Part shown: positions 1 to 64,000 of the stretch, piece after piece | How the letters are laid out: each line of letters opens with the position of its first letter | Numbering within the stretch: the first letter of the stretch is position 1 | NCBI GenBank assembly: GCA_031271905.1 | Contig: JAISUT010000020.1 | Coordinates: 2,432 to 66,431 of the forward strand | Reading direction: 5' to 3' | Source: Acidobacteriota bacterium | Lineage (GTDB): Bacteria; Acidobacteriota; UBA6911 | Length of the DNA: 64,000 nucleotides | The notes under the pieces: model-generated | What the model was told of the DNA's origin: nothing | Database searches by the model: none | What the model saw: the letters and a program-made list of their open reading frames with translations, nothing else | Position numbers and translations under genes: made by a program

Positions 1-1
1 G

Positions 2-1994
<1,993 letters not shown>

Positions 1995-2257
1995 TTTTGA
2001 AAACGCTTTTTACCGTCAAACCATAAAAAATCATAATTTGATGTCGAGCCCCCCTCCCCCGGCGCCGTCCCCGCCGCGCGCCCCCGTTTCATCAAATTTC
2101 TTATATAAAGCAGCACGATTGGCGGTATCCCTGTAATCCAGCCCGCACCCCCAATCCCCAACCCGAACACAACCCGAACCCGACCCGAATCAGATTTCTA
2201 TTTTTCCCGACCGCTTTTCGCAGTAGAATGCCGCTTTCAACTCTGTATGGGCGTCGT

Positions 2258-3001
2258 ATGCTGGAAAAATTGAAGAGTCAGGTTTTTTCCTCAAACCGGG
2301 ACTTGGTGAAACATGGCTTGGTGATCCTCACTTGGGGGAATGTCAGCGCGATTGACCGCGAACACGGCCTCGTGGTCATCAAACCCTCGGGCGTCCCCTA
2401 CAAGACGATGGCCGTCGATGACATGGTCGTGGTCGATCTGGATGGAAAAGTCGTCGAAGGGGGGCTGATGCCGTCGTCCGACACCCCCACCCATCTGGAG
2501 CTATACAAGGCGTTCCCCGAGGTCGGCGGCATCGTCCACACGCATTCGACTTACGCGACGGCATGGGCGCAGGCAGGGCGGGACCTCCCGGTCACCGGCA
2601 CCACCCACGCCGACTACTTCTCCGGCGCGATTCCCTGCACCCGCGACATGACTTCGGACGAAGTCATCGACAAGTACGAGAAACACACGGGCAGCGTCAT
2701 CGTGGAGCGCTTCGAAGGCTTGGACCCAATGCACGTCCCCGGCGTCCTGGTGAGAAGCCACGGGCCGTTCGCTTGGGGGCAAGACGCTCGCGACGCCGTC
2801 CAGAACGCCGTCGTGCTGGAACAGGTGGCGCAGACGGCCTACGTCGCCCTGCAAATCAACCCTGCGTTGAAGATGAGCGATAAACTCGTCCGCAAGCACT
2901 ATTTCCGGAAACATGGCGCGGACGCCTACTACGGGCAGTCGAAAAACGAATCGACCACATCCCGGAAAAAAGACAACGATTCCCTAACCGGACGGTGTTG
3001 A
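2258..3001 (+). CDS. araD: L-ribulose-5-phosphate 4-epimerase
   Basis: MLEKLKSQV...[12 protein letters not shown]...IKPSGV...[12 protein letters not shown]...GGIVHTHS...GTTHADYF...HGPFAWG...[15 protein letters not shown] is collinear with enterobacterial AraD. It carries a roughly 20-aa C-terminal tail. The start is chosen at the conserved MLE. Confidence 0.95.
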
Positions 3002-3003
3002 CT

Positions 3004-4503
3004 ATGTTCGACGACTTGGAAATCCGCTTCGTCACCGGCGCGCAACTGCTGTACGGCGGCGACGCCGTGCGAACGGTCGAATCCCACTCCACAGAAATCG
3101 TCGCGGGGCTGAATGCGTCCGGCAGGCTTCCCTTCCGCGTAGTCCACGCCGGCACGGTCAACTCCGCCGGCGAAATCGCCCAAGCGTTCGCCCTTGCCGA
3201 CGGCGACCCGCAATGCGTCGGCGTGATCGCCTGGATGCACACGTTCTCGCCCGCCAAGATGTGGATCCACGGCCTGCGCGACTTCAAAAAGCCGCTCCTG
3301 CACCTGCATACGCAATACAACGCGAAAATCCCGTGGCGCGAGATCGACATGGATTTCATGAACCTGAACCAGTCGGCGCACGGCGACCGCGAATTCGGCT
3401 ATATCGCCAGCCGCCTGCGCAAAGCCCGCAAGGTCGTGGTCGGCCATTGGCGGGATGCCGCCACGCAGGACAGGCTGGCCGCCTGGATGCGGGTCTGCGC
3501 CGCCTGGGCCGACGCGCAGGAGATGAAGGTCGTCCGCTTCGGCGACAACATGAACAACGTGGCGGTGACCGACGGCGACAAGGTGGAGGCCGAGCTCCGC
3601 CTCGGCTATCATGTAGACAACGCGCCGATTGCGACGCTCGTCCCTTGGGTGGAAGCCGTCTCCGACACCGAAATCGACGCGCTGGTCGCCGCCTACGAAC
3701 AGCTCTACGACTTCGCCGGCGACTGCCGACGCGGCGAGGAAAAACACCGGTTCGTGCGCGACGCCGCCGCGCAGGAGATCGGTTTGCGCCGCTTCCTCCA
3801 AGACAAAGGCGCCAAGGCGTTCACCACCAGCTTCGACGAACTCGCCGGGATGAAGCAGTTGATGGGGTTCGCCTCCCAGCGGCTCATGGCCGAAGGCTAC
3901 GGCTTCGGCGCGGAGGGCGACTGGAAAACTGCCGCCTTGGTGCGCTCCATGTGGGTGATGGGACAAGGGTTGGCGGGAGGACAGTCGTTCCTCGAAGACT
4001 ACACGCTGGACTTCGCGGGCGAGGACTCCGCCATCCTCCAGGCGCACATGCTCGAAATCAATCCCGAGATCGCCGCCGGCCGCCCGCGCGTCGAGGTGCA
4101 TTTCCTCGGCATCGGCGACGCCCGCACTTGCGCCAGGCTCGTCTTTCAGGGACACCCGGGCGCAGGCGTCGCCGCGACCATCGTCGATATGGGCAACCGC
4201 TTCCGGATGGTCGCGGGCGAAGTCGAAGTCGTGGAACCGCAGCCTTTGCCTAAACTGCCGGTCGCCTGCGCCCTGTGGAAGCCTCGCCCGAACCTCGAAG
4301 TCGGCGCGGGCGCGTGGATTCTGGCCGGAGGAACCCACCATTCGAGTTTCTCCTACGCGCTGGCCGTGGAGCATCTGGAGGACTACGCCGAAATCGCCGA
4401 CATGGAGCTTCTGGTCATCGACGGCAAGACCACCATCCGCGACTTCAAGGCGCAACTGAGGGCGAATGAAGTCTATCACCTGCTGCACCGGGCGTTAAAG
4501 TAA
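3004..4503 (+). CDS. araA: L-arabinose isomerase
   Basis: MFDDLEIRFVTGAQLLYG...WMHTFSPAKMWI...IDMDFMNLNQSAHGDREFG...RFGDNMNNVAVTDGDKV...GYGFGAEGDWKTAAL...LPKLPVA.ALWKP is collinear with AraA end to end. The ATG lies 2 nt after the araD stop. Confidence 0.95.
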   Translation: MFDDLEIRFVTGAQLLYGGDAVRTVESHSTEIVAGLNASGRLPFRVVHAGTVNSAGEIAQAFALADGDPQCVGVIAWMHTFSPAKMWIHGLRDFKKPLLHLHTQYNAKIPWREIDMDFMNLNQSAHGDREFGYIASRLRKARKVVVGHWRDAATQDRLAAWMRVCAAWADAQEMKVVRFGDNMNNVAVTDGDKVEAELRLGYHVDNAPIATLVPWVEAVSDTEIDALVAAYEQLYDFAGDCRRGEEKHRFVRDAAAQEIGLRRFLQDKGAKAFTTSFDELAGMKQLMGFASQRLMAEGYGFGAEGDWKTAALVRSMWVMGQGLAGGQSFLEDYTLDFAGEDSAILQAHMLEINPEIAAGRPRVEVHFLGIGDARTCARLVFQGHPGAGVAATIVDMGNRFRMVAGEVEVVEPQPLPKLPVACALWKPRPNLEVGAGAWILAGGTHHSSFSYALAVEHLEDYAEIADMELLVIDGKTTIRDFKAQLRANEVYHLLHRALK

Positions 4504-4606
4504 GGCGGGGAGCGGGCCGAAGGTTCCCTGAAACACCTTGGCGCGCCGGAAACGCCGCCACCCGCAGTTTTTCGATTTGCAGTTTTCGATTTGGTGTTCG
4601 GAGCTT

Positions 4607-6274
4607 ATGGGCAAATACGTCATCGGCATCGACTACGGCACCGATTCCTGCCGGGCGCTGGTCGTCGATGCGGCAAACGGAAAAGAAGTCGCCACCGCCG
4701 TGAAATATTATCCGCGCTGGGCGGCGGGAAAATATTGCGACCCGCAGAAAAACCAATACCGCCAGCATCCGCTCGACTATATCGAGACATTGGAAGCGTC
4801 GGTTCGCGAAGCCTTGGACGATTCGCCCGCCGGAACGGCGCAAAACGTCGTCGGCATGTCTTTCGACACCACCGGTTCCACGCCCGCGTTGATCGACGAG
4901 GAAGGGAACGTCTTAGCATTGAGGCCGGAATTTTCCGAAAACCCGAACGCGATGTTCGTGCTTTGGAAAGACCACACCGCCGTCGCCGAAGCCGCCCGGA
5001 TCAACGAGGTGGCGCGACAGTTCAGCCCGGACTACACCTCCTACGTCGGCGGCATCTATTCGTCCGAATGGGTCTGGGCGAAAACGGCCCATGTGCTGCG
5101 GCAAGACAAGGACGTCGCCCGGAACGCCTACAGTTGGGTGGAGCATTGCGACTGGATGCCGGCGCTGGTGGCCGGAAGGACTTCTCCGGGAAAGATCGTC
5201 CGGAGCCGTTGCGCGGCAGGCCATAAGGCGATGTGGCACGAAAGCTGGGGCGGTCTGCCGCCCGACGCCTTCTTCTCCGCCATCGCCCCGGAACTACAGG
5301 GTTTCCGGGAACATCTGTTCCGTCGCACCTTTACCGGCGACACCAAGGTCGGCGACCTGGCCCCGGAATGGGCGCGCCGACTCGGGCTCCCCCCTTCCGT
5401 CGCCGTCGGCGTGGGCGCGTTCGATTGCCATTGCGGCGCGGTCGGAGCGGAAATCAAGCCGAAAACTTTTGTGAGGATCATCGGCACTTCGACATGCGAT
5501 ATCATGGTGGTGCCGTATGAGATCATGGCGGACAGGCTGATTCCCGGCATCTGCGGACAGGTGGACGGCTCGGCGATTCCGGGAATGGTCGGGCTGGAAG
5601 CCGGGCAGTCGGGATTCGGCGACATCTACGCCTGGTTCAAGAAGGTGCTGGCATATCCGGTGGAGCGCATCGTAGGCGAACTGCCGTTCATCAACGACGA
5701 TCTGAAACACAAAATCTTATCCGAGACTTTGGAGAACCTCATCCCCCGCCTCTCTGCCGACGCGGCGAAAATCCCGACGACGGCCAGCGGCGCGCTGGCG
5801 GTGGACTGGATGAACGGGCGGCGCACTCCCGACGCCAACCAGAGGGTGAAGGGGACGATAACCGGGCTGAACCTCGGGAGCGACGCCCCGCTGGTGTTCA
5901 AAGCCTTGGTGGAAGCCACCGCCTTCGGCTCCAAGGCGATTGTGGACAGGTTCTTGGACAGCGGCATCGCCATCGAGGAAGTCATCGGCATCGGCGGCGT
6001 GGCGCAGAAGTCCCCCTTTGTCATGCAGACGATGGCCGACGTGCTGGGAATGCCGATAAAAATCGCCGCCGTGGAACAGGCGTGCGCCTTCGGGGCCGCC
6101 ATGTTCGCCGCCGTCGTCGCCGGGGTCTACGGCAAAGTCGAGGACGCGCAGCAGGCGATGGGGCAAGGTTTCGCCAAAGAGTATTTTCCCGACATGGGAA
6201 AACACAAAGTCTATTTGGAACTGTTTGAAAAGTACCGAGATTTGGGGAGGTTTACCGAAAACCATCTTTTCTAG
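4607..6274 (+). CDS. araB: Ribulokinase (FGGY carbohydrate kinase)
   Basis: MGKYVIGIDYGTDSCRALVVD...FDTTGSTP...GGIYSSEW...GTSTCDIMV...VDWMNGRRTP...GGVAQKSPFVMQ. It has FGGY N- and C-terminal domains and sits in an araDAB context. The ORF-track N-terminal extension was discarded. Confidence 0.9.
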   Translation: MGKYVIGIDYGTDSCRALVVDAANGKEVATAVKYYPRWAAGKYCDPQKNQYRQHPLDYIETLEASVREALDDSPAGTAQNVVGMSFDTTGSTPALIDEEGNVLALRPEFSENPNAMFVLWKDHTAVAEAARINEVARQFSPDYTSYVGGIYSSEWVWAKTAHVLRQDKDVARNAYSWVEHCDWMPALVAGRTSPGKIVRSRCAAGHKAMWHESWGGLPPDAFFSAIAPELQGFREHLFRRTFTGDTKVGDLAPEWARRLGLPPSVAVGVGAFDCHCGAVGAEIKPKTFVRIIGTSTCDIMVVPYEIMADRLIPGICGQVDGSAIPGMVGLEAGQSGFGDIYAWFKKVLAYPVERIVGELPFINDDLKHKILSETLENLIPRLSADAAKIPTTASGALAVDWMNGRRTPDANQRVKGTITGLNLGSDAPLVFKALVEATAFGSKAIVDRFLDSGIAIEEVIGIGGVAQKSPFVMQTMADVLGMPIKIAAVEQACAFGAAMFAAVVAGVYGKVEDAQQAMGQGFAKEYFPDMGKHKVYLELFEKYRDLGRFTENHLF

Positions 6275-6294
6275 GGGCTGAAGGGAACCTAAAT

Positions 6295-6336
6295 GGCAAA
6301 CCGCCGTTTAGCGGCTTGCCGCCGTTTTCCGTTTTC
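6295..6336 (+). terminator. Putative intrinsic terminator after araB
   Basis: GGCAAACCGC-cgttta-GCGGCTTGCC hairpin with one mismatch, followed by the T-rich GCCGTTTTCCGTTTTC. Confidence 0.4.
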
Positions 6337-6353
6337 AGTTTAGGGGATTGACT

Positions 6354-7526
6354 ATGAAAAACACCGAACCCGCCGTCTGCATGTCGGTTCTGATGCTTGT
6401 GCTTTTAGCCGCATGCGGGCAGGCGCCGCAAAATTCGTCTTTGGAACCCGCGACACCCGCCGCGTCGGCGGCAAAATCCGACTTGGATTTCGCCAAGTTC
6501 GACAAATTGGTGGACGGCAAGCAAAACCGTCTTCACATGATAAAAAACGCCAACGGCATGGAAGTCTATGTGACGAATTTCGGGGCGCGCATCGTCGCCA
6601 TCCTCGTTCCTGACAACAAGGGGGTTTTCCAAGATGTCGTCCTCGGCTTCGACAACATCGACGACTACCTGAAAAACCGGAGCGACTTCGGCGCCACCAT
6701 CGGGCGCTACGGCAACCGCATCGCTAAGGGGAAATTCCAGTTGGACGGCGCACAGTACCAGTTGCCCCTGAACAACGGCCCCAACTCCCTGCACGGCGGC
6801 TTCACCGGCTTCCAGTTCCAGATGTTCGACATCCGGCAGGTTGACGGCCAGACGTTGGAATGCTCCCTCCGCTCGCCCGACAACGACAACGGCTATCCGG
6901 GGAACCTGGACGTCAAGCTGACCTATAAGGTTTTGGAAAACAATGCGTTGGAGCTGTCTTACGAAGCCGTGACCGACAAGCCGACCGTCCTGAACCTCAC
7001 CAACCACTCCTACTTCAACCTCTCCGGCGATCCTGGGACGACGACGATGGAGCATACGCTCTACCTCGCGGCGGACGAATTCACGCCGACCGACGCGGGG
7101 CTGATTCCGACCGGGGAAATCGCCGCCGTCAACGGGACGCCGATGGACTTCATCGCGCCGACGGTGGTCGGGGAGCGCATCGACAGCGACTACGGGCCGC
7201 TGAAAGCCGCCGGCGGCTACGACCACAACTGGATCTTCCGCAAGGGCGTCACGCCGGAGACGGTGGCGGGCACCTTGGCATGTCCGAGTTCGGGCATCGT
7301 CATGGACGTCTACACATCGGAACCCGCCGTGCAGTTCTACACGGCGAATTTCCTGGACGGAAGCCAGATCGGCAAGAAAGGGATAGCCTACCGGAAGCGG
7401 TCGGGACTGTGCCTGGAGACGCAACACTATCCCGACTCCCCGAACCATGCGAACTTCCCTTCCACCGTGCTGCGACCCGGCGAGAAGTTCCAAAGCAGGA
7501 CGGTCTACGCCTTCGGCGTGCGGTAG
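6354..7526 (+). CDS. galM: Aldose 1-epimerase (mutarotase) with a lipoprotein-type signal peptide
   Basis: MKNTEPAVCMSVLMLVLLAACGQ contains a lipobox (LAAC). It is followed by GATIGRYGNRI, NNGPNSLHGG, LTNHSYFNL and CLETQHYPDSPN, which are hallmarks of the aldose epimerase family. Confidence 0.85.
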   Translation: MKNTEPAVCMSVLMLVLLAACGQAPQNSSLEPATPAASAAKSDLDFAKFDKLVDGKQNRLHMIKNANGMEVYVTNFGARIVAILVPDNKGVFQDVVLGFDNIDDYLKNRSDFGATIGRYGNRIAKGKFQLDGAQYQLPLNNGPNSLHGGFTGFQFQMFDIRQVDGQTLECSLRSPDNDNGYPGNLDVKLTYKVLENNALELSYEAVTDKPTVLNLTNHSYFNLSGDPGTTTMEHTLYLAADEFTPTDAGLIPTGEIAAVNGTPMDFIAPTVVGERIDSDYGPLKAAGGYDHNWIFRKGVTPETVAGTLACPSSGIVMDVYTSEPAVQFYTANFLDGSQIGKKGIAYRKRSGLCLETQHYPDSPNHANFPSTVLRPGEKFQSRTVYAFGVR

Positions 7527-7588
7527 CCGCCCGCAACGCGGCGCCTTCGGGGGCTGGTCGCGTCCATCCAGTGTCCGGCAGGCGGCGG

Positions 7589-7720
7589 GAAGGCTCGTTG
7601 TTTCGCCTGCGCCCCGTGAAATCGCCGCCGGACGCGAAAAAGGCCGACGCGTTGCGGCAGTGGATTGAGCGTCACGGGGTGCCGGAGGTCTTCAACACCG
7701 ACCAGGGGAGCCAGTTGCGG
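7589..7720 (+). pseudogene. Remnant of an IS3-family transposase (integrase-core fragment)
   Basis: The frame reads ...SLFRLRPVKSPPDAKKADALRQWIERHGVPEVFNTDQGSQ. This matches the conserved ...GKPEIFNTDQGSQFTS segment of IS3-type OrfB. Only about 40 aa survive. There is no N-terminal part, no DDE completion and no inverted repeats. Confidence 0.55.
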
Positions 7721-7902
7721 TGATCGTGGAGGCCATATTCGCCATCCCCGGCATGGGGAGGCTCATGGCTTCCAGCATCTTCGCGAAAGACTGTGTCGTG
7801 ATCCAGTCGGGGGCGCTGGTCATAGGGCTCATGACCATCATGTGCAACATATTGGCGGACGTCGCCTACTGCCGGTGCGACCCCAGAATCAGGTGTTCAT
7901 AG
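7720..7902 (+). pseudogene. C-terminal fragment of a peptide/nickel ABC permease (DppB/OppB-like)
   Basis: IVEAIFAIPGMGRLMASSIFAKDCVVIQSGALVIGLMTIMCNILADVAYCRCDPRIR matches only the last roughly 60 aa of BPD-type permeases (consensus ...FSWPGLGRL...RDYPVVQG...NLLVDLLY...DPRIR). No upstream portion is present. It begins exactly where the transposase fragment ends. Confidence 0.6.
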
Positions 7903-8015
7903 CGGAATGGGCTTGGGTCGTAAGCCGACACTTCTTTCATGTAAATGCATGGGAAGCGGGGGATATTCGACACGCGCGAAAGCCAGATTCAAACTGTTGA
8001 TTTTATTGATTCCAA

Positions 8016-8092
<77 letters not shown>

Positions 8093-8334
8093 ACAAAAGA
8101 AACGTCAGATTTTATAGATGCCGCCACGATTCTGCAACCACAAAATTTCCGGCACTTCGGGTCGGCGCTTCGGGCCCAGCATGGACGATCCTCCATGGAT
8201 GTGCGCGGATGGGCATGCGCTGACCTCGGCGAGTTCCCGCAAGCGGCACCCGTGCGATGCGTGAAAAGCTGCGGCGAGGGGAGAGCCCGCCACGCTTGCC
8301 TAGCCGTCCCCTGGGATGTTAAAGTGTCCGGGAA

Positions 8335-9021
8335 ATGAAGGAGCGACGCAACTACTACAGGATCCTGCAGGTGCAACCCGACGCGCAGCCGGAGATCATC
8401 CAGGGCAGCTACCGCGCGCTGATGAAGGAGCTCCAGCGCCACCCGGACCTTGGCGGCTCGACAGAAGGGGCCGTCCTCCTGAACGAGGCGTACGCGACGC
8501 TGATGGATCCGGAAAAACGGGCCGCCTACGACGACAGGATGTTTCAAAAATCGATCGCCGGCGACACGCGGTTCATGCCCAAAGGCTCCACGCCCCCCCC
8601 CTGCCCCGTATGCGGCGCGAAAGTGTCCCGCCCGCCCAAGTCCGGGGAGTTTTGCATGTACTGCCATACGCCGTTACGGTCAGACCACGACATCGAGGTC
8701 GTTGACGATGGGCGTCGCACCGTCTCCCGCATGAAAAGCTCCGCCCCGCTCGAATATCACCCGGCATGGCCGGGAACGCCCCGGCAAGGCCGGATGCTGG
8801 ACTTCTCCCCAAAGGGTCTGCGCTTCCTTTGTCACGAGGAATTGACGGCGGGCACGGTGTTGAAGATAAGCAGCCCGCTCCTGGAGGCGTCCGGCGCAGT
8901 GACCAACCTGAGCGAAGTCGCGGAAACGACGGAGGGGCGAAAGTCCTATGCGGTCGGCGTCCGCTTCCTTGCCGTGCATTTCGCCGACACGCGCGGCACG
9001 TTTTTCTCCACCTCTGCGTAA
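8335..9021 (+). CDS. J-domain protein fused to a zinc ribbon and a C-terminal PilZ (c-di-GMP-binding) domain
   Basis: NYYRILQV...YRALMKELQRHPDLGG...AYATLMDPEKRAAYD is a J domain with the HPD motif (aa 36-38). CPVCG...CMYCH is a 4-Cys ribbon. RTVSR (RxxxR, nt 8716-8730) and DFSPKG (DxSxxG, nt 8800-8817) are the two PilZ signature motifs. Confidence 0.8.
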   Translation: MKERRNYYRILQVQPDAQPEIIQGSYRALMKELQRHPDLGGSTEGAVLLNEAYATLMDPEKRAAYDDRMFQKSIAGDTRFMPKGSTPPPCPVCGAKVSRPPKSGEFCMYCHTPLRSDHDIEVVDDGRRTVSRMKSSAPLEYHPAWPGTPRQGRMLDFSPKGLRFLCHEELTAGTVLKISSPLLEASGAVTNLSEVAETTEGRKSYAVGVRFLAVHFADTRGTFFSTSA

Positions 9022-9099
9022 AACCCCGCTTGGAGCCGCCCCTCGGATTTTCCGCCCCCCCCCGCCTGCGCCCCGCATTCCCGGCACCGTATGCCGCCA

Positions 9100-12000
9100 C
9101 TATTTGAAAAAACTCTCCGGCGGGCCGAAATAGCTCGGCTTCAGGCCGCCGGTGTCCACCACGATCTTCTGCACCACGACGCCGGGGTCCACCATGCGGA
9201 TTTTCAGCGTGTGCCAGCCCGCCTCCCCCACCTCGTGCGAAGAGGCGACGGTGCGGGAGACGTTGCGCACCGAGTCCTCCCACTCGCGGTTGCCGTTGCG
9301 CGCGTCGAACTCCCGCGACAGGATTTCGACCGTCTGCGGGGCGTCCTCGTCAAAAGACACCGCGTAGCGCACCCCGCGGCCGGGCGCGAAGTTCAGCGAC
9401 GGCGAGAACGTCGTCCGCACTTCGACCCTCCCCGGCTTGGAAAGGTACATCCGGTATTCCAGCACGGGCGCGTCCTGCGCGTCGTCCACGCTCGGGGCGG
9501 CAATCGGCAACGGCCTCATCGCCGAAAGCGTCCTGCCGTAGTTCTCGATTTTCTCCCAACGCGCCGACTTCCCCGGCACGTTGCGGGTGAAATGCTCCGG
9601 CTCGATGGAGACGTAGCCGGAGGCGTCCTCCACGAAACCCTTCGCCTTGTCGCGGTCGAGGTCGGCGAGGTTGTTGGCGGCGACTTCGATTTTCACCGGC
9701 TCGCCCGCCGCCGGGAGGATGACGATTTTCCCGCGGCTCTCCCCCTTGGGCGCCTTTTTCCAGTCGATGAAGAACCAGAGGCGCCTTTCCTTGCCGAGGT
9801 CGATGCGGGCGGGCGCTTGGCTGCTCTTAGCCGATTTCGGCTCCAACGGCTGGGCGTCCAGCGACCAGGCGATCCACGGCGCCGACGCCTCGAATGTGAA
9901 ACCGACGCTTTCCCGTCCGCGGTTGAAAACGTCGATGTAGCGGGACTGGTCGTTCGCCGAGTCGAACGCGGGCAGCTTCGCCGCGCCCGCCGCGCCCGGC
10001 AACCAGACCTCTTCCGAGCCCTCGACGGCGACGCCCAGCGCCCCCGCCTCCGGCAGGTCGAGCCGCGTCACCTTGGGCATGACGTTCTGCTGCGGATCGA
10101 ACCAGGCCGTGTAGCCGATATGCACCTGGTCCATGAAGTGGCTCCATTTGCCTCCGGCGAACTCCTTGTTGTAATAGTCCATGAGCGCGGCGTCGGCGGC
10201 GAACAGCTCCTCCACGCGCGCCGCCATGTCGTTCGCGGACGCCCGCCCCTGCTTGGCGTAAAGGGCGTTCTTGCCCGCCGCGACGTACAGCTCCGTCACC
10301 TGCGCCACCGCCTTGGCGGGAAACAGCACCAGGTCGTAGTAGGCGTCCTTCGCCTCCGGGAACTCTTTGGCGATCCTGCCGCCCAGCGCCTCCGCGTCCT
10401 TGACCAGCCGGTTGAAGTCCTCGACCGCCCGGTCGGCCTCCCGGTAGCTGGTCACCGAGTAGACCGACGGGGAGAGCAGCTCGGCCTTGCGCCGGGAGCT
10501 GTAGCGGCCGTAGCGCTCCATGACGTCGGCGACCTCCCGCGCGTACCGCGCGCCGAACTCCCGCTCCGCCCAGAGGCGCGTGTAGTCGGGCAGGTTGCGC
10601 CCCGTCCACCGCGTCGCGTCCCAGCCGAGTTGCAGGAAGAACTCCATCGGGAAGAGCACATGCTTGTAGTGGCCGACGTTGACGACCCATATCCTGTCCG
10701 CGCCATACTCCTTGGCGTGCGTCATCTGCTCCCAGACGGCGGGGATGGAGACCGAGTTTATCCACTTGTAGTTGCGCGGCCCGCCCACGTAGTCGAAATG
10801 GTAGTAGATGCCCGCGCCGCCGGGGCGCTTGCGCTCCTCCTCCGTCGGCAGCCGCCGGATGTTGCCCCAGTTGTCGTCCGACCAGAGCAGCGTCACGTCC
10901 TCCGGCACGCGCAGGCCGGCGTTGTAGTATTCCTGCACCTCCTTGTAGATGCTCCAGAGCTGCGGGACCTGCGACGGGTCGGGGTTGACCTCCTCGGCGA
11001 TGATCTTGCGCTGCTCGGCGACTATCTTCTCCAGCAGCTCCATGCTCTGCGCGACCGTCCCGCCCGGTATCATCGGCGTGTCGTTCGCGCCGCGCAGGCC
11101 GATGGTCAGGATGCTCTCGAAGTCCTTGTTGCGCCGCAGCCCCTCGCGCCAGAACTTTTGCAGGACCTCCGGGTGCTTGTAGTAGTTCCAGCTCCCCAGC
11201 TCCTTCAGGTAGCGGCGGTCCCATTCCTTCTGCGCCCGCAGCATCGGCTCCTGGTGCGTGGTCCCCATCACGATGCCGTACTCGTCGGCCAGGCGCGCGT
11301 TCTCCGGGTCGTCCTCGTTGAAGGCGTTGTCCCACATCGCCGGCCACAGGTAGTTCCCCTTCATCCGCAGGATGGTCTCGAAGACCTTCTCGTAGAACAG
11401 GTGGTTGTAGTTGGCGACGTTCGGGGGGATGGGCGGGTCCTCCGAGGGGGCGATGTCGCCGAACTTCTCCCGCACCCACTCGCTCAGGTCGGGGGCCTCG
11501 TCGTTGAAGAAGATGCCGCGGTACTTCACCGAGGGCGAGCCCTGGGCGAACCGCCCCGCCTTCACATAGGCGGCCTTCCGGCGGCGCACCGGCACGTCCG
11601 CCCACCAGTAGAGCGGCGAGACGCCCATCTGCTCGCACAGGTCGTAGATGCCGAAGATGGTGGCGCGCTTGTCGCTGCCCGCTATGACCAGCGCCTTGTC
11701 CACGCCGGGGAGGGGTTTTTCAACTGTCTGGACGAAGAACGCCTCCCACTTGCCCTCTATGTCCTTGACGTCGATCTTGCCGGCGGCGGCCAGCCGCCGG
11801 ATGACCGGGCTGCGCCCCACGGTGCCGGCGACGATCACATTTCCTTTGAGCGCGCCGGCGTCGGACACCCACCGCGGCTCGACGCCTGACACCTTCTTGA
11901 CGTCCGTTTGCAGGTTGCGCGCCGCGCGCAGGACGCCCGGCCAGTCCGCGCCATCGACGTGGATGTCCGCGACCTTGCCCTTGTCGAACAGGGGGAAGCC

Positions 12001-12153
12001 GCCGGAGCCCGCCTTGTCTTGTATATAGGACGCCTGCCCGATGGCTTGGGCGCACGGCGCGAAGCCGAGGCAGAACGCCAAGAGGCAAAGCATGGGGAAA
12101 AGAATCGACCTTGCGGCGTTCGGCCGCGGCATCCTCGCAATCGGCTCATTCAT
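9100..12153 (-). CDS. Glycoside hydrolase family 115-like (xylan alpha-1,2-glucuronidase type), secreted
   Basis: The protein is about 1000 aa with the signal peptide ...MLCLLAFCLGFAPCAQA. Conserved GH115 blocks are YRGIFFNDEAP, LRMKGNYLWPAMW, YGIVMGTSHQEP-like (GTTHQEPMLR) and IYYHFDYVGGPRNYKW. The start is uncertain (12183, 12153 or 12132). Confidence 0.85.
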   Translation of the reverse strand: MNEPIARMPRPNAARSILFPMLCLLAFCLGFAPCAQAIGQASYIQDKAGSGGFPLFDKGKVADIHVDGADWPGVLRAARNLQTDVKKVSGVEPRWVSDAGALKGNVIVAGTVGRSPVIRRLAAAGKIDVKDIEGKWEAFFVQTVEKPLPGVDKALVIAGSDKRATIFGIYDLCEQMGVSPLYWWADVPVRRRKAAYVKAGRFAQGSPSVKYRGIFFNDEAPDLSEWVREKFGDIAPSEDPPIPPNVANYNHLFYEKVFETILRMKGNYLWPAMWDNAFNEDDPENARLADEYGIVMGTTHQEPMLRAQKEWDRRYLKELGSWNYYKHPEVLQKFWREGLRRNKDFESILTIGLRGANDTPMIPGGTVAQSMELLEKIVAEQRKIIAEEVNPDPSQVPQLWSIYKEVQEYYNAGLRVPEDVTLLWSDDNWGNIRRLPTEEERKRPGGAGIYYHFDYVGGPRNYKWINSVSIPAVWEQMTHAKEYGADRIWVVNVGHYKHVLFPMEFFLQLGWDATRWTGRNLPDYTRLWAEREFGARYAREVADVMERYGRYSSRRKAELLSPSVYSVTSYREADRAVEDFNRLVKDAEALGGRIAKEFPEAKDAYYDLVLFPAKAVAQVTELYVAAGKNALYAKQGRASANDMAARVEELFAADAALMDYYNKEFAGGKWSHFMDQVHIGYTAWFDPQQNVMPKVTRLDLPEAGALGVAVEGSEEVWLPGAAGAAKLPAFDSANDQSRYIDVFNRGRESVGFTFEASAPWIAWSLDAQPLEPKSAKSSQAPARIDLGKERRLWFFIDWKKAPKGESRGKIVILPAAGEPVKIEVAANNLADLDRDKAKGFVEDASGYVSIEPEHFTRNVPGKSARWEKIENYGRTLSAMRPLPIAAPSVDDAQDAPVLEYRMYLSKPGRVEVRTTFSPSLNFAPGRGVRYAVSFDEDAPQTVEILSREFDARNGNREWEDSVRNVSRTVASSHEVGEAGWHTLKIRMVDPGVVVQKIVVDTGGLKPSYFGPPESFFK

Positions 12154-12351
12154 CAGGCACACACCCTTTGTCCACTCCACCAAGGCGACTGGTTTTTAAT
12201 CCAATGGCAACATCGCCGTCCATGACGCCGCCCATTCTACTACGGAAACCGGTGGCGCAGCGGCGAATTTCGACGCTGCGGAACCGTCGGCCGGCGTCCG
12301 GGCAAAATCCCCCTGTCGCAGGCGGGCGAATCCTGATAAAAATTACCGGTT

Positions 12352-13755
12352 ATGATTCCTGCCTCCGTGCTGGTCGTGGATGATGAGAAAGGGGTGCGCA
12401 ACTCCGTCCGGGGGATCCTCGAAGACGCAGGGTACGTCGTCGAAGCCGCCCCCTCCGGCGAGGACGCGCTGGAGCTCCTGCGCAAGACGGAGTTCCCGGT
12501 CGTGCTGCTCGACGTCTGGCTCCCCGGCATCGACGGCCTGGAGACGCTGGCGAGGATGCGCCACCTAGCCCCGGAGTCGGTGATCATCATGATCTCCGGA
12601 CATGGATCGATCGAGACGGCGGTGCGCGCCACCCGCCTGGGCGCCTTCGACTTCATCGAAAAGCCGCTCTCGCTGGAGAAGACCCTGCTGGTCGTGGGCA
12701 ACGCCGTGCAGCAGCACCGCCTGCAACAGGAGAACCTGCGGTTGCGGCGCGAGCTCGAGCAGCAACATGTGATGATCGGCGACTCGGTGCCGATGCAGGC
12801 GCTGCGCCAGCAGATCGCCTTCGCCGCGCCGACCGCCGGGCGCGTGCTCATCCGGGGCGAGAACGGGACGGGCAAGGAGCTGGTCGCGCACCTGCTCCAC
12901 CAGGGCAGCCTGAGGCGCGAGGGCGCGTTCGTGGAGATGAACTGCGCCGCCATCCCCGAGGAGCTGGTCGAAAGCGAGCTCTTCGGGCACGTCAAGGGCT
13001 CCTTCACCGGCGCCGCCGAGGACAAGGAGGGGAAGTTCGCGCAGGCGGACGGCGGCACGCTCTTCCTGGACGAGATCGGCGACATGAGCCCCAAGACCCA
13101 GGCGAAGATGCTGCGCGTCCTCGAGGAGCAACGTTTCTCACCCGTGGGGAGCAACGCCTCGATCAAGGTGGACGTGCGCGTCATCGCCTCCACGAACAAA
13201 GACCTGGAGGGCGAGATCGAGGCGGGGAACTTCCGCGAGGACTTGTACTACCGGCTCAACGTGCTCCCCTTCCAGATCCCCCCCCTGCGCGAGCGCGCCG
13301 AGGACATCCCGCTTTTGACGGCGCATTTCCTGGAGGGTTTCTCTCGCCGCTACGGGCGCAAGCCCCCGAACCTGACGCGCAAGGCGAAGGAGGCGCTGGA
13401 AAGCTACCCCTGGCCGGGGAACGTGCGCGAGCTGCGCAACCTCATGGAGCGCATCGTCATCATGACCAAGCGCCCCCGCATCGACATCTACGACCTGCCC
13501 GAGGCGATACTGCATCACACCGTCGCCGCGCCGGAGGCGGCGGGGGATGCCGACGGGAGCGCCTGCGGGGAGACGTCCCTCCACGCCGCCAGGGAGCAGT
13601 TCGAACGGGAGTTCATCCTGCGCAAGCTGATCGAGTGCAAGGGCAACATCTGCCGCGCCGCCGAGGCGTTGCAGGTCGAGCGCAGCAACCTCTACCGGAA
13701 GATCAAGCAACTCGGCATCCCTCACTCCGGCAGGGAGAACGGCGAAGACGCCTAG
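12352..13755 (+). CDS. Sigma-54-dependent response regulator (REC + AAA+ + Fis-type HTH, NtrC family)
   Basis: VLVVDDE...LLDVWLPGIDG is the REC domain. GENGTGKELVA is Walker A. GSFTGA is the sigma-54 contact loop. LFLDEIGDM is Walker B, and C-terminal NICRAAEALQVERSNLYRKIKQ is the HTH. No cognate kinase is adjacent. Confidence 0.9.
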   Translation: MIPASVLVVDDEKGVRNSVRGILEDAGYVVEAAPSGEDALELLRKTEFPVVLLDVWLPGIDGLETLARMRHLAPESVIIMISGHGSIETAVRATRLGAFDFIEKPLSLEKTLLVVGNAVQQHRLQQENLRLRRELEQQHVMIGDSVPMQALRQQIAFAAPTAGRVLIRGENGTGKELVAHLLHQGSLRREGAFVEMNCAAIPEELVESELFGHVKGSFTGAAEDKEGKFAQADGGTLFLDEIGDMSPKTQAKMLRVLEEQRFSPVGSNASIKVDVRVIASTNKDLEGEIEAGNFREDLYYRLNVLPFQIPPLRERAEDIPLLTAHFLEGFSRRYGRKPPNLTRKAKEALESYPWPGNVRELRNLMERIVIMTKRPRIDIYDLPEAILHHTVAAPEAAGDADGSACGETSLHAAREQFEREFILRKLIECKGNICRAAEALQVERSNLYRKIKQLGIPHSGRENGEDA

Positions 13756-13789
13756 AGGCTGGCGGCGACGACGCCGACGCCTTTGCGAC

Positions 13790-14248
13790 TTACAGGAAGA
13801 ACCCGGTCTGGCGCAACGCCTCGTAGGCGACGATCGCCACGGACGAGGACAGGTTCAGGCAACGGACGTTGGAGGTCTTCATCGGGATGCGCAGCGCATG
13901 ACCGGGATTTGCGCGCAACAACTCCGGGTCGAGCCCCTTGGTCTCCGGGCCGAACACCAGGCAGTCCCCGTCCCGGTAGCGCACGTCGGTGTAGGGGCGT
14001 TCGGCGTGCGCGCTGAAATAGAAAAAGCGCGACTCCGGCAGCAGGGCGCGGATCTCATCGAGATCCGCCTCCCGGCGCAGATCCACATGGGGCCAGTAGT
14101 CCAGCCCCGCCCGACGCACGGAACGGTCGTCGATGCGAAAGCCCAGCGCGCCGACCAGGTGCAGCGGCAGGCCGTTGGCGGCGCACAGGCGCGCGATGTT
14201 CCCCGTGTTGGGATGGATTTCCGGCCGGTACAGGACGATATGGACCAT
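13790..14248 (-). CDS. trmL: tRNA (cytidine/uridine-2'-O)-methyltransferase, SpoU/TrmL type
   Basis: MVHIVLYRPEIHPNTGNIARLCAA...RRAGLDYW...LVFGPETKGL...IPM....RCLNLSSSVAIVAYEA has the size and motif order of TrmL (about 150 aa). Confidence 0.85.
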   Translation of the reverse strand: MVHIVLYRPEIHPNTGNIARLCAANGLPLHLVGALGFRIDDRSVRRAGLDYWPHVDLRREADLDEIRALLPESRFFYFSAHAERPYTDVRYRDGDCLVFGPETKGLDPELLRANPGHALRIPMKTSNVRCLNLSSSVAIVAYEALRQTGFFL

Positions 14249-14398
14249 GGCGCGGTAAAGATAGCGCATGGCGTTCCCGCCGACAAGGCGCGCCCTTCGC
14301 CCACCTTACCACCTTACCCCCCCCCCCGCCAGGCGCGATTATTCCATCCCCCCCGCGTTCATGCCGCTGGAAAAAGACACCCGGTTTATGGCAAAGTG

Positions 14399-15397
14399 AT
14401 GGGTTCTTGGAGCCTCCGAATGAACGTCGCGAGCTTGGATTTGAAGGATTGGAGTTCCCTGCCGACTCCGCAGCGATGCCCGGTCTGCGACGCGGCGGAA
14501 TCCTTCCCCGTCGTCTGCCCGGTGGTGCTGGCGACGGCGGAGCCGGTCTACGCCCTCGTGGAATGCCCCCACTGCCATGTGCGGTTCCTGCACCCGTCCC
14601 CGGACGACGAGGCGTTGCGGCGGTTCTACGCGCCGCATTATTTCGGCGCGGACTGGTACTCGCAGGAGGAGAAGGGGCGGATGTTCGCGCAACGGATGCT
14701 CCCGGGCGTCTTCGGCGAACGATTCCTGGACGTCGGTTGCAACCTCGGGTATTTCCTATACGGGGTAGCCCACACGTCGTCCTGGGAGGCGCACGGGGTG
14801 GAGATCAGCCGGGAGGCTGCGGCATACGCCCGGGAGAAGCTGCTTCTGGACGTGCATGGCGGCGAACTCGCCGACGCGGGGTATCCCGACGAGTTCTTCG
14901 GCTTCGTCCGCGTCAACAACGTCCTGGAGCATGTGCGCAAACCGGGCGAGTTCCTCAAGGAGTGTCGCCGCATCCTGCGCAAAGACGGGCAACTCTACCT
15001 GTCCGTGCCGAACGGCCCGGTGGACAGCGCCGGGCTGTTGGACTATTTCCAGAGCGAGCGGACGCCGCCGCGCAGCAAGGACGGGCATCTTTTCTTTTTC
15101 TCCGAACACGCCCTCCAACGCCTCTTCCGCAACGCGAAGTTCAAGGTCGCCACGGCGCACACCTACGGCATCCGCCGTGGTTTGCGGGCGCTGGGGAGGT
15201 ATCCCCGGAAGCTTCGCTGGAAGGCGCCGTACCGGCTCCCGGATGCCGCCCCGGAAAAGGAGGAGATCGTCTTGGCACCGCGCCCCCGCAGGCTCCCGGG
15301 CTACGCCGCCTTCCGCTACTGGCAATCCCGGCTCAAACGCATTCCAGGCCTGGCGAGTTACGGCCTGGACTATGAAATCCTCCTGACGGCGGTCTGA
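14399..15397 (+). CDS. Class I SAM-dependent methyltransferase with an N-terminal 4-Cys zinc ribbon
   Basis: CPVCD...CPHCHVRF is the ribbon. FLDVGCNLGYF is motif I (DxGxGxG variant) and NNVLEHVRKPGEFLKECRRILRKDGQLYLSVPN is the motif II/III region. The upstream part of the ORF-track ORF (13898-14398) is antisense to trmL and was discarded. Confidence 0.75.
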   Translation: MGSWSLRMNVASLDLKDWSSLPTPQRCPVCDAAESFPVVCPVVLATAEPVYALVECPHCHVRFLHPSPDDEALRRFYAPHYFGADWYSQEEKGRMFAQRMLPGVFGERFLDVGCNLGYFLYGVAHTSSWEAHGVEISREAAAYAREKLLLDVHGGELADAGYPDEFFGFVRVNNVLEHVRKPGEFLKECRRILRKDGQLYLSVPNGPVDSAGLLDYFQSERTPPRSKDGHLFFFSEHALQRLFRNAKFKVATAHTYGIRRGLRALGRYPRKLRWKAPYRLPDAAPEKEEIVLAPRPRRLPGYAAFRYWQSRLKRIPGLASYGLDYEILLTAV

Positions 15398-15403
15398 CGG
15401 GCT

Positions 15404-16303
15404 ATGGACATGGACACATCCGCGCAAATTCGCAGAAAACTGGCGACGCTCATCGGACGCCTCCTCGACCGGTGCCTGGACGAGGCGAGGATGATCCCCA
15501 CCGTCCTGCACCGGGACGAGGCCATCGACATCCTCGTAAACGACCCCGCGCGTTTCGCACGGTTGGTGCAGGAGGAGGATGCCGGCAAGACCGAGCTTTC
15601 CCGCGTAGACCTGACCGTGAAGTTCGACGCGGGGGTGGACCTGGGGAAGCTGAACCGCGCCGTCTCGCCGCCCCTATGGGGCGACCACGAGGCAGACCTC
15701 GGGCCGATCCTCGACGACGCCAACCACTGGGTGCGGACGTTCTCGGTGTATTTCGGCAACGCCGTCACCCTTTTCGACAAGGAGTTCGGCAAATTCATCG
15801 CGAAGTTCCGCAACTCGCTGGAACAGTCGGGCATGTCGCTCCAAGTCGTGGATTTCACCACGGAGGACGCGGAGGTTTTAGAGAATGCCGCGTCGGCGCA
15901 CTTCGCCGCCGGGGAGTTCCTGTACGCCTTCGCGTTCGAACGCCTGCTGGGATCCCAGATCATGATCCGACAAGTCGTCAACCTGCCCCCGGGGTTCTCG
16001 CTACGGGAGCGGTTGATGCGCAACGCCCTGCGCGACGCGGAGTTCGCCCCGGCGCTGATGCGCTTCGTCCTGCGCATCTCCCATGTCAGCCAAGGCACTT
16101 GGGGCGACCTGGTCCCGCCCTTGGTCCGCCTCGCGGGCGAAACGTCCGGGGAGAAAGGCATGGAAGCGCTCGTGGACGCCGCCGAACGGGACGTCGTCTT
16201 CTCCTGCAACCTGCTGGAGCGGCCTTACGAGGACATCCGGCGGTTGCCGCATGACGAGCGCCGACGACTCCTGCGCGCACGCCTCGACGCCCTGCGCCCG
16301 TAA
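15404..16303 (+). CDS. Hypothetical protein (299 aa), no recognisable domain
   Basis: The ORF has GC3-rich codon usage like its neighbours. It starts 7 nt after the methyltransferase stop, so it is probably co-transcribed. I recognise no motifs. Confidence 0.55.
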   Translation: MDMDTSAQIRRKLATLIGRLLDRCLDEARMIPTVLHRDEAIDILVNDPARFARLVQEEDAGKTELSRVDLTVKFDAGVDLGKLNRAVSPPLWGDHEADLGPILDDANHWVRTFSVYFGNAVTLFDKEFGKFIAKFRNSLEQSGMSLQVVDFTTEDAEVLENAASAHFAAGEFLYAFAFERLLGSQIMIRQVVNLPPGFSLRERLMRNALRDAEFAPALMRFVLRISHVSQGTWGDLVPPLVRLAGETSGEKGMEALVDAAERDVVFSCNLLERPYEDIRRLPHDERRRLLRARLDALRP

Positions 16304-16419
16304 GGGGGGGGCGTTGCGCGCATCAGGGTGAAACACCCGGCGGGCGCCATCGTTATCTATCAGTATGGGCGGGCGATATAAAAACAAAACGGCATTTAAA
16401 CTTGCAGGCTGGGAAACCT

Positions 16420-17409
16420 ATGGCCACTGAAACAGGCACGAATCGCAGGCAGTTCATCCACCGCTCGTTGCGCGCGGGGCTCGGCGCGGTAGGCGCCACC
16501 GGCGTCGGGCTGTGGCTCGCCTCGCGCAGCGAGCACCCGCAGCGCGTCCAGGCCGCAGCCTCTGTGCGCAGCTACGAAATCGCCGTTTCCGGCGCGACGC
16601 CCGCCCATCCTGCGCTGGTGGTCGTAAGCGGCGGCGAGCCCGCGCAATTGGCGGATCGGGCGATGAAGGAGCTGGGCGGGATGGGGCGCTTCGTCTCCCG
16701 CGGCGACGTCGTGGTGCTCAAGCCCAACATCGGCTGGGACCGGGTGCCGCAACAGGCCGCGAACACCAACCCCGAGCTGGTCAAGCGGGTGGCGGAGCTC
16801 TGCTTCGACGCGGGGGCGAAGAAAGTGGTGGTGACCGACGTCTCCTGCAACGACCCCCGGCGCTGCTTCCAGCGCAGCGGCATCCAGGCGAGCGCCTCGA
16901 AGGCGGGGGCGACCGTCCTGCTCCCCGAGGAGCACAAGTTCCGCGACTTCCGCCTGGGCGGGGAGCTGCTGTCGGTCTGGCCCATCTACACACCGATGGT
17001 CGAGGCCGACAAGATCATCAACCTCCCCATCGTCAAGCACCACAACCTCTGCCGCGCCACGATGGGGCTCAAGAACTGGTACGGCCTGCTGGGCGGGCGG
17101 CGCAACCAGTTGCACCAGAACATCGAGATGGGCATCACCGACCTCGCGAACTTCATCAGGCCGACGCTGACCATCCTGGACGCCTATAGGATTTTGGTTT
17201 CCAACGGCCCGCAGGGGGGGAACCTCGACGACGTGCGGACGATGAAGATGCTCGCCGCCGGCACCGACCCGGTGGCCATCGACTCGTTCGGCGCGACGCT
17301 TCTGGGCATCGAGGCGGGGTCGCTCCAATACTTGAACGTGGCCGAGAAACGCGGCCTCGGCAAGGTGGACTTCACCAAGCTGGACATGAGGAGCCTCAAA
17401 CTCGCATAG
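16420..17409 (+). CDS. DUF362-domain protein with a twin-arginine (Tat) signal
   Basis: MATETGTNRRQFIHRSLRAGLGAVGATGVGLWLA is a Tat motif (RRxF) plus an h-region. The body (VVLKPNIGWDR...TNPELV..V.ELC.DAGAKKVVV.D...NLPI.K.H...TMG.KN.YG) matches the DUF362 family. Confidence 0.8.
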   Translation: MATETGTNRRQFIHRSLRAGLGAVGATGVGLWLASRSEHPQRVQAAASVRSYEIAVSGATPAHPALVVVSGGEPAQLADRAMKELGGMGRFVSRGDVVVLKPNIGWDRVPQQAANTNPELVKRVAELCFDAGAKKVVVTDVSCNDPRRCFQRSGIQASASKAGATVLLPEEHKFRDFRLGGELLSVWPIYTPMVEADKIINLPIVKHHNLCRATMGLKNWYGLLGGRRNQLHQNIEMGITDLANFIRPTLTILDAYRILVSNGPQGGNLDDVRTMKMLAAGTDPVAIDSFGATLLGIEAGSLQYLNVAEKRGLGKVDFTKLDMRSLKLA

Positions 17410-17490
17410 GGGCGCGGCGCAGTCCTTCTTGGACGCCTCCGCCCATATCTTGAATCTTGGGGATTCGACATTCCCACGGGACTTGTTCTT

Positions 17491-19218
17491 ATGAGTGAAA
17501 ACGACGAGACGACCAAAGGGGGGGGCGTGGGGCAACCGGCGGCCCCCGCCAAGCCATCGGGGAAAGGCGGGACGCTCAGGCTGTTGCGCCGCGCCTCCCA
17601 GATCGTTTTTCTTATCCTTTTCCTAGTGCTCTTCTTCAAGACCGAGTACCGGGGGGAGTCGGGCGCGGAGATGTTGGGCATGGACGCGCCGGTCAGCGTC
17701 TTCCTCGAGATGGATCCGCTGGTCGCCTTCGCGACGGCGCTTTCCACGCACACGCTGTATGGCAAGGTGGTGTTCGCCCTGTTCCTCGTCGTCGGCGTGA
17801 TCCTCCTCGGGCGGTTCTTCTGCGGCTGGATCTGCCCGCTCGGCGCCATCAACCAGATCTTCTCCCGCTTCAAGCCGGAGCGCAAGGGGATGAAGCGCAT
17901 CGACAGCAACCGCTTCAAACCATGGATGCACGCGAAATACTACGTCCTTTTCGTGATGACCGCCCTCGCGCTGTTCACCTCGCTCCAGACCGGCCTGCTC
18001 GACCCGATCCCGTTCTTGGTGCGCTCGCTCGCCGCCGGGGTCATGCCCGGCATCGATTACGCCCTGCGGCATGCGCTGGACGCCATGTACGCCTCGAACG
18101 TCGGCGTTCTCGGATGGGCGGCCGACGCTGGCTACGCGGTGCTGGGGAACACTGTGTTGAGCTACAAGCCGCAATATTTCAACCATGCCGTGCTGATCGG
18201 CGCGATCTTCCTGTTCGTCCTGGTGATGAACCGCTTCATCACCCGCTTCTGGTGCCGCGGCGTCTGCCCGCTCGGCGCATTCCTGGGGCTGATCTCCCGT
18301 TACGCGGTCTTCGGCATCCAGAAAGACCACGCCCGGTGCAACAACTGCAACCTCTGCCTGCGGAGCTGCCAGGGGGGGTGCGACCCGCAGGGGGGCGTCC
18401 CGCTGAAGCAGGCGGACTGCCTCCTGTGCTTCAACTGCGAGAGCGTCTGCCCCAAAGGCGCCGTGAAATTCAAGTTCTTCCCGGAGCAGGAGGCAGCGGA
18501 CGTGCGGCCGTTGCCCGACCTGAGGCGCCGCCGCGTCATGGAGAGCGTCGCCGCCGGCGTGGTGGCGTTGCCGTTGCTCCGCGCCAGCCTGGGCTTGGAA
18601 AAGAACACCAACAGCCGGCTGCTCCGCCCGCCGGGGTCGCTGGAGGAGACGGAGTTCCTGGCGCGCTGCGTCCGTTGCGGCCAGTGCATGAAGGCGTGTC
18701 CCACCAACGCCATCCAGCCGACTTTGCTGGAGGCGGGCGTCGAGGGGCTGTGGACGCCGATGCTGGTCATGCGCGTCGGTTCGTGCGAATATAACTGCGT
18801 CCAGTGCAGCCAGGTCTGCCCGACCGGCGCGATCTGGAAGATGACCGAGGCGGAGAAGCACGGCAAGGTCGCGCGCCCCGGCGTTTCCGGGCAGCCCAAG
18901 CCGGTCAAGATCGGGACGGCGTTCTACGACCGGGGGCGTTGCCTCCCGTGGGCGATGGACATCCCTTGCATCGTTTGCGAGGAGTTCTGCCCGACCTCGC
19001 CCAAGGCCATCTGGGTGATCGAGGAGCAGGTGCAAAAATCCGACGGGAGCGTCATCACGGTGCAACGCCCGCGCGTAGACGTCGATCGCTGCGTAGGGTG
19101 CGGCACCTGCGAGAACGTCTGCCCGGTGCAAGACCGTCCGGCGGTCTACGTGACCAGCATCGGCGAGACGCGCTCGAGGACGAACCAGATCCGTCTGGAG
19201 AGCGGCGCTTATAAATAG
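17491..19218 (+). CDS. Membrane-bound polyferredoxin (NapH/MauN-like TM domain plus multiple 4Fe-4S ferredoxin motifs)
   Basis: Several TM helices carry GRFFCGWICPLG and RFWCRGVCPLG (NapH-type CxxCP). Six CxxCxxCxxxCP clusters follow: CNNCNLCLRSC, CLLCFNCESVCP, CVRCGQCMKACP, CVQCSQVCP, CIVCEEFCP and CVGCGTCENVCP. Confidence 0.8.
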   Translation: MSENDETTKGGGVGQPAAPAKPSGKGGTLRLLRRASQIVFLILFLVLFFKTEYRGESGAEMLGMDAPVSVFLEMDPLVAFATALSTHTLYGKVVFALFLVVGVILLGRFFCGWICPLGAINQIFSRFKPERKGMKRIDSNRFKPWMHAKYYVLFVMTALALFTSLQTGLLDPIPFLVRSLAAGVMPGIDYALRHALDAMYASNVGVLGWAADAGYAVLGNTVLSYKPQYFNHAVLIGAIFLFVLVMNRFITRFWCRGVCPLGAFLGLISRYAVFGIQKDHARCNNCNLCLRSCQGGCDPQGGVPLKQADCLLCFNCESVCPKGAVKFKFFPEQEAADVRPLPDLRRRRVMESVAAGVVALPLLRASLGLEKNTNSRLLRPPGSLEETEFLARCVRCGQCMKACPTNAIQPTLLEAGVEGLWTPMLVMRVGSCEYNCVQCSQVCPTGAIWKMTEAEKHGKVARPGVSGQPKPVKIGTAFYDRGRCLPWAMDIPCIVCEEFCPTSPKAIWVIEEQVQKSDGSVITVQRPRVDVDRCVGCGTCENVCPVQDRPAVYVTSIGETRSRTNQIRLESGAYK

Positions 19219-19326
19219 GGCGCCGGTTCTCGGGTTCTCGGGTTCTTCGTTTTTTCAGGATTCGGGGAAACATATCTTCGCTATTTTCGCCGTGGGGCGG
19301 GACGCCACGCGGCGGGGAGGTTTTTT

Positions 19327-20271
19327 ATGAATTGCAAAAAAGCGTTGTCATGCCTCGCATTGCTGTCTCTTGTCTTCTGCGCCGCCTGCGGCGGCCCTGG
19401 CACATCTACGCCGTCGGTGGAAGACCCGGCGTTGTCGCCGGAAGACGCGGCGCTGAAGGCGCTCCTGCCCGAAAGCGGGGATGTCGCCGGATGGGCGCGG
19501 GGCGAGGAAGTCCGCTTTTTCGACGCCGACGGCCTGTACGAATTCATCAACGGCGCGGCGGAGAACTTCCTCATCTACGGCTTCGAGAAGGTGGTGACTG
19601 CGGACTACAGCAACCCCGACCAGCCGTCGGAGGTCACGGTGGAGATATACCAGATGAAAGACCCCCGCAACACCTTCGGCGTCTACGCCTCGGAGCGCAA
19701 CCCGGAGTCGAATTTCAAGCCGATAGGCGCGGAAGGGTACGTCGGCGGCACGGCGCTCAATTTCTGGGCGGGGAAATATTACGCCAGGCTGACGACCTTC
19801 CAGGAGAGCGAGGCGCTCCAGCAGGAGATGGAGAAGCTGGCGGCGGCCATCAACAAGCGGATCGGCGACACGGGCGCGTTGTCGCTGCCCGAGGCGGAGC
19901 TTTTCCCAAAGGCCAACCAAGTGCCCCACTCCATCCGGTATCTGGCGAAGGACGTCCTCGGGCAGGTTTCCTTCGCGGAGGGGTTCGAGGCCAACTACAA
20001 GGATGGCGACAAGGAGTCCAGGGTGGTGATCGTGCTCCCCGGCGACGAGGCCGCCACGGTCGCGGCGCTGGATAAATACAAGGAGTTCGTCAAGTCCAGC
20101 GGCGGCGCGGTGGCAAAGGAGGTCGCCGCCCCCGGCGACGGCGGTTTCGTCGGCGAGGACAAGTACGAAGGCAACCTGGCCGTCCTGCGCAGCGGCGAAC
20201 GCCTGTTCATCTCGCTCGGCGAGAGCTCGCCCGACAAGGCTCTGGCGCAGGCCGCCGCCTGCATAAAGTAG
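19327..20271 (+). CDS. Lipoprotein of unknown function
   Basis: MNCKKALSCLALLSLVFCAACGG is a signal peptide with a lipobox. No catalytic motif is recognised. It sits directly downstream of the DUF362/polyferredoxin pair. Confidence 0.65.
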   Translation: MNCKKALSCLALLSLVFCAACGGPGTSTPSVEDPALSPEDAALKALLPESGDVAGWARGEEVRFFDADGLYEFINGAAENFLIYGFEKVVTADYSNPDQPSEVTVEIYQMKDPRNTFGVYASERNPESNFKPIGAEGYVGGTALNFWAGKYYARLTTFQESEALQQEMEKLAAAINKRIGDTGALSLPEAELFPKANQVPHSIRYLAKDVLGQVSFAEGFEANYKDGDKESRVVIVLPGDEAATVAALDKYKEFVKSSGGAVAKEVAAPGDGGFVGEDKYEGNLAVLRSGERLFISLGESSPDKALAQAAACIK

Positions 20272-20440
20272 CCGCCGCAGGGGCGCCTTTGGAGTGCGGC
20301 GGCTTGCCGCCGCCTTGTCCGCGTCTCCGGCGCCAGCGCGGGAGCCTTCTCCCGCGCCGGTGCCCGTCCGAACGAACGGAGGCGCCGCGCCGCGAACGCG
20401 ACATCATTCAAAAAAGGCCGTCGCAGTGGGTTCCCGCGCC

Positions 20441-21817
20441 ATGAAGATATTGGTCGTCGATGACGAAGCCGCCATGCGCGAGGTCGTCACCATGCGCCTC
20501 GAAAGCTGGGGGTACGACGTGTGTACGGCCGAGGACGGCGCCGAGGGGGAGGAAAAGGCCCGCGCCGCGAATCCCGACATCGTGATCTCCGATGTCGTCA
20601 TGCCCGGCGCGAGCGGGCTCGAACTGCTGAAAATCCTCAAGGCCGGCAACCCCTCCCGGCCGGTCGTCCTGGTCACCGCCCAAGCGACGGTTGATCTGGC
20701 GGTCGAAGCGATGAAGCGGGGGGCGCACGATTTCATCACCAAGCCCATCGACTACGCAAAGCTGAAGCTGATCCTCGAAGCCGCCGGACGGGAGCTCCAA
20801 GAGCGGCGCGAAAGCCGCCGCCTCTCCCTGCGGCTCGACAAGGGGGGGGCGGGCGGCGGACTCGGGGGGTTCGTCGGCGACAGCAAGGCGATGCGCGAAA
20901 TCTACGGGCTGATCGGGAACATCGCCCGTAGCGACGCCTCGGTGATCATCACCGGGGAGAGCGGGACGGGCAAGGAGCTGGCGGCGCGCACCATCCACGA
21001 CCTCAGCCGCCGCGCCCAAGACCCGTTCGTAGCCGTCAATTCGAGCGCCATCCCGGAAAACCTGATGGAAAACGAGATCTTCGGCCACGAGCGGGGCTCC
21101 TTCACCGGCGCCCTCGGCGTGCAACCGGGCTGTTTCGAGCTGGCGAACCACGGCACGCTCTTCCTGGACGAGATCGCCGAGATGCCCTTGGCTCTGCAAC
21201 CCAAGCTGTTGCGCGTCCTCGAAGACCGCAAGGTGCGCCGCCTGGGCGGGAGCCGCGAGTTCAGCCTCGACGTGCGCGTCCTCTGCGCGACCAACCTGGA
21301 GCCGCGCGCGGCGGTCGAGAACGGGAAATTGCGCGAAGACCTCTTCTATCGCCTGAACGTCTTCACGCTCACCCTGCCGCCGTTGCGCGACCGGGCGGGC
21401 GACATCCCACTGCTGGTGCAGGCGTTCATCCGGCGGGCGAACTCCAAACACGGCACCCGCGTCGAGGCGTGCCGCGCCGAGGCGCTGGAGTCGCTGAAAG
21501 CCTACGCCTGGCCGGGCAACGTCCGCGAGCTGGGCAACGTCGTCGAGCGGGCGGTCATCCTCTCCGGGGGCGAATGGATAGACCCGTCGCACCTTCCCGC
21601 CTACGTCCAAGGCGCCCCCGCCGGCGCGCGGGGCGGGGCGGCGTCGGACGAGGGCGGCGTCCTCGTCCCGGACGGGCTCACGGCCGCCGAGGTGGAGAAG
21701 GAGCTGATCCTGCGCACCTTGCAGGCGACCGGCAACAACAAGGCGGAGACGGCGCGACGCCTGGGCATAGACGTGAAGACGGTTCGCAACAAGCTCAAGG
21801 GGTACGGGCTCGCATAA
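20441..21817 (+). CDS. Sigma-54-dependent response regulator (REC + AAA+ + HTH)
   Basis: MKILVVDDE...DVVMPGASG is the REC domain. It also has GESGTGKELAA, GSFTGA, LFLDEIAEM and the C-terminal NKAETARRLGIDVKTVRNKLK. The ORF-track N-terminal extension (20294) was discarded. Confidence 0.9.
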   Translation: MKILVVDDEAAMREVVTMRLESWGYDVCTAEDGAEGEEKARAANPDIVISDVVMPGASGLELLKILKAGNPSRPVVLVTAQATVDLAVEAMKRGAHDFITKPIDYAKLKLILEAAGRELQERRESRRLSLRLDKGGAGGGLGGFVGDSKAMREIYGLIGNIARSDASVIITGESGTGKELAARTIHDLSRRAQDPFVAVNSSAIPENLMENEIFGHERGSFTGALGVQPGCFELANHGTLFLDEIAEMPLALQPKLLRVLEDRKVRRLGGSREFSLDVRVLCATNLEPRAAVENGKLREDLFYRLNVFTLTLPPLRDRAGDIPLLVQAFIRRANSKHGTRVEACRAEALESLKAYAWPGNVRELGNVVERAVILSGGEWIDPSHLPAYVQGAPAGARGGAASDEGGVLVPDGLTAAEVEKELILRTLQATGNNKAETARRLGIDVKTVRNKLKGYGLA

Positions 21818-21880
21818 GGGAACCTCTAAAAACCTCGCGGACAAGGCGCAACGTAGCGTCCGGGGTTTCTAGAGGTTCCC
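21818..21880. repeat. Nested-palindrome element, copy A (short form, 63 bp, orientation I)
   Basis: GGGAACCTCTAAAAACCTCGCGGACAAGGCGCAACGTAGCGTCCGGGGTTTCTAGAGGTTCCC. It begins immediately after the response-regulator stop codon and is flanked by ATAA on both sides (21814-21817 and 21881-21884). Confidence 0.9.
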
Positions 21881-21926
21881 ATAAGGCCGTCATAGGCCTG
21901 CATGGGCGAAGGGTGGGCATCCACGA

Positions 21927-23423
21927 ATGAAGATCACGACGCGCATCAGCCTGGGTTACGGCATGCTTCTGGCGATACTGCTAGGGCTGGCGTCATACCA
22001 GGCGCTCGCCATCCGCCGGATGCAGTCGATCAACCGCATGGTCGCCGACATCGACTTCCAAAACAGCCTCGGATGCCTGGAGGCGATGCGCGACTTGGAC
22101 TTGGTCGAGGAATACGCGCGCAAGTCCTTCGCCCTCGGCGACCCCGACTACCTGAACCAACTGGGCGAATACCGGCGCGACTTCACCGAGGATCTGCGCG
22201 ACCTGAAAAAACGCGCCCACGCGGGGGGCGAGCAGTCGGAGGTCGCCCGCCTCACCCGCAGTTGGGACGCCTTCAACCAGCATCTCGACTCGTTGCAACC
22301 GCAGTTCCTGGCGGGGGGCGGCGCGTTGCCGGAGGTGTTGCGTCAGGATTTCGAGAGCCTGGGGGCGCACATCCGGTCGGTCTACCAGGAGAACCTGCGG
22401 GCGATGTCCGAGAGCGTGGAGAGCGCGCGACGCACGGGGGAGCGGGCGTCGGCGGTGCTGGCACTAAGCACGCTGGCCGCCATCGCCCTCGGAACGCTGG
22501 TCTCCCTCCTCATCTACAGGTCGATCTCGCAGCCGCTCGCGCACCTGACCGAGGGGACGCGCGCCATCGCCGAGGGGAATTTCTCCTACCGCCTGGACAC
22601 GACGCGACGCGACGAGTTCTCGCAGCTAGCCAGGGACTTCAACGCCATGACCTGGCGCCTGGACGAGTTGGATCGGATGAAGAAAGACTTCGTGGCGCAC
22701 GTCTCGCACGAGCTGAAGTCGCCGCTCGCCTCGATGCGCGAGACGATCGCGCTCCTGCTCGAGGGGATTCCCGGCCCGTTGAACGAGAAGCAGCGGCGGT
22801 TGCTGGAATTGAACCGGCAGAGCGGGGCGCGCCTGACGGCGATGATCGGCAACCTGCTCGACCTGTCCCGCGTCGAGGCGGGCGTCATGGAATACGAGTT
22901 GCAGTCACACGACCTTGTCGCGTTGGCGCGCGGCGTCGTGGAGGAGGTCGGGGTGCAGGCGCAGGAGTGCGGGGTGCTGTTGCAGGCGGATTTACCCGAC
23001 GCCCCTCTTTTCGCGGAATGCGACGGCGACCGAATCGTGCAAGTCCTGCACAACGTCATCGGCAACGCCCTGAAATTCACGCCCGCAGGCTCCGAGGTCC
23101 GCATCCGGCTCGAAGCGGCGGACGAGCCCCCGTCGGGCGCCCCCGCCCCGTTTCGCGAGGCGCTGGCAGGGGGCGGGCGCGAGGGCGGGTTCGTCGCGGT
23201 GGATGTGAGCGACGGCGGGCCGGGCGTCCCGGACGCCGACAAGGAGAGGGTGTTCGAGAAATTCTACCAGTCGCAACAGGGGAAGAAGGCGAAGGGGCAG
23301 GGGGCGGGGTTGGGCCTCGCCATCTGCCGCTCCATCATGGAGGCGCATCGCGGCGCGATCTGGGTGGAGGACGCCCCCGGCGGCGGCAGCCGGTTCATCG
23401 TCTTGCTGAAGGCCGCGAAATGA
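21927..23423 (+). CDS. Sensor histidine kinase (TM, HAMP, HisKA, HATPase_c)
   Basis: The N-terminal TM segment is followed by a second TM and a HAMP domain (ISQPLAHLTEGTRAIAEGNF...). The H-box is HVSHELKSPL. The N/G boxes are NVIGNALKFTP, DGGPGV and GAGLGLAICRSIMEAH. Confidence 0.9.
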   Translation: MKITTRISLGYGMLLAILLGLASYQALAIRRMQSINRMVADIDFQNSLGCLEAMRDLDLVEEYARKSFALGDPDYLNQLGEYRRDFTEDLRDLKKRAHAGGEQSEVARLTRSWDAFNQHLDSLQPQFLAGGGALPEVLRQDFESLGAHIRSVYQENLRAMSESVESARRTGERASAVLALSTLAAIALGTLVSLLIYRSISQPLAHLTEGTRAIAEGNFSYRLDTTRRDEFSQLARDFNAMTWRLDELDRMKKDFVAHVSHELKSPLASMRETIALLLEGIPGPLNEKQRRLLELNRQSGARLTAMIGNLLDLSRVEAGVMEYELQSHDLVALARGVVEEVGVQAQECGVLLQADLPDAPLFAECDGDRIVQVLHNVIGNALKFTPAGSEVRIRLEAADEPPSGAPAPFREALAGGGREGGFVAVDVSDGGPGVPDADKERVFEKFYQSQQGKKAKGQGAGLGLAICRSIMEAHRGAIWVEDAPGGGSRFIVLLKAAK

Positions 23424-23426
23424 GGC

Positions 23427-24029
23427 ATGATGTTGGCCATGCTCCGTCATTTGTCGATCATCGTCCTGCTCGGCGCCTTGGCGCTGTCGGCGGGGTGTAG
23501 GAAAAAAGCCTCGCCGAAAGTGCCGGCAGAGCCGCCCACACCGCCGCCACAGGTGTCGGAGCCCGCCCCCTCCGCGATCATCCCCTCGGCGCAACCGGGG
23601 GACGGGGCGTCCGACGAGGTGCCGCCAGCCCCCGCCGCCGCACCGCCGCCCGCGGCCTTCCTCGCGGCGGAACAGGATTTCGCGGCGGGGGAGTACCAAC
23701 AGGCCGCAGACGGGTATGAGAATTTCCTGCGCGGCTTCCCGCAAGCGCCGGAGCGCGACCGGGCGCTCTTTCGACTGGGCGTGTCGCTCGCCTTGGCGGG
23801 GGACGGCAAGGAGATGCGCCCGACGGAGGCCGCCTTCCGAAGACTGGTCGAAGAATTCCCCAAGAGCCCCTATCGCCGCCAAGCGGAATGGCTCCTCGGC
23901 ATGCAGGCGCGCCTCGAACGGATGCAGTCCGACCTCAAAGACCGCGACGACCGGATCAAGCAACTCGGCGAGGAACTGCGGAAGCTCAAGTCGATAGACT
24001 TGGACCGCCGCCCCTCCCGCCCCGAGTGA
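23427..24029 (+). CDS. Lipoprotein with a YbgF/BamD-like TPR segment and a C-terminal coiled coil
   Basis: LLGALALSAGC is the lipobox, followed by a Pro/Ala-rich linker. FAAGEYQQAADGYENFLRGFPQAPERDRALFRLG...EEFPKSPYRRQAEW is TPR-like, and RLERMQSDLKDRDDRIKQLGEELRKLK is heptad-like. It starts 4 nt after the kinase stop. Confidence 0.6.
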   Translation: MMLAMLRHLSIIVLLGALALSAGCRKKASPKVPAEPPTPPPQVSEPAPSAIIPSAQPGDGASDEVPPAPAAAPPPAAFLAAEQDFAAGEYQQAADGYENFLRGFPQAPERDRALFRLGVSLALAGDGKEMRPTEAAFRRLVEEFPKSPYRRQAEWLLGMQARLERMQSDLKDRDDRIKQLGEELRKLKSIDLDRRPSRPE

Positions 24030-24092
24030 ACCCCGGGCGTCCGGGCTTCCGGGCTTTTATCCCTTGGCGTGCGAATCCCGCTCCAGTAATAT

Positions 24093-24539
24093 ATGGACAT
24101 TGAAGGTTTTTGGGTCGGCAAGGCGATGAAAATGGATTTCGAAGCTGTGAAGGAAGCCCCCGTCGAGGAGATCGTCGAGCTGTACAAATCCGCAGGATGG
24201 TGGCGCGAGACCCCGGAGGCGCGCGAGGTCATCCCCGCGATGATCCAAGGCAGCTTCCGCTTCATGGTCGCGCGGACACCGGAGGGGCGTATCGTCGGCA
24301 TGGCGCGCGCGATTTCGGACGGCTTCAGCGACGCCTACATCCAAGACGTCGTGGTGTTGCCGTCCCACCGGGGGCGGGGCGTCGGCCGCGAGTTGATTCG
24401 CAGGCTCACGCAACATTGTGTAGACAGGAAAATCGCCTGGATCGGACTGGTCGCGGAACCTGGGACCCGGGAGTTTTACGAAGAGCTGGGTTACGGGCCC
24501 CTGGCCGGGTATCAACCCATGCTCTATGGCAAGCGGTAA
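24093..24539 (+). CDS. GNAT-family N-acetyltransferase
   Basis: The protein is 148 aa. The acetyl-CoA-binding motif is VVVLPSHRGRGVGRELIRRL (Q/RxxGxG/A). Confidence 0.8.
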   Translation: MDIEGFWVGKAMKMDFEAVKEAPVEEIVELYKSAGWWRETPEAREVIPAMIQGSFRFMVARTPEGRIVGMARAISDGFSDAYIQDVVVLPSHRGRGVGRELIRRLTQHCVDRKIAWIGLVAEPGTREFYEELGYGPLAGYQPMLYGKR

Positions 24540-25457
24540 ATGAGCGCGTTTTCTTTCTTGGGCTTCGACTTCTCCCCAGTGCGACCGGAGGATCAGGACG
24601 CCATCTCCAGCTTCCTCCAAAGGCACCCCCAGCCGTTGAGCGGCTACACCTACTCCACCCTGGAGGCTTGGAGGGCGTTTTCCAATTACGACCGGCGCGA
24701 GCCGCTGAAAACCCTGCTCATCGCCTACCGTCTCGACCCCGACGCGCCGCCGACCCTGATCCAACCGGTGGGGGAGTTCACCCCGGCGTTCCAAGACCGC
24801 CTCTTCCAAGAGGCGGCGGCGCTGGAGAAGCCGTTGCGGTTCGTCGGCGTCAGCGGGCAGTTCATGGAGCGCCATCCCGAATTCGTCGCCCGCTGTTCCG
24901 CATACGAAGAACGCAACTTCGCCCAGTACCTGTATCGGACCGAAGACTTGGCGGAGTTGCGGGGGCGGAAGTTCTCCAAGAAGCGGAACCTCATCTCGCA
25001 GGCGCGCGGCGCCTACGAATGGGAGTCGCACACGCTGACCGGGGAGCTGGCGGGGCGGTGTTTCGAAGTGCTCGAATCCATCCGGGTGCAGGAGCGCCCG
25101 CTGATGGAGGGGATGATGCAGCGGGAGCTCGCCGCGCTGGAGACCACCTTGCGCAACCTCCGGCGCCTGAACCAGCAAGGGGTGCTGGTCACGGTCGGGG
25201 GGCGTCCGGCGGCGTTCGCCATCTTCGAGGCGACCAACGCGACGACGGTGACCGTCCATTTCGAGAGGGCCTTGCGCAGCTACAAGGGGCTGTACCAGGT
25301 CGTCAACCAAGAGACGGCGCGCATCGTCCAGGCGCAGGGGTATGAATTCATCAACCGCGAGGAGGACGTGGGCGACGAGGGCTTGCGCTCCGCCAAGATG
25401 TCGTACCACCCGTTCGAGCTGGTCTCCGCATGGGATTTGACGTTGAACCGGGCGTAG
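24540..25457 (+). CDS. DUF2156-domain protein (lysyl-phosphatidylglycerol-synthase C-terminal-domain-like acyltransferase fold)
   Basis: ...FSKKRNLISQ...VTVGGRPAAFAIFE...VHFERA...YKGLYQ.VNQE...EFINREEDVGDEGLRSAKMSYHP is typical of the DUF2156/LPG_synthase_C family. The ATG abuts the GNAT stop (TAAATG). Confidence 0.7.
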   Translation: MSAFSFLGFDFSPVRPEDQDAISSFLQRHPQPLSGYTYSTLEAWRAFSNYDRREPLKTLLIAYRLDPDAPPTLIQPVGEFTPAFQDRLFQEAAALEKPLRFVGVSGQFMERHPEFVARCSAYEERNFAQYLYRTEDLAELRGRKFSKKRNLISQARGAYEWESHTLTGELAGRCFEVLESIRVQERPLMEGMMQRELAALETTLRNLRRLNQQGVLVTVGGRPAAFAIFEATNATTVTVHFERALRSYKGLYQVVNQETARIVQAQGYEFINREEDVGDEGLRSAKMSYHPFELVSAWDLTLNRA

Positions 25458-25523
25458 CCGCACCCCGCCGACGAAACCGCGACCCCCGACGATCCGACCC
25501 CGACGATCCGACGATCTCCCTCG

Positions 25524-25552
25524 TTTACACCACGAGGCTTTTGATCTATAAT
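25524..25552 (+). promoter_or_regulatory. Sigma-70-type promoter upstream of the DksA/TraR gene
   Basis: TTTACA (25524-25529), a 17-nt spacer, then TATAAT (25547-25552). It is about 33 nt upstream of the ATG, with a GGAG ribosome-binding site between. Confidence 0.5.
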
Positions 25553-25584
25553 GCCTAGCTTTCGGTCTAGGAGCGGACGTATCT

Positions 25585-25926
25585 ATGAACAAGCGGGAAC
25601 TCAAGAAATTCAGAACCGCCCTGCAGGAGAAGCGTGACGCCATCGTCAACGCGACTGGCAAAAAGCCGCATTGGGAGAACATGGCAGACACGCGGCACGG
25701 CGATTTCGTGGATCAGGCCAGCGACGACAACGAAGTCCATGTCAACCTCAAGCTGCTTCAGACCGACGCCAAGCTGTTGCGTGCCATAGAAGCCGCCATC
25801 GAAAGGATCGACAAGGGCGAGTACGGCGTTTGCGCCGCCTGCGGCGAGGCCATCAGCGTCGCCCGGTTGAAAGCCGTCCCGTGGACCAGCGTCTGCATCG
25901 ACTGCAAGGGTAAAAAGTCCATCTGA
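25585..25926 (+). CDS. DksA/TraR-family C4 zinc-finger protein
   Basis: The protein is 113 aa with a coiled-coil N-terminal half and a C-terminal CAACGEAI...CIDCK four-Cys finger with the family spacing. Confidence 0.85.
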   Translation: MNKRELKKFRTALQEKRDAIVNATGKKPHWENMADTRHGDFVDQASDDNEVHVNLKLLQTDAKLLRAIEAAIERIDKGEYGVCAACGEAISVARLKAVPWTSVCIDCKGKKSI

Positions 25927-26070
25927 GGGCAGCCCGGACCGGGGCATGGTCGCGGCGTCCCCGCCCGGTCTCGCCTGGCGGGGAGTTGCGCCCGCAGTGC
26001 CGCCCGTCGCGCGCCATGGGGCGCAGCCGTCCATCCTCCTTTTTCATCCCCTGCACCCGCCCTTGGTTAT

Positions 26071-26192
26071 GGGAGCCTTCTAAAAACCTCGCAGACAAGG
26101 CGTCGCCGCAGGTCGAAAAACGGAGTTCGCTGAGACGAATGAGCATTTTCGACCAAGGCGCAACGCAGTATCCGGGTTTTTTTGAGGTCCCC
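26071..26192. repeat. Nested-palindrome element, copy B (full form, 122 bp, orientation I)
   Basis: GGGAGCCTTCTAAAAACCTCGCAGACAAGGCGTCGCCGCAGGTCGAAAAA...CATTTTCGACCAAGGCGCAACGCAGTATCCGGGTTTTTTTGAGGTCCCC. It is flanked by TTAT on both sides (26067-26070 and 26193-26196). Confidence 0.9.
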
Positions 26193-26236
26193 TTATGATA
26201 TTGTGTAAAATCGCACGACAGGCCGACGGAGGGGGG

Positions 26237-26791
26237 ATGGCCAAGATATACACGCGGACAGGGGACGAGGGGGTCACCAGCCTGGTGGGAGGCGGGCGCG
26301 CGCCGAAGGACTCGCCCGCCATCGAGGCGGGCGGCGACATCGACGAGCTCTGCGCGAGCGTCGGCGCCGTTCGGGCGCATCCCCTCCCAGACGGGGTGGA
26401 CGATGTCTTGCAGTCGGTTCAGGAATGCCTGTTCCGCATCGGCATCGAGGTCGCGACGCCAACCGGGACGTCTTCCGGCGTCCCGTGCGTCGCGGACGGG
26501 GACGTCGTGGCGTTGGAGCGGCAGATCGACGCCTTCGAGGCGGAGGTGCCGCCGCTCCGGCGGTTCGTCCTCCCCGGCGGTTCGCAGGCCGGCGCGGCGC
26601 TCCACCTGGCGCGGGCGGTCGCCCGCCGCGCCGAACGCCGGTGCGTCGCCCTGTCCCGCGACGGCGGGGTCGCGCCCGCCGCCGTCCGTTGGCTGAACCG
26701 CCTCTCCGACCTGCTTTTCGTGCTGGCGCGATATGTGAACATGGAGCAATCCGCGACGGAAAGAAGCCCGGACTTGGCGCGAGGGAGGTGA
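26237..26791 (+). CDS. ATP:cob(I)alamin adenosyltransferase, PduO/MMAB type
   Basis: MAKIYTRTGDEGVTSL..G....KD...IEA.G.IDEL...VG and ...RFVLPGGS..GAALHLARAV.RRAER...LNRLSD.LFVLAR are canonical PduO-type blocks. Confidence 0.85.
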   Translation: MAKIYTRTGDEGVTSLVGGGRAPKDSPAIEAGGDIDELCASVGAVRAHPLPDGVDDVLQSVQECLFRIGIEVATPTGTSSGVPCVADGDVVALERQIDAFEAEVPPLRRFVLPGGSQAGAALHLARAVARRAERRCVALSRDGGVAPAAVRWLNRLSDLLFVLARYVNMEQSATERSPDLARGR

Positions 26792-26797
26792 GGGGCG

Positions 26798-27688
26798 ATG
26801 CAGATCGAGACGCTGAAGGTGTTTTGCGACCTGGTGGAGAGCCGAAGCTTCTCCCGCGCCGCGATGCGCAACGCCATCACCCAGTCCGCCGTCAGCCAGC
26901 AGGTGAAGAACCTGGAGTCGCGCTTTGAGACGCAATTGTTGCGCCGCGACGGCAAGTCGGTCTCGCCCACCCCGGTGGGACGGCTGTTCTACGAACGTTC
27001 CCGCGTGATTTTGGACAGCTTCGACCAGATGCAGTTCGAGATCAAATCCATCGGGCAAGACATGGTCGGCAGCGTGCGCGTGGAGACCATCTACAGCGTC
27101 GGACTGTATGAGATCTCGATGGTGGTCAAAAACTTCCTGCGGCAATACCCCAAGGTCAACCTCCATGTGGAGTACAGCAAGGGGGCGCGCGTGTACGAGG
27201 ACTGCCTGCGCGGGGTCATCGACCTCGGCATCGTGACCTACCCCGAGCCGCGCAAGGGCTTGCGCATCATCCCCCTGCCCGCCGACCGGCTCATCCTCAT
27301 CTGCGCCCCGGATCACCCGCTCGCCAAGCGCCGCCACATCGACATCCAGAAACTGAACGGCGAAAACTACATCGCGTTCGAGAAGGGGCTGGCGAGCCAG
27401 CGGGCGCTGGACGGGATTTTCCGCGAGCACGACATCGAGGTGCGCACCGTGATGGAGTTCGACAACATCGAGACCATCAAACGCAGCGTGGAGATCGGCG
27501 CAGGCGTTTCGATCGTCCCCTTGCTCAGCGTGCAGAAGGAGGTGCAGAACGGCCTCCTGGCGCAGGTCGGCTTCACGGACAAGAATTTTTACCGGCCCCT
27601 GGGCATCATCGTGCGCACCCGGCATCCCATAAGCCCCGCCGCGCGGAAGTTCATCGAGCTGATGCAGACCCCGCAAAAAGGCGCATAG
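26798..27688 (+). CDS. LysR-family transcriptional regulator
   Basis: The N-terminal HTH is MQIETLKVFCDLVESRSFSRAAMRNAITQSAVSQQVKNLE. A LysR substrate-binding domain of the expected length (296 aa total) follows. Confidence 0.9.
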   Translation: MQIETLKVFCDLVESRSFSRAAMRNAITQSAVSQQVKNLESRFETQLLRRDGKSVSPTPVGRLFYERSRVILDSFDQMQFEIKSIGQDMVGSVRVETIYSVGLYEISMVVKNFLRQYPKVNLHVEYSKGARVYEDCLRGVIDLGIVTYPEPRKGLRIIPLPADRLILICAPDHPLAKRRHIDIQKLNGENYIAFEKGLASQRALDGIFREHDIEVRTVMEFDNIETIKRSVEIGAGVSIVPLLSVQKEVQNGLLAQVGFTDKNFYRPLGIIVRTRHPISPAARKFIELMQTPQKGA

Positions 27689-27705
27689 GGGAAAGGCGCA
27701 GGCAT

Positions 27706-28350
27706 ATGCGAAAAGACGCTTTGCGGCTCTACATCGTGCGCCACGGCGAGACGGCGCAAAACGTGAAGATGGCATACCTGGGCATCTCCGCCGAACCGCT
27801 GAACGACACGGGACGCCGTCAGGCCGCCCGCGCGGCGGAGGCGTTGTCGCCGCTGCCGCTCCGGCTGGTCGTCGCCAGCCCCCTGCGCCGCACCTTGGAC
27901 ACGGCGGAGGCCATCGCCGCCGCCGCCAACGTAAAGTTGCGCTGCGACGAACGGTTGCGCGAAGGCTCTTTCGGCGATTGGGAGGGGATGACGCGGGACG
28001 AGGTCTTGGCGCGCAGCCCCGAGGACGCGGCGTTGCTGTCGCGTTGGGAAGACGACCCCTCCGTCGCCCCCCCAGGCGGGGAGTCGAGCGAAACGTTGCA
28101 ACGGCGCGTGGTGGGGTTGGTAGAAGAACTGGCGGGGGAGTTCCCGGGCGAGGCGGTGGCGCTGGTGAGCCATGTGGGGCCGATCAAGGCGCTTTGCGCG
28201 GCGGCGCTCGGCATCCCGCTCAACGCCTCGCGGCGGCTGTTCCTCGACCCGGGGACGATCAGCGTCGTGGATTGGGGCGCTTGGCCGGTCATCCGCATGT
28301 TCAACAGCCATGCCCACCTCGGCTGGACTTCGGCGCGCTGGATGGCGTGA
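27706..28350 (+). CDS. Histidine phosphatase family protein (phosphoglycerate-mutase-like; CobC/alpha-ribazole-phosphatase-like)
   Basis: LYIVRHGET contains the RHG catalytic motif. It also has ...SPLRRT.DTA... and a later VSHVGPI (second His). Confidence 0.8.
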   Translation: MRKDALRLYIVRHGETAQNVKMAYLGISAEPLNDTGRRQAARAAEALSPLPLRLVVASPLRRTLDTAEAIAAAANVKLRCDERLREGSFGDWEGMTRDEVLARSPEDAALLSRWEDDPSVAPPGGESSETLQRRVVGLVEELAGEFPGEAVALVSHVGPIKALCAAALGIPLNASRRLFLDPGTISVVDWGAWPVIRMFNSHAHLGWTSARWMA

Positions 28351-28432
28351 CGACCCGAGACGGGGAGCTCCGCGCCATCCCCTTCCCCGCCCCTTCCGGC
28401 ATGTCCCCGCGCCCCTTTGCATCACACTGCAA

Positions 28433-29440
28433 TCACATTCCGAAAAAGCGTCTCACCTTGTCCGAGGCGAGGAGGCGCCGCCCTTGGTCGCGCCCCCGCT
28501 CGAAAGTGCGCAACGCCTCGGCGTTGTCCGTGCACAGGAACCCGGCTTCGACCTTGTGGTCGGGGTGGACGACCAGCAACCGCCCTTCCGCGATGGCGCG
28601 GCCGGTCGCGGGGTGCGTGTTCAGCGACAAGAGCCGGGAGCTGGTCTCCCAGAGGCTTCCCCGAGGGTCGCAGCAGAATACGACCGTCTTGTCGGCGCCC
28701 GCCCATTCGGCGAGCGGCCGGAAGCGCGCATCCTCGGCAAACACCCGCATCGGCATCTTCAGCGCGTAGCCGCCGTCGATGAACACGGCGTTGCGGTCGC
28801 TTTCCAACGGTTCGTCCGCCACGTCCCGCGGCCCGAGCGGCGCGCCCATCGCCACCGGCACCAGGCACGAGGCTTCGATGACGCGGTGGTAGTTCGCGCG
28901 GGTCAGCGGGCGCACATGCTCGGAGCGGAGGTTTTCCGGCAGGTTGAGGGCGAACACGACCGGTTCCTCGACATACCCTCGCGGCAGATACTTCAAAAAT
29001 CCCGGCAGTTTGCGCGTCGCCGACTTGAGGAAGAATCGACGCATGTCCGACGGGGCGATCGCCTTGCCGTCGCGGCGGCGAATGCGGGTGGTGAAGACGA
29101 GCAGCCTCTTTCCGGGGTCGGAGAAGACGCCCGCCAGCTCCTCCGCGCCCATCACGTAGTGGAGGGAGTCCAAGAGCTGCCGGCGGAAGCGGTTTTTCAC
29201 CGCGCTGGAATCCACCGGGGACGAAAGGAGCCCCCAGCGCAACCAGCCCTTCATGACGGTGGCGGCGGTGCCGGTGGCGACGTCGGCGGCGGCGTAGCCT
29301 CCCGCCGAGGCGCCCATCGAGACGGACGGGAAGACGCCGTGCTCGCGGCTCCAACGCATGAACTCGTAGAGCACGCCCCCCTGCCACGCGCCACGCCCCG
29401 CCCCGCCGGAATCCAACACCCAAGAGTAGTTCATCGTCAT
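28433..29440 (-). CDS. Patatin-like phospholipase
   Basis: [20 protein letters not shown] is the GGxR oxyanion motif, GASAGG is the GxSxG nucleophile and FIDGGYA is the catalytic Asp (DGG). The N-terminal 146 aa of the ORF-track ORF are an out-of-frame read-through of rnhA and were discarded. Confidence 0.8.
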
Positions 29441-29910
29441 CGGCTGGTTCGTTCGTAGTTCTCGTCGGCAGGGAGGCTTCCCGCCGTCGCCGCCGTGGTC
29501 GCCAGCTCGTCGCACCGTTCGTTCTCCGCGTGTCCGGCATGGCCGCGCACCCACTCGAAGGAGACTTTGTGGATCTCGCAGAGGGCGAGCAACCGCTCCC
29601 AGAGGTCGGGGTTGACCGCCTTCTCCGTCCGGTTGCGCTTCCAACCGTTTGCGCGCCACTTGCGCGCCCAACCCTTCGACATCGCGTTGACCAGGTATTG
29701 GGAATCGCTGTAGACGAGGACTTGGCAGGGTTCCTTCAGGGCTTCGAGCCCGGCGATGGCCGCCAGTATTTCCATGCGGTTGTTGGTGGTTCGGCGAAAT
29801 CCGGCGGAGAGCTCGCGACGGTTCCCGCCGTATTGGAGGATCACGCCGTAGCCGCCCGGGCCGGGGTTGTTCTTGCACGCCCCGTCAGTGAAAACCTTCA
29901 CCTGTTTCAT
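29437..29910 (-). CDS. rnhA: Ribonuclease HI
   Basis: [25 protein letters not shown]...[22 protein letters not shown]...SDSQY...W..NGWK......V.N.DLW..L......[21 protein letters not shown] is collinear with E. coli RNase HI. An alternative upstream ATG at 29958 is possible. Confidence 0.9.
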
Positions 29911-29983
29911 GTGCGCCTGCTCTATGACACCCACTGCGGGACAATATCGCTTCTCCATGTTTTCCTTGCGCGCAGGGGCTGTC

Positions 29984-30020
29984 AAAAAAAGGGGGGCGGC
30001 CCCAACGAGCCCGCCCCCGG
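29984..30020 (-). terminator. Intrinsic terminator downstream of the sdh/frd iron-sulfur subunit gene
   Basis: The minus strand reads GGGGGCGGGCTCGTTGGGGCCGCCCCCC followed by TTTTTTT. This is a GC-rich stem followed by a U7 tract, about 40 nt after the stop at 30059. Confidence 0.65.
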
Positions 30021-30058
30021 CCACTGCCAACCGACACCCGCCAACCGACGGATGAAAG

Positions 30059-30889
30059 CTACTTCCCGACGGTGGGTTCGGGAGCCTTGGGGATGTTTGC
30101 CCGCGGCTGCCAGTTCTGCACCGGCGGGGTGACGCCGCTCGCCTTTTTCGGCTTGCGCGCCCCGAGCGTCTTCAAGAAGGCGTCCTGCTTGGCCAATTGG
30201 ATGGCCAGACCCGGATCGACCCCCTTGGGGCAGACCTGCGAACAAGCCCCGGCGAAGTGGCAACGATAGACGCCGTGGCTGGAATAGAGCGCCTCACCAT
30301 GCTCCCCGCATCCTTCGTCACGGGAGTCCGCCAGATAGCGCCAGCCTTGGGTCAACGCCTGCGGCCCCACGTAGTCTTTGCTCGTCGCCACCGTCGGGCA
30401 GGCGGCCAGGCACAGGCCGCACTTGATGCAGTAGGCGAACTGGATGTAGTTGACCAGCTCCTCCTCGGACTGGAAATACTCGGAGGTGGGCCGGTTCTGC
30501 TCCACCTGATCCTTGCGGATGAGGTAGGGCTTGACCGAGCGGTGCTTGTCGAACAGCTTCTCGAGATCCGGCACCAGGTCGCGGATGATGTCATAGTTCG
30601 GCAACGGCTTGATGACCACGCGATCCGAGTGCAGGTGCGAGATCTGGTTCGTGCACGCCAGGCGCGGCAACCCGTTGATGAACATCCCGCAGGAGCCGCA
30701 GATGCCCATCCGGCAGGAAGAGCGCCAGGACAGGGTGCGGTCTTTGTTCTCCTTTATCCAGTGCAGGCCGTCGAGCACGGTCATGCCCTTGGTCACCGGG
30801 ACGGTGAACTCCTGCAGGTGCGGCGCCTCCCCCCGCTCGGGGTCGTAGCGCAAGACTTCGAATACGACTGTTTTGCTGGAATCACTCAT
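30059..30889 (-). CDS. sdhB: Succinate dehydrogenase/fumarate reductase iron-sulfur subunit
   Basis: FEVLRYDPE... is followed by [14 protein letters not shown] (2Fe-2S), [12 protein letters not shown] (4Fe-4S) and [14 protein letters not shown] (3Fe-4S). It carries a roughly 40-aa basic C-terminal tail. Confidence 0.9.
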
Positions 30890-30891
30890 GA

Positions 30892-31257
30892 CTATGCTCC
30901 CTTCGTTAGCTGCACGGCGACGTAGCTTCCATAGATGAACAGGGCGATCCCGGCAACGCACAAGACCCTGCCGACCGTCTTTTCCAAGGCTTTCGGGAAG
31001 GACAACTCATAGATGATGCTGCGGAGCCCGTACAAGCCGTGAAACAGCGCGGTTCCGAGCAGGACGATGTAGACGGCCATGAACAACACCTGTTTGCTGC
31101 GCGCGAACACCTCCTCGACGTTCGTAGGCTCCGTCGAGCCGATGCCGAACACTTGCAGGATGCGCCCCATGTGCATGATCCCCATGTGAGAGCCGAGCAG
31201 GAACAGGATGACCACAGCCGTGATGACGTGTAAAAACCACAATTTTGATTCGCGCAT
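30892..31257 (-). CDS. Succinate dehydrogenase/fumarate reductase membrane anchor subunit (SdhD-like)
   Basis: The protein is 121 aa with three hydrophobic helices and a His-containing motif, LFHGLYGLRSIIYE, like Sdh cytochrome-b-family subunits. It lies between sdhC-like and sdhB. Confidence 0.6.
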   Translation of the reverse strand: MRESKLWFLHVITAVVILFLLGSHMGIMHMGRILQVFGIGSTEPTNVEEVFARSKQVLFMAVYIVLLGTALFHGLYGLRSIIYELSFPKALEKTVGRVLCVAGIALFIYGSYVAVQLTKGA

Positions 31258-31267
31258 GATCCCCCTC

Positions 31268-31735
31268 CTATTCGACGAACCACAGATGGTGGACGAAATC
31301 CGCACCGGCGACGCCCACGAGAAGCGCCACGACGCACAGGGCGCCTACCAGCACGGGCCGCTGCCGCAAGGTGGAATAGCTGTAGGGATAGGCGGGAAGC
31401 CCCGGCTTTCCGACCAGCAAGCCCAGCTCCACGAAGATGAGCCGGATGCCGTTGATGGCGTGGAAGATGAACGCCAGGAACACGAGGAACTCCCCGATCA
31501 CGAAGACGGGGAGCCCGCAGATGACGGTGTTTTGGAAAAACTCCATCGCTTGCGTCCACTTGTCCGGGCCGTCCGCCCCGAGCCGCCGCCCGGTGACGAA
31601 GATGTGCATCAGGAAGTAGCACAGGATGCCCAGGCCCGTGAGCCGGTGCAGGGCGTAGGCGTAGCGGTCAGCCCCATAACGCCCCCCGCAGACCCAGCCG
31701 ATGATTCCAAGGTTGTTTTTGCGTTTCTGTTGCAT
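31268..31735 (-). CDS. Succinate dehydrogenase/fumarate reductase cytochrome b subunit (SdhC-like)
   Basis: The protein is 155 aa. It has ALHRLTGLGILCYFLMH and FHAINGIRLIFVE (heme-ligand His plus the GIR motif) and three TM helices. Confidence 0.65.
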   Translation of the reverse strand: MQQKRKNNLGIIGWVCGGRYGADRYAYALHRLTGLGILCYFLMHIFVTGRRLGADGPDKWTQAMEFFQNTVICGLPVFVIGEFLVFLAFIFHAINGIRLIFVELGLLVGKPGLPAYPYSYSTLRQRPVLVGALCVVALLVGVAGADFVHHLWFVE

Positions 31736-31749
31736 AGCTGCTCCTGTCC

Positions 31750-33468
31750 TTAATATTTCCGTTCAACAGGCTTCCAGGTGGTGACGGTGACCGGTTTGTA
31801 GTCCAGTCGCGGCCCGTCGTCGGTGCGGAACGCCAGCGTGTGCCTCTGCCACTTGTCGTCGTCGCGTTTCGGGAAATCCCTCCGGGCGTGTCCGCCGCGC
31901 GATTCCTCGCGGGTGACCGCGCCCAGCACCATGGCCTCCGCCAGATCCAGCAGGTTGTCGGTCTCCAGCGCATGGTACAGGTTGGTGTTGTAGACGGAGT
32001 TCTTGTCGTCGATGCAGATGTTGGCGAAGCGCTTGCGCAACGACTTCACCTTCTCCAAGCCCTTGGACAGTTGCTCGCCGGTGCGGAATACGCCCACGTG
32101 GTCGTCCATGCAGGTGCGCAACTCGCGGCGGATCTCGTAGAGGTTCTCCTCGCCTTTCTTGCCCATCAGGTCTTCGAAGATGCGCTTGTGCTCGGCGTCG
32201 ACCTTGCCCTCGGGGATCTCCGCCGCCGCGCCGGTCTCTTTGCAATACTGGCCCGCTTTCTCGCCCGTGATCTTGCCCCAGACCAGGCACTCCGCCGTGG
32301 AGTTGGAGCCGAGGCGGTTCGCGCCGTGCAGGCTGGAGCAACCGGCCTCGCCGGCGGCCCAGATGCCGTCGATGCGCGTCTTGCCGTCGATGTCGGTCTC
32401 GATGCCGCCCATGGAGTAGTGCGCCACCGGCCGGCAGGGGATGGGCTCCTTGATCGGATCCAGGTCGTTGAACTCGATGCAGACCTCGCGGATGAGCGGG
32501 AGCTGCTCGTTGATCTTCTTCGCGCCCAGGTGCCGCAGGTCGAGGTGGACGTAATCAAGGCCGTTCGGCCCCTCGAAGCCGCGCCCCTCCTCGATTTCGA
32601 TCATCTCGGAGCGGGAGACCAGGTCGCGCGGCGCAAGCTCGCCCTTGGAGGGGGCGTACTTGTGCATGAAGCGCTCGCCCTTGTTGTTGATCAGGTAGCC
32701 GCCCTCGCCGCGGCACGCCTCGGTGATGAGGATGCCGGAGGGGACCAGCCCCGTCGGGTGGAATTGCAAGAATTCCATGTCCTCGAGCGGGATGCCGGCG
32801 CGGTACGCCAGCGCCATGCCGTCGCCCGTGACCGTCTGGGAATAGGTGGTGAAGCCGAAGAGCGTGCCCGCGCCGCCGGCGGCGATGATGAGCGCCTTGC
32901 CGCGGATGACCTTGAACTTGCCGGTGGTCATGTCGATGGCGCAAAGGCCGCAGAAGCGGTTGCCCTCGGTCAGGATGGTCGTGATGTAATGTTCGTTGTA
33001 ATGCTTGACCTTCTGATGGCGGTTCACGTTGTCATACAGGGTCTGCATCTCGAAAAACCCGGTCTTGTCCTGCGCCAGCACGGCGCGGGGGTAGCTGTGG
33101 CCGCCGAAGGGCCGCTGGGCGATGTGCCCGTCCGGCCGGCGCGTCCATGGGATGCCCCAGTGCTCGAGCTGCATGATCTCGCCGGGCATGGCGCGCACGA
33201 AGCGGTCCACGACGTCTTGGTCGGCGAGGAAGTCGCTGCCGTAGACGGTGTCCCAGGCGTGCAGTTCGAAGCTGTCGCCGTCCTCCGGACGAAGCATGGC
33301 GGCGGTTCCGCCCTCTGCGGCGACCGAGTGGGCGCGCATCAACTGGTTCTTGGAAATCAAGGCGATGTCCAGGTCGCCCTGTGTGACCCTCGAAGCTTCG
33401 ATGGCGGCGCGCAGTCCTGCCAGGCCCGCCCCGAAGATGATGAGGTCATGAGTGAAAACATCGGCCAT
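31750..33468 (-). CDS. sdhA: Succinate dehydrogenase/fumarate reductase flavoprotein subunit
   Basis: HDLIIFGAGLAGLRAA is the FAD Rossmann motif. It also has RAHSVAAEGG (covalent-FAD His region), FHPTG, CRGEGG, HYSMGGI, SLHGANRLGSNS and ESRGGHAR. The start is chosen at MADVF (33468), preceded by GGAGGAGG. Confidence 0.95.
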   Translation of the reverse strand: MADVFTHDLIIFGAGLAGLRAAIEASRVTQGDLDIALISKNQLMRAHSVAAEGGTAAMLRPEDGDSFELHAWDTVYGSDFLADQDVVDRFVRAMPGEIMQLEHWGIPWTRRPDGHIAQRPFGGHSYPRAVLAQDKTGFFEMQTLYDNVNRHQKVKHYNEHYITTILTEGNRFCGLCAIDMTTGKFKVIRGKALIIAAGGAGTLFGFTTYSQTVTGDGMALAYRAGIPLEDMEFLQFHPTGLVPSGILITEACRGEGGYLINNKGERFMHKYAPSKGELAPRDLVSRSEMIEIEEGRGFEGPNGLDYVHLDLRHLGAKKINEQLPLIREVCIEFNDLDPIKEPIPCRPVAHYSMGGIETDIDGKTRIDGIWAAGEAGCSSLHGANRLGSNSTAECLVWGKITGEKAGQYCKETGAAAEIPEGKVDAEHKRIFEDLMGKKGEENLYEIRRELRTCMDDHVGVFRTGEQLSKGLEKVKSLRKRFANICIDDKNSVYNTNLYHALETDNLLDLAEAMVLGAVTREESRGGHARRDFPKRDDDKWQRHTLAFRTDDGPRLDYKPVTVTTWKPVERKY

Positions 33469-33832
33469 GCGACGCCTCCTCCTCTCAATGGAAAAAGTTA
33501 AAACCACGGCGGCGGCTTCCGCCGTCGATCAAAAAACCTTGTGTAGAAAACGTTTAGATTTCGCTTGTTTCGCTTCTATATTGGATTCCCGGCAAACGGC
33601 CGCTACCGGCCTGAAGGTTTCGTCTCCACAAAACGGTATAAGTTAGCACAGCCTCCACCCGGCATCAAACCCTGATTCGTCCGATTGCGGGCCGATTGCG
33701 GGAAGGCGCGCCCGCCCCCCCGCCTGGAGTTTTTACGAAAAGACGCGATTCATCCGTAGATGCGGGGATCCCGTTGGTCTATAATGTCCAGTTTTTTCAA
33801 AAACCGCTTTGCATATCGAGGGGAAGCAGAAC

Positions 33833-34744
33833 ATGGCTGAAAAGACTCAGACTGACAATGAAGCGCTGTTGAAATCCGATGCCAAAGTCCCGGCGACGCC
33901 CGCGCCCGCGCCGGTCACCGTAGACGACAAGGCGCCCGCCGCCATCGCGCAAGGGTTCGCCGGCGCGGTCAGCGTCGCCAAGACGACCATGCCCATCTCC
34001 GCAGTCGCCGTCCTGGGGATCATGGCGGGGGCGTACATCGGCTTCGGCGGGTTGCTGTCCACAACCGTCTCCTTCGACGCGGCGGCGAAGATCGGCACGG
34101 GGCTGGCGAGCTTGGTCAAGGGCGCCGTGTTCAGCGTCGGGCTGATGCTGGTGGTCATCGCGGGCGCGGAACTTTTCACTGGGAACAACCTGATGGTCAC
34201 CGGCGTCCTCACCAAGAAGATATCCGTCGGCTCGATGCTCCACCGATGGATCGTGGTGTTCGTCGCCAACTTCGCGGGCTCCCTGCTGCTGGCGGCGCTC
34301 CTGTACTACTCCGGCCTGTGGAAGACCGGAGACAACGGCCTTGGCGTCGCCGCCATCAAAGTCGCAGCCGCAAAAGTCGCGTTGCCTTTCGGCGAGGCGC
34401 TGTGGCGCGCCATCGGTTGCAACTGGCTGGTCTGCCTCGCCGTCTGGATGGCGGCGTCCGCCCGGCAGAACGTCGGCAAGATCTTCGCCATCTTCTTCCC
34501 CATCATGGCGTTCGTCACCATGGGATTCGAGCACTGCGTCGCCAACATGTACTTCATCCCCGCAGGCATATTCCTGAGCGGCGTCCCCGCGCTCGCAGAG
34601 GCGGCGGGCGTCGCCCCGGGGGCGATCACCTGGGGCGGCTTTCTGGCGAACAACCTGCTGCCGGTGACCATCGGGAACATCATCGGCGGCATGGTCTTCG
34701 TCGGCATGGGATACTGGTTCGCCTACCTGCGTCCCGCCAAGTAA
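33833..34744 (+). CDS. Formate/nitrite transporter family channel (FocA/NirC-like)
   Basis: It has six TM segments. ELFTGNNL and GFEHCVANMYFIP are the two FNT signature loops. The ATG at 33833 is preceded by GAGGGGAAG. Confidence 0.85.
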   Translation: MAEKTQTDNEALLKSDAKVPATPAPAPVTVDDKAPAAIAQGFAGAVSVAKTTMPISAVAVLGIMAGAYIGFGGLLSTTVSFDAAAKIGTGLASLVKGAVFSVGLMLVVIAGAELFTGNNLMVTGVLTKKISVGSMLHRWIVVFVANFAGSLLLAALLYYSGLWKTGDNGLGVAAIKVAAAKVALPFGEALWRAIGCNWLVCLAVWMAASARQNVGKIFAIFFPIMAFVTMGFEHCVANMYFIPAGIFLSGVPALAEAAGVAPGAITWGGFLANNLLPVTIGNIIGGMVFVGMGYWFAYLRPAK

Positions 34745-34881
34745 GAGGATGCGAGGGTGTGCCCGCGTCATGACGGCGCGGGCGCGGGGGAGGGGCGCAC
34801 CCATGGCCTCCGTCCGAAGGCGCCAAAAACGCGAAAATTAATATATCCCGTTTCGCGTTCCTGTCGATAATAAAGACGACT

Positions 34882-36042
34882 ATGGCGACTGATATGGCGA
34901 CTGAAACGATACAACCGAACCAGCAGAACGTCCGGCCGAAGCTCAACGCCTTCGACCGGTTTAACATCGTGCTGAAGGCGATGGTGCAGCAGGGGGCGAG
35001 CGACCTGCACGTCTCCGTGGGGAGCGGCTTCCGGACCCGCATCCGGGGGAAGTTGGCGCCTGCGACGGACACCGACCCCTTGGCGCCCAGCGAGATCGCG
35101 ACCATCGTCGGCGGCATCCTGCTCGCGGGGCACAAATGCACGCGCGAAACCCTGATGCCGTTCATCGAGAACCTGACCGACTTCGACTGCTCCTATTCGG
35201 TGGCGGGCTTGGGGCGTTTCCGGGTCAACATCGCCAGCCAGAGGCGTTCGCTGTCGCTGGTGCTGCGGCACATCCCCTACGTGCTCCCCACCATCGAGGG
35301 GCTGGGGCTCCCGCCGGTGATCAGCACGATCTCGATGGAGGAGCGCGGCCTGGTGCTGGTGACCGGGATCACAGGCAGCGGCAAGTCCACGACCCTGGCG
35401 TCGATGATCAACCTGATCAACCAGAAGAAGAACTGCAAGATCATCACCATCGAGGACCCGATCGAATTCCTCTATCGCGACGCCCAATGCAGCATCATCC
35501 AGCGCGAATGCGGCTCGGACACGGAGAACTTCGCCAAGGCGCTGCGCGCCGCCCTGCGTCAAGACCCGGACATCATCCTCGTCGGCGAGATGCGCGACAA
35601 GGAGACCATCGACATCGCGATCAAGGCGGCGGAGACCGGCCACCTGGTGCTGTCCACAGTCCACACCACGGACGCGCCCAAGACGATTTCGCGCATCCTG
35701 AGCAACTTCGACCCGTCGGAACAGGCGTCGGTGCGCCTGCGCCTTTCCGAGACGTTGCTGGCGGTCATCTCCCAGCGCCTGATCGAACGGGCGGACAACC
35801 AAGGTCGCGTGGTGGCATGCGAGATCATGCGCCGCACCAAGACCATCCAAGAATGCATCGAAGAACCTGATAAAATCCACCAGATCAAGGAGTACATCGA
35901 GAAGGGGCGGGAGATGTACCAGATGCAGACGTTCGACCAGCACCTGACCGACCTGTACCAGTCGGGCACGGTCACGCTGGAGACGGCGAAGGCGGCGGCC
36001 ACGTCGCCCTCCGACTTCGAGCGCAACCTGAACTTCCAATAA
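34882..36042 (+). CDS. pilT: Type IV pilus retraction ATPase PilT family
   Basis: ASDLHVSVG, GLVLVTGITGSGKSTT (Walker A), IITIEDPIEF, ALRAALRQDPDIILVGEMRD (Asp box/Walker B) and ETGHLVLSTVHT (His box). No other pilus genes are in the window. Confidence 0.9.
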   Translation: MATDMATETIQPNQQNVRPKLNAFDRFNIVLKAMVQQGASDLHVSVGSGFRTRIRGKLAPATDTDPLAPSEIATIVGGILLAGHKCTRETLMPFIENLTDFDCSYSVAGLGRFRVNIASQRRSLSLVLRHIPYVLPTIEGLGLPPVISTISMEERGLVLVTGITGSGKSTTLASMINLINQKKNCKIITIEDPIEFLYRDAQCSIIQRECGSDTENFAKALRAALRQDPDIILVGEMRDKETIDIAIKAAETGHLVLSTVHTTDAPKTISRILSNFDPSEQASVRLRLSETLLAVISQRLIERADNQGRVVACEIMRRTKTIQECIEEPDKIHQIKEYIEKGREMYQMQTFDQHLTDLYQSGTVTLETAKAAATSPSDFERNLNFQ

Positions 36043-36079
36043 GGCGCCGCGCCTGCGGTTTACGGAAACGATTCGAGAA

Positions 36080-36108
36080 GCCTCGGCGCCGTCGGCACCG
36101 GGGCTTTT
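36080..36108 (+). terminator. Possible intrinsic terminator after pilT
   Basis: GCCTCGG-11 nt-CCGGGGC (7-bp stem with one G-U pair) followed by TTTT. Confidence 0.35.
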
Positions 36109-36113
36109 CCCTT

Positions 36114-36857
36114 TCATACGGCGTTCCCCGCCGTGAAGCTCGCGAACCCCCGGATGATGGCGGCGGCGACCGGGGTTTCCCGCACCGCGTCCCCGAGCGC
36201 GCGTTTCCGCTCCTCCGACGCCGCCGACTCGACCTCGATGTAGGCGCGCATGACGGCTTCGTCATATTCGGGATGGAACTGCACCCCCCAGGCGCAACGC
36301 CCCATCCGGAAGGCGTGGGTCGGCTCGAAGCGGTTGGCCGCCAGCCGGACGGCGCCGGGCGGGAGCCGCGTCACCGTCTGCGAATGCGCCACATGGACTG
36401 GGAACACGCGCGGCTTGCCGCCGAACAATGGGTCGTCTGCGGCTTCGGGGGCGAGCCCGACCTCGACCGTCCCGATCTCATCCCCGCCGGGATGGTAAGC
36501 CACCTCGCCCCCCAGCGCCCGCGCCAGCAACTGGTGGCCGTAGCAGACGCCGAGGACGGGGACGCGGCGCTCCACCAGCGCGGGCAGCCACCTTTCCACC
36601 CGCAGGCTCCATGGGAGGTTTTCGGTCACCATCGCGTGCGAGCCGGTGACGACGACCCCGGCGCATTCCTCGACCGGAGGCAACTCCCCGCCGCGTTCCA
36701 CGTCAACCACCGCCGTGGCCAAGGGCAGGTCGTCGGAGCCCATGGCCCGCCGCGTCCAGTCGTCGAAGTCGCCGTGACGGCGCAGGATGGACGGATAGGT
36801 AGTCCCCGCCTTCAGGATGAACATCTTCTTCGCGTTCGCGCCCCCGTCAGCAGACAT
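36114..36857 (-). CDS. Class I glutamine amidotransferase-like protein (GATase1, GuaA-N-like)
   Basis: VPVLGVCYGHQLLA contains the nucleophile Cys, and ...VQFHPE... contains the catalytic His/Glu. Confidence 0.8.
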   Translation of the reverse strand: MSADGGANAKKMFILKAGTTYPSILRRHGDFDDWTRRAMGSDDLPLATAVVDVERGGELPPVEECAGVVVTGSHAMVTENLPWSLRVERWLPALVERRVPVLGVCYGHQLLARALGGEVAYHPGGDEIGTVEVGLAPEAADDPLFGGKPRVFPVHVAHSQTVTRLPPGAVRLAANRFEPTHAFRMGRCAWGVQFHPEYDEAVMRAYIEVESAASEERKRALGDAVRETPVAAAIIRGFASFTAGNAV

Positions 36858-36890
36858 GGCAAAACCCGTTTAATCCGATGGAAGACGAAT

Positions 36891-37940
36891 TCAACCGGCG
36901 CCTCCCCCTTCGCGCAGGGATTCCAGCAGGGCGTCTAGGTCGGACTCCACATCCTCGAACGGGCGCCGCCTCAGGCGGTGCGGCAGGGCGAGGCGGGCGG
37001 CGCGGTAGACGTCCTCGACGGCGACCTCGCCGCCTCCCCGCAGGGCGGCGATGGTGACCGCCGTCTTGAGTGTCGCGATGTCGGCGCGGTGTCCGTCCAC
37101 CTCCAGCTTGATGCAGCACCGGGCGACGAGTTCGACGACCTCTCGCGAGTAGCGCACGTCCTTCAGGACGCGGCGGGCGTTGACGACCCGCTCCCGCAAC
37201 GCCCGTTGCGCGTCGGCGTACTTCGCGAAGAAGGCGTCCGGGGCGTTCTCGAACAACATGCGGTTTTCGACCACCTCGGCGCGCGCCGCCGCGTCCCTCT
37301 CCCCCAGCACGTTCACCGAAAGGCCGAAGCGGTCGAGCAGCTGCGGGCGCAGGTCGCCCTCCTCCGGGTTCATCGTCCCGACCAGGATGAACCGCGCCGG
37401 GTGGGAGTAGGAGACACCCTCGCGTTCCACCGTGTTAACCCCCATCGCCGCCGAATCGAGGATGAGATCGACCAAGTGGTCTTCCAAGAGGTTCACCTCG
37501 TCCACGTACAGGATGTTCCGGTTGGCGCGCGCCAGGAGGCCCGTCTCGAAACGCTTCTCCCCGGTCTTGATGGCGTGTTCCATGTCCAGGGCCCCCACCA
37601 CGCGGTCCTCGGTGGCGGCGACCGGCAAGTCCACGACCGTCATCCGGCGCGTGACGCGCGGCAGCGCCCCGTCTTTCTCCAAGCGTGCGCGGCACTCGTC
37701 GCACATCCACGGGATGTCGCACGGATCGCAACTGAAGCGGCAGCCTGCGACCTCTTCACGCTCCGGCAGGAGATCGGCCAGCGCGCGCACCGCCGTGGAC
37801 TTGGCAGTCCCCTTCTCGCCCCGGATCAGCACCCCGCCCAGCGCGGGGTTCACGGCGTTCAGCACCAGCGCCAGCTTCATGTCGTCCTGCCCGACGATCG
37901 CGGTGAAACAGTAGGATGCAGCTTTTTCCGTCATTTCCAT
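36891..37940 (-). CDS. Mg-chelatase subunit I (ChlI/BchI)-like AAA+ ATPase
   Basis: FTAIVGQDDMKLALVLNAVNP..GGVLIRGEKGTAKST (Walker A), ILYVDEVNLL (Walker B), REG.S..HPARFILVGTMNPEEG.LRPQLLDRF and a Cys-rich insert CRFSCDPC...CDEC. No ChlD or ChlH partner is in the window. Confidence 0.85.
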   Translation of the reverse strand: MEMTEKAASYCFTAIVGQDDMKLALVLNAVNPALGGVLIRGEKGTAKSTAVRALADLLPEREEVAGCRFSCDPCDIPWMCDECRARLEKDGALPRVTRRMTVVDLPVAATEDRVVGALDMEHAIKTGEKRFETGLLARANRNILYVDEVNLLEDHLVDLILDSAAMGVNTVEREGVSYSHPARFILVGTMNPEEGDLRPQLLDRFGLSVNVLGERDAAARAEVVENRMLFENAPDAFFAKYADAQRALRERVVNARRVLKDVRYSREVVELVARCCIKLEVDGHRADIATLKTAVTIAALRGGGEVAVEDVYRAARLALPHRLRRRPFEDVESDLDALLESLREGGGAG

Positions 37941-37951
37941 GATTTCTTTTT

Positions 37952-38016
37952 GGGAGCCTTAAAAAACCCCGGATGACAGCGCCAGCGCCTTGTCTGCGAG
38001 CTTTTTAGAGGCTCCC
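37952..38016. repeat. Nested-palindrome element, copy C (short form, 65 bp, orientation II)
   Basis: GGGAGCCTTAAAAAACCCCGGATGACAGCGCCAGCGCCTTGTCTGCGAGCTTTTTAGAGGCTCCC. It lies 11 nt upstream of the ChlI-like start codon and 7 nt downstream of the Fic stop. Confidence 0.85.
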
Positions 38017-38023
38017 ATATTTA

Positions 38024-38559
38024 TCAAGGCCGGGAGTCGTCCTCGTAGTAGTACGACTGCTCCACCCCTTTCATGAAAATCTCGCGGCTGTCGATCTCGC
38101 CGGTCAACGCGGACTGGAGCAACACGCGGATTTCGAGGTCGTTCACCGGGCTGCGCTCCATCGCGCTGAGGTATGCGCCCCTGCCCACCTTTTGCCAATC
38201 GACGCACTTGCCCAGGTTTTTTTCAACATCAGGTCGAGCCAGATGCGCCCGTTGCCCTCCATGAACGGGTGGGCGATGTTCATCTCGACGTATTTCGCGA
38301 TGATCTCGTCATACGTCGTCTCCGGCATCTGCTCGATTTTCGCCAGGATTTCGGGGAGGTACAGGCTGCTCGCGAAACGGAAGTTGCCCTTGGCGATGTT
38401 CATGTGCCGGATTTCCCCGGCGAAGTCGCCCAACCCGTCGAACAGGTGCTTGTGGATTTGTTGCAGCCCTTTGACCGTGCCGACTTCGACGCGGTTGATC
38501 GCGCCGCTGTCAAAGAGGTCGCAGGCTTTTTGTCGGCTCTGCTCGTCAATGTCGCGCAT
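38024..38559 (-). pseudogene. Small Fic-domain protein gene (C-terminal SxxxE helix type), disrupted by a frameshift in an A7 run
   Basis: From the ATG at 38559 (AGGAGG RBS) the frame reads MRDIDEQ...[25 protein letters not shown] and then runs out of frame at the A7 tract (T7 on the plus strand, 38217-38223). The adjacent frame continues (N)[10 protein letters not shown]...[49 protein letters not shown] to TGA at 38024-38026. This is the expected Fic C-terminus. Confidence 0.75.
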
Positions 38560-38730
38560 CCGTTCGCCTCCTGGACGGTTCCATGGCAACGGTTCCATGG
38601 CATCCGGCGGCGAAGCGGCGCGCATCCGCTCCGCCCCGCCGCCCCAAAAACAAAGCCGGGGCTTTTGACGGCCCCGGCCCCATGCGTGTCGCGTTCGTCG
38701 AACGTCGGATGCCGCGTTCGACCTGGCAGG

Positions 38731-39567
38731 CTACTTCTTCGCCGGCGGCGCGGCGGGGTACAGCCCTTGGCGGAACCCTTGGATGTACTCCATGCAATAC
38801 TCGTCGTTGCCGAGCAACGCCTCCGTGGCGTAGATCATGCCCAGCAGATCCTTGTTGAGCGGATCGAAGATGGCGCTGTCCAGCCCCGCGTTCATCGCGA
38901 GCACGGCGAACGCCTGGTTGACGAGCTTGCGGCCGGGGAGGTTGAAGGAGATGTTGCTGACCGCGCCGGTGATGTGGATGGTGGGCTCGCGCCGCTTGAT
39001 CTCCTGCATCACCTCGACGACCATGCCGATGCCCCCCTCGTCGATGGTGGCGAGCGCTTCGATGATCGGGTCGATGTGGAAGCGCGACGGGGCGATCTTG
39101 TACTCTTTGGCCTTGGCCATGAGCAGGTCGAACACTTTGAGGCGATCCTCGGCGCTCTTGGGGATGCCCGTGCCGCCGTTCAGGAGCGCGATGACTTCCC
39201 ACTTCGTGTCAGCGATTATCGGCAGGAGGAAATCGATCTTGTCCTTGTCCGTGCCCGCGACCTTGTCGCCTGAGATGGAGTTGACCAGGCCGGGCTTCTT
39301 GCAGAACGGGAGCGCTTCGGCAATCACCTTCGGGTCGGGCGAATCCACCGCGATGGGGACGTCGGTCACGCTCTGCACGAGGTCGATGAGCCATTTGAGC
39401 GTTGCCACTTCCTTGTCCGGCTCGACGGAGGCGCACACGTCGATGAACGTGGCGCCGGCGTTGGCCTGCGCCACGGCGATGTTTTTGATGTGCTCTTCAT
39501 TCTTCTCGGCAATCGCCTTTGCCATAGAGGGAATCGAGCCGTTGATCTTTTCTCCGATGATGATCAT
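38731..39567 (-). CDS. Pterin-binding (DHPS-like) methyltransferase, methyl-H4folate:corrinoid methyltransferase type
   Basis: MIIIGEKINGS......AI..KN...I...A..Q...GA.FIDV...........L.WLI..VQ...D.PI.VDS.......AL.......L.NSIS matches the MtrH/AcsE/MetH pterin-binding barrel pattern. Confidence 0.7.
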   Translation of the reverse strand: MIIIGEKINGSIPSMAKAIAEKNEEHIKNIAVAQANAGATFIDVCASVEPDKEVATLKWLIDLVQSVTDVPIAVDSPDPKVIAEALPFCKKPGLVNSISGDKVAGTDKDKIDFLLPIIADTKWEVIALLNGGTGIPKSAEDRLKVFDLLMAKAKEYKIAPSRFHIDPIIEALATIDEGGIGMVVEVMQEIKRREPTIHITGAVSNISFNLPGRKLVNQAFAVLAMNAGLDSAIFDPLNKDLLGMIYATEALLGNDEYCMEYIQGFRQGLYPAAPPAKK

Positions 39568-39715
39568 TCAATCCTCCTGGTGATGGGACACTATGCTGCG
39601 GTTATCGAACCGGCGAAAATACGATTCAACACTTGGGCGAAAAGGGTAATTTTAGGGAACGCCGTCGGAGAGGTCAACATGCGAATGCGGGTTTTTCGGA
39701 GGGGCGTGCAAAGGC

Positions 39716-39740
39716 GGGGCGGGTGCGGCGCACCCGCCCC
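39716..39740 (-). terminator. Strong GC hairpin downstream of the URO-D-family methyltransferase gene
   Basis: GGGGCGGGTGC-GGC-GCACCCGCCCC is an 11-bp perfect stem, 12 nt after the stop at 39752. There is no clear U tract. Confidence 0.4.
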
Positions 39741-39751
39741 GTTGACGCCGG

Positions 39752-40759
39752 TCAATACTTGCAATACTTCGGGCTGAGCTTGCGTATCTCGTCGTCGATG
39801 GTGTCGTCCACGCCCGGGAAGATCGCGCCGTTGCGCAAACCCGAGGGCAGGCAGGGGATGAACGAGCCTCCGGGGACGTAGGCTTCGCACGCCCGACGCA
39901 CCTCGGCGCGGATCGCCTCGGGGGTGGCGTCACCCCGGTCTACGAGCGAGGTGTTGACGCCGCCCATGAAGATCAACTTCCCTTTGAGTTCTTTCTGCAA
40001 TTTCACGATGTCGTTCTGCGGCAGGACGCCCTGCCAGACGTCGATGCCCACATCCACCATGTCCCCGGCGATAGGCTCGCAGAAGCTGTCGGCGTGGTGC
40101 AGCACCAAGACGTTGTTGTCGTGGAACAACTTGTAGAACTTGTAGTAGCGCTCCTTGAAAAAGTGCCGCCACACCTCGGGGCGCATGAACATGCGGTCTT
40201 TCGCCCCCCAGTCGTCGTGCGAGAGGATGGCGTCGGGATGGAGGTTGTCGATCAGCAGCTTGGCGTAGGTGTAGCGGTATTCGAAGATGGCGTCCAGAAG
40301 CTCGTCCATCGCCTCCGGCTCCTCGATGAGGGCCATGAGCGTGTCCTCGAAGCCCATCAGGTAGTGGAGCTGTTCGAACATCCCCGTGCCCATGAAGCAC
40401 ATCGAGAACGACTGCTCCTTGTCGATGGCGGCGATGTCCGCCTTGGCGTCGTCCCACGCGCCCGGCGCCTGGGTGTTGGACACGAGGTCGGGGACCTTGA
40501 CCTGCTCCCGCCACTTGGTGATGTCCTTCAGCACCTTGTTCTCCGGCGTGATGTGCGGCATGGCTGCAGGCTGGTTGTCCGGCCAGGCGATGGTGGTGCC
40601 CCAGCGGTCGATGGTGGTGGTTCCCTTGACCCGGTTGCCCCGCGTGTAGCGCTGGACGGGGTCGGTCATGACCGGTATGAACGGCGCCCACTGCGCGATG
40701 AGGTGGTCCGGCTCCTCGCCGTGCAGCAACTTCAGAAAATTCTCTCTCTCGGAATACAT
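39752..40759 (-). CDS. Uroporphyrinogen-decarboxylase-family protein (MtaA/CmuA/O-demethylase methyltransferase type)
   Basis: The protein is 335 aa with the URO-D (TIM-barrel) family pattern: ...LSHDDWG......M.P..W..F.....K......H......V..H.D.......D.V..G.DV....... Its position next to a pterin-binding methyltransferase is typical of corrinoid-dependent methyl-transfer systems. Confidence 0.75.
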   Translation of the reverse strand: MYSERENFLKLLHGEEPDHLIAQWAPFIPVMTDPVQRYTRGNRVKGTTTIDRWGTTIAWPDNQPAAMPHITPENKVLKDITKWREQVKVPDLVSNTQAPGAWDDAKADIAAIDKEQSFSMCFMGTGMFEQLHYLMGFEDTLMALIEEPEAMDELLDAIFEYRYTYAKLLIDNLHPDAILSHDDWGAKDRMFMRPEVWRHFFKERYYKFYKLFHDNNVLVLHHADSFCEPIAGDMVDVGIDVWQGVLPQNDIVKLQKELKGKLIFMGGVNTSLVDRGDATPEAIRAEVRRACEAYVPGGSFIPCLPSGLRNGAIFPGVDDTIDDEIRKLSPKYCKY

Positions 40760-40983
40760 GCGACAGCCTCCCCTGTTAAAAGAAACTCCCCCGGCAGAGC
40801 CGTGAACCTTTGATTGCGCGAACCCGCGCCGCCCATGCAGGCTTTCATAGATGGCGCAAGCCCGGTCATGCTATCACAAGCGCGGTCGTTTTAGACAGAG
40901 GACATTGCACTTCGGGCACCGCGTTCGCGCCCGCGCCGCTCTTTCACGTCGAGCCGTAGGGATGGGGAGGAGGGGGATGGTGG

Positions 40984-41011
40984 GGCAGGGGCGAGGCCGC
41001 TCGCCCCTGCC
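40984..41011 (-). terminator. Hairpin downstream of coxG-like gene
   Basis: GGCAGGGGCGAG-GCCG-CTCGCCCCTGCC is a perfect 12-bp stem, 10 nt after the stop at 41021. There is no U tract. Confidence 0.4.
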
Positions 41012-41020
41012 GGCGATTCG

Positions 41021-41467
41021 TCAGGCTTTGAGCTTCTCGCGGAGGTTCTCGGTGAACTGGTCGCCGACTTCCTTCGCCTTCGAGCGCATGATCCGCTCGC
41101 CGAAGGTGGCCAGCTTGCCGACCAGGCTCACGTCCGCCACATAGGAGACTTCCACGTTCTCCGGCGCGGTCTCCTTCAGGTTGACCTCGATGATGGTGGA
41201 GAAATTGCCCAGCTTCGTCACATCGGCGCCGCGGCCTTCCGCCTTGATGTAGTTCGGCGGCTTCACCTCCGTCAGCTTCGTCGTGAACTGCAACTTCACC
41301 TTGAAAGGCCCGACGCGCTGCGCGACCACGCTCTCATAGGTCTCGGCGTCCAACTGGCTCATCTTCTCCGTACCCGGCACGCACGAGCCGAGCGTCTCCG
41401 GGTTCAACAACGAATCCCACACCTTCTGGATGGGCGCGTTCATCGCGAACTGTCCTTCAATGCGCAT
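41021..41467 (-). CDS. CoxG-family SRPBCC protein (carbon monoxide dehydrogenase subunit G-like)
   Basis: MRIEGQFAMNAPIQKVWDSLLNPETLGSCVPG...KLQFTTKLTEV......I.AEG.G.....G........V.L is the CoxG family pattern. It sits in a molybdo-hydroxylase operon. Confidence 0.8.
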   Translation of the reverse strand: MRIEGQFAMNAPIQKVWDSLLNPETLGSCVPGTEKMSQLDAETYESVVAQRVGPFKVKLQFTTKLTEVKPPNYIKAEGRGADVTKLGNFSTIIEVNLKETAPENVEVSYVADVSLVGKLATFGERIMRSKAKEVGDQFTENLREKLKA

Positions 41468-41554
41468 GCTATGACTCCATGTAAGGTCGGGACAGCGCGC
41501 CGCGCTGTCCGCGTTAAAAGGGGGACGGCGGGCGCGGCGCACCCGCCCTACTTG

Positions 41555-41785
41555 CTACTTCGGGTCTTCGACTTCCGGAGCTTCCCGCTTGAGCACTTCG
41601 GCCAGCGCCTCGTACCCCTTGTTGCCAAACTCCTTCACCTGCATCTTGATCAGCTTGGCATAGGACAAGTCTTGGGTTTTCAGCCACTCCTTGTGCTTCT
41701 TGTCGGTCTGGCCCAGATAGTGGCGGGCCAAGTCAAGATGCCGGGAGGAAATCTTGCGACACATCGGACAACGATATTTTGCCAT
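41555..41785 (-). CDS. Small hypothetical protein (76 aa) with a CxxC...H...H motif
   Basis: MAKYRCPMCRKISSRHLDLARHYLG... (C-x2-C-x6-H-x5-H) is followed by a Lys/Glu-rich helical tail. There is a good RBS (AGGAG) 8 nt upstream. It lies between the large subunit and coxG. Confidence 0.5.
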   Translation of the reverse strand: MAKYRCPMCRKISSRHLDLARHYLGQTDKKHKEWLKTQDLSYAKLIKMQVKEFGNKGYEALAEVLKREAPEVEDPK

Positions 41786-41905
41786 TTCTTATCTCCTGTT
41801 TTGTCAAGGCGGGGCGGTCGCGCCGCAAGCGGTGGCGCTTTGCGCTTCCGGACACGGCGTGCCGCGCCCCTGCATCGGCGCCTGCGGCGCGAGCCCCCTG
41901 CCTTT

Positions 41906-44206
41906 TTACTTTCCCTGTTTCTTGGCCGCCGCCGCGCGGATGGCCTTGAGCACCGTCTCGGGCTTCAGCACCGGGGCGACGAACTCCGCACCCGTGTTCT
42001 GGAACACCGCGTTGGCCAGCGCCGGAGCGGTCGGCGCGATGGTCGCCTCGGCCGCCTCCTTGGCGCCGAAAGGCCCGTTCGGCTCGTAGGTCGGGACCTC
42101 GATGAACTCGATCTCCGGCATGTCGCGCGTCCGCAGAATCTTGTAGTCCACGAACGACGGGTTGAGCACGTTCCCCTCGTCCATCGGCATCTCCTCGCAC
42201 AACGCATAGCCGAGCCCCATGTGGATGGAGCCTTCGACCTGGCCGCGCACGCCCAGGGGGTTGATGACCTGGCCGCAGTCGTGGACCACCAGGATGTCCT
42301 GGCAGACGACCGCGCCGGTCTCCTTGTCGGTCTTGGCCTTGACCGCCATGATGCCGGTGCCGTATGCCGGGGAGATCATCCCCTTGTTGTGCGGCGTGTA
42401 GTGGCCGACGCCCGTGATGGGCACGCCGTCGTTGGCGCGGATGGCGTCCTGGACCAGGTCGTAGTAGGAGATGCCGCGCTCGGGCCGCAGCTCCAGATAG
42501 ACGCGCTTGTTCTTCGAGACCAGGTCGTAGGCGATGTTCTCGCCCAGCTTCAACCGCGCCACCTCGATCAGCTTGTTCTTGACCTGCGCCGCCGCGTCCT
42601 TGATGGCGTTGCCGTTCATCAGGACTTCACGGCTCCCCCACGCGCCCAAGTCGGTGTAGGTGTGCGCCGTGTCGCCCAGGTGCAGCCGGATGTCCTCGAT
42701 GCCGACCCCCAGCTCCTCCGCGCAGATCATCGCCGCCACGGTGTTGTGCCCCTGGCCGATGTCCGACGCCTGCGTGTAGAGGTCCACCATCCCGTCGATG
42801 TTCACCTTCACGTGCGCCGAGGAGAACGCATACGGCGTGTCGATCCAGTTGAAGATGCCGCCCGACATGTAGGCGAAGGCCGCAAAGCCGATCCCCTCGT
42901 CCTCTTCGAGCTTGGGCCATTTCTCCTTGACCCGCGTCTCCATCTTCTCAATGCAGGGGAGGAGGCCGCAGCTCTCGAAGGTGTACTGCCCGGGCGCCTC
43001 GTAGCCGGGATAGACCGCGTTCATCTTGCGGATCTGGAGCGGATCGACCCCGAGGTCCTTGGCGGCCCGCTCGAGCTGCGTCTCGGCGCAGAACTTGCCC
43101 GGCACCGAGCCGAAGCCGCGGATGGAGGTGCCCCACACGGTGTTGGTGTAGGTGCGCACGCCGTCGTAGCGGTAGTTCGGGATCTTGTACGGCATGGTGA
43201 TGAACGTGCCGGTCAGGTAGAGGTCGGTCGCGCCCAGGCCGGTGAACGCGCCGCCGTTGACGATGGTCTTGACCTCCATCGCCACGATCTGGCCGTCCTT
43301 CTTCAGCCCGAGCTTGATGCGCATGTGCTGCGCGGTGCGGTGCTCGGTGGTCTGGAACTCCTCGTCGCGGTTATAGACGATCTTGACCGGGCGGCCGGTC
43401 TTGATCGACAGGAGCGCGGCGTTGACCGAATCGGGCATGGTGGAGTTCTTGCCGCCGAAGCCGCTGCCGACGTGCGGCTTGATGACGCGGATGTCGCCCT
43501 CGCGCATCTTGAGCGCGTCGGACAGGCCGAGTTGGAGGAAGTACGGCGATTGGGTGGACGACCAGACGGTCAACCGACCCGTGCCCTTGTCATAGCTCGC
43601 CAAGGAGTTGTGGACTTCCAGCGCCGCCGGGTGGATGGGCTGGGTGACGTAGTCGTCCTCGCGCACGTAGTCGGCCTCGGCGAAGCCCTTGTCCACGTCG
43701 CCCCACTCGATGTGGCGCGTGGCGTTGATGTTGCTCGGAAAGTCCTCGTGGACCATCGGCGCGTCGTCCTCGATGGCGTCGTCCGGGTCGAAGACCGCCG
43801 GAAGCGGCTCGTACTCGACCTCGATCAATTCGACCGCCTGTATGGCGATCTCCTCGGTGACTGCCGCGACCGCCGCCACCGGGTCGCCGATGAAGCGGAC
43901 TTTGTCGGTCGCCAGGCACTCCTGGTCGGACAGCTCGCGGAACCGCCGCCACAGGCCGTACTTGCCGCCGGGGGTGTCCTTGCCGGTGATGACCGCCTTG
44001 ACGCCCGGAAGCGCCTCTGCGGCGCTGGTGTCGATGCTGATGATCTTGGCGTGCGGATAGGGGCTGCGCGCCAGCTTGCCGTAGAGCATGTTCGGCAGGG
44101 TCATGTCGATGGTGTACTGCGCCTCGCCCGTGACTTTCGCCGGCCCGTCCACGTTGGGGGTCGGCTTCCCGATGATCGCGTATTCCTTCAATTTCTCTTT
44201 AGCCAT
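41906..44206 (-). CDS. Molybdopterin-dependent oxidoreductase, large subunit (xanthine dehydrogenase/aldehyde oxidoreductase family)
   Basis: The protein is 766 aa. It has GKPTPNVDGPAKVTGEAQYT, VGSGFGGK, IRGFGSVPG and GPFGAKEAAEA (catalytic Glu region). I did not see the CODH loop (AYRCSFR). Confidence 0.9.
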   Translation of the reverse strand: MAKEKLKEYAIIGKPTPNVDGPAKVTGEAQYTIDMTLPNMLYGKLARSPYPHAKIISIDTSAAEALPGVKAVITGKDTPGGKYGLWRRFRELSDQECLATDKVRFIGDPVAAVAAVTEEIAIQAVELIEVEYEPLPAVFDPDDAIEDDAPMVHEDFPSNINATRHIEWGDVDKGFAEADYVREDDYVTQPIHPAALEVHNSLASYDKGTGRLTVWSSTQSPYFLQLGLSDALKMREGDIRVIKPHVGSGFGGKNSTMPDSVNAALLSIKTGRPVKIVYNRDEEFQTTEHRTAQHMRIKLGLKKDGQIVAMEVKTIVNGGAFTGLGATDLYLTGTFITMPYKIPNYRYDGVRTYTNTVWGTSIRGFGSVPGKFCAETQLERAAKDLGVDPLQIRKMNAVYPGYEAPGQYTFESCGLLPCIEKMETRVKEKWPKLEEDEGIGFAAFAYMSGGIFNWIDTPYAFSSAHVKVNIDGMVDLYTQASDIGQGHNTVAAMICAEELGVGIEDIRLHLGDTAHTYTDLGAWGSREVLMNGNAIKDAAAQVKNKLIEVARLKLGENIAYDLVSKNKRVYLELRPERGISYYDLVQDAIRANDGVPITGVGHYTPHNKGMISPAYGTGIMAVKAKTDKETGAVVCQDILVVHDCGQVINPLGVRGQVEGSIHMGLGYALCEEMPMDEGNVLNPSFVDYKILRTRDMPEIEFIEVPTYEPNGPFGAKEAAEATIAPTAPALANAVFQNTGAEFVAPVLKPETVLKAIRAAAAKKQGK

Positions 44207-44701
44207 TTATGCAGCTCCCTTCTCGGCTTTGCGCGCCTGCAACCGTTTGGCCGCGTCCTGCACGGCTTCGATGATCATGTTGTATGCGGTGCAGCGGCAG
44301 AGGTGCCCGTCGAGCGCCTCCTGTATCTGCACCCGCGTCGGGTCGGGGTTCTCGTCGAGAAACGCCTTGGTCGCCATGATCTGCCCCGAGGTGCAGTAGC
44401 CGCACTGGAACGCCCAGTTGTCCACGAACGCCTTCTGGATGGGATGCAACTGCGATTCCTCCGCCAGCCCCTCGATGGTGGTCACTTCCTTGCCGTTGAC
44501 TTGCAATGCCAGGATGGAACAGGATTTCACGGCCATGCCGTCCACGATGACGGTGCATGCCGCGCACGAGCTGCTGTCGCAGGCCGGGCGCGTCCCTTTC
44601 AACCCCAGATGCTCCCGGATGACTTGGAGCAGGAGCGTCTTGGGCTCGACGTAGAGCTCTCGCGGCTCTCCGTTCACAACTATGTTCAACTGCTTTTTCA
44701 T
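44207..44701 (-). CDS. (2Fe-2S)-binding small subunit of the molybdo-flavoenzyme
   Basis: C.SS.C.AC.V..DG......C (plant-type cluster) and CGYCTSGQIM...C.C..Y (second cluster). The stop abuts the large-subunit ATG. Confidence 0.9.
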   Translation of the reverse strand: MKKQLNIVVNGEPRELYVEPKTLLLQVIREHLGLKGTRPACDSSSCAACTVIVDGMAVKSCSILALQVNGKEVTTIEGLAEESQLHPIQKAFVDNWAFQCGYCTSGQIMATKAFLDENPDPTRVQIQEALDGHLCRCTAYNMIIEAVQDAAKRLQARKAEKGAA

Positions 44702-44743
44702 ATGAACTCCCCTTCTTTAATGGCTTTCGGTTAGGCTCGCCTA

Positions 44744-44862
44744 GGGAACCTCAAAAACCCCGGACGCTGCGTTGCGCATTGGTCGAAAATGCCCATTCGC
44801 CTCGGCAAACTCCGTTTTCGACCTGCGGCGACGCCTTGTCTGCGTGCTTTTTAGAGGTTCCC
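44744..44862. repeat. Nested-palindrome element, copy D (full form, 119 bp, orientation II)
   Basis: GGGAACCTCAAAAACCCCGGACGCTGCGTTGCGCATTGGTCGAAAATG...CGTTTTCGACCTGCGGCGACGCCTTGTCTGCGTGCTTTTTAGAGGTTCCC. It fills the spacer between the FAD-subunit stop (44863) and the 2Fe-2S-subunit start (44701). Confidence 0.9.
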
Positions 44863-45750
44863 TTAGGCTTTTTGGGCTCTCGCCAAGGCTTCTTTCGCCA
44901 CGCGCTTGACCAGCGTGCCTGCCAGCTCCTTCTTGTATTCCGCAGAGGCCTCGATGCCGGAGATCGGCTCCGTCGCCTCGGATGCCGCCTGGGCGGCCTC
45001 CGCGAGCAGCTCGTCGGTGATCTTCTTCCCCTTCAGGATGTCTTCGGCGGCCGTCGCCCGGATGGGGGTCGCCCCCACGCCGCCCAGGCCGATGCGCGCG
45101 TTGACGCATTTTTCCTTCTTGGCGTCGAGGGTCAGGAGCACCGCGGCCGAAGCCAAGGCGTAATCGCCATGCAGTTGGGAATATTTGGTGAAGTAGAAGC
45201 CGGTGTTGGCGGGCAGGGCGGGGATCTGGATTTCCGTGACCAGCTCGCCCGGCTCGACGGCGCTCGTGTAAAGATCGACGGCGAACTCCTCGGCGGGTAC
45301 GGAGCGCGTCCCCTCCTTGCTCGCGACGACGACCGACGCGTCCAGCGCGATGAGCGGCGGCGCCGGGTCGGCTGCGGGGTCGGCGTTGACGATGTCGCCG
45401 ACGACGGTGCCCCAGTTGCGGGTTTCGACAGAGGCGACGTTCACCTCCATATCGACCAGCGCGGCGTACTTCTCCGCGACGACGGGCGACTGCTCCAGCT
45501 TGCGGTGCGTCGTCAAGGCGCCGATCTTCAAGCCTTCCTTGTCGTCGTACTTGATGTAGTCGAGGTCTGACGCCCCCTTGATGTCGATGATGATCTCCGG
45601 CTTGAGCAAGCCGTGCTTCATGAACGTGTTCAGCGACTGGCCGCCGGCGATGATCCTGTAGTCATCGTCCTTGTGCTGGGCGAGCAGGTCGAGCGCCTCC
45701 CCGGCCGTCGCGGCGGAAAAATACTCAAAATCAGCGGTAATGGTCTTCAT
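44863..45750 (-). CDS. FAD-binding medium subunit of the molybdo-flavoenzyme (CoxM/CutM/XdhB-like)
   Basis: F.YFSA....EAL.LL......Y.IIAGGQSL is the FAD_binding_5 pattern. The protein is 295 aa with a C-terminal CO_deh_flav_C-like region. Confidence 0.9.
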   Translation of the reverse strand: MKTITADFEYFSAATAGEALDLLAQHKDDDYRIIAGGQSLNTFMKHGLLKPEIIIDIKGASDLDYIKYDDKEGLKIGALTTHRKLEQSPVVAEKYAALVDMEVNVASVETRNWGTVVGDIVNADPAADPAPPLIALDASVVVASKEGTRSVPAEEFAVDLYTSAVEPGELVTEIQIPALPANTGFYFTKYSQLHGDYALASAAVLLTLDAKKEKCVNARIGLGGVGATPIRATAAEDILKGKKITDELLAEAAQAASEATEPISGIEASAEYKKELAGTLVKRVAKEALARAQKA

Positions 45751-45857
45751 CTAGCTTTGGACCCCCTTTGGCGTTGAACCGTCCGGCGCCGTCGTGGCTG
45801 GTGCGGGCGGCGACGCCGGATTGGCTTGGAAACATAAGAATGATGCTCGGACACTTT

Positions 45858-45964
45858 GGGAAACCTCAAAAACCCCGGATGCTGCGTCGCGCCTTGGTCG
45901 AAAATGCTCATTTACCCCAGCGAACTCCGCTTTTCGACCTTCTGCGAGGTTTTTAGAGGTTCCC
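45858..45964. repeat. Nested-palindrome element, copy E (107 bp, orientation II, about 12-bp internal deletion)
   Basis: GGGAAACCTCAAAAACCCCGGATGCTGCGTCGCGCCTTGGTCGAAAATG...CGCTTTTCGACCTTCTGCGAGGTTTTTAGAGGTTCCC. Compared with copy D it lacks the GCGGCGACGCCT segment. The flanks are CTTT and TTTT. Confidence 0.85.
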
Positions 45965-46041
45965 TTTTGAAGATGCTTCGCTGCATGCGGGTTGTGTTGC
46001 GTCGCGGCGCATCGCGACACCGATGTGCGCAGAGACCGCCA

Positions 46042-46248
46042 TCAGGCGCATTCGGCCACAATCGCGACGCATTTGACGACTCGCGTCACGGCCACGCTGC
46101 CCATGCACTTGACCGGGCCGGTCCCCTTGGCGCCGTCGCCCCGGTAGTGTTCCTGGAAGCACAGGTTGAAATGCCTGCCCCGGTAAAGGGAGCAGTTTAT
46201 GCAAGCCCTGCGCGAAATCGGGCATTTGTCGAAATCTCTTTTCCCCAT
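46042..46248 (-). CDS. Small Cys-rich hypothetical protein (68 aa from ATG 46248)
   Basis: MGKRDFDKCPISRRACINCSLYRGRHFNLCFQEHY...KCMGS...KCVAIVAECA has 7 Cys. GAGGGG lies just upstream of the ATG. It is on the same strand as, and upstream of, the molybdoenzyme genes. I recognise no family. Confidence 0.4.
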   Translation of the reverse strand: MGKRDFDKCPISRRACINCSLYRGRHFNLCFQEHYRGDGAKGTGPVKCMGSVAVTRVVKCVAIVAECA

Positions 46249-46392
46249 TTTCCCCTCGTTGAAAAAATTCAAAACATGTCATGTTATGGAAATGTCGGCG
46301 AAGCTGTCAATGCAATAATTCCGTGAAAATTCCGCCGGAGTCCACGCAACCGGCGAGTATGATTAAAAAACATAACATAGGAGGTGCGGGAA

Positions 46393-46809
46393 GTGACCAT
46401 CGACGAGGTGAGAAAAGTCTTTGCGGCGGACAAATACCTGACCATGACGGGCGTGGTCATCGAGGAGGCGGGCGGCGACCGCTGCCGGTGCAGCATGAAA
46501 GTCCTGCCGATGCATTTCAACGCGGGGGGCGCGGTGCAGGGCGGCGCCATCTACACGCTGGCGGACTCGGCGTTCGCGGTGGCGTCGAACATCGGCCACC
46601 TGGAGCGCGGCGAGGATCTGCTCACCGTCAGCCAGTCGGCGTCCATCTCCTACCTGCGGGCGGGAGGCGAAGGCACGCTCTACGCGACGGCGCAGAAGGT
46701 CGGGGGCGGCAAGCGGTCGTCGGTCTTCCGCATGGAGGTCGCCGACGCCGACGGCAACATCATCGCCATCATGACCGGCAACGGCTGCACCGTCCCGCGG
46801 AAAAAATAA
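46393..46809 (+). CDS. PaaI-family (hotdog-fold) thioesterase
   Basis: ...M.....HFNAGGAVQGGAIYTLADSAFAVA......SQSASISYLRA...G.L.A.A..V..G.R......EV.D..G..IA is the PaaI/'uncharacterised domain 1' pattern. The start is probably GTG 46393 (AGGAGG 8 nt upstream). The ORF track starts at GTG 46384. Confidence 0.8.
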   Translation: MTIDEVRKVFAADKYLTMTGVVIEEAGGDRCRCSMKVLPMHFNAGGAVQGGAIYTLADSAFAVASNIGHLERGEDLLTVSQSASISYLRAGGEGTLYATAQKVGGGKRSSVFRMEVADADGNIIAIMTGNGCTVPRKK

Positions 46810-46810
46810 A

Positions 46811-46931
46811 AGGAACCTCTGAAAACATCGCAGACAAGGCGTCGCCGCAGGTCGAAAGGCGGGGTTCGCTGCGGCGAATGGACATTTTCGACCAAGGCGC
46901 AACGCAGCGTCCGGGGTTTTTAGAGGTTCCC
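46811..46931. repeat. Nested-palindrome element, copy F (full form, 121 bp, orientation I)
   Basis: AGGAACCTCTGAAAACATCGCAGACAAGGCGTCGCCGCAGGTCGAAAGG...CATTTTCGACCAAGGCGCAACGCAGCGTCCGGGGTTTTTAGAGGTTCCC. It starts 2 nt after the thioesterase stop. The flanks are TAAA and TGAA. Confidence 0.9.
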
Positions 46932-47105
46932 TGAAGGGTTCCGCAGCCAGCCCCGCCACCCCCGGGGACGGGGGGCCCTATGCCTTAATTAAGATATAGG
47001 CGATCCAGAGCCGATGCTTTATCATTCCATGCGTCCCAAGCATCTGCGCGCAGACGCGACGTCGGTTTCACAGGCAATGGTTCGGATGTGGGGTAATAGG
47101 ATGTC

Positions 47106-48881
47106 GTGAATAAAATAAGAAAGCTATTTTTCACATACCTGATCTCTCCGGAAAGACCGATCGAGGGGCGGGTCTACAACGGCGTGCTGATGTTCTGCGT
47201 GCTGGGTGGCGCCGCCGGCGTCGTATCCACCCTAGTCCAAGACGCGCCGCTCCTCACCAAGGCGTGCACGATCCTGTTCCTGGCGGCGGTCTTCGCCTTG
47301 CTGATCCTGGGCAACGTGGTGGAGGACTTCCGCCAAGGCAGCATCGTCCTGACATTCACCCTCTGCACCCTGGGATTCCCCGTCCTGTTCTTCCTGAGCG
47401 GCGGCGTCAGGAGCGGGATGCTCGCCTACCTGCTGCTCGGCTCGGTAGTCGGCACGCTGCTGTTGCGCAAGCTGGCGTTCTACATCCTCATGTCCGCCTA
47501 CACCGCCGTCTGCGTCGCCACCATCCTGTTCAGCTACATCCGGCAGGATTTGGTGATCCCCATCGCCAGCGCGTTCATGGTCTACATGGACGTCGCCGTC
47601 GGCTTCGTGGTCGTGAGCATCGTCCTGTGCATATCCATAAAATACATGATGCGCGAATACGAGGGGGCTCGCGCCGCCGCCGACGAGCAGCGCATCAAGG
47701 CGGAGGAGGCGTCCAAGGCCAAGGGGTCGTTCCTGTCGCACATGAGCCATGAGATGCGCACCCCCATGAACGCCATCATCGGCATGACCCGCATCGCGCT
47801 CGACACGGGGGACGCCGGCAAAAAGGCCGAGTGCCTGCGCCACATCGACGAGGCGTCCTTGCACCTGCTCGGGGTCATCAACGACATCTTGGACATGTCC
47901 AAGATCGAGGAGGGGAAGATGCCGCTCTCGGAGGTGGTGTTCAGCCCCAGGGCGTTGCTGAACCGCCTGGAGTCCATACACGCATTCAGGATCAGGGAGA
48001 AGGGGCTCGCCTTCTCGGTGTCCTCCGACCCGTCCGTGCCGGAGATGATCGTCGCCGACGACCAGCATCTCGCCCAAGTGCTGTCCAACCTCCTCGGCAA
48101 CGCCGTCAAGTTCACGCCGGAGGGGGGGCGCATCGGGATGGGGATGCGCCTGGAGTCCGCGCCTGACGCCCCCGGCGGCGCGCTGGAGCTGCTGTTCGAA
48201 GTGACCGACACGGGCATCGGCGTCACGCGGGAGCAAGAGAAGAAGCTGTTCACCTCCTTCCAGCAGGCGGACAGCGGTATTTCGCGCCGATACGGCGGCA
48301 CGGGCCTGGGCCTGGCGATCTCCAAGGGGATCGTGGAGCTGATGGGGGGAAGGATCGGCATGGAGTCCACTCCCGGCGAAGGCTCCCGCTTCTACTTCAC
48401 GATGCCTGCGCGGGCGGCGACGGCGGCGGAGACGGCGGAGTTGGAGCAGTCGGCGCGCCATGCCATGCAATCCGAGCAGGACGACTTCGGCGGGCGCGCC
48501 ATCCTCGTCGCCGAGGACATCGAGGTCAACCGCAGCGTCATCGCCAACCTGCTCGAAGGGACCGGCGTCGAGATCGACGAGGCGGAGAACGGCATCCGGG
48601 CGGTCGAGCTGTTCCACGCCCGCCCGGAACGCTACGCGCTCATCCTGATGGACATCCAGATGCCGGAGATGGACGGATACGACGCCGCGGCCGCCATCCG
48701 CAAACTCGACGCGCCGGCGGCGAAGACCGTCCCCATAGTCGCGCTCACGGCCAACGTGTTCAAAGAGGAGATCGACAGGTATTTCAGCATCGGCATGACC
48801 GACTATCTGGGCAAACCCATCGACATCGCCCGGTTCCGCGCCGTGTTGCGCAAACACCTGCTCCCCGCCCCCAAGCGGTAG
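47106..48881 (+). CDS. Hybrid sensor histidine kinase/response regulator (multi-TM sensor, HisKA, HATPase_c, REC)
   Basis: It has a GTG start and about 6 TM helices. The H-box is SHMSHEMRTPMNAIIG. Other kinase motifs are NLLGNAVKFTP, DTGIG and GGTGLGLAISKGIVELMGG. The C-terminal REC domain is ILVAEDIEVN...LMDIQMPEMDG...LTA.... Confidence 0.9.
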   Translation: MNKIRKLFFTYLISPERPIEGRVYNGVLMFCVLGGAAGVVSTLVQDAPLLTKACTILFLAAVFALLILGNVVEDFRQGSIVLTFTLCTLGFPVLFFLSGGVRSGMLAYLLLGSVVGTLLLRKLAFYILMSAYTAVCVATILFSYIRQDLVIPIASAFMVYMDVAVGFVVVSIVLCISIKYMMREYEGARAAADEQRIKAEEASKAKGSFLSHMSHEMRTPMNAIIGMTRIALDTGDAGKKAECLRHIDEASLHLLGVINDILDMSKIEEGKMPLSEVVFSPRALLNRLESIHAFRIREKGLAFSVSSDPSVPEMIVADDQHLAQVLSNLLGNAVKFTPEGGRIGMGMRLESAPDAPGGALELLFEVTDTGIGVTREQEKKLFTSFQQADSGISRRYGGTGLGLAISKGIVELMGGRIGMESTPGEGSRFYFTMPARAATAAETAELEQSARHAMQSEQDDFGGRAILVAEDIEVNRSVIANLLEGTGVEIDEAENGIRAVELFHARPERYALILMDIQMPEMDGYDAAAAIRKLDAPAAKTVPIVALTANVFKEEIDRYFSIGMTDYLGKPIDIARFRAVLRKHLLPAPKR

Positions 48882-48981
48882 CGACGGTGCCGGGGCGGCG
48901 CCCTTGGCGCGGCGGCGGGAACGATGCGGCCTGGAGGGCGGAAACCTGGAAGGTGGAAATGGAAAAAGGAGGACTGACGTC

Positions 48982-49581
48982 ATGACAAAGGATTTCTACA
49001 GTGCGGTGAGAGACCGGCGCAGCTTCTACGCCATCGGCAAAACCTCCCCCGTCCCGGACGCGCGCATCCGCGAAGTCGTCGAGCACGCGCTCACGCACGC
49101 GCCGGCGGCGTTCGGCGCCCAAAGCGCACGCGCCATCCTGCTGTTCGGCGAGAACCACGACCGGCTCTGGCGGATCGTCATGGAGGCGTTGCGCAAGGCG
49201 GTGCCCGCCGACAAGTTCGCGCCGACGGAGGCGAAGGTGAACTCCTTCGCCGCAGGCCACGGCTCCGTCCTCTATTTCGAAGACCAGGCCGAGGTCGAGG
49301 CGTTGCAGGGCAAGTTCCCCCTGTACGCCGACAACTTCGTGAAATGGTCGCAACAGGCGGGCGGCATCGCGCAGTACATCGTCTGGACGTCGCTGGAGTG
49401 CGAGGGGTTGGGCGCGTCGCTGCAGCACTACAACCCGTTGATCGACGACGAGGTGAAAAAGGCGTGGGACGTCCCCGACTCGTGGCGGCTGGTCGCGCAG
49501 ATGCCTTTCGGGGCGCCGGCGGCGCAACCCGGCGCGAAAGAGCTCCGCCCCGTCGGGGAGTTGCTGCGGGTCGCGGGGTAG
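48982..49581 (+). CDS. Nitroreductase-family protein
   Basis: MTKDFYSAVRDRRSFYAI.......I.E.V.HAL.HAPSAFN-like (PAAFGAQS) and ...LGASLQHYNPLID... fit a nitroreductase fold of about 200 aa. The RBS AAAGGAGG precedes ATG 48982. Confidence 0.85.
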   Translation: MTKDFYSAVRDRRSFYAIGKTSPVPDARIREVVEHALTHAPAAFGAQSARAILLFGENHDRLWRIVMEALRKAVPADKFAPTEAKVNSFAAGHGSVLYFEDQAEVEALQGKFPLYADNFVKWSQQAGGIAQYIVWTSLECEGLGASLQHYNPLIDDEVKKAWDVPDSWRLVAQMPFGAPAAQPGAKELRPVGELLRVAG

Positions 49582-49728
49582 TTCCGGGACGGCGGAAATG
49601 CAAGCGGATGTATCGCCGCGCTCGACTCCTCACTCCCCCGCCCGCAATGACGGGGGAAGGCAAAGCGCGGTTGTCGCGGTTTCGTATCGGCGGGGCGCAA
49701 GCCCTCCGCCGCCCCTTGGGCGATCAGC

Positions 49729-50991
49729 CTATTTGTCCAATGTCGCCAGCGGGATGACCGCCACCCCGTCGGGGCGCGTGTAGGAACAGCCGCCGGATGT
49801 GACGATGCCGAGGATTTGCGGGGTGCCGCTGCTTTGCACGTCCACTTTGGCGGCGAACGAGAGCAGGTTGGCGGCAGCCTTGTCAAGCACATCTCCGGTG
49901 GTTCCCAGCTTGACTTCAAACGCAGCCCAACGTTTGAATCCCGCCGTGACTATCACGTCCACCTCCATCCCGGTGTTGTCGCGGTAATGATGCGTCTGGG
50001 CGTCGGCGACCGCCGCATACACCCGAAGGTCGCGGACTACCAAAGACTCGAACAAGAACCCGAAGGTCTTCAAGTCGCGCCTTAACTCGCCCGGTCCAGC
50101 CTCAAGCAACGCCGCTGCAAGCGCCGGGTCGGCCAGATGGTGCTTGGGCTTGGTGCGAACCCGCGCCTTCGAACGAAGCACCGGCGACCAGGCGGTCAGC
50201 GGCTCATAGACCATCAGCCGTTCCAGCGCCCCCAAGTAGACGCTCACGGTGTCTTCGTCCAACTGGACGCCGCTCGCAGCGGTGTCTTGGGCGAGCGTCA
50301 CCAAGGTGGCTTCAGACGCCACGTTCTTTGCCAGCGCCCTCAACAGCCCCAAGAGCCGTGTCGGGTCGCGCCGGGGCCGATTCGGCATCCTGATGTCCCC
50401 ATAGGTGATTTCCTGCACATAGTCAGAGATGTTCGCGCGGGCTTGGCTCAAGGATCTTTTCCGGTCGGCGGGCCATCCTCCGCGGCAACATTCTTCGATG
50501 ATGTCGTCAAACGAGGCTGGCGCGGCGCCAGACGCAACCGGCTCCCCCCGAAGCAACGCGCCCAGCGAAACCTGCCTGCTCGACAACCCCGTTTCGGCGA
50601 GCGTCATCGTCCGCATGCGCATCCGGCTGAAGCGCGCCGTGCCGGAGTGCCGGGTTTCGTCGTCGTGGGGAGTGGCAGAACCGGTGAGTATGAACTGGCC
50701 GTCTTCGCCCCTTGCGTCAACCTCCCGGCGAACGGCGTTCCATAGTCCCGGGACAATCTGCCACTCGTCCAGCAACCTGGGCGCGGCACCGGCGAGGATG
50801 TTCCGGGGGACGAGTTTGGCGGTTTCACGCGCCTGTTCGTCAAGGTCTAAGAGCACTTCGCTTTTCGCCCTGCGGCGAGCCGTTTCCGTCTTGCCGCAAC
50901 CCTTGACCCCCTCGATGAGCACAGCCCCGATTCTCGACAAACGGGTCGCCAACTCTTCGTCAGCCACCCTTGGTATGTATGCCTTCGCCAC
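49729..50991 (-). CDS. AAA+ ATPase with a C-terminal DUF4143 domain (COG1373-type)
   Basis: VLIEGVKGCGKT is Walker A and QFILTGS is the Walker B region. The protein is 420 aa, and the C-terminal half (...LFESLVVRDLRVYA...HYRD..G.EVD.IV) is typical of the AAA_14 plus DUF4143 family. Confidence 0.85.
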   Translation of the reverse strand: MAKAYIPRVADEELATRLSRIGAVLIEGVKGCGKTETARRRAKSEVLLDLDEQARETAKLVPRNILAGAAPRLLDEWQIVPGLWNAVRREVDARGEDGQFILTGSATPHDDETRHSGTARFSRMRMRTMTLAETGLSSRQVSLGALLRGEPVASGAAPASFDDIIEECCRGGWPADRKRSLSQARANISDYVQEITYGDIRMPNRPRRDPTRLLGLLRALAKNVASEATLVTLAQDTAASGVQLDEDTVSVYLGALERLMVYEPLTAWSPVLRSKARVRTKPKHHLADPALAAALLEAGPGELRRDLKTFGFLFESLVVRDLRVYAAVADAQTHHYRDNTGMEVDVIVTAGFKRWAAFEVKLGTTGDVLDKAAANLLSFAAKVDVQSSGTPQILGIVTSGGCSYTRPDGVAVIPLATLDK

Positions 50992-51018
50992 GTCACCTCC
51001 CCATCGCCACCCGACCTG

Positions 51019-51085
51019 GGTTTTCGCAATGATTTTAACCGGGGTTTTGCAATGATTTCAATTGGGCTTCTGCAATTCTGCAATT
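51019..51085 (-). promoter_or_regulatory. Cluster of direct repeats (GGTTTT(C)GCAATGATTT x2, CTGCAATT x2) upstream of the DUF4143 ATPase gene
   Basis: The repeats are 51019-51035 GGTTTTCGCAATGATTT, 51043-51058 GGTTTTGCAATGATTT, and 51070-51077 and 51078-51085 CTGCAATT. They sit 28-95 nt upstream of the ATG at 50991. This is an operator/promoter-like arrangement with unknown function. Confidence 0.3.
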
Positions 51086-51134
51086 AAACGGGACGAAGAA
51101 GAACCGGACAGGCCGGCGGGCAAAGCCTCCCCAC

Positions 51135-52520
51135 CTACAACAGGACGCCGTTCAGGAACAGGTACGCCATGCTGAAATAGATCAGCAGTCCGGTGACGTC
51201 CACCATCGTCGCCACGAACGGCGCGGACGAGGTGGCGGGATCCACCCCCAGCCGCTTGAGCGCGAGCGGCAGCATCGAGCCGGAGATGGTGCCCCAGAGC
51301 ACCACGCCCACCAGCGAGAACCCCACGGTCAGGCCGATCAGGAAGGCGTGCTCCCCGTAGGTGCCGAGGAACAGGTTCCACAACAGGACGCGCGCGAAGC
51401 CGATGACGCCCAAGACCCCCCCCAGCATCGCCCCCGACAAGATTTCGCGGCGCATGACCCGCCACCAGTCGGCGATGGATATCTCCCCCAGCGCCATCGC
51501 CTGGATGATGAGGGTCGACGCCTGCGAGCCGCTGTTGCCGCCGCTGGAGATGATCAGCGGCACGAACAGCGCCAGCACCACGGCGCGGGCGATCTCGCTT
51601 TCGAAGAACCCCATCGCCGTGGCGGTGAGCATCTCCCCGAGGAACAGCACGACCAGCCAGCCAGCCCGCTTCCTCACCAGTTTCAGGAGCGGGATGTCGA
51701 GGTAGGGCTCGTCCAGCGCCGAGGTGCCGCCGATCTTCTGGACGTCTTCCGTGTGCTCCTCGTTGGCGATCCACAGCATGTCGTCGATGGTGACGATGCC
51801 CAGCAGGACGCCCCAGTTGTCCAGGACCGGCAGCGCCACGCGGTTCTCCATGCGGAACACCTGGATGGCCTCCTCCTGCCCGTCGTTGGCGTTCAGGGCG
51901 ACGAAGCGGTCGTCCATCAGCCCCTGTATCCGGGTGTCGGGGGAGACCAGCAGGAATTCGCGGATGCGGAAGTCGTCTAGGAGCCGCCCCCGCTCGTCCA
52001 CCACGTAGATGACGTCGATGGTTTCGCTGTCCCTGCCATGCTCCCGGATGTAGTCCAGCGCCTGCCGGATGTTCCATTCGCCCCGCACGGCGAGGTAGTC
52101 GGGCGTCATGATGCGGCCCACGCTGTTTTCCGGGTAGCCCAGAAGCGACAGCGTGATTTTGCGCTCTTCCGGGGTCAGCAGCCGGATGAGCTCTTTGACA
52201 GCCTCGCTGGGGAGCTCGCCAAGGAAAGAGGTGCGGTCGTCGGCGGGCAGCCCGTTCAGCAATTCCGCCACGTCGGCGGCGGGCAGGTTGTGGATCACCT
52301 CCTCCTGCCGGGGGAAGTCCAGGATGCGGAAAGCGGCCGTCGCGCGGTCGATGGACAGGTTGCGGATGATCAACGCCGCCTGGTCGGGGTGGTCGTCGAT
52401 GAGTTCGGCGATGTCCGTGATGAGTTGGTCGTCAAGGTGCTCGCGCAGCCCGTCGGCGTCGCCCCCTTCCGACAACTGGAGGAATTTCTCCGGCAAGGAC
52501 TCGTTTTCCATGTCCCCCAT
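51135..52520 (-). CDS. mgtE: Magnesium transporter MgtE
   Basis: It has an N-terminal MgtE_N domain (...LNGLPADD...), a CBS pair and a C-terminal TM domain with PLIISSGGNSGSQ and ...DPATSSAPFVATMVDVTG. Confidence 0.9.
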   Translation of the reverse strand: MGDMENESLPEKFLQLSEGGDADGLREHLDDQLITDIAELIDDHPDQAALIIRNLSIDRATAAFRILDFPRQEEVIHNLPAADVAELLNGLPADDRTSFLGELPSEAVKELIRLLTPEERKITLSLLGYPENSVGRIMTPDYLAVRGEWNIRQALDYIREHGRDSETIDVIYVVDERGRLLDDFRIREFLLVSPDTRIQGLMDDRFVALNANDGQEEAIQVFRMENRVALPVLDNWGVLLGIVTIDDMLWIANEEHTEDVQKIGGTSALDEPYLDIPLLKLVRKRAGWLVVLFLGEMLTATAMGFFESEIARAVVLALFVPLIISSGGNSGSQASTLIIQAMALGEISIADWWRVMRREILSGAMLGGVLGVIGFARVLLWNLFLGTYGEHAFLIGLTVGFSLVGVVLWGTISGSMLPLALKRLGVDPATSSAPFVATMVDVTGLLIYFSMAYLFLNGVLL

Positions 52521-52541
52521 CCCCTTTCCCGGCGCGGCGCG

Positions 52542-53426
52542 CTAACGGCGAACGAGCCGCACCGCCCCGGCGACGCCCTTGACGGCGGTGACGGCCAGGA
52601 CGCCGACCAGGACGCCGACGACGGCGCGCCCCAAAACGACCCAGAAACCCACGGACGCCCCAGCCCCGACGACGTGGTGCAGCCACTCGTCCAGAACGGG
52701 TATGCCGTGGACGATGATGCCCCCCCCGACCAGGAACATGGCGGCGGTCCCCACGACGCCGAGGCCGCGCATCAGCCAAGGGGTGGCGGCGATCAAGCCC
52801 TTGCCGACGGCTTTCGCGGCGGCAGAGGGTTTCCCCATCGCCCAGAAACCGAGGTCGTCCAGCTTCACGATGCCTGCTACAAGGCCGTAGACGCCGATCG
52901 TCATGATGACCGCCACGACCGCCAGCGCGACGGTCTGGACTAACAGCGCCCTTTGAACCATCTCGCCGAGGGCGATGGTGATGATTTCCGCCGAAAGGAT
53001 GAAGTCGGTGCGCACCGCGCCCCGGACGAGCTCCTTCTCCGTCAAGCCTTCCTTGGGCGCGCCGCCGCCCGCCGGCGCCGGATGGCGTTTGCGGTGGACA
53101 GCCTCCACAACCTTCTCCACCCCCTCGAAACAGAGGTATGCCCCGCCCAGCATCAGAAGGATCGTCAGGAGTTTCGGCGCGAACGCCGAGATGAGTAGCG
53201 CCGCCGGCACGAGGATGACCTTGTTGACCAACGAACCCCTGGCCACCGCCAACACCACCGGCATCTCCCGGTCGGCGCTGGTGCCGGTGACCTGTTGCGC
53301 GTTGATCGCCAGGTCGTCCCCCACGACCCCGGCGGTCTTCTTCGCCGCGACCTTGGTCATCAGCGACACGTCGTCCAAGACGGTGGAGATGTCGTCCAGC
53401 AAGGCCAGCAAAGAAGCGAAAGCCAT
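52542..53426 (-). CDS. DUF808-family inner-membrane protein (YedI-like)
   Basis: MAFASLLALLDDISTVLDDVS.MTKVAAKKTAGV.GDDLA.NAQQV.G..A.RE.PVV..VA.GSL.NK is the characteristic DUF808 N-terminus. Several TM helices follow. Confidence 0.8.
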   Translation of the reverse strand: MAFASLLALLDDISTVLDDVSLMTKVAAKKTAGVVGDDLAINAQQVTGTSADREMPVVLAVARGSLVNKVILVPAALLISAFAPKLLTILLMLGGAYLCFEGVEKVVEAVHRKRHPAPAGGGAPKEGLTEKELVRGAVRTDFILSAEIITIALGEMVQRALLVQTVALAVVAVIMTIGVYGLVAGIVKLDDLGFWAMGKPSAAAKAVGKGLIAATPWLMRGLGVVGTAAMFLVGGGIIVHGIPVLDEWLHHVVGAGASVGFWVVLGRAVVGVLVGVLAVTAVKGVAGAVRLVRR

Positions 53427-53434
53427 AAGCTCTT

Positions 53435-53556
53435 GGGAACCTCTAAAAACCCCGGACGCTGCGTTGCGCCTTGGTCGAAAACGCTCATCCGCCTCGGCAA
53501 ACTCCGCTTTTCGACCTGCGGCGACGCCTCGTCTGCGAGCTTTTTAGAGGCATCCC
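53435..53556. repeat. Nested-palindrome element, copy G (full form, 122 bp, orientation II)
   Basis: GGGAACCTCTAAAAACCCCGGACGCTGCGTTGCGCCTTGGTCGAAAACG...CGCTTTTCGACCTGCGGCGACGCCTCGTCTGCGAGCTTTTTAGAGGCATCCC. It is flanked by TCTT on both sides (53431-53434 and 53557-53560) and lies 8 nt upstream of the DUF808 start codon. Confidence 0.9.
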
Positions 53557-53936
53557 TCTTTTTCTTGGGAAAGCAATAGCGCAATGCGCCCAATGGCGGT
53601 CTAATGCAAAGGGGCGTCCACGTTCCACGAAGACGGCGGCAAGCCGCCGGACAACCGCGAAGCGATTGCGCAACAAAGCCCCTTCAGGGCTTTTGCAACC
53701 GCCTCGCGGTTGAGGGCGGGGTTCGCGCCGTTTGCCGCAAGGCCTTCGTGTCGCGCCCCTGCGGCGCGGAGCGTCCTAGCGCCCTGTAACATCAAAAACT
53801 TTGCCTCCCTGACGGTCTTTTTTCCGCCATACTGCGTTGTCGTCACTCGCCGTAGCACCACTACGCCGCGTTCCTCCACCTTAGCCTGACGAAAAAAATC
53901 CTCGCCAGTCAGGCAATATTCAGATGTTGCAGGGCG

Positions 53937-54482
53937 TTAGTAGTTGGTCGCCCGCAGCTTGAAGTAAGCCTTGGGGTGCTTACAGACCGGGCACAGCTCC
54001 GGCGCGGCCTTGCCGACGTGGATGTGGCCGCAATTGCCGCACTCCCAGATCATGTCGCCGTCGCGCGAGAACACCAAGCCCCCCTCGACGTTGGCGAGCA
54101 GCTTGAGGTAACGCTCCTCGTGGGTCTTCTCGACGGCGCCGACCATCTTGAAAAGCTCCGCCACGTCGGTGAAACCCTCTTCGCGGGCGGTCTTCTCGAA
54201 ACCGGCGTACATGTCAGTCCATTCGTAGTTCTCGCCGGCGGCGGCGTCTTTCAGGTTCGCGGCGGTTCCCGCGATGTCGCCCCCCTCCTGCAAGAGCTTG
54301 AACCAGATTTTGGCGTGCTCTTTCTCATTCTCCGCCGTCTCGGTGAAGAGCGCGGCGATCTGCTCGAAGCCGTCCTTCTTCGCCTTGCTGGCGTAATAGG
54401 TGTATTTGTTGCGCGCCTGCGACTCCCCCGAGAAAGCTTCCTTCAAGTTCTTTTCCGTTTGCGTCCCTGTGAATCTACCCAT
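53937..54482 (-). CDS. Rubrerythrin
   Basis: [27 protein letters not shown]...G...IA.LF..TA.NEKEHAK.W is the di-iron ferritin-like domain with ExxH motifs. The C-terminal rubredoxin-like segment is W.C.NCGH......AP..CPVCKHP. The ATG at 54482 follows AGGAGG. Confidence 0.9.
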
Positions 54483-54691
54483 GGTCCGAACCTCCTTTGA
54501 TGTGGCAATGATAACAAACCCTGACATAAAATCCATGCGGCAAAAAGGCGGAGCGCCTCGGGGCGAAGGTGTATAATGTTCGACCTCGCCTGCAACGCGA
54601 GGATGGGGCGTCCAAGGGCGGGGCGCGATCCACGCATCACTCGCCGGACGCCATCTTGCCCATGCCGACGCGATCTTTCGGAGAGCCGCGC

Positions 54692-55849
54692 ATGACGAAC
54701 GTGACCTATCTCGACCACGCCGCGACCTCATGGCCCAAACCGCCGGAGGTGGTCGCGGCGATGGCGCGGTTCCTGGAGCGGGACGGGGGGAACCCCGGTC
54801 GCGCGGGGCATCGCCTGTCCGTCGCCGCCGGGCGCGTCGTATACGAGGCCCGCGAGCTTTTGGCGGGTCTCTTCAACGCCCCCGACCCCCTGCGCGTCAT
54901 CTTCGCGTCCAACGCGACGCACGCCGTCAACATCGCGATCTGCGGGCTGGTGCGGCCGGGCGACCACGTCATCACCAGCGGCGTCGAGCACAACGCCGTC
55001 ATGCGTCCGTTGCGCGCCTTGGAGCAGGGCGGGGTGCGCCTCACCGTGATCCCCTGCTCGGGCGACGGGACGCTCGACCTGGACGCCTTCGCGCGCGCCG
55101 CCGAGTCCGCGCCGCCCCGGCTCGTCGCGGTCACGCACGCGAGCAACGTCATGGGCGCGATCCTCCCCGTCGCGGAGGTGGGCGCCGTCGCCCGCCGCAC
55201 CGGCGCCTACCTGCTGGTCGATGCGGCGCAAACCGCCGGGACCGTCCCCATCGACATGCAGGCGATGGGCATCGACCTCGTGGCGTTCACTGGCCACAAG
55301 GGGCTGCAGGGGCCGCCCGGGACGGGGGGGCTGGTGATCGGGGGGCGCGTCCCCGTCCACGAGATGACGCCATTGACGCGCGGCGGGACGGGGAGCCGTT
55401 CCGAGTCGGAAAACCAGCCGGAGGACTGCCCGGACAAGTTCGAGAGCGGCACGCTCAACGGCGCAGGGATAGCGGGGCTGGGGGCGGGGGTGCGCTTCGT
55501 CATGGAACGCGGCGTCCACGCCCTGCGCGCCCACGAGATCGCGCTGGCGCGGAAATTGGCGGAGGGGCTGGCGAACGTCCCGGGGGTCGCGCTCCACGGC
55601 CCCGGCGACTGGGAAAGACGCACCGCCGTCGTCTCCCTCACCTCGGACAGGCTCAGCGCGTCGGAGATCGGCTTCCGGCTGGACGAGGAGTTCGGCGTGC
55701 TCTCCAGGGTGGGGTTGCACTGCGCCCCCGCCGCCCATCGCACCATCGGCACCTTCCCGGAGGGGACGGTGCGCTTCGCGCCCGGCCCCGGCAACACGCC
55801 GGAGGAGATCGACGCCGCCGTAAAGGCGGTGGCGCGCATCCTCGGCTAG
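54692..55849 (+). CDS. Class V aminotransferase-fold PLP enzyme, cysteine desulfurase family
   Basis: [18 protein letters not shown]...[10 protein letters not shown] and FTGHKGL.GP.GTG (the PLP Lys in HK) are all present. The protein is 385 aa. Confidence 0.85.
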
Positions 55850-55857
55850 GAAAGCCC

Positions 55858-56121
55858 TCAACCCACGACGTCCAGCAGGCTCCTCGCCAACTCGTCCTCG
55901 GCGGAGAACGCACGCAAGTTCGCCTCCGCGACCGACTCCACCTGGTTCAGCATCGCCATGTCCGTGGCGGGATCCGGGCCGGCGAGGGCGCCGATGGCAT
56001 CCTTGCCGTCGTCCGAACTGTCCGAGCCGGAGCTGGAGATGGCGACGCGCTGGGCTATCTTGTCAAGGCTCCATTCCGCGCGTTGGAAACCGTTCAATGG
56101 GACTGAATAATCCATGCTCAT
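55858..56121 (-). CDS. Small acidic hypothetical protein (87 aa)
   Basis: The ORF is downstream of, and on the same strand as, the DUF1684 gene. It is Ser/Asp-rich in the middle with a helical C-terminus. I recognise no family. Confidence 0.35.
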   Translation of the reverse strand: MSMDYSVPLNGFQRAEWSLDKIAQRVAISSSGSDSSDDGKDAIGALAGPDPATDMAMLNQVESVAEANLRAFSAEDELARSLLDVVG

Positions 56122-56205
56122 GGTGCTAATCCCCCTTGTTCCCCTCTTATCGGCGGGGCGTGCGGGAAAAATCAGTCTTTTTTCAAGGTCTTTTACGGGA
56201 GCGCG

Positions 56206-56925
56206 TCAATGCGAAAAACGCCTCTCGCCGGCGCGGATGGGGATGGGCAAGGTGTTCTCCTTGGGGGGCGCGGGGCAACTGTAGGCGGGGTTGTAGGCGC
56301 AATAGGGGTTGTAGGCGCGGTTGAAGTCCAGGTCGTACTCCCCGGTCGTGTTCTCCGTGAGGTCGAGGTAGCGCCCCCCCTCATAGGTCTCCGTCCCCGA
56401 CGTGGCGTCCAAGAAGGGGATGAACAGGGCGGGTTCCCCTGCGGACTCCTCCAGGCGGTAGACCTTCACCTGGCAGTCCCGCCCCTCCGCCGCGAACTCG
56501 AAGAATCCGTACAGGAGCCCGCTGCGAATCTCGCCGGTGTTGGTCGCCATGCGGATCGGCTTAGGGCTTTGGTAACGCCGGAGCCGGACCTGGAAGCGCA
56601 ACGAAGGTTCCACGGGATAATAGGAGAGCCCTTGGAAACCAGTCCTCTCCCCGGCGGGGAGGGGCGAGTCGACGGAACGGAAATAGTCGTCCTTCGCCTG
56701 CCGCTCCCGGAGCAGGAGCGCGGCGTGCGACTCCGGAGAGGGCGTCGCGGATTTCGTCGCCGTCGCCCCCACGTCGCCTGCGCCCGACGGCGCGCGTTTT
56801 TCCGAACAGCCGGAGGCGAGGAGCCCCGCAGCCAACCAGCCCGACAGGCAAACGACCAGAACCGACGAAGCGCGTCCCTGCGTTCCCCTCCGAACACCGC
56901 ATCCCGCCTTGCCTTCCCTCACCAT
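56206..56925 (-). CDS. DUF1684-domain lipoprotein
   Basis: LAAGLLASGCS is the lipobox. ...R..KD.YF.....SPL........F.GL.YYP......F.V.L.......P......T..G.........G...F........L.VY........LFIPF.DAT.G.ETY..GRYLDL.........LDFN.AYNP.CAYN....CP..P.EN.L...I.AGE is the DUF1684 family pattern. Confidence 0.75.
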   Translation of the reverse strand: MVREGKAGCGVRRGTQGRASSVLVVCLSGWLAAGLLASGCSEKRAPSGAGDVGATATKSATPSPESHAALLLRERQAKDDYFRSVDSPLPAGERTGFQGLSYYPVEPSLRFQVRLRRYQSPKPIRMATNTGEIRSGLLYGFFEFAAEGRDCQVKVYRLEESAGEPALFIPFLDATSGTETYEGGRYLDLTENTTGEYDLDFNRAYNPYCAYNPAYSCPAPPKENTLPIPIRAGERRFSH

Positions 56926-57215
56926 CCCCCCGCCTCGCGTCCTGGATCCAAAAAACGGAACATAGTACATCCCCCGTCGCGCCGCAGGCAAGCCCTTGGC
57001 GCAGTAGGGCCCCCGCAAACGGTCGGCGGGAGGAGTCCGGCGCGGGCGCCCCCCCCTCGGGGAGGGCGCGGGCGGGCGAGCGCGCCGACCCGATGGGCGG
57101 AGGGGGCGGCACGCCGTCGTTCGCCATGCTATTAATCATTGAAAACAAACGATTTAAAATGTGTTTTATTTTTGTGGAAAACTTGCATTTCACCCAAGGT
57201 TTTTTGGGCGTCCCG

Positions 57216-57224
57216 TGCTATAAT
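57216..57224 (+). promoter_or_regulatory. Extended -10 promoter element upstream of gyrB
   Basis: TGcTATAAT (TGnTATAAT) lies inside a strikingly AT-rich stretch of about 190 bp, 86 nt upstream of the gyrB ATG. There is no good -35 at 17-bp spacing. Confidence 0.35.
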
Positions 57225-57282
57225 AATGATGTTTTTAAAGGGTGCTGGCAGTGCAATAATCATCTGCAAACAAAAGGTTTAA

Positions 57283-59850
<2,568 letters not shown>

Positions 59851-59871
59851 TTTAAAGATAGGCTTTTATTT

Positions 59872-62421
<2,550 letters not shown>

Positions 62422-62432
62422 TAAGAAGAAAG

Positions 62433-62493
62433 TGGACTTCAAAAAAGCTCGCAGACAAGGTGCAACGCAGCATCCGGGTTTTTAGAGGTTTCC
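62433..62493. repeat. Nested-palindrome element, copy H (short form, about 61 bp, orientation I, degenerate left end)
   Basis: TGGACTTCAAAAAAGCTCGCAGACAAGGTGCAACGCAGCATCCGGGTTTTTAGAGGTTTCC. It is 12 nt after the gyrA stop. The left boundary is uncertain. Confidence 0.7.
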
Positions 62494-62565
62494 GAAAGGC
62501 GGGGAGCAGAAACCGCTGACAAGAATCCGCGTTTTGGGGTTATAGTGAAGCGAAAGGAGGGTGAC

Positions 62566-63204
62566 ATGTCGGACAAGATCGCGATCACCATTTCGAGGCA
62601 GTTCTGTTGCGGCGGCGCCGCCATCGGGCATATTGTGGCGTCGCGCCTAGGCTTTTACTACGCCGACCGGGAGGTGTTGCACCTGGCCGCCGAGTCGCTG
62701 GGGGTTTCGGTGGAGGAGATCTCCTGGCGGGACGAGCGGCTGGCTTCGACTTGGGACCGGATAACGGAGCTTTTCACCTTCGGCCTGCCCGACGTGACCT
62801 ACACCGCGCCGCCGTTCCGCACCGTGACCGACGAACACCTGTTCCACCTGGAGGGGAAGATCATCAAGGAGCTCGCCGAACGCGAGAACTGCGTGGTGGT
62901 GGGGCGGGGCGGCAAGCACGTCCTGAGCGCGCACCCGCGCGCGGTGCATGTGTTCCTGCACGCGCCGCTGGAGTACAGGACGAAGGTGGCGATCGAGGCC
63001 TATCACGCCAAGACGCCGGAACAGGCGGTGTACCTGATCCAAGACGCGGACAGGGTGCGCCAGGCGTACCTCTCGCGGATGGCGAAATACGACTGGTTGC
63101 GCAGCACCAACTACCACTTGACGATGGACACGAGCGTGATCCCACCGGAGAAGACTGCCGATGCGATCATCAACTTCGTGAAACTGAAGACCGGCTTGGA
63201 TTAA
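62566..63204 (+). CDS. Cytidylate-kinase-like family protein (AAA/NMP-kinase fold, function unknown)
   Basis: MSDKIAITISRQFCCGGAAIG..VA..LG..Y.DRE.L......LGV is the typical N-terminus of the 'cytidylate kinase-like' family. The RBS AAGGAGG precedes ATG 62566. Confidence 0.7.
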   Translation: MSDKIAITISRQFCCGGAAIGHIVASRLGFYYADREVLHLAAESLGVSVEEISWRDERLASTWDRITELFTFGLPDVTYTAPPFRTVTDEHLFHLEGKIIKELAERENCVVVGRGGKHVLSAHPRAVHVFLHAPLEYRTKVAIEAYHAKTPEQAVYLIQDADRVRQAYLSRMAKYDWLRSTNYHLTMDTSVIPPEKTADAIINFVKLKTGLD

Positions 63205-63300
63205 TTAGGTTCTGGATAAAAGATGCCTGTTGCGCCTTGACAGGCGGCGGTACGGGGGGTAGGCTTCTTCACTTGTGTCGCCGGAGGGAGGTGAATCGAT

Positions 63301-63498
63301 TTGGCGGAAGTTGTTCTGAACGACGGGGAATCCCTGGAAAGCGCGTTGCGGCGTTTCAAGCGGAAAGTGCAGCAGGAAGACATCATCAAGGATGTGAAGA
63401 AGCACTCCTTCTACCTGAAGCCGGGCGAGAAGAAGCGCATCAAGCAGGCGCTGGCGCGCAAACGGTTGCGGAAAAAGATGCGCATCGTGAGATATTAG
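63301..63498 (+). CDS. rpsU: 30S ribosomal protein S21
   Basis: (M)AEVVLNDGESLESALRRFKRKVQQEDIIKDVKKHSFYLKPGEKKRIKQALARKRLRKK. It has a TTG start at 63301 preceded by GGAGGGAGG. Confidence 0.9.
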   Translation: MAEVVLNDGESLESALRRFKRKVQQEDIIKDVKKHSFYLKPGEKKRIKQALARKRLRKKMRIVRY

Positions 63499-63530
63499 CC
63501 GAATCTGTCAGCTTCATCCCTTCAAAAAAA

Positions 63531-63553
63531 GCCCGCATGCGTGCGGGCTTTTT
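63531..63553. terminator. Bidirectional intrinsic terminator between rpsU and hpt
   Basis: AAAAAAA-GCCCGCA-TGCG-TGCGGGC-TTTTT is a 7-bp GC stem flanked by an A-run and a T-run, so it can serve both convergent genes. Confidence 0.75.
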
Positions 63554-63590
63554 CATTGCCCTCCTTCCCCAACGCCCCGCCCCCCGCCGG

Positions 63591-64000
63591 TCATCGACGC
63601 TCGTCCGGCGAAAGCAAGATGTGGATGTCGGGCAGGTTGCGGTAGCGTTCGGCGTAATCCATGCCGTAGCCGACGACGAACCGGTCTGGTATGGCGAAGC
63701 CGACGTAATCGGCGTCAACCTCCACGGCGCGGCTGGACGGTTTGTCTAGCAACGCCGCGACCTTCAGCGACCGGGGGGCGCGCGCCAGCAGATGCCGCCT
63801 GATGTAGTGCAGGGTCAGACCGGAATCCACGATGTCCTCGACCAGGAGGATGTCCCGCCCCTCAAGGCTTTCGTCGAGATCCTTGAGGATGCGCACCTCG
63901 CCGCTCGATCGCGTCGCGCGGCCATAGCTCCCCACGGCCATGAAATCGTAGGAGGTCTCGACCTCCGCGTCGATCACCCGCCCCAAATCGGCGTGAAAGA
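63591..64000 (-). CDS. hpt: Hypoxanthine phosphoribosyltransferase (5' end beyond the window)
   Basis: ...DFMAVGSYG....SSGEVRILKDLD.SLEGRDILLVEDIVDSGLTL (PRPP-binding motif)...SLKVAALLDKPS.R.V.V.ADYVGF.IPD.FVVGYG.DYAE.YRNLP.I. The ORF continues to the window edge. Confidence 0.9.
   Translation of the reverse strand, partial: FHADLGRVIDAEVETSYDFMAVGSYGRATRSSGEVRILKDLDESLEGRDILLVEDIVDSGLTLHYIRRHLLARAPRSLKVAALLDKPSSRAVEVDADYVGFAIPDRFVVGYGMDYAERYRNLPDIHILLSPDERR

Follow-up and report, generated by a model that had tools for sequence, protein, structure and literature searches.

Repeat copies in the window

The window, meaning the whole 64-kb stretch of DNA that was analysed, carries eight copies of a short repeat, designated A to H (Table 1). 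Seven of these were reported in the initial annotation, and H is an additional one. The copies measure 61-122 bp, are bounded by terminal inverted repeats, and lack coding capacity. A search of the window with GGGAACCTCTAAAAACC yielded 13 matches at up to three mismatches, compared with a chance expectation of 0.05, and these matches are paired and inverted. Behind the common terminus the two element ends differ (...AAAAA(C/G)CTCGCAGACAAGGCG versus ...AAAAACCCCGGAYGCTGCGTTGCGCC), and thus each copy can be given an orientation. The left end of H is degenerate and was positioned by aligning the conserved AAAAAGCTCGCAGACAAGG block without gaps. When treated as single strands, the elements fold as long hairpins, with z values of -3.4 to -4.8.

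Several copies lie on or close to gene ends. The left flank of A includes the TAA stop of a sigma-54 response-regulator gene and that of F the TAA stop of a 4HBT thioesterase gene, which confirms the earlier claim that two flanks contain a stop codon. Copy H lies 10 bp past the gyrA stop, and G lies 8 bp upstream of a DUF808 gene start. Copy B occupies a divergent intergenic region, and D resides inside the coxM-coxS-coxL operon, immediately 3' of the coxM TAA stop. For the proteins encoded next to the copies, the best relatives that carry a name come from Acidobacteriota metagenome-assembled genomes (MAGs). A tblastn search for an IS5-family transposase within the 64-kb window was negative.

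Besides copies of 119-122 bp, at least three structural variants occur, comprising two short kinds and copy E. The internal junctions of short forms A and H differ from that of C, and E is without 14 internal bases. Identical structural variants recur many times in contigs of the source metagenomes.

Table 1. Positions, orientations, and flanking tetranucleotides of the eight repeat copies in the window
Copy	Element	Form	Length (bp)	Orientation	Left flank	Right flank	Element with flanks	Flank match
A	21818-21880	short	63	+	ATAA (21814-21817)	ATAA (21881-21884)		4/4
B	26071-26192	long	122	+	TTAT (26067-26070)	TTAT (26193-26196)		4/4
C	37952-38016	short	65	-	TTTT	ATAT		2/4, duplication gone
D	44744-44862	long	119	-	CCTA	TTAG	44741-44866	none as read
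E	45858-45964		107	-	CTTT	TTTT	45854-45968	3/4
F	46811-46931	long	121	+	TAAA	TGAA	46807-46935	3/4
G	53435-53556	long	122	-	TCTT (53431-53434)	TCTT (53557-53560)		4/4
H	62432-62493	short	62	+	GAAA (62428-62431)	GAAA (62494-62497)		4/4

Four-base duplications at the insertion sites

Every flank coordinate in the initial annotation proved exact on re-reading. The perfect 4-bp duplications it described for A, B, and G are present, and H brings the tally to four of the eight copies. Two more copies, E and F, match at three of four positions, again as claimed, and the remaining two are without a duplication. These are C and D, which had been said to show no clean duplication. This is true of both as read, but if one G of the G-run at the junction of D is given to the flank, the pair becomes CTAG/TTAG and matches at three of four positions. 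In the orientation of coxM the base concerned is the last C of a C-run, and the right flank then reads CTAG. So re-registered, D is a 3/4 case on a canonical IS5 target, although this choice of register is post hoc.

The length of the duplication is well defined. In a register scan of the window copies, k = 2, 3, and 5 produced one perfect copy each and k = 6-8 produced none; k = 4 produced 3/8 with the start of H placed one base off, and 4/8 once the aligned start was used. Mean flank identity is 0.69 at k = 4 versus 0.27-0.46 at other values of k, and non-self flank pairings at k = 4 have an identity of 0.38 with only one perfect match in 56. Under a null built from the composition of the flank 4-mers themselves, the probability of a 4/4 match is 0.023 per copy and that of at least 4/8 perfect copies is 1.8e-5. 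If the copy carried by a relative (L224, described below) is counted as well, 5/9 are perfect and P = 7e-7. A duplication of 3 or 5 bp is ruled out by the register scan, and the idea that the flanks are part of the element's own sequence is ruled out by their variation among copies.

Insertion sites had also been characterised as short A/T-rich tetranucleotides without exception. The preference is strong: A/T content is 86% in the flank 4-mers, 48% in the next 8 bases, 41% in bases 13-60, and 36% in the window (P ~2e-10). However, it is not absolute, since the copy in L224 is flanked by a different kind of tetranucleotide. Several copies are found on or beside stop codons because A/T-rich 4-mers in a genome of 64% G+C cluster between genes and at TAA stops. 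The four perfect duplications in the window (Table 1) do not strictly conform to YTAR, the motif of IS5 targets discussed below, whereas the consensus of the wider family is T-T-W-A and flanks in the source metagenomes read TTAA.

The imperfect sites can be viewed in light of sequence decay. Aligned window copies show a mean divergence of ~10% from the consensus, and neutral decay of eight duplicated bases at 10% predicts that 43% of duplications should be intact and 38% should carry one mismatch. The observed numbers are four intact, two with one mismatch, and two worse. It is therefore possible that each of the eight began with a perfect duplication, and recombination between copies would explain those that have none, such as C. 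The same 10% divergence argues against current activity of the family.

Termini common to IS5-family elements in other genomes

A scan for GGGARCCTCTAAAAA in one representative genome per species returned at least 119 loci (L001-L119), most of which are not chance matches. Among the matches listed, the sequence recurs in inverted orientation 60-400 bp away in 38 loci, and 22 of these 38 short paired-end elements have perfect duplications at k = 4, with 0 at k = 3 and 0 at k = 5. Non-self pairing of their flanks gives a match rate of 6.7% (P ~1e-16). The duplicated sequence among these listed matches has the consensus T-T-W-A and is TTAA in seven instances. The few short elements that were compared have interiors unlike one another.

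Full-length elements with the same ends encode a transposase. A Profundibacter MAG contains three identical 1282-bp elements that are bounded by GGGAACCTCTAAAAA and flanked by the duplications TTAG, ATAT, and TTAA. The protein encoded by each of them is 347 aa long; it scores 295.6 bits against NF033581, 'IS5 family transposase' (cutoff 140), and also matches PF01609 and PF05598. The first 15 nt of the window element are identical to the ends of these 1282-bp elements. The same terminus bounds at least five more transposase-bearing loci (L043, L046, L072, L099, and L014), from another alphaproteobacterium, Thiothrix, Arcobacteraceae, and Halarcobacter, and transposases of these further loci are 63%, 44%, and 43% identical to the Profundibacter protein. 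A tblastn search against plasmids recovered, among the matches listed, solely genes annotated as IS5-family transposases. The window elements resemble full-length IS5 elements over the terminal 15-19 bases only.

Hosts of the 15-bp terminus include, among the matches listed, Chloroflexota, Pseudomonadota, Bacillota, Spirochaetota, Bacteroidota, and Planctomycetota. As a separate observation on the matches listed, GGGAACCTCTAAAAA bounds both short and full-length IS5-family elements in ~10 phyla. Many of the hosts are termite-gut or rumen MAGs, and several appear from their accession prefix to come from one termite-gut MAG project. This gut-heavy host range may reflect spread across phyla within gut communities. 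In Desulfovibrionaceae and Fibrobacteres there are also mini-elements of 36-43 bp that amount to roughly two terminal repeats placed back to back; those at L015:48-83, L061:3193-3235, L104:5850-5889, and L116:1734-1769 have the perfect duplications TTAA, TTGA, TATA, and TAAA, respectively. The terminal sequence had no relevant match in a search of the literature, a scan of metagenome contigs with a subfamily-specific pattern gave chance matches in unrelated sequence and nothing more, and two scans of viral contigs were negative.

Source metagenomes and sites in relatives

Two public sequencing runs, one of which is labelled as a termite-gut metagenome, contain the window sequence in the form of assembled contigs. 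Summed depth over the element in these metagenomes is ~100-600 times the single-copy depth. Public contigs of the source runs break inside copies B and C, and A and H are each spanned. Over dozens of these contigs the flank consensus is TTAA on both sides (...TTAA/GGGA and CCC/TTAA..., with the slash at the element boundary), which supports an A/T-rich target of the YTAR type across the population. One contig of run X1, 10,993 bp in length, has two short-form copies in the same orientation, 1285 nt apart.

The initial annotation had proposed that unoccupied sites in relatives should carry a single copy of the tetranucleotide. For copy D this expectation is partly borne out, at the level of the stop codon. 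The site is empty in eight loci, L120-L124 (75-78% amino-acid identity) and L232-L234 (80%), where the coxM-coxS spacer is 24 nt long versus 161 nt in the window. A ninth empty site belongs to a co-resident relative in run X2, on a contig ~81% identical in nucleotide sequence that joins position 44703 of the window to 44882 via 39 other letters, leaving a 22-nt spacer. This is the one informative joint among the source-run contigs, which have no empty-site joints at A, B, C, G, or H. Read in the orientation of coxM, seven of the nine empty D sites have a single CTAA (GCC TAA), whereas in the window CTAA precedes D and TAG follows it.

Copy A is absent from one relative, the Acidobacteriota MAG L224, whose response regulator is 82% identical. 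Its regulator-kinase spacer is 25 nt long and A/T-rich, and the start of the kinase is near-identical to that in the window; the spacer itself is unalignable, so that the emptiness of site A is seen at gene-order resolution only. Overall, presence and absence at D and A hold at the resolution of gene order or stop codon, and not base for base across both flanks. Exact reconstitution of a single tetranucleotide was found for none of the perfect-duplication copies A, B, G, and H, because the relatives, at no more than ~84% amino-acid identity, are too distant for intergenic sequence to be aligned. An 87%-identical relative shares copy H, which is thus an old insertion.

L224 carries its own copy elsewhere (2310-2431), with the perfect duplication CACA/CACA. 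Within L224:2280-2500, this copy is embedded in a longer inverted repeat (AAACCACGGATGAACAC ... GTGTTCATCCGTG...GTGGTTT) just 3' of an amidohydrolase gene, and it sits in a terminator-like hairpin.

Origin of the repeats

Terminal inverted repeats together with a fixed-length 4-bp duplication of variable sequence are the mark of a non-autonomous DDE transposon. [quoted passage not shown] We therefore favour, with a probability of about 0.88, the interpretation that the eight repeats are old, non-autonomous MITE copies derived from, and mobilised in trans by, an IS5-family (IS5-group) DDE transposase. The mobiliser is most likely an IS5-group enzyme whose cuts, staggered by 4 bases, fall at A/T-rich, YTAR-like targets. 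We infer the enzymology, the mobilisation in trans, and a past or present cognate transposase in this lineage.

In the proposed mechanism, the transposase would recognise the ~17-bp terminal inverted repeats, GGGAACCTCTAAAAA(C/G)C, and the element would be excised or copied and then joined to target DNA that has been cut with a 4-base stagger. Repair of the stagger would produce the 4-bp direct duplication. The targets would be short A/T-rich tetranucleotides for which the population consensus is TTAA, of the YTAR type. Decay of ~10% since insertion would have eroded about half of the duplications.

The alternative that survives best is that the repeats are MITEs moved by some other DDE family that generates 4-bp duplications (for example IS701, IS1380, or ISH3), with the IS5-like end being a product of convergence. 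Duplications of this length are indeed produced by several IS families, the window itself encodes no IS5-family transposase that could be found, and its duplications depart from strict YTAR. Nevertheless, every transposase-bearing element recovered with the exact end belongs to the IS5 family, and the TTAA consensus of the population flanks fits YTAR. Involvement of another DDE family is consequently quite improbable.

Another possibility is that the repeats are REP or REPIN palindromes spread by a RAYT (HUH/Y1) transposase, with flank matches that are coincidental. The strong hairpins, the intergenic locations, and the very high abundance given above are all in keeping with such repeats. In opposition to this explanation, the duplications are specific to each copy, well above chance, and confined to k = 4, and the termini match those of IS5-family DDE elements exactly; variable duplications would not be expected for REPINs, and duplications specific to each copy are not predicted for a purely structural repeat either. 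We reject this explanation as very improbable, given that the duplication statistics contradict insertion without target duplication. Finally, it is scarcely credible that the flanks are chance matches in low-complexity A/T-rich sequence bordering a structural terminator or a regulatory hairpin that never transposed: A/T-rich flanks do raise random matching and several copies lie just past stop codons, as terminators do, but the composition-matched null still gives P ~2e-5, non-self pairings match in just 1/56, sites D and A are empty in relatives, and the duplication in L224 is not A/T-rich.

Relation to known elements

The IS5-type MITE interpretation places the repeats near well-characterised systems. 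IS5 duplicates 4 bp at the motif YTAR and inserts preferentially into non-coding DNA (PMC5009759). An experimentally mobile MITE of the IS5 type, MITEPsy1, has been described in Pseudomonas syringae pv. phaseolicola; it is gene-less and ~100 nt long (PMC3189936, Bardaji et al. 2011). Its terminal inverted repeats are ~18 nt in length, its insertion duplicates 4 nt at CTAG or YTAA, and its ends correspond to those of an insertion sequence of the IS5 family (the ISPsy2 system) (PMC3189936).

The ends of MITEPsy1 (GGAAGGTCTGAAAAAGCC and GTATCCTCTGAAAAAGCC) and those of the window family (GGGAACCTCTAAAAAGC) are alike in general form. This likeness is partial and restricted to the ends, the interiors are unrelated, and there is no homology along the element. 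Unlike MITEPsy1, the window family has both long (~120 bp) and short (~62 bp) forms and an Acidobacteriota host. Its targets are looser than those of MITEPsy1, being A/T-rich without strictly following YTAR.

IS5 of E. coli and the full-length elements that have the ends of the window family share a DDE transposase with PF01609 and PF05598 and a 4-bp duplication. IS5 is an autonomous element of ~1.2 kb with another terminal sequence, however, whereas the window elements are gene-less. The window elements also resemble REPs and REPINs in being abundant, intergenic, hairpin-forming short repeats, but REPINs insert without duplicating their target and depend on a tyrosine (HUH) transposase, in contrast to the 4-bp duplications and IS5-type ends of the family in the window.

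The repeat family is thus a new IS5-group MITE family of a well-known kind, and amounts to commonplace mobile "junk" DNA in the genome of a little-studied member of the Acidobacteriota from the termite gut. Mobile-element biology gains one family and an unusually conserved IS5-type terminus across many phyla; the mechanism is not new. The family is relevant to the annotation of termite-gut Acidobacteriota MAGs, given that the repeats break assemblies, and some copies lie within operons, for example between coxM and coxS.

The coxM site

The closest relative of the coxM gene in the window (84% amino-acid identity) is in the Acidobacteriota MAG L231 (JGI 3300042601), and there too an element (L231:806-945) lies directly 3' of the coxM stop, in the same orientation as D. 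The L231 copy belongs to a subfamily of its own lineage, sharing 91% identity with the L224 copy but only 77% with D; identity between D and the other long copies of the window is 85-89%. The gene downstream of the L231 copy encodes a transporter and is unrelated to coxS. The shared position may have arisen by an ancestral insertion followed by homogenisation of the copies within each genome. It may also represent independent insertions at one hot spot, or sequences may have been joined through the repeat, by assembly or by recombination.

A broader scenario can be offered tentatively, as something possible but rather doubtful. The sequence GGGAACCTCTAAAAA could be the mark of one IS5-group clade that has been the source of unrelated MITE families in at least 10 phyla, with many of the hosts being gut (termite or rumen) bacteria, and the Acidobacteriota copies could have been homogenised within each genome or re-inserted independently at a stop-codon hot spot. 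If true, a single clade of this sort would imply frequent transfer across phyla.

Copy D also alters the layout of its operon. It widens the coxM-coxS spacer (window positions 44702-44862) from 22-24 to 161 nt, and adds a 119-nt hairpin between the two genes.
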